From: Eledone cirrhosa
Lineage: Eukaryota
Assembly: GCA_964016885.1 (NCBI GenBank)
Contig: OZ024743.1
Span: 164,548,001 to 164,612,000 of the forward strand
Length of the DNA stretch: 64,000 nt
Reading direction: 5' to 3'
Shown here: positions 1-64,000 of the stretch, piece after piece
Position numbering within the stretch: the stretch's first letter is position 1
Layout of the letters: every line of letters begins with the position of its first letter
The notes under the pieces: model-generated
The model's database searches: none
The model's input: the letters and a program-made list of their open reading frames with translations, nothing else
What the model was told of the DNA's origin: nothing
Program-made: the position numbers and the translations under genes

Positions 1-19830: not shown

Positions 19831-21499
19831 ATATATACATACATACATACATACACACATATACATATACACATATACATACATACATATATATACATAC
19901 ATACATACGTATATATATATACATACATACATACGTATATATATATACATACATACATACGTATATATATATACATACATACATACGTATATATATATAC
20001 ATACATACATACGTATATATATATACATACATACATACATACGTACATATATATACATACATACATACGTACATATATATACATACATACATACGTACAT
20101 ATATATACATACATACATACGTATATATATATACATACATACATACGTATATATATATACATACATACATACGTATATATATATACATACATACATACGT
20201 ATATATATATACATACATACATACGTATATATACATACATACATACATACGTATATATATATACATACATACATACATACGTATATATATACATACATAC
20301 ATACATACGTATATATATATACACACATACATACATACGTATATATATATACACACATACATACATACGTATATATATATACATACGTATATATATACAT
20401 ACATACATACGTATATATATACATACATACGTATATATATATATACATACATACGTATATATATATATACATACATACGTATATATATACATACATACAT
20501 ACGTATATATATACATACATACATACGTATATATATACATACATACGTATATATATACATACATACATATATATATATATACATACATACGTATATATAT
20601 ATATACATACATACGTATATATATATATACATACATACGTATATATATATATACATACATACGTATATATATATATACATACATACGTATATATATATAT
20701 ACATACATACGTATATATATATATATACATACATACGTATATATATATATACATACATACGTATATATATATATACATACATACGTATATATATATATAC
20801 ATACATACGTATATATATATATACATACATACGTATATATATATATACATACATACGTATATATATATATACATACATACGTATATATATATATACATAC
20901 ATACGTATATATATATATACATACATACGTATATATATATATACATACGTATATATATACATACATACGTATATATACATACATACATACGTATATATAC
21001 ATACATACGTATATATATATACATACATACGTATATATATATACATACATATATATATACATACATACGTATATATACATACATACATACATACATATAT
21101 ACATACATACATATATACATACATACATATATACATACATACATATATACATACATACATACATACATATATACATACATACATATATACATACATACAT
21201 ATATACATACATACATATATACATACATACATATATACATACATACATATATATATATACATACATATATACATACATACATATATATATATACATACAT
21301 ATATACATACATACATACATATATATACATACATATATACATACATATATACATACATACATATATATATACATACATATATATATATACATACATATAT
21401 ACATACATACATATATATATATACATACATATATACATACATACATATATACATACATACATATATATATATACATACATATATACATACATATATACA

Positions 21500-21533
<34 letters not shown>

Positions 21534-21645
21534 CATACATATATATACATACATACATATATACATACATACATACATACATACATACATACATACATAC
21601 ATACATACATACATACATACATACATACATACATACATACATACA

Positions 21646-21677
<32 letters not shown>

Positions 21678-21683
21678 CATACA

Positions 21684-21717
<34 letters not shown>

Positions 21718-22752
21718 CATACATACGTATATATATATACATACATACATATACATACATACATACATACATATACATACATACATATACATACATATAT
21801 ATACATATACATACATATATATATATATACATACATATATATATATATACATACATATATATATATATACATACATACATACATATATATATACATACAT
21901 ACATATATATATACATACATATATATATATATACATACATATATATATACATACATACATATATATATACATACATACATATATATATACATACATACAT
22001 ATATATACATATATACATATATATATACATACATACATATATATACATATATACATATATATATATACATATATATATATACATACATACATATATATAC
22101 ATACATACATATATATATATACATATATATATATACATACATATATATATATACATACATATATATATATACATACATATATATATATACATACATATAT
22201 ACATACATATATATATATACATATATATATATACATATATATATATACATATATATATATACATATATATATATACATACATATATATATATACATATAT
22301 ATATATACATACATATATATATATACATATATATATATATACATATATATATACATATATATATATACATATATATATATATACATATATATATATACAT
22401 ATATATATATACATATATATATATACACATATATATATACATATATATATATACATATATATATATATACATATATATATACATATATATATATACATAT
22501 ATATATATACATATATATATATACATATATATATATACATATATATATATATACATATATATATACATATATATATATACATATATATATATACATATAT
22601 ATATATACATATATATATATACATATATATATATACATATATATATATACATATATATATATACATACATATATATACATATATATATATACATACATAT
22701 ATATACATATATATATATACATACATATATATATATACATATATATATATAC

Positions 22753-22784
<32 letters not shown>

Positions 22785-22803
22785 ACATATATATATATAC
22801 ATA

Positions 22804-22897
<94 letters not shown>

Positions 22898-22933
22898 CAT
22901 ATATATATATATACATACATATATATACATATA

Positions 22934-22974
<41 letters not shown>

Positions 22975-23156
22975 ACATACATATATATATATACATATAT
23001 ATATATACATATACATACATATATATATATACATATATATATATACATACATATATATACATATATATACATACATATATATATATACATACATATATAT
23101 ACATATATATACATACATATATATATATATATACATACATATATATATATATATAC

Positions 23157-23190
<34 letters not shown>

Positions 23191-23538
23191 ACATACATAT
23201 ATATATATACATATATATATATACATACATATATATACATATATATACATACATATATATATATATATACATACATATATATATATATATACATACATAC
23301 TTACATATATATACATACATACATATATATATATACATACATACATACTTACATATATATACATACATACATACTTACATATATATACATACATACGTAT
23401 ATATATATACATACATACGTATATATATATACATACATACGTATATATATATACATACATACATACGTACATATATATACATACATACGTACATATATAT
23501 ACATACATACATATACATACATACATACATATATATAC

Positions 23539-23577
<39 letters not shown>

Positions 23578-23790
23578 CATATATATACATACATACATAT
23601 ACATACATACATACATACGTACATACATACATACGTATATATATATATATACAAACATACATACATACGTATATATATATACAAACATACATACATACGT
23701 ATATATATATACAAACATAGATACATATATATGTATATATGTGTGCGTGTGTACATACATACATACATACATACATACATACATACATAC
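19831..23790. repeat. 4-kb TA/TACA/TACG microsatellite
   Basis: Direct inspection. Confidence 0.98.
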
Positions 23791-26364
23791 ATGAAAATGA
23801 AGGTAATAGGAGCATAATTACAATAATAAATAACCCGAAAGCGAAATCTGTCAATATCAATACCATGAGTAATGCCGGTACCAGAAACGATATTATATAT
23901 TACATATTAAATCTTTTTTTTATGACGAAAGTCAGGCAATTTGAAAACACGAATTTGAATATAATATACATGAGCAATAACAATAAATACTTTTCGAAGA
24001 TTTAAATAAATAAAGAAAGAAATTACACATTAGCTTGCACGAAGACTGTGATATATAATAAAAAGCCAACAGGTAATGTAAGCAGAAAGTAGTTTCAAAT
24101 AAAATACTCAAGCCAGCCAAATAAACAAGTGTTAAATTCAAACTTAAAGAAAAAAAAACATTACTCACGTCTATTCTAGGCTAATTCCTCCGCAAAACAA
24201 GACAATCATTTTTATTCGTATGAAAAGAAGATTAGCCAGGAATCTGGCTGACTGCAGCGGACACCTAGCGACACGAGTCCAGTTCCTTTTTATTTAATCC
24301 TTTTGATAACGTTTCCTTCATATATTTACGAATTCCGTTAAACTATCTCAGACATGTATGATGTATTCAACAAACCTTCCATTTAAAAAAGCTCGTGGAT
24401 GATTGCACACGCCTTCCATTGTGCCTGAATATCACGCTCCCGCTTCCGAAGCTGGAAACACTCGGATACATATTTAATTTTGCGAATTGTTTCTCTCTCT
24501 TCTTAGAATAGGACCGACTGAAACTATTAGAGACAGCCAGACAGGTGGCTAGACATGCTTGCGAGCTTTGGGAAAGTAGATTGAATGAATCAATACAGAG
24601 TGACTGAAAGATATTTAAAGACTAAAACAATATTATAGTCGATACTCCAAAACAACAGACAATTAAGTGATTGACTAATAATGGATGCGTTTTTTTTCAC
24701 AAAATACGCGGAATTAGGTGATATGGAAGGGGTTAAATAGGGTTTATGATCCGGAAAAATAATATATTTAATGGTTCTTTTTTTAGCTTTTTCCCGGCTT
24801 GGGAAAAATAGTGGTTGCCAATTACCGACCACATGCATTTAGTGGCAGACACGTGCAGGCAACAACGCTACTGATAGTGCTGCTAATTTTCCAGTGATTT
24901 CCGTTTCTATCTCTCTTTCTCTTCTCGTTCCGATAAATCTTCAGCATAGAGCATCCTTTCTTCCGACCAACAATTTAGTGCTGAGGTGAATACACGTTTT
25001 CCAGATTATATTTTTTATTTTATTATATACATTGGACAAGACTGCGGAGTTATAAACATTCGTTGAAACACAAAATAAGCTACATAATAAATAAAAATGC
25101 TAATGTGAAACGAAATTTGATTAAAGTAAAATTAGTAAATAAATTACTCAATGATTGTTGCTTCATGTGTTTGATTTTATTTATAATTTTTTAATTTAAT
25201 TTTCTAAATCTCAACATTATAAATGCGTATGTTTGTACGTGGAATTTACACAAAAACAATTATGCGAGACGAAACAGCGTGTGACGGCGGGGGCGGGAAC
25301 AGCGACTGTTTCGAAACATCAAACAAGACTAACCACAAAACGATTGCTCATACGTTACTTTCTAAATCTGTCAACATATATCATCGGTATTTTTTTTTAA
25401 CAAACAGACATTCTTCGAACATTCCACAATAGCAGTTTTTTTGTTTGTTTGTTTGTTTGTTTTGTGTTTCTTTTTTTTTGTGGAGTTTTCCGGTAGAATA
25501 ATCATGAATTTATTTTTAAAAGCAGCTTCAGTGTAAGTCGTATGACAAATTAAGAACAATTTGTATTTATATACGAGTCGATTAATTTTTATACTTATCT
25601 AATATATTAATTCTATATACTTAGATTTGTACTTAAGTAATTATTTTGCTGGATTAGTTTATATTTAATGTGCAGAAATAAAATATATAGAACCATATTC
25701 ATGTTTTCTCGCGGATTTTATAACAAATGCAATGGAATTGTGTCGTAATATTTTGTCAGACTTTCTGTGTTGTTGCCGTTTACCCCGAAATCGACACTGA
25801 TTGAACGAATATAGCTTGAATGGTCAAAGCCATGCCAATCCCGATTTATTTTCATGAATAATGGGTCACAGTACTTTATCCAATGTGTCTTATTTGCTTT
25901 TTTTTAAAGCGGTGAAGAGTGTAGGGAAATTTGGTTGCTATTTCTAGCAAGTCAAGCGACTCTCGTTAGCCCGTGTTTTGTATGTTTATCATTGCAACAT
26001 TCATGGAAATCGACGATGGAAAGGCTAGTGGAACGGGGAGAAACGGTCAAGAAGTACCTTCCAATAGTTATTTCGTTTCTCCGCATATAACCAATGTTCT
26101 TGTTTGTTTCTGGAAGAAGAGAGCGGTATCCATGGCTTTGGCAGACTCCCAGAGGCCGATGAGACTAATGCCGTTCACTTTCCCACCTAAAGTGTTGCAA
26201 GTCGACGCCGGCAGACAAAAAAGAGGGAAAAAACATGAGTCGCCGAGGGTGTCAATGAAGGCCGAGGTTCTAGTGAGAAACAACTGGGCTTAGTGGTTGG
26301 TGCGAGGCTTGATAGGGGTTTCTTAGACACAACATCGGTGATAAGTAGAGAAAGTACACTTCTT

Positions 26365-28570
26365 CGCCCACTTATTCCTGAGAGCGTGGAGGGGACAGAG
26401 TCCTCAAACACTCCCTCCAGCGAGTCCTGTCAGAAGCAACCGTCTCCAATTAATCCGGCTGGACCCCTAAGCTTGACCAGCTAAACTCATGGATATTATC
26501 CAACCATCTTGTCTGGTCTCCTGCTGGTTGGTTTTGTCCATAAAATCTGTCCATAGATTCTTTCCCGAGACACTATAACCACATTCTCATAATATCGGTG
26601 TTGTGATCTCTCAATTCGGAGAAGTAGTGGTTCTATCTGGAGTGACACTGATCGCCAAGTTGCGAGTAACGTTATCCAAAGATCCTTCGCCGGAACTCCA
26701 TTTCGACCACTTGTATTCGCGATCGTATTCTTTCGAACAACACCCAGGATTCATAACCATAGGTAAGGGTTGGCATGAATGCCGAATTGAAAGCAGTGAT
26801 TTTCGCTTTTACACCCACTTCCATTCTTCTGATTACCGAATGCTGAAGCTGGCGCATTACTGCACCAGCTCCTGCAATTCTTGCACTTAATTCCGTCTCC
26901 TGCCTTCCATCACTCGTGAGCATGTCCCCGAGATACTTAAACTTCTTCACCTGCTTCAGTGGAACTCCATTCACAAGTAGAGAGCACCGCGTAGGCTGCC
27001 TTGAGAAAACGGCTGTCTCAATTTTCGCAACACTCGGCATCAAACCTATCAATTGCAAGTCGGAGATCACCTGATGAATTAAGTAGTACCATGACGTCCG
27101 CAGTTGCAGCTTACCAATCCTACACCTGCCAGTCATGATACAACTTACATCCATACTGCACAAGTCAATTCTGTTCATGAAGATTATGAACAGGAGAGGT
27201 GATAGTACGCACCCTTGGCAGAGTCCGACTCGCACATTGAATGGTTTCGATTTAACGATGTTTATCTGAACACAAATACTAGGCCATTCATGGAAAGACA
27301 TCAGGGCAACAAGAAGCTGTTCACCAATTCCATACTCTTGCAGAGCCTTCTACAGCAGCTCCCGTGATAGCGGTCATATGCCTTTTCGAGGTCTACGAAG
27401 CAATATTCCCACGATTTTCTAATTTCCTAAACAATGTGAATATTTGGTTGGCTAAGCTGTGCTCAGGGCGAAAACCACACTGTTCAGCAACTAGCTTCGA
27501 CTCGACAAAATTGCCGCATCCATCTGCCAGACACTTAGTATAGACTTTACAGGGAAGGCTTAAAGAGATCCCTCTATAAATTCGATAATCTCCTTTGACT
27601 CCCTTTTTGAAAATTGGGATTATCACTCCCGATTGCCATTGCTTAGGTACATTTCCAGATATCCAAGTCATCTGGCCCACACGAGTCAGCCAGAGAATAC
27701 CTTCTCTATTTAAGGCTTCTATTATCTTGGGCCAAAGTTCATCCTCCCCAGTGGCCTTGCCACATTTGAGATCTTTAATTGCTCTTGAGACCTTAACCTC
27801 CGAGGTTAGTCATCGCTCCCTTTTGATGTGCACTTCGTGTACATCAAAAGATGCTGCTGTGATTGGGCTTAGGAGATCACAAAGTATTCTCTCCAACTCA
27901 CGAGGATGCACCTATCTGAATAGAGAACACCAGACGCGTTCCCGAGAGCAGGTGTTGAGGAGGACTTATTTCGAAGTCGGTGGATGGTCTGCCAAAACAC
28001 TTTATTTGCTGATCTGAAGTGGATTCCAGCTTAACCCCAACGTTCTCCCATGTCTTCACTTTGGACGCTTTTATTGTCTCTGCTGTGACTTTTCGCGCCT
28101 GACTATACCGCATGGTCAAGGAGGAAGGCTTATTTCCAAGCCAAGCCAACCTTTGTAGGCCGCCTCCTTTGCTCGAATGACAACTTTGATTTCATGATTG
28201 AACCAATGGGTCTTCCTGCCACCAGGCTTCACACCAAGTTACTTTCGGCCACAGCATTTAACAGCTGCCGAACTGAACAGTCTATTCCGTTTTAACGTCC
28301 TTAGTTTGCTCATTGAATTCTCTGAATTTGGATGCAATAATATCCGCATACCTGGTCCTAACTTCCTTACCCACCAACACTTCCAACTTTATCATGTCAG
28401 TTGACCTGGACCTGCCAGTTTTGTGGGTTTCTGGGCTTTAAGTAGTCTCACGTTGTAAATAACTGGGCGGTGATTAGTTGACAGCTCAGCACCTCTGTTA
28501 ACACAAACATCCAGCACAAAATCGAAGAGATCAGGGACAATAACGAAATCAATTATTGATCTCTGTCCTT
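26365..28570 (-). mobile_element. Degenerate Rex3/Expander-like RTE LINE
   Basis: Frameshifted fragments: [55 protein letters not shown]-terminal WLDNIHEFSWSSLGVQP. Confidence 0.82.
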
Positions 28571-29454
28571 GATTCCCCTTATACCATGAATGTTCTGAAA
28601 GAAAAAAATACTAGATAGGTGAATGGCGCGAATAACCTCACAAACCTGCAATATGGAGAGAGGAAACAAAAAATCATATCGCATCGCTTCGCGCGAGTTA
28701 AAGGACACGTTAAGACCTTACGTAGAGAGGCCTGTTCAAAAAAATATATTGCTGTCTCAATTTCATGCTGTAAAAAACCAGGTGATGGGCTTGCGACCTG
28801 ACCTGAGAAGCGTGGGATGGACGCACAAAGGTTGTGTATCTCGAGACTCAAAAGCGGGTTCGAAAGGGAGCAAACCCTGTAAGGATACCCACAAGACCCT
28901 GTGAGGATATGCCTCTTGAAGCTTAGGCTAAAAATGTCTCTGTGAGTGGTGTAAGTTTATCACCAAACAAAGAGTCAGAATACAGATCCTTCCTTGATAA
29001 AGTCACTGCAGAGAGTGAGGGAGAGAGATATTGGCTGAACTGATATTTTATCGACCTCGATAACATGAGAGGCGAAGCGGACCTCTAGAAATTCTATACA
29101 ACACCCTAACGATTCTGTCAATTCACTGCCTATATGGGGTGCATCTGTACTCGGAGAAATAATGAATCTTTAATTTAATTTTAACAGTATGTAACGTGTT
29201 AAATTACTGGTACGACTTAGATCACCCCTAAGCCCTTTTTCAGATAGTTTGTTAGTTTCCTAGCAAGCTGTTTCAAATTTTAGCGCAGGCGAGGGCTTCC
29301 CGCCCTCTAATGCAGAAGTTCTTTCGTTAGTTCAAAGATTATAAAATCAAAATAAAATAGTTGAGTCCGAGGATAAATATCTAACAGTATATATTTTCGT
29401 CTTATTTACGTTAAGAATTAAAACTTTGCCCGGCTTTACCTTTCATTTCTTCAA

Positions 29455-29535
29455 AAGCATTGTGCCTAGTGGTTAGGATATTAAAGTCGCGGGTTCGTTT
29501 CCTCGATCAGGCAACGCATTGTGTTAAGCAAGACA
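29455..29535 (+). mobile_element. tRNA-derived SINE head fragment
   Basis: GTGCCTAGTGGTTAG (A box), GGTTCGTTTCC (B box), then a decayed CORE-like motif. Confidence 0.5.
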
Positions 29536-30698
29536 TAGTAGGACTGGGGGGGGGGGGGGGGGGTATCATTTATACACCCGAGAAACAATTTCGTAGGAGA
29601 CCAGCTAAATCTACATAAACCTAATTCTTTACTTCCAAGTCAGCTGTTAACAATGATCAAAGACGTACCAACCGTAACCATCCTACCTGTTCTTCCTTGA
29701 GACAGAGTATCTACGACTTAGACGACTATTTCTAACGTCTCTCTAAAGTTGATAGAAGTACAGATCATGTAGTCTGGTATTGATTCAATACATTTTCTCT
29801 CCCAAATTACCCGTATTGTTGCGGTGTAAGGAATAAGGAATTTGCCAAATAAAAAGGGATACGTAGAACCGCCGAGCGACACAATGTTTTCTCAACTGGA
29901 GACCGTTGATTCATACTTACCAGTCATTTTCAAGTATATTAAAAATTGATGTAGATGATAAACAACTGAAATTAAGGACTGCGTTCTCAGCATCTATTTC
30001 ATGACTAGTAAACAAAAGAAGCGAGATTCTGAAACATTTGTCCATGTTTCAGTTCTCCACCTTACTTGTTTCTAGTCCAGTAAGTAGTTTTGGTCGTGGA
30101 ATTGAAGATGAGGGATATATTGAGGCCTACAAGAAAACTAACACTTTTCACACCAAACCACCTCATATCAACCTTGGTTCTACGATACTAAACTTTTTCT
30201 TTCGGTGGTTAAATTACCTTTAAAAAAAAACTACCATAACTTTATGTAAGAAATTTTGTTTAGTCGTGTTCCAAACACCAACTTAAAAATGAAAGTCAAA
30301 GTTAAATCACTTCAAATTCTTGATTATTTTTTAAAACCGCAGGCAGTGCCTTTTAAGGGAAATGTGGTAAGGAAAGGATTAAGAAGGGGCTAGTGTTAGT
30401 GGAACCTAGTGCTGTGTCGACTTACTCTGCGATTTCAATGTCAAAATGAGATCTTTAAGAACCAATGTCTTAAGAAAGGTCAAGCTGACATCCCCAACAC
30501 CACCAAATCAATAACGAGTACAAGTACTACATTAACACCACCACCAACTCAATACAGATACTACGTCAAAACCACCACCACCACAACAATTCAACTAATA
30601 AATTTACGACAACATTTCACCCATGCACCTCTGTACGACAACTACTACATTACTATCACTACCTCTAATACCACTACAGCAAAAACATCACTATTAAT

Positions 30699-30796
30699 AC
30701 ACCTGAACAACAACTACCACGACTTCCGACACCTGAACAACAGCTACTACTACCGACACCTGGACAACAACAACTACTACCGACACCTGGACAAGA
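30699..30796. repeat. 27-30-bp tandem repeat ACACCTG(A/G)ACAACAACTAC..., 3-4 copies
   Basis: Direct inspection. Confidence 0.75.
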
Positions 30797-30899
30797 CTAC
30801 ATGGTCAAATGTATGCTTTCACACCGACATAAGACGTCAGCATTAAAATTTCCTTCAAAAGCAGTACAAATAGTTTAACTAAACTCTAAATGAATAGTG

Positions 30900-32270
30900 T
30901 ACTCAGACGTCGCTATCCCAATGATACTAGCCCAGGCGATGTAGGGGAGCGCTCTCTGGTGCACAGAACCTCAGGTGCTACCTGTTTCGTGATCCCAGCG
31001 GAAAAATTTGAGAAAGTGTTGCTCGATACACATCCGGGCCTCTTCATGTTGAACTGATTCGCCATGCTAAAGCCTCCATCTACCGTATTTCCCGGCGTCG
31101 AAGACGCTACTTTTTTCCTAAAATAAGTAATAAAAATCTACCATGCGTCCTGGAGGCCGAAGGTTGTTGATTATTTTTTTTCAAATTTTTGGTTGTCAAA
31201 ATTAGGGTGCGTCCTCGAAAATGAAGCGTCTTCGGCGCCGGGAAATACGGTACTTTCTGTATACCTCCTGCTACAGCCACACATCTCTCATGATAAATGT
31301 CTGCGTTTGCATCCGACGCTGTACTGAGGAGACATGCAACGTCCAGTTTGACGACACTGGATGGCAACAAGCTACATTACCCGTCAGATACGGTGGCCTC
31401 TAGTCTAACTGGCATTTCTTTTTGACAGTGACCTCATATGTCCTCATCAACAAGGTTATCCACAACAACAGAACGTACTGTGATCAAGAAACGCAGGGTG
31501 ACCTGGAACCAGTTCGGCTTCCGCAAAGCAAATGGGACACAATCCAATGCCATAAGGCTACTTGACTAGCATCGGTTGACATGTTTTCGCTCTGCCTCCC
31601 AGCGGTGCCTAGTTTAACGCCGTACCCTCACTATCAAGCGATACTCAGCTGTCTGCGCATCGATGTTTCCTCGAGTCTCGGCCACCGTATCAGCGATCCA
31701 CACAAATGCCGCTGTGGACCCATTGTGGGCGCTTTCGGCATTCACCCACTATCATGTCATTACAGTGATGGCCACCTCTCACACCATGCCGCCTCAATGG
31801 AGTCATTAAGCACAGCTTGGACGCTGCAGGCTTCTATTTTCCCTTTTCAGCTTGAGCCAACTGAACTGGACAGAGGAGACAGCAGAGGACCAGATGGCAT
31901 CACGATCTTTCTATTCTGTGGTGGTTGCGTCCCATTACGGAGGCAACATGCAGTGACACCATCTCCAGCAGCAACCTAGTGCATGCGGCAACAGACCCAG
32001 GTTTCGTGGCCCGACAAATCGAAGATAGCAAGCTGTCGAAGTATCGGCCGTTCTCTGATAGATTTGTCATTGAACCTGTAGCAATATAGACTTCCAGTAT
32101 TCTAGGTCCCTGGACCATCTCCCTACTCACTCCTATCGGGGTGGGGTGGCTCATTCGTAGATGTGAGCCCCGAATGTTGGAATGGCTATTTAAACGTGTC
32201 TCCTTCGCTATCCTCGGAGCAACGTTTTCTTCTTTCTGTCCACTGGGACCACGATGCGACTAGCGCCTGA
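30900..32270 (+). mobile_element. Degenerate CRE-clade (RLE) non-LTR retrotransposon, 3' part
   Basis: WQQATLPVRYGGL, HKCRCG..GIHPLSC, LEPTELDRGDSRGPDG (zinc knuckle + restriction-like endonuclease). Confidence 0.7.
31083..31250. mobile_element. Tc1/mariner-pogo type MITE
   Basis: 26-bp TIR CCGTATTTCCCGGCG(T/C)CGAAGACGCT with one mismatch, TA duplication on both sides, inserted into the CRE remnant. Confidence 0.9.
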
Positions 32271-32619
32271 GGTTCGAATTATCATCATCACTAATACTAA
32301 TTAATGTGAAAGCGAGTGGCTTAGTGGTTAGGGTTTCAACTCACGGACGTGAAAGGAAGGGAGACAAAAAGCAAGAGAGCATTTGGTTAATTTACGAATC
32401 ATTGGGAATTTGAAAATGTTTGCTTTTCCTTGTCAGTAACCGCCACAATACAGATAAGTATTACTAAATAATAGTTGAACAAATCGTGTAAAGGACTCCT
32501 GCAGGCGGAAAGAGTGGGCAGAAACGCTGGTATTTTACCCGACTTGTTTCACTATAATTTATAGCTCTTGTGGCGGCTTCCTAAAAAGAAAAGCGAATGT
32601 ATTTTCAAACTACGAGAAC

Positions 32620-32830
32620 TCTAATTGCATGATCAACGGAGCAGCCTACTTGCGAGATTAATGACCAGGTGACCGTGCATTCCACAGACACGTGTACCCT
32701 TCACATAGTTCTCGAGGAGATTCAGTATTGACAGTGTGTGACGGGTCCTGGCCCTTTAAATTACAGATATAATTTGTTTAAACTAGCTGAGTGGACTGGA
32801 ACAACGTAAAATAAAGTATTTTGCAGCCAG
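32620..32830 (-). mobile_element. CORE-like SINE body fragment
   Basis: AGCTGAGTGGACTGGAACAACGTAAAATAAAGT is shared with the SINE at 48360-48400. Confidence 0.55.
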
Positions 32831-33284
32831 CCAGCGTGTTATTTTGATAGTCCACCCCCAGTAGCTCCTAAATAGTTTGTTTAATCCGAGAAAACAGACC
32901 TATGACGAAAATCATTGTCGCCCTACTAGAAATAGCTGAATCTTCATCAATGTCAAGTGAGTGAATTTCAACCTGTAACTTCATAAAGGGATATATATAT
33001 TAAAGTTGGGGAATATAAAGAAACATTACAGCGATTGGATAAGCTCACAGCCAGCTGAGTCCGCAGAACTGATTAGATTTCTGAGTTGGAAACAGTTCTC
33101 ATTTCTTTCACGTTGCTACTGTCCTGTAAAAAAGATTAGCCGTCTCAATATTCCCCCAGCGCGTAGAATAAATATGACGCTTTGTGTCTGGGGGGAAAGG
33201 GAAGAATATAGAGATATTATCATAATATTAACAAAAGTAGCATTTAGGCCCTTGTAAAACTGTTTTAGACCGGCGAATACGTGC

Positions 33285-33287
<3 letters not shown>

Positions 33288-33338
<51 letters not shown>

Positions 33339-33373
33339 AAGAGAGAAAGAGAGAAAGAGAGAAAGAGAGAAAG
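33288..33373. repeat. (GA)n microsatellite
   Basis: Direct inspection. Confidence 0.95.
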
Positions 33374-33764
33374 ACTGTTGACATCGGATGACGCAACAAG
33401 TGGTGCTCGATTCATTTTCTTGATTCTTATTTTTCGCTGCGATATTGTTTATTTTATTTTTTATTTTTTTTATTCTCTGAAATAATAATTGTATTTCGTT
33501 GTATTTTTAAGTGAGTGATTACTGAAATATTTTAATTGGTGTCTCGTAGTGCTATTTTTCGATAAGGTAAGGTATTATATTTTCAGAGAACTATATTTTT
33601 AACATTTTACTTTGTGGGTTTTTTTTATAACCTCAACTAATAGACATTTATTTAGTCAAAATACAGCATAAACACCATTTAATAGCTATTTTTCAGAAAT
33701 CTCCGCTGTTTGTAAACAAAACCATGCTTTGTATCTTCTCTGTCTCTCTCGAACACGAACACGA

Positions 33765-34940
33765 ACACACACACGATGGCTGCAAACTCGTGTTCGAGCA
33801 TTGTCATCGCCTGATAAAATACTTTAAAATGTGAGGCACAAATGGCACAAATGTGGCTCTTTAAACCAGCCAAAGACTTGTACCCTCTGGCACAGATATG
33901 GCAACTGTAGGCTCCTCTGGGACTTTCCACTGCTTGGCTCCGACTGTGTGTTCTCGTGTGTCTTTTGAAACCTCCCAGACTACCTTGCCACATTCCTTAC
34001 TCCTTTTCAGATCATAATCTACATAAGTTCCACTGATATGACTTTGTTCGTGTCTAGTCAAACCAGCTTTACTCAGGCAGACTCGACCAGTGCTGGCAAA
34101 CCAGGTGATGTTCAACAGCAGGCAGATCAGAACAGTCTCCTTTCCTTACCTTCCTTTTCAGTGTTAGGTGTTCTCTCCGACGACTTTCAAAGAGTTCACT
34201 ACCCGACTTGATAAAATGTCTCCACTTCACACGCTCCTCAGCCATTTACTCCCATTCGTCAGATGAAATTCCAGCACAAGCCAAGGTGCCCCTGACACAG
34301 TCCCGGTACCGCATTTTTGGTTTGTGTGGTGGTCGCCTTCCTTCACACAGTTATCCGTAGAGAAGTTGCTTTGCAAGCTTCAAAAAAAGAGTTCATATGC
34401 TGCATGTCACTTTGTGAATGTGCAAAAAGATCGCAGTCATCTGCATACAAAAACTCTCGGATTATAGATGTTAATACCTTTGTGCTTGCACCAAAACGTC
34501 TGATGTTGAACAACCTTAAGTGCGATATCTTATGTAAACCCCATGCGAACAATTCTTCCTGAATGCCATGAGAAACACTATCGTAAAATACAGGGAAAAC
34601 AGAGTTGGAGCCGGAATGTCCCCTTGCTTCACTCCATTTTCAGCTGATATTGGTTCAGAGATGCTACCACAGTACTGACCCATGCCTTCATATCATCATG
34701 AAAAAGACGCAGAATCTTCACAAATTTTGGAGGACATCCAAGCTTTTCCAACATTTTCCACAATGCAGTTCGATTGACGGTGTGAAATCAACAAAGACCT
34801 GGGAAAGGTCCATACATTGTTCGATACTCTTGCAGCTGCCGTGCAGAAAAGATCATATCCACTGTTCCTCTTTCGTTTCTGAACCCACACCGCGACTCAG
34901 GCAATACATTCATAGCAACCCTTGAGATCAATCTATCCAT
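33765..34940 (-). mobile_element. Degenerate RTE-clade LINE with C-terminal C2H2 fingers
   Basis: [74 protein letters not shown]. Confidence 0.8.
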
Positions 34941-35295
34941 CAACTGAAAGAATATATATGCCACAATGTTTGCCATATTTGTCCTTCCCACCCTTTCCTG
35001 TATGGAATGCATGGTATGTATGTATTTATGTACATACACACGTACATATATAAATACGCTATGATTATATAACTTCAAGTGAATGAAACGAGGGTGTGGG
35101 AGGATATTGGTGCAAATGGTAACAGAGTGGTCATGTCAATGTTTATCCCCTTCATCCCTTCTATGGAGCTTCTTTCTATAACCCCACCTAATAGACTAAT
35201 TTACTTAGTCAAAATGCGGTGCGAGCAATATTTAATAGCAATTTTTCAAAAATCTCCTGTTTGTGAACAAAGCCGAGCTTGGTATCTGTATTTAT

Positions 35296-35789
35296 TTATA
35301 TATATACATACAAACAAACAAACAAACAAACAAACAAACAAACAAACAAACACACACACACACACATATATATATATATGTATATATATATTTATATATA
35401 TGTATATATATATTTACATATATACATATATATAAACATATATATATACACACATATATATACATATACACATATATATACACATATATATACATATATA
35501 CATATACATACACATATATATACATATATACATATATATATACACATATATATATATATATACATATATTAATTCTGGCAATAGTACACAAATATGACCT
35601 CCCCAAGTAAACCATATAAATATACATATACATATACACACATATATATATATACATATATAAACATATACATATACATATATAAACATATACATATATA
35701 TATATATACATATATATACATATACATATACATATACATATATATACATATACATATATATATACATATATACATATACATATATACAT

Positions 35790-35834
<45 letters not shown>

Positions 35835-36005
35835 CATATACATATATACAATATATATATATACATATATATATATACATATACTATATACATATACACA
35901 TATACATATACACATATACATATATACATATACATATATACATATACATATACACATATATATATATACATATATATATATACATATATATACATATACA
36001 TATAT

Positions 36006-36076
<71 letters not shown>

Positions 36077-36147
36077 CATATATATATACATATACATATA
36101 TATACATATACATATATATACATATATATATATATACATATATATAC

Positions 36148-36178
<31 letters not shown>

Positions 36179-36220
36179 CATATATACATATACATATATA
36201 CATATACATATATACATATA

Positions 36221-36253
<33 letters not shown>

Positions 36254-36301
36254 ATATACATATATACATATACATATATATATACATACATATATATATA
36301 C

Positions 36302-36334
<33 letters not shown>

Positions 36335-36345
36335 CATATATATAC

Positions 36346-36376
<31 letters not shown>

Positions 36377-36391
36377 CATATATATATTTTC

Positions 36392-36470
<79 letters not shown>

Positions 36471-36528
36471 CATATAGTATATATATACATATATATATAC
36501 ATATATATATATATACATATATATATAC

Positions 36529-36559
<31 letters not shown>

Positions 36560-36596
36560 CATATATATATACATATACATATATATATACATATAC

Positions 36597-36675
<79 letters not shown>

Positions 36676-36792
36676 CATATATATATACATATATATATAT
36701 ATACATATATATATACATATATATATATACACATATATATATATACACACATATATATATACATATATATATATACACATATATATATACAC

Positions 36793-36823
<31 letters not shown>

Positions 36824-36891
36824 CATATATAATATATATACATATATACATATATATATATACATATATATATATACATATATATATACAC

Positions 36892-36938
<47 letters not shown>

Positions 36939-36968
36939 CATATATATATACACATATATATATTATAC

Positions 36969-37001
<33 letters not shown>

Positions 37002-37097
37002 CATATATATATATACATATATATATATATACAATATATATATATATACATATACATATATATACATATACATATATATACATATACATATATATAC

Positions 37098-37128
<31 letters not shown>

Positions 37129-37321
37129 CATATACATATATATACATATACATATATATACATATATATATATATACATATATATATACATATACATATA
37201 TATACATATACATATATAATACATATATATATATATACATAATATATATATATACATATACATATATATACATATACATATATATACATATATATATACA
37301 TATATATATATACATATATAC

Positions 37322-37352
<31 letters not shown>

Positions 37353-37367
37353 CATATATATATATAC

Positions 37368-37398
<31 letters not shown>

Positions 37399-37445
37399 CA
37401 TATATATATATACACATATATATATATACATATATATATACATAC

Positions 37446-37492
<47 letters not shown>

Positions 37493-37536
37493 CATATATA
37501 TACATATACATATATATACATATATATAATATATAC

Positions 37537-37567
<31 letters not shown>

Positions 37568-37581
37568 CATATTATATATAC

Positions 37582-37628
<47 letters not shown>

Positions 37629-38324
37629 CATACATATATATATATACATATATATATATACATATATATATACATATATATATACATATATATATACATA
37701 TATATATACATATATATATATACATATATATATATACATATATACATATATACATATACTATAATATATACATATATATATATATACATATATATACATA
37801 TATATATACATACATATATATATATATATACATATATATATACATACATATATATATATATATACATATAATATATACATATATATATATACATATATAT
37901 ATATACATACACATATATACATACATATATACATACATATACATATATATATATAACATACACATATATACATACATATATACATATACATATATATACA
38001 TATATATATACATATATATATACATATATATATACATATATATATACATATATATATACATATATATATACATATATATATACCATATATATATACATAT
38101 ATATATACATATATATATACATATATATATACATATATATATACATATATATATACATATATATATACATATACATACATATATACATACATATATACAT
38201 ATATATATACATATATATATACATACATATATACATACATATATACATATATATATACATATATATATACATATATATATACATATATATATACATACAT
38301 ATATATATACATATATATATATAC

Positions 38325-38355
<31 letters not shown>

Positions 38356-38372
38356 CATATATATATATGTAC

Positions 38373-38405
<33 letters not shown>

Positions 38406-38713
38406 CATATATATAATACATATATACATATATACATATATACATATATATATATACATATATATATATACATATATACAATATATACATATATACATAT
38501 ATATATATACATACATATATATACATATATATATATACAATATATATATACATACATATATATAACATATATATATATACATATATATATATACATACAT
38601 ATATATACATATATATATATACATATATATATATACATACATATATATACATATATATATATACATATATATATATACATACATATATATACATATACAT
38701 AACTTATATATAC

Positions 38714-38760
<47 letters not shown>

Positions 38761-39102
38761 CATATATATATACATATATATATATACATATATATATACA
38801 TATATATATACATATATATATACATATATATATACATATATATATACATATATATATACATATATATATACATATATATATACATATATATATACATATA
38901 TATATACATATATATATACATATATATATACATATATATATACATATATATATACATATATATATACATATATATATACATATATATATACATATATATA
39001 TACATATATATATACATATATATATACATATATATATACATATATATATACATATATACATATATACATATATATATATAAATACATATACATATATAAT
39101 AC

Positions 39103-39180
<78 letters not shown>
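35296..39180. repeat. 3.9-kb degenerate TA/TACA microsatellite (short unique island ~35568-35615)
   Basis: Direct inspection. Confidence 0.97.
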
Positions 39181-39350
39181 CCCGGATGAGCCCACAGCAA
39201 GACACGAGGGAAACCTAAGGGCAGCAGCAACAAACTCCCTCCTACACCAGTGGCCAACCTATGCAGGCTGGAAGATAAAAAATGTGTAGCAACGGTGCCC
39301 CAGCATGGCCTCAGCCGGATGGCTGAAACAGGTAAAAGAGTAAAAGAGTA
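39181..39350 (+). mobile_element. SINE/LINE 3' end with (GTAAAAGA)n tail
   Basis: Terminal hairpin TCAGCC-ggat-GGCTGA then GTAAAAGAGTAAAAGAGTA; inverted copy at 39836-40031. Confidence 0.65.
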
Positions 39351-39448
39351 TGTATATATATATATGTATATGTATATGTATATGTATGTATATGTATATG
39401 TATATATATATGTATATATATATGTATATATATATGTATATATATATG

Positions 39449-39488
<40 letters not shown>

Positions 39489-39694
39489 TATATATATGTA
39501 TATATATGTATGTATATATATATATATGTATATATATGTATGTATATATACATATATATATATATACATATATACATATATATATATACATATATACATA
39601 TATATATATACATACATATATATACATATATATATATATACATACATATATATACATATATATATATATACATACATATATATACATATATATA

Positions 39695-39730
<36 letters not shown>

Positions 39731-39835
39731 CATACATATATACATATATATATACATATATATATACATATATATATACATATATATATACATATACATA
39801 TACATACATATACATATACATATATATATATATAC

Positions 39836-40031
39836 ATACTCTTTTACTCTTTTACCTGTTTCAGCCATCCGGCTGAGGCCATGCTGGGGCACCGCCCTTG
39901 TTGCTACACATTTTATCTCCAGCCTGCATAGGTTGGCCACTGGTGTAGGAGGGAGTTTGTTGCTGCTGCCCTTAGGTTTCCCTCGTGTCTTGCTGTGGGC
40001 TCATCCGGGATCCTGGATAACAAGGTGTCGA
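39836..40031 (-). mobile_element. Second copy of the (GTAAAAGA)-tailed element, running into the gap
   Basis: Reverse complement of 39181-39350 with small indels. Confidence 0.65.
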
Positions 40032-40231
40032 NNNNNNNNNNNNNNNNNNNNNNNNNNNNNNNNNNNNNNNNNNNNNNNNNNNNNNNNNNNNNNNNNNNNN
40101 NNNNNNNNNNNNNNNNNNNNNNNNNNNNNNNNNNNNNNNNNNNNNNNNNNNNNNNNNNNNNNNNNNNNNNNNNNNNNNNNNNNNNNNNNNNNNNNNNNNN
40201 NNNNNNNNNNNNNNNNNNNNNNNNNNNNNNN
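40032..40231. other. Assembly gap (200 N)
   Basis: Run of N. Confidence 1.
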
Positions 40232-40544
40232 GGTTGTCTGACCCTCTACCGATAATAAATATATCAATCAGGAGTGTATCATTTATATATATATATAAGT
40301 TAAAAACAATAACGAAGAGTGCAGTACAAACTGTTAGTATTAGGTTCACGCTTGAGAGGGGGGGGGGGGACACTGAAAGAGAAAAAGTTTTAGGAGGTTG
40401 GTCACGGCGAGACACACACACACACATATATATATTTAAATTCCTACATAATCGTAATTTACACATTTGAAAATGTATCTCTGAAATATTTCATAAAAAA
40501 ATATGTATGAAAAAGTTAAGAGGCTTCTTCTCATTATGTCGCTG

Positions 40545-41035
40545 AGAGTGACATGTCGAAGGAACCGCCCTGCGCTCTGGCACATGGTAATGGATGCCGG
40601 CTGAACTCATCAACAACATCTCGTTAACGGCATATATGTGGATCACACGCAGAAGTCAAGGCGCTGGGCTACTCCGACGCGAGTGCAATCATCATCAAGA
40701 AGGGTACCGATTGATGAGGAGGGTACGAATTGATCGACGTGCCGCTATTTGGCTGCGAGGCTGGTAAGGTGGTGTTCGTCCGCCAAGCCCGATCCGCCTG
40801 AAGGTTGACCTGCACTTGATTTTGTCCCAGTTACGTTGGACATTTGTATACTGAGGGACAGAGTGACTTTCGCTTGTCCAGTCGATCAGAGACTGCTCCA
40901 GTTCTTGGATCATGCCAGGTTCAGCCGTCTTACTGAGGACCTCACTGATGAGGATACAACTGGAGGAGATCGAGGAGAATTAGGTCGACTGATCCTACAT
41001 CTGTCAGTCGTGATACCACTTCCAACCCGACTGTG
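40545..41035 (-). mobile_element. Second degenerate CRE-like fragment
   Basis: QRNWD, PSSSIGTLLDDDCTRVGVAQRL, RHPLPC, SAGRFLRH across frames. Confidence 0.6.
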
Positions 41036-41039
41036 CATG

Positions 41040-42490
41040 TTAACCCTGTTCATGAAAATAATTGTTTCTACTTTTGGCACAAGACCAGCAAATATTCCAA
41101 TGCGTTACTGTGCTTTATTGTATCGACCCCGTAAGAATGAAAGGCAAAGTTAACCTCGGCGGGATTCGAACTTAGAACGTGAAATGCCATAACTCAATGC
41201 TGCAAAGCTTGGTGCCTGACGCTCTACCGATACTGTCAATCCACCGCCCTTTGCCACATAAAAATAATGAACAGGAGAAGTGACAGCATGCACAATTAGC
41301 GGAGTCCGACACCCACATTAAATGATTTCGATTCAGCATCATTTATTCGAACACAAATACTCGGGAATTCATATAGAGACATCAGGGCAACAAGAAGCTG
41401 ACCATCAACCCCATACTCATGCAAAACCATCCACAGCAGGTCCCGCGAAACGTGATTGTATGACTTTTCGAAGTCTACAAAACAAGGATAAACATTTTGT
41501 CAGTACTCCCACGATTTTTCAAAAGCCTGTCGCGGTGTGAATATTTGGTCGGTTGTGCTGTGTCCGGGGAAAAAACCACACTGTTCGTCAGTTAGCCCGG
41601 ATTCGACAATCTCCCTACATCTCTTTGCCAGACACTTACCGGGGAGGCTTAACAAGGAGATCTCTCTATATTTGAATCAATCTCTCTTCTGTCCCTTTTC
41701 GAAAATTGGGATTATCCCGATTGCCATTCTTTCTAGAGATCCAGGCCACCGTTTCTATTTAAAGCTTTGAACATCTCAGGGCGAATTTCATCCTCCCCAG
41801 TGGCCTTGTCACATTTGAGCTCTTTAACTGTTCTTGTGACTTCAGCCTCCGAAAGATTAGTCAGCACCCTCAGATAAACCTGGTGTACATCAGAATATGT
41901 TGTTCTGATTGGGTTTATGAGATCAGCTAATTATTCTCTCCACCTCGCGAAGATGCACCTCTCCGAAGAGAAGAGAACCCCAGACACGTTCCTGATAACA
42001 GGTGTGTGAAGGGGGACTTTTTATTAAGAAGCTGGCTGCTGGTCTGCCAGAACACTTTATTTGCTGATCTGTCTTCACTTTGAACGCCTTCACTGTCTCT
42101 GCTGCAACTTGTCGTGCCTGCTTGAACCGCAATTGCAAGAAGGAAGACTTATTTCCAAGACAAGTTGTGTAGGCCTCCTTCTTTGCTCGAATGACATCTT
42201 TGACCCGTTGATTGAACCAGTTGTACTCTGCATATGGGTGGAGTACCGCCGAAGCAAGTGGAGAAGTTCAAGTATCTCGGGGCCTTGTCCGCAAGTGGTG
42301 GAAGGCAGGACGCTGAATTAAGTGCAAGAATTGTAGGAGCTGGTGCAAAATGGTTGGATAACATCTATGAGTTCTGCTGGTCTCGCTTGCAGATCTAGCC
42401 AGGTCAACTGATGACAGTTTCTTCTGATAGGACCCATTAATGTGTTTTTGAAAAGTCTGCCGTCTTGACCCTCCCAAGAAGAAGAAGATT
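41040..42490. mobile_element. Rex3/Expander-like RTE with inverted 5' part
   Basis: 41040-42225 (-) is homologous to ~27170-28210. 42235-42490 (+) encodes KQVEKFKYLG..ELSARI and WLDNIYEFCWSRL. Confidence 0.7.
41063..41250 (-). mobile_element. tRNA-derived SINE nested in RTE
   Basis: Same family as 43103-43276; flanked by CAT(G/A)AAAATAAT duplication. Confidence 0.75.
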
Positions 42491-42931
42491 GTTGCATTCT
42501 TTTGTCATCGTGTTTCCCACACCATCATTTTCTTTTGTTTCGTTTTGTTTTCGTCTTAATATTCCAAGGACAGTGTTGAACTATTTTGTCGGATACTGTG
42601 ACCCCGGATGGACCAGCAGTACTGTCAGTAGGGATCGAAACTGCGTACATCTATTTCGGCGGTTGATAACCACCGAGTGTGTTCTCATTCTGTGGGCAGT
42701 TAGAAGATATGTTGATTTTCTCTGAAAGTGTCTTCTTATATATATATCCTTTATGATTTTAGAGTGGTGAGGATAGAAGCGGGATTCAACAGGTGAGGAT
42801 TCAATTGATTTACTAGAAAATGCTTTTGGTTTAAACAGAAAGTTCCTTTTCTATTTAGAATAAAGGCCAAGGATATGAAAACAAACGTTTTTAATATTCG
42901 ATGAGATTGACATACCAATCGAAACCGGTAA

Positions 42932-44525
42932 TCTATACTATAAAGCTGACGGCCGTAAGTAGGTAAGAAACTTTCCGCCAAACGGCTGGACCAAACAGCA
43001 CCAAATTTGCACCATAGATGTAACTTTTTCCAAGTAAAAAAGTGAGGGTATTTTTGTCTACTGAATTTTGTTAAAAGATTAAAGACATTATTTAAATATT
43101 CAAGAGCGGTGGATTGGCAGTATTGGTAGAGGGTCGGGCGCCATGCTTTAAAGCCTTTATGATCTGAGTTCAAATCCCGCCGAGGTTAACTTTGCCTTTC
43201 ATCCTTACGGGGTCAATAAAATAAAGTACCAGTAATGCACTGGATAATTGCTGGCCTGGTGCCAAAAGTAGAAACAATTATTTAAATATTCACTTCTTGA
43301 AAATTTCAAATGTCAACACTTACGGTTATACGTCATTCCTCACTTTTTCTTATGACATCGCACAACATTCCCCTCTTTTTCTTCGTCTGTCTTTTTAGAT
43401 AGATACATAGCTATAACGTAGCACCCTTATAATATGTCTCTGTATGTCTGACTGTCTGCGTTAGATAACATTTTTCGAAATATTTCTGCGTTCTCAGACA
43501 AATTTTTTTAGTTTCAGAAGATCCCGTTAAGGGTGAAAGCAGCGATTCTTTGCTTAAACTTTAATCGGTTATTTTAATATATATATTCGTGTACAGATAT
43601 TTTTGCATACACAAAAACAAAAACCTATTTATTTCACGAAAGCACAGACGGCTTATCGTCATTGTTACTGTTCGAAGTTAGAGGACCACAGTCTTTCCAA
43701 GATCTGAGAACCATCAATGGCCATCAATGTTCCACTCACCGTTTGGCTTGCCAGATGCGTGGTATGTTATAAGATGACACCCATTGGCACCTCACCCTGC
43801 AGGAAGCAGCAACTGCTAAAGTACCTTAAACCTTTTGCTATTATGCTGCACAACTGCGATTTCGTCGACCCTCTCGCACTGTGGAACAACCACCACAAAA
43901 GTCTAGCTGAGGATATCCTCCACCACACACGCAGACACAATCCAAACGTAACATATGATGTCGTTTTCAATGAGGCGCTCATTTGTCTTGAAAACAGTGT
44001 CCTGGAGATTGGTGGTATGCATCTAAGTCACTACAGCTTACCTGCTCCTGATAGGAGTGTCCAGAGGTCAACGTCTACAGAGCTTCTCCACAAGATGAGC
44101 TACGAAATCAGTGATTCTCCCATGGTCAATTGTATGTAGGATGCTCTAGGGTGAGCTCGCCAAACAATCTCTTCATCTTTGCTCCAGAGGGCCGAACAAA
44201 AAATATTGTATACTCTGAGGCTCTAACAATGTAATTTAAATATTTTCTGTTACTTGGAATTTTCATGATGGCTGTACAAATTATTGTTTCTAAAGAATGT
44301 GTTCTCTGTTCAGCCTTTATTGTTGTAACTATCAATTTTCTTTAACGTACTGGCTGCTGAACTGGAGAATCCTAAAAACTATTCAAACCCAACATCAGAG
44401 CACGTTAACCCCACCTCGCTGACTTGAGAGGGCGTGTGGTATCTTTGCACTGGAGTGTAGGGGGGATTCCTGAAAAGATAAAATGCCGGTATACCTGCCG
44501 GGCGCCAGCCAAACGGGCCAGCTAG
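42932..44525 (+). mobile_element. Internally deleted Helitron retaining RepHel fragments
   Basis: A|TCTATACTATAAAG start and GC-rich subterminus + CTAG|T end. VRGPQSFQDLRTING..DDTHW..LQEAA (~43665-43810) and QLYVGCSRV..TKNIVYSEAL (~44127-44233). Confidence 0.8.
43103..43276 (+). mobile_element. tRNA-derived SINE with 16-bp TSD
   Basis: B box GAGTTCAAATCC, central GCCTTTCATCCTTACGGGGTC domain, TSD ATTATTTAAATATTCA at 43087-43102 and 43277-43292. Confidence 0.85.
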
Positions 44526-45559
44526 TATTTGATAAAACTTACATTCATTTTCCGCGTTTACTTTTTACCTATAATCTTCTATTTATATGGGAATTTACCC
44601 CATTTTCAACTATATATATGTGTGTGTGTGTGTAAATCTGTGTCGATTAAATGGGGTTTTTGTGCTATCAGGTTATGGTAAAGCTACTATTGGTTTCACC
44701 ATGCGAAGAAATATTAAATGGCACTATGCTTCGTCATTTGCATTCCCCATTCCTTTGATGAGCTATGAAGCGAAACACTGTTCCAGTGTTAGCGAGGGAA
44801 GGAAGTGTTAGATAATTTGTTTTCAATATAGATAGTGTTGTTTCATTCCAAATCTATTTAAATATATAACTGCGAACATGCATTCATACATAAAATAGAA
44901 ACGATGTTTGGAGACGGTACAGCCAGAATTCTTCAATTTAAGCTGATCACCCTCAAACAAGAAGTGAGAGCTGTCAGCAAGAAATAAAGGTCTATTCTTT
45001 GGGGGCATTTTTTGTCTGCAGCTTCAAATGCCACTATTATTTATCTAAACAAATTTAATTTTTCTGTTAATGAGGGATCTAAGTCGAACCTAATTTCATT
45101 GAATGAGGACTCACTACATTAACTTTCAGTGATTTTTCGGAAACAATAACCAAAAGCTAACAGAAATAAATATGCAAAAAAAAAATACAGGTCTCACATG
45201 GGTTATTTTTGGTAGTTTTTCCCATAAATCAAATAAAGAAGCCAAAACTTAATGCGAGGATGACACACACATGGAGCTATATAAGAAAATGTGGCTTATT
45301 TATACACACACACTCACAGGAAAGATATGAAGAAGATAGTGGTAAAAAACTCTTAGGAGAGCTGAACAGTAGATCTTCAGAAAAGAAAGCCCCCTCATGC
45401 AAGTGTTTCGGCCCTTAAATTCTTACACTCTATGGGTGCCGAGCCGCATCCAGGTGAATTAATCCACATGGAGATTTTGTTGACAGGAACTAGCTGGAAC
45501 TCTGCTTTCTTGCCTTTGTTCTCAAACTTGCATCTTCTCAAGATACGTGGATGACATCC

Positions 45560-46450
45560 TCAAAGGAGGGTCTCGACATCCATTTGGCCCACTTGGTGCC
45601 CTCCCTATGGAGATGCCGCTCCAGGAAACCTTGCAATGCGGATAATACGTGCTCTTTCAACAACGGTCCGATACGCCAGACAAACTGTTGCTTGCACGCC
45701 CACGTCGTCTATAAGGTAGAAGGTGACAAGTATAAGGATTTCTACATCGGCAGTACCATCTGACCACTTCACTTTCGGATCAAAGAACATGTCAACACTA
45801 GAGCCTCGTCTTTCCGAAAACACATCACCAAAAGCGCAAACAAGGACGGAAGACTCACTGTTGCAATGTTAGCGACGAAGCGCAATATTGGAACTCTCAG
45901 GATCAAGGAAGCACTCTGGATAAAACACCTAGAGCCGCGAATCAATAATCGATCCGAGAGGAGTGAAACAAGATGGCTGGTTTAAATAGAATGACAAGAC
46001 ACACGCACACAATAGCAGTCGAGCAAATTTTATTGCATGTATTATATATATCGCCCGTCGACCGACATACCGGCAGACAGCAAACGGACAGATACTACTA
46101 CTACTACATATGTCACCAATTTATCAACCACTGCCAGAACGCAAAGAATTGGCAACACTGGTGTGTACACACAACCCCCCTCACTCATGTGTGAACGACG
46201 ACTAATAACTCTAATGAACTTTAAGCGACCACACCAATGTCACATGAACATGTACTCAGTAGGGAGTAGTCTCCGACGCACGATATCTTTCAGTTGTACG
46301 CATACGGCAGATAAAGAAGGCTACACATTATTCATTTCCCTGACATACCTATTTCCCTTTGGAAAATCCCCATGTCGATGGATGTAAAATCCGAAACATA
46401 GGGACCAATAAATCTCTTCCAAGGTAACACTGTTTCTGGTTTTCTTCACG
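45560..46450 (+). mobile_element. Degenerate Penelope-like element 3' part (GIY-YIG + pLTR)
   Basis: CLHAHVVYKVEGDKYKDFYIGST*..RIKEH, IKEALWIKHLEPRIN; decayed hammerhead core and AATAAA at ~46369-46413. Confidence 0.65.
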
Positions 46451-47387
46451 CGTTTTTTACGTTCTTTACGTTTCCTCCTACATTTCTTTCTCCTCCTACT
46501 GCTACTTGATTTTGTTACCCGGAGATCTGCATTGTAGAGGCTTCCAAAACGATAATATGTGTGTGTGTGTGTGCGTGCGCGCATGTATGTATGTACACAC
46601 ACACATATATATATAATTAGAATTTAGCTTCGACATAGTTGTATACAAATATGAATGTGAATTTCGTGTATCTAAAGATATAAGGTATGTTCATAAATAA
46701 ACATTTTGAAAACCACACCTATGAATAGAAGTCGAGCGCTGTTCAGCAGTGGGATAACTGTCTATGCATTTCGAACTTAATGGTTATCACCAAGACAATG
46801 CTTCCCTCTTGCTCCTGCTGGACTTTGAAGCAGGCGAAAATATATAGTTTTTTTCGTCTGTGTAAATGGGCTGATTAGCCTCATTTGCATACGAAGCTGT
46901 ATAAGTTGGCTCAATTTCAAATAGAATTAGAATTTAACTTCGAAATAGTCGTGTACAAATATGTATGTGAATTTCGTATATCTAAAGATATACGGTATGT
47001 TTAAAAACAAACATATTTTAACAACCTTTTATCTATTTTAAAATTTTATTTTATTTGCACTTTTCCTTTTGTGCTTTTCCTTTCTCATCTATACGAGTAC
47101 GAAAATGGTCAAAAATTCCAAACACTTAGTCTGTGGTCGGTGGAGGAGAGCAGAATCGTTAATTGACACGTAGACAACGCCTCGTTCCACAAATTTTGAA
47201 CACAATAGCTGGAAGGACCCTTTTAGGAACTCAAATGCCTAGCGGGCACACAAGAAGGACATGTTTTTTTTTTGCCTGCGGCACATATCACATTTTCAGA
47301 TTTTTTCGTCTGAGGATACCGTTCCCATTCCAACAACAGATGCACACGTTACATTGTGGATTGCATAAGGGAAACAGTGACATAATT

Positions 47388-47500
47388 ATAATTGTTTCTA
47401 CTTTTGGTACAAGGCCAGCAATTATACCAGTACATTACTGGTACTTTTTTATCGACCCCCGTAAGGATGAAGGGCAAAGTTGACCTCGGCGAGATTTGAG
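47388..47500 (-). mobile_element. SINE 3' part (family of 43103-43276)
   Basis: Reverse complement of ~43165-43280. Confidence 0.75.
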
Positions 47501-47661
47501 GTCTGACCCTCTACCGATAATTTATGTAATATCAGCATCTTCCTTAATGTTATTCTGTTATTATTATACTGAATCTCCACCGTAACTACACACTACGAAT
47601 GTAGAGAGCTTTCTTCTGCTTACTCCTGTTTTTTACCAACTTTTACTGAACACACACACAC

Positions 47662-48153
<492 letters not shown>

Positions 48154-48484
48154 ATCATCATCATCATCATTTTACGTCCGCTTTTCCCTGCTTGCAAGGG
48201 TGGGACGGGAACTGATTCTGGCTTGATTTCTACAGCTGGATGCCCTTCCTAACACCAACCTCATTTACAGTGAGTGCTGGGTGCTTTTTTGCCGTGGCAC
48301 CTACACGACCACTTTGCAGTGGAATGATAGGGACCCCAGTCCCTATCATCTCATTTCTACAGCTGAGTAAACTGGAGCAATGTGAAATAAAGTGTCTTGC
48401 TCAAGGAAACAACACATCACCCGGTCTGAGAATTGACCTCACAACCTTTCGATTGCAAGGCCAATGCTCTAACCACTAAGCCAT
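48154..48484 (-). mobile_element. tRNA/CORE-like SINE with RTE-A-derived 3' tail
   Basis: TGGCTTAGTGG A box, GGTCAATTC B-box-like, TTGAGCAAGACACTTTATTTCAC core; 3' ~160 bp match the RTE-A 3'UTR and (GAT)n tail. Confidence 0.85.
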
Positions 48485-48925
48485 GTATATATATATATAT
48501 ATGTATGTATGTATATATATATTGTATGTATGTATATATATATATATGTATATATATATGTATATATATATGTATATATATATATGTATATATATATATG
48601 TATATATATATATGTATATATATGTATATATATATATATGTATGTATATATATATATATGTATATATATATATGTATATATATGTATATATATATGTATG
48701 TATATATATGTATATATATATGTATGTATATATATATGTATGTATATATATATATGTATGTATATATATATATATGTATGTATATATATATATGTATGTA
48801 TATATATATATGTATGTATATATATATATATGTATATATATATATGTATGTATGTATATATATATATATGTATGTATATATATATATGTATGTATATATA
48901 TATATGTATGTATATATATATATGT

Positions 48926-48966
<41 letters not shown>

Positions 48967-48969
48967 TGT

Positions 48970-49024
<55 letters not shown>

Positions 49025-49045
49025 TATATATATGTATGTATATAT

Positions 49046-49085
<40 letters not shown>

Positions 49086-49097
49086 GTATGTGTATAT

Positions 49098-49152
<55 letters not shown>

Positions 49153-49177
49153 TATATGTATATATATGTATGTATAT

Positions 49178-49266
<89 letters not shown>

Positions 49267-49275
49267 TGTATGTAT

Positions 49276-49350
<75 letters not shown>

Positions 49351-49354
49351 TATG

Positions 49355-49386
<32 letters not shown>

Positions 49387-49390
49387 TATG

Positions 49391-49422
<32 letters not shown>

Positions 49423-49484
49423 TATGTATGTATGTATATATACGTATGTATATATATATACGTATGTATATATATATACGTATG

Positions 49485-49529
<45 letters not shown>

Positions 49530-49554
49530 ATATATATGTATGTATATATATATG

Positions 49555-49606
<52 letters not shown>

Positions 49607-49608
49607 TG

Positions 49609-49639
<31 letters not shown>

Positions 49640-49664
49640 GTATATATGTATATATATATATGTA
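48485..49664. repeat. TA/TATG microsatellite
   Basis: Direct inspection. Confidence 0.97.
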
Positions 49665-50277
49665 TGTCAGGTCACCAGTTGGTGCTACTGGTAACATGTA
49701 TCCCAGTACAACCTGTCTCATGGTCGGGTCGTTGGCGACTAAGCTGGCAACCCCACCAAGGTTTCTTGGTGAGGAAGGTGACTTTGAACATCCTGCAGGA
49801 CTAAAAACAAAACCAGTCAAAGGGCAAAGGAGCTCTTAAGAGTCAATGGCCATCCAAAATCACTGGGAGAGATGACCCCTTAGCCTTTGACAAGGCAGAA
49901 TTCTAGGAGAAGGAAAACTCTGATATAACACCTGCAACTCGGATGGTATCCAATGATATTGACTTGTTCTTCTTTTTGGTAAATATCATCTTGGTTAAGA
50001 GAGTGGGACTGGCTTTGTGCAGTGCCTTTGCTCACTATAAAAGCTTCACGGCACACGCATTGCTTTATATCTGGAGATCTTTCTGCACTTGTCGTCACAT
50101 GGTGCCATGGGCCCAGCACTATGTGTCAATAATTGTCACAGGTGTAGTGTTTGTACCAGAATTTTCAAGTCGCTGGCTGGACCAAAAAGTCACACTTGTT
50201 TAGCGCATCGGTAGGGGTTCTCCTACATGGATATAAAGTAGTGGCCGTACTCGAAAACAAGTTGTCTGGCAACCACC
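49665..50277 (+). mobile_element. ~610-bp non-coding element, full copy
   Basis: Same ends as 10631-11239; microsatellite on both sides. Confidence 0.8.
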
Positions 50278-51120
<843 letters not shown>

Positions 51121-51524
51121 TCTTCCCCCAACCCTTGCTTTCACATACACACACACACACACACACGTACACCTACACACACACACCACCTTCAGCCCTC
51201 CCTGCTCGGACACGCCGTCTCCCTCTCCCCACTCCATCCGCCACCACCCCTACACGCCCCACACCCTTCCACCACCTGTTTTACCCCATTTTAATTTTAT
51301 TTTGATCACGCCTTTATTTTTAATTTCATTTGCACCGTTTCCTCTCACCCCCTTTTTGCTATATGTCTCTCCACCACTCCCCTACACACCCTTTCAACTC
51401 TCTTCCCACACACTTTTCACCTGAAGAAGGGCCTATGCCCGAAACGTCGGTCCCCACCTCCACCCCACTCTCAAGAGCGTGAAATTAATAAACCTTTGTT
51501 TGTACTGCCTCTCTGTTTTGTTTC
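51121..51524 (+). mobile_element. Penelope-type pLTR fragment
   Basis: Pyrimidine-rich UTR, minimal hammerhead motif at 51419-51451, AATAAA at ~51487. Confidence 0.55.
51419..51451 (+). ncRNA. Minimal hammerhead ribozyme-like motif
   Basis: CTGAAGA-A-GGGC-ctat-GCCC-GAAA-CG-TC; palindromic stem III (ACGT), weak stem I. Confidence 0.55.
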
Positions 51525-51594
51525 CGCATCGGTAGGGGTTCTCCTACATGGATATAAAGTAGTGGCCGTACTCGAAAACGAGTTGGCAGCTACC
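51525..51594 (+). mobile_element. Terminal 70 bp of the 610-bp element
   Basis: Matches ~50204-50277. Confidence 0.8.
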
Positions 51595-51637
51595 ATATGT
51601 ATATGTATATATGTATGTATATGTATATATATGTGTG

Positions 51638-51669
<32 letters not shown>

Positions 51670-51767
51670 TGTGTGTGTATATATATGTATATGTGTGTAT
51701 ATGTGTATCTATATGTGTATATGTGTATGTATATGTATATGTATATATATGTATATATGTATGTATA

Positions 51768-52027
51768 TCCAGCTAACCTCAGTCTCCTCTGTGTCACTTT
51801 TGAGCTGACTTTTGGGATGCTCCCATACAGCTCTGAGTTTTTCATCCTCAGTGTATACTGATTAATGTTCAGAGCCATCCTCAGCATTCTCGTGTAGTAC
51901 CCATCCACTAAGGATAGACACTGGTCTGTTGGAGACGCAGGACATGGCAGCGATAATGAGGGACAGAGACCGCTGGAGAGAACTCGTCCATGTATCTCGG
52001 GAATTTTACCTGCCTTAGAATAGAATG
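51768..52027. mobile_element. Short RTE/RTEX-like LINE 3' insertion with inversion
   Basis: (-) [20 protein letters not shown]; (+) [23 protein letters not shown] then TAGAATAGAAT tail. Confidence 0.7.
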
Positions 52028-52292
52028 TATGTATATATATATGTATATGTATGTATATATATATATATATGTATGTATGTGTGTATATATATATGTATAT
52101 ATATATATATATATATGTATATGTATGTATGATATATATATATGTGTATATATATATTTGTGTATATATATATATATGTGTATATATATATATGTGTATA
52201 TATATGTATATATTTATATATGTATGTATATGTGTATGTATATGTATGTATATATGTGTGGATATATATATGTATATATATATATATATCTT

Positions 52293-52703
52293 CCGGGAGA
52301 GATGTCTCCTTAGCCTTTGTCAAGGCAGAATTCTAGGAGAAGGAAAACTCTGATATAACACCTGCAGCCCTGATGGTATCCAATGATGTTGACTTGTTCT
52401 TCTTTTTGGTAAATATCATCTTGGTTAAGAGAGTGGGACTGGCTTTGTGCAGTGCCTTTGCTCACTATAAAAGCTTCACGGCACAGGCATTGCTTTATAT
52501 CTGGAGATCTATCTGCATTTGTCATCACAAGGTACAATTGGCCCAGCACTATGTGTCAGTAATTATCACAAGTGTAGTGTTTGTACCAGAGTTTTCAAGT
52601 CGCTGGCTGGACTTAAAAGTCACACTCGTTCAGCGCATCAGTAGGGGTTCTCCTACATGGATATAAAGTAGTGGCCGTACTCGAATACGAGTTGGCAGCC
52701 ACC
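52293..52703 (+). mobile_element. 610-bp element, truncated copy
   Basis: Matches ~49863-50277. Confidence 0.8.
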
Positions 52704-52814
52704 ATATATATATATATATGTATGTATATATATATATGTATGTATATATATATATATATATGTATGTATATATGTATGTATATATATATATGTATGTATG
52801 TATATATATGTATG

Positions 52815-52848
<34 letters not shown>

Positions 52849-53260
52849 TATATGTATGTATATATATATATATGTATGTATGTATATATATATATATGTA
52901 TATATATATTTATATATATGTATGTATGTATATATATATATATATGTAGGAGGTGAGTTTTATTGTAGTACAATAAAGCAATGCAGATATCGGATAAGAA
53001 GCACTCTACAGTTTGTAGGACTGGAGTATACATAATATATAAGATCAATAAAATACATGGAACTCCTTTAACCATCTTTTGATCTTATATATTATGTATA
53101 CTCCAGTCCTACAAACTGTAGAGTGCTTCTTATCCGATATCTGCATTGCTTTATTGTACTACAATAAAACTCACCTCCTACATTAACTTGCTCTTAACGG
53201 TTGAGCGCTTACTCTCATATTGGATACCTTCTGATGGTCTTTTACCTCTTCTTCTACAAC

Positions 53261-55654
53261 ATGGATTATTACAACATAACCAATTCAACTAAAGACATTC
53301 CTATACCTGGTAAATCTGAATTCACCAAACTTCTAATTGAAAAAACTGACTCCTTCGTAAGAAGACTTAGATGGATAGCCTATTTCTATGACCAGCGCCT
53401 AAAAGGGAACTTCTATACCAAAGAACATAACTTCCTCGATCATCTATTTAATTCTAGAAGAAATCCTCCTTCCAACAAAAATCTAGTGCAATTCGAGGAA
53501 GAGTTAACTAAAATAATAAAAAATCTTAAATTCAAGAGATACCCTTACAAAGGACAAGAGCACCTTGTAAATCTCAAGAACACAATTTCTAACCTAAATT
53601 CCTCAAAAAATGTTTTAGTCCACTCTGACAAAACCAATAACTTATATGGTATTTCCAAGGATAATTATAACAACCTTATCCTAAAGGAACTTAGGAAAAA
53701 GTATCGTAAAACCAACCATGAAAATTTAGAATACATAAACCTTGAAGCCTCTGAGATTATGTCAAAACTTGGCATTGAAAAAAAGACCGAACCATTCCTC
53801 CCAAGAACTCCGAGGATAAATCTCAAGGATCACAAAAACAATTTTCGCACTGAACTACCTGTTAGATTAATCGCCCCCTCTAAATCTGATCTGGGGGTTG
53901 TTAGTAAAGCCATCTTGGATAGAATTATCCCACAGGTTAGTTCTAATTGCTCTTCTTTGAACCTAAATTTATGGTTTGGTACTTCTGAAGTGATTGGCTG
54001 GTTCAACAAATTGGATAATAAAAACAAACTAAAATTTATTCAATTTGATATTGCCAGCTACTATTCCTCCATTTCGCCTTCACTTCTCAATAATGCTCTA
54101 TCTTTCGCACTTAAATATTCTGACATCACCACAGATGAACTTCACATCATCCTCACCGCACGTAAAACCATCCTAGAGTTCAACAACGAATATTGGACCA
54201 GAGCCGATACCTCTAACAACTTCGACATCACAATGGGAGCATCCGATTCATCCCAATTGACTGATTTAATTGGTATCTTTATTTTGAACTCTTTGAGTCG
54301 GAAAATTCCTCAACTTCGCGGTGGAATTTATCGTGACGATGGACTCTTTACTATCTTAAATTGCAATATAGTTAACCTTAATATTATTAAGAACAATATA
54401 CGTAATCTCTTTAACCAACATAACCTAAAAATTGAATTTGATAACAGTATCAAACTAGCTAATTTCTTGGATGTATCTCTTAATCTTGACACTGGCCTAT
54501 ATTACCCTTACCATAAAAACAATGAGAACCTAAATTATGTTAACTTTAAATCTAACCATCCTACCAATATCAAGAATGCTATAGTTAGTAATATTGGAAA
54601 AAGAATATCTAACATATCTTCTAATAAAAACATCTTTGATGCTAACGCCAATTACTATAATAACGCACTTTCTAAAGCCGGCTATCCTGATAAAATCAAA
54701 TATAGTAAAGAAACAAATTCTAGAAAAACTTACAGTAGAATAATTAATCATGATCATTCCAATAACTTTAATAAAAGATCTAGATACAAAAACATAATCT
54801 GGTATAATGCTCCTTTCTCCATCTCTATTAATAACAATATTCCTAAATTATTCTTTAGTGCCTTAAATAAATGCTTCCCTCCCTCACATATCTATAGTAA
54901 AATATTTAACAAACACACCATCAAATTTTCTTATTCTACATCCTCCAATATTTCCAACATTATCTCTAAACACAACAATAAAATACTAAATACTAAATCT
55001 CTTCCTTCCAACACTGAATTTCATAATAACAGTAATAGTACTCCCGACGTCATTGTAAACCCTAGGCTAATTTCTGTAAACCCAAATACAACGTCAAACA
55101 CAACTTCGCTAAATGTTCATAATCCAACTCTAAATCAAGAAACTATTATTCCTATCGCAAACAACTTCTCCAATCCAATTCCTTCTATAGATAACACTAG
55201 GTCACTCATTAATAATCTCTCTAATTGCAACTGCCGCATTAAAAATAAATGTCCTCTCAACAACCATTGTCTTGATAAAAACTTAATTTATGAATGTAAA
55301 GTTATAACTAGCACCAATTCCTTCACCTATTTTGGCTCCACTTCCACCTCTTTTAAAGCTCGTCTCTATAATCATCATTCATCTTTTAAATACAAACTTA
55401 AAAGAACCAACACGGCTCTCTCAGAACTCATATGGTCCTTGAAAGACAAAAACATTAAATATACCATCTTTTGGAAGAAGGTTTCTTCTGCGTCTCCATA
55501 CTTGAACAGCTCTCTATCTAAAATCTGTAATCTCTGCCTAAATGAAAAATTTACCATTATCTCTAATCTAGATTCTATAATAAATAGACGTACAGATTTG
55601 TTTTCTATCTGCTTGCATAAATTCCATAAGACTTTTCACAAAGTATACAGCTAA
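53261..55654 (+). CDS. Penelope-type reverse transcriptase with C-terminal GIY-YIG endonuclease
   Basis: STKDIPIP, SDKT, LKDHK, VRLI, QFDIASYYSSI, MGASDS, YRDD, FLDV, SNHP; CNC..CPL..CL..LIY..YFGST..FKARLYNH..CNLCLNEK; no stops. Start at ATG 53261 is inferred (frame open from 53201). Confidence 0.9.
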   Translation: MDYYNITNSTKDIPIPGKSEFTKLLIEKTDSFVRRLRWIAYFYDQRLKGNFYTKEHNFLDHLFNSRRNPPSNKNLVQFEEELTKIIKNLKFKRYPYKGQEHLVNLKNTISNLNSSKNVLVHSDKTNNLYGISKDNYNNLILKELRKKYRKTNHENLEYINLEASEIMSKLGIEKKTEPFLPRTPRINLKDHKNNFRTELPVRLIAPSKSDLGVVSKAILDRIIPQVSSNCSSLNLNLWFGTSEVIGWFNKLDNKNKLKFIQFDIASYYSSISPSLLNNALSFALKYSDITTDELHIILTARKTILEFNNEYWTRADTSNNFDITMGASDSSQLTDLIGIFILNSLSRKIPQLRGGIYRDDGLFTILNCNIVNLNIIKNNIRNLFNQHNLKIEFDNSIKLANFLDVSLNLDTGLYYPYHKNNENLNYVNFKSNHPTNIKNAIVSNIGKRISNISSNKNIFDANANYYNNALSKAGYPDKIKYSKETNSRKTYSRIINHDHSNNFNKRSRYKNIIWYNAPFSISINNNIPKLFFSALNKCFPPSHIYSKIFNKHTIKFSYSTSSNISNIISKHNNKILNTKSLPSNTEFHNNSNSTPDVIVNPRLISVNPNTTSNTTSLNVHNPTLNQETIIPIANNFSNPIPSIDNTRSLINNLSNCNCRIKNKCPLNNHCLDKNLIYECKVITSTNSFTYFGSTSTSFKARLYNHHSSFKYKLKRTNTALSELIWSLKDKNIKYTIFWKKVSSASPYLNSSLSKICNLCLNEKFTIISNLDSIINRRTDLFSICLHKFHKTFHKVYS

Positions 55655-55898
55655 TATTCAATTCTTTATCAATTTAGAATCTTTTCTCAAAGGCACATAT
55701 ACATACACCTCTTTTAAAATATACCCATCTTCCTACCTTACTTCAAAGGGTATTATACTCTCTATAATACTTGTTTACTCATTACCCTCACTCTATCTTC
55801 ACCTTGTAAAATCATTCGTAACATATATATTTGTTTTTTGACGCTAGATTATTCATCCTTAATTTATTATTTTTTTCTCCCCATCATCTAACTCATTC

Positions 55899-56122
55899 TT
55901 AATACATATTAACTCTTTCTTCGCACATATTATCAATTCCTTCAATATACAAACCTTAACTTCACATTATTTTTCTCAAATCCTTCAATACACAAACCTT
56001 AATAATTTTTTAATACATATTAACTCTTTCTTCGCACATATTATCAATTCCTTCAATATACAAACCTTAACTTCACATTATTTTTCTCAAATCCTTCAAT
56101 ACACAAACCTTAATAATTTTTT
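55899..56122. repeat. ~112-bp perfect tandem duplication in PLE 3'UTR
   Basis: TTAATACATATTAACTCTTTC...CCTTAATAATTTTT twice. Confidence 0.85.
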
Positions 56123-56580
56123 CTCTTCGTTAATTTTCAAATTTCCATAATACTTGTAAACATACACACAATTTTTTTGACGTTAGAATATTCATCCGCA
56201 ATTATTATTTTTTTCTCTCTATCATCAAACTTTTAAATCTCAATACATATTAACTCCCTCTCCTTCTTCGTACATATTTTTCCCTTCGTTAATTTTCAAA
56301 TTCTTTTAATTTATACATTATCTTCCAACAGTTTTCAACCTCTCTATGTAAAACAATATATCTTTTCTCAGTTATAAAAACTATCTATTTCTCTCTATCA
56401 CCCATCTCTCCCTCTCCACCTTCACTCTCATCTCCTCCCCTTTTTTCATCCTTTCCACCCACCCCCTCTCTAAATAAAATATTTTTTCCCAATATCACAC
56501 ATCAATCTAAAATTACTTTTCATATGTTGATTTAAAACTGCACTATCCACAAGTGTTTTTTAGCCTTCATATCATGTCCT

Positions 56581-56656
56581 CCTGTTTTATCTGATGAAAA
56601 CACATATTATTGCATGATGATGTTTGTTTTTGAAATGCGCATAATAAAATACATGG
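56581..56656 (+). ncRNA. Type I hammerhead ribozyme of the Penelope element
   Basis: TTTTAT-CTGATGA(56591-97)-long stem II-GAAA(56632-35)-TGCGCA-T-A-ATAAAA; palindromic stem III ATGCGCAT; predicted cut after 56643. Confidence 0.8.
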
Positions 56657-56881
56657 AACTCCTTTAACCATCTTTTGATCTTATATATTATATATATATG
56701 TATATATATATTTATATATATGTATGTATATATATATATAGGTATGTATATATATATATATGTATGTATATATATTTATGTATGTATATATATATATATA
56801 TATATTTATGTATGTATATATATATATTTATATATATATATATATATACATGTATGTATTATATATGTATATGTATGTATG

Positions 56882-56913
<32 letters not shown>

Positions 56914-56941
56914 CATATATGTGTATATATATATATGTATG

Positions 56942-58783
56942 TAAGGTGGAAGAGTCTATTAAGGCCAAAAAGCAGGCTTGGAAAGTATGGCGGGGTGGGG
57001 GAAGTAGAGAAGACTATCAAGTGGCCAGGAGGGAAGCTTGGAGACAAGTGTACTTCGCAAGAAGGGAAGCAGAGGAAAGAAAGTTCAAGCATGTTCTACA
57101 ACACGAGGACCAAAAACATCAGGTGTTCAGGATTGCTAGGCAAAATGTCAAGGAAAACCGTGATATTATTGGGGAGAAGTGTGTCCTAAATGATGATGGT
57201 GTACTTGCCATCATTGATGCTGATAAGAAGGTGGCTTGGAAGAGTCACTACGAAAGGCTACTAAATCAGGAGAATAAATGGGAGAAAGACAGTCTCCCCC
57301 ACATCCATCCAATCGAGTGACCAGCAGTGTTAGTTGAAGGTAGTATAATAAGTAAGGCAATCAAAGATATGAAGACGGGTAAGGCAGCTGGGCCTTTGGA
57401 AATAGTTGCTGAAATGCTGAAAGCATCTGGAACGGTGGGACACACTATGGTCACCCGGATAGTAAACCAAGTTATACAGAATGGGGCCATTCTGAAGGAC
57501 TGGTGTAGCAGCATCATCATTAACTGCTACAAGGGTAAAGGAGATGCCCTCGATAGGGGTAACTATAGAGGCATTAAATTAATCGACCAGGTCATGAAGG
57601 TCACATAATAAGTAAGAGCGCAACTAATCAAAGAACAAATTGATCTAGATGAAATGCCGTTCGGGTTTGTGTCAGGTAAAAGTACCACAGACGCTCTTTT
57701 CATTGTACAACTACAGGAGAAGTACCTAGCTAAAAGTAAACCCCTATACTTAGCTTTTGTTGACTTGTGGCCGGTGCTCTGGTGTAATAAGTAGCAGCAA
57801 GTGCCCACAGAATACTAGCTCATTCCATTGCACAGATGGTTCTATAGAAATAGTGGACACCTTCCGTTACCTGGGTGACAAAATCAGCAGTGGCGGAGGG
57901 TGCTCTGAAAGTACAGTAGCTAGAGTCAGAATGGGATGGAAAAAGTTTAGAGAACTTATACCACTATTAGCCGCTAAAGGGTTCTCTCTAAAAATGAAAG
58001 GCAGGCTGTATGATGCCTGCATACGAACAGCAATGTTACATGGTAGTGAGACCTGGGCATTGTGTGCAGAGGATATATGCAGACTGGAGAGGAATGAAGC
58101 TTGCATGCTTCGCTGGATGTGTAATAGTAATATACGTGAACAGCAAAGCATAAACGAACTAAGGGAGAAATTAGGAATAAGAGGGATCAGATGTTGTTTA
58201 CTCGAGAGAAGACTACGTTGATATGGTCACGTGATGCGCATGAAAGACGACAGCTGTATAAAAAAGTTCAGGGTGATAAAAATAGATGGTAGCCACGGAG
58301 TAGGCAGACCCAGAAAAACCTGGGACGACTTGATAAATTCCGACCTCACACACTTACACCTCTCCATGACAATGTCACTGGACCGAGATCTTTGGCTCTA
58401 CAGAAGAAACGCCTTGCCTAAGTACAAAGCGAAACCTACATTCAGTAGGCACCTCTAACAAAAATACACCCCTGTCCCACTACCCCACCCCATCCACACC
58501 ACCCCCTTCAATGTGAAGTTATGTTGGTACCACAACATCCAGTCCGAAACAAATGAGGTCGTGTAGGTGTCACGACAAAAAAACACACCGTCCACGCTGT
58601 AATGTAGCCGTGTAGGTAACACAGTAAAAACCTCTCAGTCCACACTGTAAACGTGGTTGGTGTTAGGAACGGCATCCAGCCGTAGAAAACCCGAGCAGGA
58701 CAACCAATCTTGCCTCAAGTGGGATAACTCCCGTCCAAACCCATGCAAGCGTGGAAGATTGATGTTAAACGATGATGATGATG
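56942..58783 (+). mobile_element. RTE subfamily B copy with stops and ~550-bp internal deletion
   Basis: Homologous to 18201-19830 and to RTE-A; jumps from AFVD to CGRC at ~57766; (GAT)4 tail. Confidence 0.9.
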
Positions 58784-58790
58784 TATATAT

Positions 58791-61700
58791 ATCATCATCA
58801 TCATCATCATCACCGTTTTACGTCCGTTCTTCCACGCTAGCATGGGTTAGACGGGTTGTCCTGTTGTGGGCAGTGTCTGGTCGGCTGACCATGCCTTGCT
58901 CATACAGGAACTGATCTGGCTTGATTTCTACAGCTGGATGCCCTTCCTAACACCAACCTCATTTACAGTGAGTGCTGGGTGCTTTTTCGTGGCGCCTACA
59001 CGTCCACTTTACAGTGTGGGCTGGGTGCTTTTTTGCCGTGGCACCTCCACGACCACCTTGCGGTGGGGGGGGGGGGCATATTGTTTATATGCTTCAGCAT
59101 GTACCCATGGGAGGTCGGGTACCCTGTATTACTGCGTGACGCCAGAAGTCACGGTCGTGTGTCATTGACTTTGAGAGGTGTAGTTGGGTAAGGTCGGCTT
59201 TTATCACCTCATCCCAAGTCATCTTGGGTCTCCCCACTCCGCGGTTTCCATCAACTTCTAGTGCTCTGCACCTTTTTATGCAGCTGTCATCCTTCATACG
59301 CATCACATGTCCATACCAGCGTAACCGCCTCTCCTGCACGCAGCATTTGATTCCTCTTATGCTCAGTCTCTCTCTCAATTCATTTATGCTTTGTCGTTCA
59401 CGTATATTACTGTTACACATCCATCGGAGCATGCAGGCTTCGTTTCTCTCTAATCTACGTAAGTCTTCCACCTTCAGCGCCCAGGTCTCACTACCATGCA
59501 ACATCGCTGTTCGGATACACGCATCATACAGTCTGCCTTTCATTCTGAGGGAGAAGCCTTTTGCAGCTAGCAGTGGTAGTAGTTCCCTAAACTTCTTCCA
59601 TCCCGTTCTTACCCTAGTTATTGTACTTTCTGAGCACCCACCTCCGTTGCTAATTCGGTCACCTAGGTAGCAGAAGCTGTCTACTGTTTCTACAGGGCCC
59701 TCCCAGAGATTGGTGGTACTTGTTTCCTGTGGCTGTTTGCTTGCTGTTTCAGCACAGCTGCTGCATGTGAATCCTACATTCTTAATTAAGCTTCCTGAGA
59801 TCCCGCTACATCTCTTGTGTACCCATTGTTTGCATTTGGGGCAAAGAATGGAGTTCCTACCTACACCTTTCCTACATACTGAGCAAGGCCATTTCCCTGA
59901 GGGGATCTGGGTTCTGTTTTCTCGTCTACTTATAAGGACCTTAGTCTTTGTCATGTTGACTTTGAGGCCCTTTCTCTCTAGTCCCTGCTTCCAGGTTTGG
60001 AATTTATTCTCTAGTTCTACCATAGATTCAGCTATGAGTGCGAGGTCATCAGCATACAGGAGTTCCCATGGGCATCCGGTCTTAAACTCCTCCGTTATTG
60101 CCTGCAGGACTATGATGAACAGGAGAGGGCTAAGAACAGAGCCCTGGTGGACCCCAACCTGTACGCTAAATTCCTCGCTATACTCATTGCTAATCCTAAC
60201 TTTGCTGACTGCTCCCCTATACATGGCTTGTACCGCTTTCACAAGCCATTCATCTACTCCTAGTTTTCTAAGAGCCCACCAGATTACTGCACGTGGAACT
60301 CTGTCAAAGGCTTTCTCAAGGTCGACAAATGCCAAGTAGAGTGGCTTACTTTTAGCTAGGTACTTTTCCTGTAATTGCCTCACAAGGAAGAGCGCATCAG
60401 TGGTGCCTTTCCCTGGAACAAACCCAAATTGCATCTCGTCTATATTCACCCGGTCCCTAATCAGCTGTGCTATAACTCTTTCTGTTACTTTCATGACCTG
60501 GTCCATCAACTTTATACCTCTATAGTTTCCTCTATCTAGTGCATCGCCTTTACCTTTGTAGCAGTTGACAATGATGCTACTGCACCAATCTTTTGGTATG
60601 GCCCCCTCTAGTATTACCTGGTTAACGATACGTGTGGTTATAGTGTGACCTACAGACCCAGATGCCTTCAGCATCTCGGCAGCTATACCCGATGGACCGG
60701 TTGCCTTCCCTATCTTCATATCTCTGATTGCCTTACTTACTACGCTGCCGCTGACTTGTACTGCTGGTCCCTCTATAGGGTCTACGTGGGGTAGGGTCTC
60801 TTCTTCCCATGCATTCTCCTCATTTAGTAATCTATCATAATGACTCTTCCATGCATCTTTCTTCTCAGCACTTGTGAGGGCAAGCTCACCTTTATCATTC
60901 CGGATACACTTCTCTCCAATGACATCACAACTATCTCTGACACACTGCCTCGCAATCTTGAATACCTCCTGTTTCTGGTCCTCACGTTGTAAAACATGCT
61001 TGAATTTTCTATCCTCTGCTTCCCTCCTAGCTAAGTATACTTGTCGCCTAGCTTCCCTCTTGGTCTCTATGTAATGTACCCTGCTCCCCCCGTTCTTCCA
61101 TTCTTTCCATGCCTGTCTCTTGGCCTTGACTGCTTCATCTACCTTATTGTTCCACCACCAAGTCACTCTCCTCCTGCTTGAGGTCTTACTCCAGCCACAA
61201 ACCTCATCCGTCGCCTCTAGTAAGTTATTTTTTAGGAACTCCCAGTTCTCTTCTACGTTAAATGTCTCTATCTGTTCTTCTTTACTGTCGTAGGCGTTGA
61301 GTAAAATATCTTTAAATCTGTTACTGGTTGAGGGGACTTTCAGCTTCCAGATCTTTCTTCTCCAGGTTGGCCTCTGTTTCAGGGCTCGTCTAGTTCTGAC
61401 CGTGAGGTCGCTGACAACTAAGCTATGTTGGGATGTATATTCCTCACTAGGGAAGGCTTTTGTGTTTACGACCGTCCATCTGTCACGTCCTCTGATGAGG
61501 ATAAAATCTAACTGACTAGAGTGCTCCCCTGATCTATAGGTGATCAGGTGGTTGTCGGGTTTTTTAAAGTTTGTGTTACATATCGACATGTCATTGGCGT
61601 CGCAGAATTCTAGAAGTCTGAATCCTTCCTCATTCCTTGTGCCAACTCCATGGCCTCCATGTACTCTATTGAAGCCGTCGCAGTGTTTACCTACGTGTCC

Positions 61701-62151
61701 GTTAAAATCTCCTGCAATGATTAGGAAGTCCTTGTCGTCTGTTAGAGCAGTAGTGTGTATTAGGGACTCGTAAAACCTATCCTTAAGTTCGTCTGGCAGC
61801 CCCGATTGGGGTGCGTAAGCTGATATTATTGTGGTAATTGTCTTATTCAGGACTAGTCTGAGTTTAATGATTCTTGCATTTACCCTGTACACTGAGATTA
61901 CTTTATCTACCCACTTGTCAGCTAATAGTATACCTACACCACCCATCCCATCGTCATTTCCCACCCAGAAAAATTTGTAGCACTGGCTTTTTCCTACAAG
62001 GACTCTAGCAGACCCTCCTCTCCATCTAGTCTCTTGCACACAGCATACATCAACTTCCTTTCGCTCTAGCATTTCTACGATTTCTCCTGCTCTTCCTTTC
62101 ATTGAGCCTACATTGATGGTACCAACTCGGAGTTTTGGGCATTTGTCGATA
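58791..62151 (-). mobile_element. RTE subfamily A, near full-length ORF, 5'UTR missing
   Basis: Uninterrupted APE-RT frame, 3'UTR and (GAT)n tail; 5' end joins (TA)n. Confidence 0.95.
59094..62150 (-). CDS. RTE ORF: APE endonuclease + RT with internal PHD finger
   Basis: [39 protein letters not shown]; RT motifs; C4HC3 at 59754-59885. The annotated first Met derives from the flanking microsatellite. Confidence 0.92.
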
Positions 62152-62163
62152 CACATATATATG

Positions 62164-62236
<73 letters not shown>

Positions 62237-62254
62237 GTATGTATATATATATAT

Positions 62255-64000
62255 ATCATCATCATCATCATCATCATCACCGTTTTACGTCCGTTCTTCC
62301 ACGCTAGCATGGGTTAGACGGGTTGTCCTGTTGTGGGCAGTGTCTGGTCGGCTGACCATGCCTTGCTCATACAGGAACTGATCTGGCTTGATTTCTACAG
62401 CTGGATGCCCTTCCTAACACCAACCTCATTTACAGTGAGTGCTGGGTGCTTTTTCGTGGCGCCTACACGTCCACTTTACAGTGTGGGCTGGGTGCTTTTT
62501 TGCCGTGGCACCTCCACGACCACCTTGCGGTGGGGGGAGTGGGGGCATATTGTTTATATACTTCAGCATGTACCCATGGGAGGTCGGGTACCCTGTATTA
62601 CTGCGTGACGCCAGAAGTCACGGTCGTGTGTCATTGACTTTGAGAGGTGTAGTTGGGTAAGGTCGGCTTTTATCACCTCATCCCAAGTCATCTTGGGTCT
62701 CCCCACTCCGCGGTTTCCATCAACTTCTAGTGCTCTGCACCTTTTTATGCAGCTGTCATCCTTCATACGCATCACATGTCCATACCAGCGTAACCGCCTC
62801 TCCTGCACGCAGCATTTGATTCCTCTTATGCTCAGTCTCTCTCTCAATTCCTTTATGCTTTGTCGTTCATGTATATTACTGTTACACATCCATCGGAGCA
62901 TGCAGGCTTCGTTTCTCTCTAATCTACGTAAGTCTTCCACCTTCAGCGCCCAGGTCTCACTACCATGCAACATCGCTGTTCGGATACACGCATCATACAG
63001 TCTGCCTTTCATTCTGAGGGAGAAGCCTTTTGCAGCTAGCAGTGGTAGTAGTTCCCTAAACTTCTTCCATCCCGTTCTTACCCTAGTTATTGTACTTTCT
63101 GAGCACCCACCTCCGTTGCTAATTCGGTCACCTAGGTAGCAGAAGCTGTCTACTGTTTCTACAGGGCCCTCCCAGAGATTGGTGGTACTTGTTTCCTGTG
63201 GCTGTTTGCTTGCTGTTTCAGCACAGCTGCTGCATGTGAATCCTACATTCTTAATTAAGCTTCCTGAGATCCCGCTACATCTCTTGTGTACCCATTGTTT
63301 GCATTTGGGGCAGAGAATGGAGTTCCTACCTACACCTTTCCTACATACTGAGCAAGGCCATTTCCCTGAGGGGATCTGGGTTCTGTTTTCTCGTCTACTT
63401 ACAAGGACCTTAGTCTTTGTCATGTTGACTTTGAGGCCCTTTCTCTCTAGTCCCTGCTTCCAGGTTTGGAATTTATTCTCTAGTTCTACCATAGATTCAG
63501 CTATGAGTGCGAGGTCATCAGCATACAGGAGTTCCCATGGGCATCCGGTCTTAAACTCCTCCGTTATTGCCTGCAGGACTATGATGAACAGGAGAGGGCT
63601 AAGAACAGAGCCCTGGTGGACCCCAACCTGTACGCTAAATTCCTCGCTATACTCATTGCTAATCCTAACTTTGCTGACTGCTCCCCTATACATGGCTTGT
63701 ACCGCTTTCACAAGCCATTCATCTACTCCTAGTTTTCTAAGAGCCCACCAGATTACTGCACGTGGAACTCTGTCAAAGGCTTTCTCAAGGTCGACAAATG
63801 CCAAGTAGAGTGGCTTACTTTTAGCTAGGTACTTTTCCTGTAATTGCCTCACAAGGAAGAGGGCATCAGTGGTGCCATTCCCTGCTACAAACCCAAATTG
63901 CTTCTCGTCTATATTCACCCGGTCCCTAATCAGCTGTGCTATAACTCTTTCTGTTACTTTCATGACCTGGTCCATCAACTTTATACCTCTATAGTTTCCT
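62255..64000 (-). mobile_element. RTE subfamily A, third copy (continues beyond window)
   Basis: ORF 62563..63978 and 3'UTR/tail nearly identical to the adjacent copy. Confidence 0.93.

What the first reader, a model, noticed from the sequence alone, without database searches (positions are those of the whole stretch)
52944..56691. Intact Penelope (Naiad-type) element whose 5' end equals its hammerhead cleavage site, capped by a 105-bp fold-back
Seen: the hammerhead at 56581-56656 predicts a cut after 56643, releasing ATAAAATACATGGAACTCC... The same string starts the sense element at 53048 (within 1 nt of ambiguity) and the match stops there. Immediately upstream, 52944-53048 is an apparently perfect inverted copy of 53079-53183 (30-nt spacer). 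Established: PLEs carry hammerheads in pLTRs and often inverted partial pLTRs. Inference: this insertion records reverse transcription to the end of a self-cleaved RNA followed by an inverted second priming event, giving nucleotide-level support for ribozyme processing in vivo.
Basis: partly seen in the sequence, partly recalled or inferred. Interest (0 to 1): 0.75.

Follow-up and report, generated by a model that had tools for sequence, protein, structure and literature searches.

The report
Two-armed Hydra-type Penelope element copy
This is a young, coding-intact copy of a Hydra-type (not Naiad-type) Penelope-like jumping gene whose start coincides with the predicted cut site of its own hammerhead RNA, but most other copies in the genome read straight through that site, so the coincidence is only weak evidence that the ribozyme likely cuts in living cells.

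Summary
The sequence features are all there: a perfect 105/105-nt inverted repeat (52944-53048 vs 53079-53183, 30-nt spacer), a 797-codon open frame, a type-I hammerhead motif at 56581-56656, and a sense copy that begins where that motif would cut (after 56643).

- **Clade:** the element belongs to the Hydra clade of Penelope-like elements (C-terminal GIY-YIG, DKT, CxCX5C, (TA)n target), not Naiad.
- **The "fold-back cap":** this is the usual inverted partial copy of these elements. Its outer end (53183) is a recurrent alternative 3' terminus of the family, lying 88 nt beyond the main one. It is therefore likely a second, opposite-strand cDNA and not a snap-back.
- **5' ends:** they are scattered. 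Of 30 copies carrying the 5' UTR, 19 read through the cut site, 10 stop short of it, and only the window copy ends on it.
- **Junction census:** in 254 head-to-head junctions, positions mostly follow short homologies and palindromes.
- **Residual signal:** 10 separate mini-insertions have both arms ending exactly at the cut with only a 2-nt overlap. Arm ends at +1/+2 are about 3.5-fold above their neighbours.

So some templates probably ended at the cut, but uncleaved RNA dominates. No RNA data were available. Earlier notes of this scan describe other hammerhead-bearing Penelope-type repeats elsewhere in this genome.

The parts
52704..52943 (.). Left flank: (TA)n/(TATG)n microsatellite, the insertion target
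   Evidence: Tandem Repeats Finder rows 52704-52948; sequence
52944..53048 (-). Inverted arm: a 105-nt partial copy in opposite orientation (reverse complement of 53079-53183). Its outer end at 52944 corresponds to the family's alternative 3' terminus T2.
   Evidence: 105/105 match. Of the 30 copies, 18 have an inverted arm: its outer end equals T2 (ref 53182-53185) in 12 of them, window included, equals T1 in 3, and is unresolved in 3.
53048..53095 (+). 5' copy of the terminal redundancy (+1 to +48 after the predicted cut), the start of the sense element
   Evidence: Direct repeat D5 with 56643-56696
53183..53183 (+). T2: position of the alternative 3' terminus (+136) within the sense copy's 5' UTR (...CTCACCTCCTACAT)
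   Evidence: 29 copies with an intact hammerhead upstream end here next to (AT)n, against 83 that end at T1
53261..55654 (+). Single open reading frame, 797 codons from the ATG plus stop
   Evidence: Full-length alignment to 11 homologues. Keeps all 29 invariant residues of a 39-sequence alignment. AlphaFold2 model has mean pLDDT 85.1.
54047..54340 (+). Reverse transcriptase palm: motif A Asp263 (54047-54049) to motif C Asp359-Asp360 in YRDD (54335-54340)
   Evidence: Invariant in A2. Foldseek best matches are telomerase TERT chains, E 1.7e-7 to 4.7e-7.
55001..55219 (+). N/S/T-rich insert of about 70 residues between RT and endonuclease, absent from homologues and predicted disordered
   Evidence: Gap in all 11 homologues at alignment columns 601-680. 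pLDDT below 50 for residues 581-653.
55226..55270 (+). CxCX5C(X5C) zinc-finger-like linker: C656, C658, C664, C670
   Evidence: Invariant cysteines. Named as a Hydra-clade feature in PMC8557442.
55289..55651 (+). C-terminal GIY-YIG-type endonuclease (Y677, Y690-x-G692, R701, H705; CxxC..E and CxH further on)
   Evidence: Invariant residues. Weak Pfam GIY-YIG hits in 4 of 39 relatives at the same place, none in the window protein itself.
55899..56122 (+). Two tandem copies of a 111-bp unit in the 3' UTR
   Evidence: (D4)
56581..56656 (+). Type-I hammerhead motif with 1-bp helix III and palindromic loop. Predicted cut after 56643.
   Evidence: Core and helices read. The MFE fold recovers helices I and II. 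96.5% of cells pair across 22 variant copies, against 40-61% when slid. No Rfam match. Cleavage untested.
56644..56691 (+). 3' copy of the terminal redundancy, ending at T1, the main 3' terminus, which merges into (TA)n
56692..56940 (.). Right flank: (TA)n microsatellite

Best explanation
A young Hydra-clade Penelope-like retrotransposon copy sits in a (TA)n microsatellite, and its two arms were likely made by two opposed target-primed cDNAs. One cDNA would have started at the family's main start site T1 (56691) and run one full unit plus 48 nt, to 53048. The other would have started on the opposite DNA strand at the alternative start site T2 (equivalent to 53183) and run 105 nt. The two would then have been joined across 1-2 nt of shared sequence.

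That the long cDNA ends at the predicted hammerhead cut site may reflect run-off on a ribozyme-cleaved RNA, at about even odds for this copy. The family as a whole mostly copies RNA that is not cut there.

Shown directly: the anatomy, the clade motifs, the recurrent T1/T2 termini, and the distribution of junctions. Inferred: two primings, joining by short homology, and any RNA cleavage.
For: Anatomy.

Clade and protein:
- Motifs DKT, CxCX5C, CxxC..E and CxH, a C-terminal GIY-YIG and a (TA)n target match the description of the Hydra clade (PMC8557442, section read).
- The predicted fold is closest to telomerase RT.

Family and termini:
- The family is young and abundant: 40 scored copies are 98-100% identical out of 610 candidates.
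- There are two alternative 3' termini. In 129 instances with an intact hammerhead upstream, 83 end at T1, 29 at T2, 7 read through T1 without an exact T2 motif and 10 continue past T2 into the 5' UTR.
- Of the 30 copies, 18 have an inverted arm. Its outer end is T2 in 12 (window included), T1 in 3 and unresolved in 3.

Published mechanism: a purified Penelope-like protein from Anolis cleaves and extends both DNA strands and starts reverse transcription at two internal RNA sites that match the genomic 'tail'. Hammerhead mutants did not change insertion in that system (PMC11167929, main text read).

Junction positions follow short homologies and palindromes:
- ATGCGCAT: 12
- CATG: 10
- ATGG overlap: about 20
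- TAAA overlap: 16

Read-through of the cut:
- 19 of the 20 full-length-type copies that reach it
- 108 of 154 sense arms
- 39 of 75 inverted arms

Against: - No RNA or biochemical data exist for this species, so two primings are inferred from DNA alone.
- The arms are 100% identical, which a snap-back would also give.
- T1 and T2 both border TA-rich sequence. They could be preferred joining sites to the (TA)n target and not true initiation sites.
- The 88-nt T1-T2 distance is longer than the 30-40-bp tail described for other clades (PMC8557442).
- The excess of arm ends at +1/+2 and the ten cut-site palindromes show that the cut site is not a neutral position. 'Chance' is therefore not the whole story.
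Confidence: 0.7

Rival explanations
1. One reading: the template RNA had been cut by an upstream hammerhead. Reverse transcription ran off its 5' end at 53048, and a second, inverted priming event then capped it. The junction is therefore a DNA record of ribozyme cleavage in vivo.
For: - The sense copy starts within 1 nt of the predicted scissile bond.
- Ten separate loci with different flanks, carrying three sub-variants, are mini-insertions whose two arms both end at +1 with only a 2-nt AT overlap. Four more are within 1-2 nt.
- Other symmetric junctions with so little homology occur 1-2 times each.
- Sense-arm ends number 29 at +1/+2, against 17 over +3..+6 and about 4 per nt over -1..-13.
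- Another locus (C20:17001924, L071) has nearly the same junction as the window.
Against: - Of 30 copies with the 5' UTR, only the window copy ends at the cut, and 19 read through it.
- Exact-core double-mismatch searches give 11 real junctions at the cut, against about 7, 9, 5, 6, 3, 6 and 15 at positions -8, -4, +2, +3, +5, +9 and +14.
- For asymmetric junctions like the window's, the count at +1 is 5 of 185, against roughly 2.5-3 per neighbouring position.
- Substitutions at the cut are not elevated, so there is no sign of imprecise template jumps there.
- In the only biochemical study, cleavage was dispensable and no RNA-seq reads began or ended at the cut (PMC11167929).
- This copy has no upstream hammerhead of its own, so the claim concerns its unknown source copy.
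Confidence: 0.4
2. Pure coincidence: the long cDNA stopped or was joined at 53048 on an uncleaved template, like the many junctions at neighbouring bases. The AA shared by the two arms guided the joint.
For: Junctions occur at every tested position around the cut and are dominated by short homologies. The window junction has 1-2 nt of overlap. The first-stage reader could have noticed a coincidence with any landmark.
Against: The cut site is the second most frequent palindrome axis despite only 2 nt of self-complementarity: 8 perfect plus 2 mutated, against 12 for the 8-nt ATGCGCAT and 4 perfect for CATG. That argues for some real end at +1.
Confidence: 0.4
3. The RNA is not cut. Either the reverse transcriptase tends to stall and switch at the base of the folded hammerhead core (or its helix-III dimer), or transcription of source copies starts at this base. 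Either would give a discrete end at +1 without ribozyme catalysis.
For: The same DNA footprints as for cleavage. +1 lies right at the three-way junction, after helix I has been unwound. An AT-rich stretch lies about 36-45 nt upstream.
Against: Most arms pass the site. A structural stall would be expected at the foot of helix I (about +13) as much as at +1. No promoter evidence was obtained.
Confidence: 0.15
4. The inverted arm is a true snap-back: the finished cDNA folded on itself at the AA/TT overlap and copied itself for 105 nt.
For: The arms are 105/105 identical with a 30-nt loop. Zero-loop hairpins occur elsewhere in the family (L034, L044, L059). In L250 both arms share a rare change.
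Against: Self-copying has no reason to stop at 53183, yet of the 18 inverted arms in the random sample 12 end at T2, 3 at T1 and 3 are unresolved. T2 is also a plain 3' terminus of 29 sense copies. In L225 the two arms differ at a sub-variant site, which points to two templates.
Confidence: 0.15

Closest known systems
Hydra clade of Penelope-like elements (Craig et al. 2021, PMC8557442; Hydra section and passages read)
   Same: - Single ORF with a C-terminal GIY-YIG
- DKT in place of DKG
- CxCX5C linker
- CxxC and CxH motifs near the conserved E/N
- Hammerhead in the terminal repeat
- Insertion into (TA)n
- Inverted 5'-truncated partial copies and a 'tail'
- Reported from molluscs among other aquatic invertebrates
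   Different: - The unit is 3.6 kb, whereas the clade is described as generally under 3 kb.
- There is a roughly 70-residue low-complexity insert between RT and EN.
- The window copy reads RWI where relatives read RWK.
- The tail is 88 nt, not 30-40 bp.
- No phylogeny was built here.
Poseidon element PAc of Anolis carolinensis, studied in vitro (Frangieh et al. 2024, PMC11167929; main text read)
   Same: - Both DNA strands are used as primers.
- There are two internal start sites on the RNA that explain the genomic tail.
- The target is AT-rich.
- A hammerhead is present but most templates are uncleaved.
   Different: - It belongs to a different clade (Penelope/Poseidon).
- Its start sites lie inside the ORF; here they lie 48 and 136 nt after the predicted cut, in the 5' UTR.
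- The present evidence is genomic only.
- A minor excess of ends at the cut is seen here. The Anolis RNA-seq showed none.
HDV-like ribozyme of R2 retrotransposons (Eickbush et al. 2013, PMC3774820; search listing and start of abstract only)
   Same: A self-cleaving ribozyme in the element's RNA whose cut coincides with the element's 5' junction in DNA.
   Different: In R2 the ribozyme sits at the 5' end and cleavage at the junction is the rule. Here the hammerhead lies in a terminal repeat and most copies read through the cut.
Twin priming and 5' inversions of human L1 (recalled from Ostertag and Kazazian 2001; not looked up here)
   Same: The second DNA strand of the target primes a second cDNA, giving an inverted 5' segment joined by microhomology.
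   Different: In L1 the inverted part is a different stretch of the same RNA. Here the inverted arm duplicates sequence also present in the sense arm and starts at a fixed internal site.
Metazoan non-LTR retrozymes (Cervera and de la Pena 2020, known here only from reference lists; Li et al. 2026 preprint, abstract and passages read)
   Same: Hammerhead-bearing repeats related to Penelope-like terminal repeats. Cleaved unit RNAs are proposed as templates.
   Different: Retrozymes are non-coding tandem units thought to pass through circular RNA. This is an autonomous element, and nothing here shows a circle.

Membership tests
Penelope-like elements (EN+) | Reverse transcriptase of the telomerase-like kind | tested here: met
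   Invariant D263 and D359-D360. AlphaFold2 model pLDDT 85.1. The five best Foldseek matches are TERT chains (E 1.7e-7 to 4.7e-7; TM 0.28-0.40), followed by other RTs. Pfam RVT_1 appears only below threshold, in 4 of 39 relatives, and not in the window protein.
Penelope-like elements (EN+) | GIY-YIG endonuclease in the same ORF | tested here: met
   Invariant Y677, Y690, G692, R701 and H705 at the C-terminus. Pfam GIY-YIG hits 4 of 39 relatives, one of them at the curated cut-off. No hit for the window protein itself. The fold of this domain was not searched separately.
Penelope-like elements (EN+) | Partial tandem copies (pseudo-LTRs), inverted 5'-truncated copies, optional tail | tested here: met
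   19 of 30 copies continue into an upstream partial copy, and 18 of 30 have an inverted arm. Two alternative 3' termini lie 88 nt apart.
Hydra clade | C-terminal EN; DKT; CxCX5C linker; CxxC and CxH near E/N | tested here: met
   Window protein: SDKTNN, CNCRIKNKC, CNLCLNE, CLH. Cysteines 656, 658, 664 and 670 are invariant. The feature list comes from PMC8557442.
Hydra clade | RWK motif near the N-terminus | tested here: inconclusive
   RWK is present in 7 of the 10 homologues that cover the region. The window copy reads RWI.
Hydra clade | CCHH motif of other PLE endonucleases absent | not tested
   No reference alignment of other clades was at hand to place the motif.
Hydra clade | Insertion into (TA)n | tested here: met
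   Both flanks of the window copy are (TA)n, as are nearly all family termini seen.
Hydra clade | Placement within the clade by phylogeny | not tested
   No named reference sequences were available and no tree was built.
Naiad clade | N-terminal GIY-YIG followed by CxC domain and RT (permuted order) | tested here: not met
   The GIY-YIG residues lie at 677-705 of 797, after the RT.
Naiad clade | No canonical hammerhead | tested here: not met
   A standard-order type-I motif is present at 56581-56656.
Type-I hammerhead of Penelope-like elements | Core CUGANGA ... GAAA ... UH, in type-I order | tested here: met
   56591-56597, 56632-56635 and 56642-56643. The core is kept in the commonest copy sequence (52 of 119 instances identical) and in the sub-variants.
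Type-I hammerhead of Penelope-like elements | Helices I and II; very short helix III with a palindromic loop (dimer-type) | tested here: met
   The MFE fold gives helices I and II (z-score -0.69, not significant). 96.5% of cells pair in 22 variants, against 40-61% when slid. There are no two-sided compensatory changes, and shuffles do equally well. Helix III is 1 bp plus UGCGCA. This architecture is described in PMC4209133.
Type-I hammerhead of Penelope-like elements | Match to a curated covariance model | tested here: not met
   No Rfam hammerhead match at gathering score or at E<=10 over 4.1 kb.
Type-I hammerhead of Penelope-like elements | Self-cleavage | not testable with these tools
   No RNA run is on record. 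Laid contigs cannot show RNA ends.

The most novel reading that the evidence does not exclude
The ten cut-site palindromes and the excess of arm ends at +1/+2 are DNA fossils of hammerhead cleavage in vivo. In this cephalopod-type genome a Penelope-like hammerhead cuts its RNA. The reverse transcriptase, bound at start sites 48 and 136 nt downstream of the cut, then copies the short 3' fragment to its new 5' end, producing dead-end mini-insertions and an occasional full-length copy such as the one in this window. That would be the first genomic evidence that these ribozymes act in cells, and it would suggest that cleavage competes with full-length retrotransposition instead of serving it.
Probability: 0.4. 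Interest if true: 0.65.

Novelty: new member of a known kind. Interest (0 to 1): 0.4.

Why it matters
What the hammerheads of Penelope-like elements do has been open since 2014. They have been proposed to process tandem transcripts (PMC4209133), yet the one biochemical study found them dispensable and saw no cleaved ends in RNA-seq (PMC11167929).

This family offers thousands of young copies with base-exact junctions, so the question can be put to DNA. The answer here is sobering for the single copy: its architecture is ordinary, and most copies ignore the cut site. There is nonetheless a measurable minority signal at the cut that could be tested directly with end-specific RNA sequencing.

The census also shows, from genomic data alone, two features that match the in vitro findings for another clade:
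- two fixed start sites;
- use of both target strands.

Tried and rejected
- **Rfam:** no family reached gathering score on the whole window. At E<=10 over 52800-56900 there were 29 matches and none was a hammerhead. The best are plant and animal microRNA models far below their gathering scores, and they simply see the long hairpin and the (TA)n.
- **Pfam and PDB on the ORF:** Pfam on the window ORF found nothing. PDB sequence searches with the protein and with a profile also found nothing.
- **RNA evidence:** no RNA holder is listed. Three runs kept as contigs were laid and cannot show RNA ends.
- **Covariation:** the structure is compatible with the variants, but there are no two-sided changes and shuffles do equally well.
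- **Control pattern at -20:** it gave 454 hits that are sub-family variants, so it was useless as a junction control.
- **Single-mismatch searches:** these mix junctions with point variants and had to be sorted by upstream identity.
- **Imprecise template jumps at the cut:** substitutions at -1 (11 of 30 fetched hits, out of 38 hits in all) are rarer than at +13 (24 of 30 fetched hits, out of 91). This gives no support.
- **Earlier notes of this scan:** nothing near the window or by sequence.
- **Literature:** a search for 'Penelope-like' + 'hammerhead' + 'template switching' found 3 papers, none on this question. I found no paper tabulating insertion junctions against the hammerhead cut. This rests only.
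- **Not done:** a separate fold search for the endonuclease domain, any phylogeny, and the complex-prediction tool.


Full report
**What is in the window.** The sequence shows an insertion of about 3.75 kb between two (TA)n/(TATG)n tracts.
- 52944-53048 is the exact reverse complement of 53079-53183, 105 of 105 bases. The match breaks at once on both sides and leaves a 30-nt spacer.
- 53047-53100 recurs at 56643-56696, 53 of 54 bases.
- One frame is open from 53201, with an ATG at 53261, to the stop at 55654. That is 797 codons.
- At 56581-56656 the bases of a type-I hammerhead stand in the standard order:
  - helix I 5' strand CCTGTTTTAT;
  - CTGATGA (56591-56597);
  - a long AU-rich helix II;
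  - GAAA (56632-56635);
  - a 1-bp helix III closed by the palindromic loop TGCGCA;
  - T16.1 and A17 (56642-56643);
  - helix I 3' strand ATAAAATACATGG.
- The predicted cut is after 56643. The sense copy begins at the equivalent base, 53048, give or take one base that also fits the inverted arm.

**How good is the hammerhead call.**
- Rfam gives no hammerhead match at gathering score, nor at E<=10 over 4.1 kb.
- The minimum-energy fold of 56578-56660 does recover helices I and II. Its energy is no better than that of shuffled sequence (z = -0.69).
- I aligned 22 variant copies from the genome (A3). On these, 96.5% of cells pair in the proposed structure, against 40-61% when the partners are slid.
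- Nine pairs vary on one side only (G-U to A-U or G-C). No pair changes on both sides, and shuffles do equally well.
- The architecture (long helix II, minimal helix III with a palindromic loop, thought to act as a dimer) is the one described for hammerheads of Penelope-like elements (PMC4209133, passages read).

I take the motif as real. Catalysis is untested. The window copy lacks two bases of helix II relative to the commonest copy sequence.

**What the protein is.**
- Pfam finds nothing in the window protein.
- A word-based search found 16 homologues, with E from 3.8e-130 to 3.6e-58 and 31-38% identity. Twelve of them carry a precomputed PF26215 tag.
- A profile search found 39,402 cluster representatives at E<=0.001 and 4,582 at E<=1e-30.
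- In a 39-sequence alignment the window protein keeps all 29 invariant residues. These include:
  - D263 and D359-D360 (YRDD);
  - four cysteines, C656, C658, C664 and C670;
  - Y677, Y690, G692, R701 and H705.
- Scanned singly, only RVT_1 and GIY-YIG hit more than one of the 39 members. Each hits 4, all weakly, in the middle and at the C-terminus respectively.
- An AlphaFold2 model (pLDDT 85.1, pTM 0.83) finds telomerase TERT chains as its five best Foldseek matches. Other reverse transcriptases follow.
- The language-model atlas points to clusters tagged HTH_animal, GIY-YIG and RVT_1 from cnidarians, molluscs and arthropods. That is a lead only.

**Which clade.** Craig et al. 2021 (PMC8557442; abstract, passages and Hydra section read) define the two clades as follows.
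- Naiads have an N-terminal endonuclease and lack a canonical hammerhead.
- The Hydra clade has:
  - a C-terminal endonuclease;
  - an RWK motif;
  - DKT in place of DKG;
  - a CxCX5C linker;
  - CxxC and CxH motifs near the conserved E and N;
  - canonical hammerheads;
  - insertion into (TA)n.

[quoted passage not shown] It reads RWI where 7 of the 10 homologues covering the region read RWK. The element is thus Hydra-type, not Naiad-type. No tree was built. Earlier notes of this scan call the genome cephalopod or octopus-type, which fits the reported host range.

**The family in its genome.**
- The window lies in a 3.0-Gb assembly.
- The last 221 nt of the element find 40 scored copies at 98-100% identity among 610 candidates.
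- The 5' UTR finds 40 scored copies among 470 candidates.
- In 182 instances of the terminal region in loci L001-L166, the family shows two alternative 3' termini:
  - T1 lies about 48 nt after the cut. It is used by 83 instances with an intact hammerhead upstream.
  - T2 lies 136 nt after the cut, at ...CTCACCTCCTACAT next to (AT)n. It is used by 29 such instances.
  - A few T1 calls are misassigned read-throughs with point changes.
- This 88-nt 'tail' matches in kind the optional tail of Penelope-like elements (PMC8557442).
- It also matches the two internal start sites found in vitro for an Anolis element, whose protein cleaves and extends both DNA strands (PMC11167929).

**What the inverted arm is.** Eighteen of the 30 copies that carry the 5' UTR (window included) have an inverted arm. 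Its outer end falls at T2 in 12 (window included), at T1 in 3, and is unresolved in 3. A snap-back that copies its own cDNA has no reason to stop at one fixed base, whereas a start site does. I therefore read the 105-nt arm as a second cDNA primed at T2 on the opposite strand and joined to the long cDNA across 1-2 shared bases. This is inference from DNA. The perfect identity of the arms would also fit a snap-back.

In the same 30 copies:
- 19 sense strands run through the cut site into an upstream partial copy truncated at scattered points (from -13 to beyond -630);
- 10 are truncated at +40 to +136;
- only the window copy ends at the cut.

I then searched the genome for an exact 24-nt sense core starting at position k, preceded by two bases that both differ from the expected ones. 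Numbering takes +1 as the first base after the cut. Judgements of 'real' were made by eye from 9 printed upstream bases.

| k | hits | about real | note |
|---|---|---|---|
| -8 | 15 | 7 | |
| -4 | 11 | 9 | |
| -2 | 11 | not estimated | 4 are near-cut palindromes |
| -1 | 8 | 6 | all compatible with a start at +1 |
| +1 | 13 | 11 | the cut site |
| +2 | 5 | not estimated | |
| +3 | 12 | 6 | |
| +5 | 3 | not estimated | |
| +9 | 6 | not estimated | |
| +14 | 18 | 15 | |

These searches see only unmutated copies of one sub-variant and give lower bounds. On this measure the cut site does not stand out.

**A wider census of head-to-head junctions.** A two-anchor pattern was used: an inverted-arm anchor at +49..+64 and a sense anchor at +25..+37.
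- Gaps of 40-70 nt gave 104 hits. The 100 listed were fetched and parsed.
- Gaps of 71-100 nt gave 85 hits, all fetched and parsed.
- Gaps of 10-39 nt gave 69 hits, read from the printed strings.

The commonest joints sit on short homologies or palindromes:
- an ATGG overlap: about 20;
- the 8-nt palindrome ATGCGCAT of the helix-III loop: 12, where both arms have read through the cut;
- CATG: 10;
- TAAA overlaps: 9 + 7;
- T-run/A-run overlaps: about 20.

A further recurrent axis lies on CATATG at 56522. Of arms that reach +6 or beyond, 108 of 154 sense arms and 39 of 75 inverted arms pass the cut. These are lower bounds because of the gap limit. Uncleaved RNA is therefore the main template, as in the Anolis study.

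**The residual signal at the cut.**
- Ten loci carry GTATTTTATAAAATAC. Here both arms reach +1 and overlap by only the two bases AT. Eight of the ten are perfect palindromes with arms of at least 12 nt, which makes this the second most frequent axis after ATGCGCAT.
- Four more loci are off by one or two bases.
- The ten lie at different places with different unique flanks and carry three sub-variants. All have the same form: (TA)n, a T2-primed 136-nt inverted arm, a T1-ended 46-48-nt sense arm, (TA)n.
- Other symmetric joints with as little homology occur once or twice.
- Sense-arm ends number 29 at +1/+2. That compares with 17 over +3..+6 and about 4 per base over -1..-13.
- Asymmetric joints like the window's number 5 of 185 at +1, against roughly 2.5-3 per neighbouring base.
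- One other locus (C20:17001924) has nearly the window's joint.

I conclude that a discrete template end at +1 probably exists in a minority of events. Hammerhead cleavage is the simplest cause. A stall of the enzyme at the folded core, or a transcription start at that base, would leave the same DNA. For the window copy itself the odds of cleavage against chance are about even.

**What could not be done.**
- No RNA run is on record for this sequence.
- The three runs laid are contigs and say nothing about RNA ends.
- Cleavage, start sites and two-strand priming are untested at the bench.
- Supplementary files of the papers were not opened. Supplementary file S2 of PMC8557442, which lists the Hydra hammerheads, could bear on how typical this motif is.

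**Verdict.**
- The finding is a correctly observed, ordinary insertion of a known kind of element in a known architecture, filed under the wrong clade.
- Its headline inference is not borne out as a rule of the family.
- It does survive as a modest, testable minority signal.

Noticed in passing
window 53183 and 53095/56691; loci L001-L166: The family has two fixed alternative 3' termini 88 nt apart, both next to (TA)n. In the sample with an intact hammerhead upstream they are used about 3:1 (83 against 29). The 'tail' is longer than the 30-40 bp described for other clades.
   Followed up: yes
G000 loci L167-L349; window equivalents 56636-56641, 53056-53059, 56523-56528: Head-to-head joints of two arms cluster on self-complementary words: ATGCGCAT (the helix-III loop), CATG and CATATG. 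This looks as if two cDNA 3' ends anneal to each other. The dimer-forming loop of the ribozyme doubles as a DNA-level joining site.
   Followed up: partly
window 55001-55219: A stretch of about 70 residues rich in N, S and T lies between RT and endonuclease. It is absent from all 11 aligned homologues and predicted disordered (pLDDT below 50).
   Followed up: no
window 55899-56122: An exact tandem duplication of a 111-bp unit in the 3' UTR. Some other copies (e.g. L032) appear to carry one unit only.
   Followed up: no
window 56598-56631: The window copy's own hammerhead lacks two bases (AA) of helix II compared with the commonest copy sequence.
   Followed up: partly
G000, six loci listed (e.g. 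C4:199826115, C10:13373099): A sub-variant replaces the three bases spanning the cut (A|AT) by TTC, giving GCGCATTTCAAAATAC. At least six copies therefore differ exactly at the scissile position.
   Followed up: no
window 56530-56690 against 56150-56530, runs X1 and X4: Summed word depth of public contigs is tens to hundreds of times higher over the hammerhead and terminal redundancy than over the rest of the 3' UTR. This suggests that many short or non-autonomous relatives share this end.
   Followed up: no
window 53001-53125: Rfam microRNA precursor models (MIR169_8, MIR7994 and others) score 45-59 bits here, far below their gathering scores of 100-107. They are seeing the long perfect hairpin.
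   Followed up: no
window 56944-57320: Just beyond the right (TA)n an open frame reads ...[26 protein letters not shown]..., which looks like a fragment of another retroelement. Not analysed.
   Followed up: no
window 6798-10753, 19477-23817, 35292-39876, 48417-49839: These stretches have frames of 400 to 1,400 codons open in three to five reading frames on both strands at once. That is unusual and probably stop-poor repetitive sequence.
   Followed up: no
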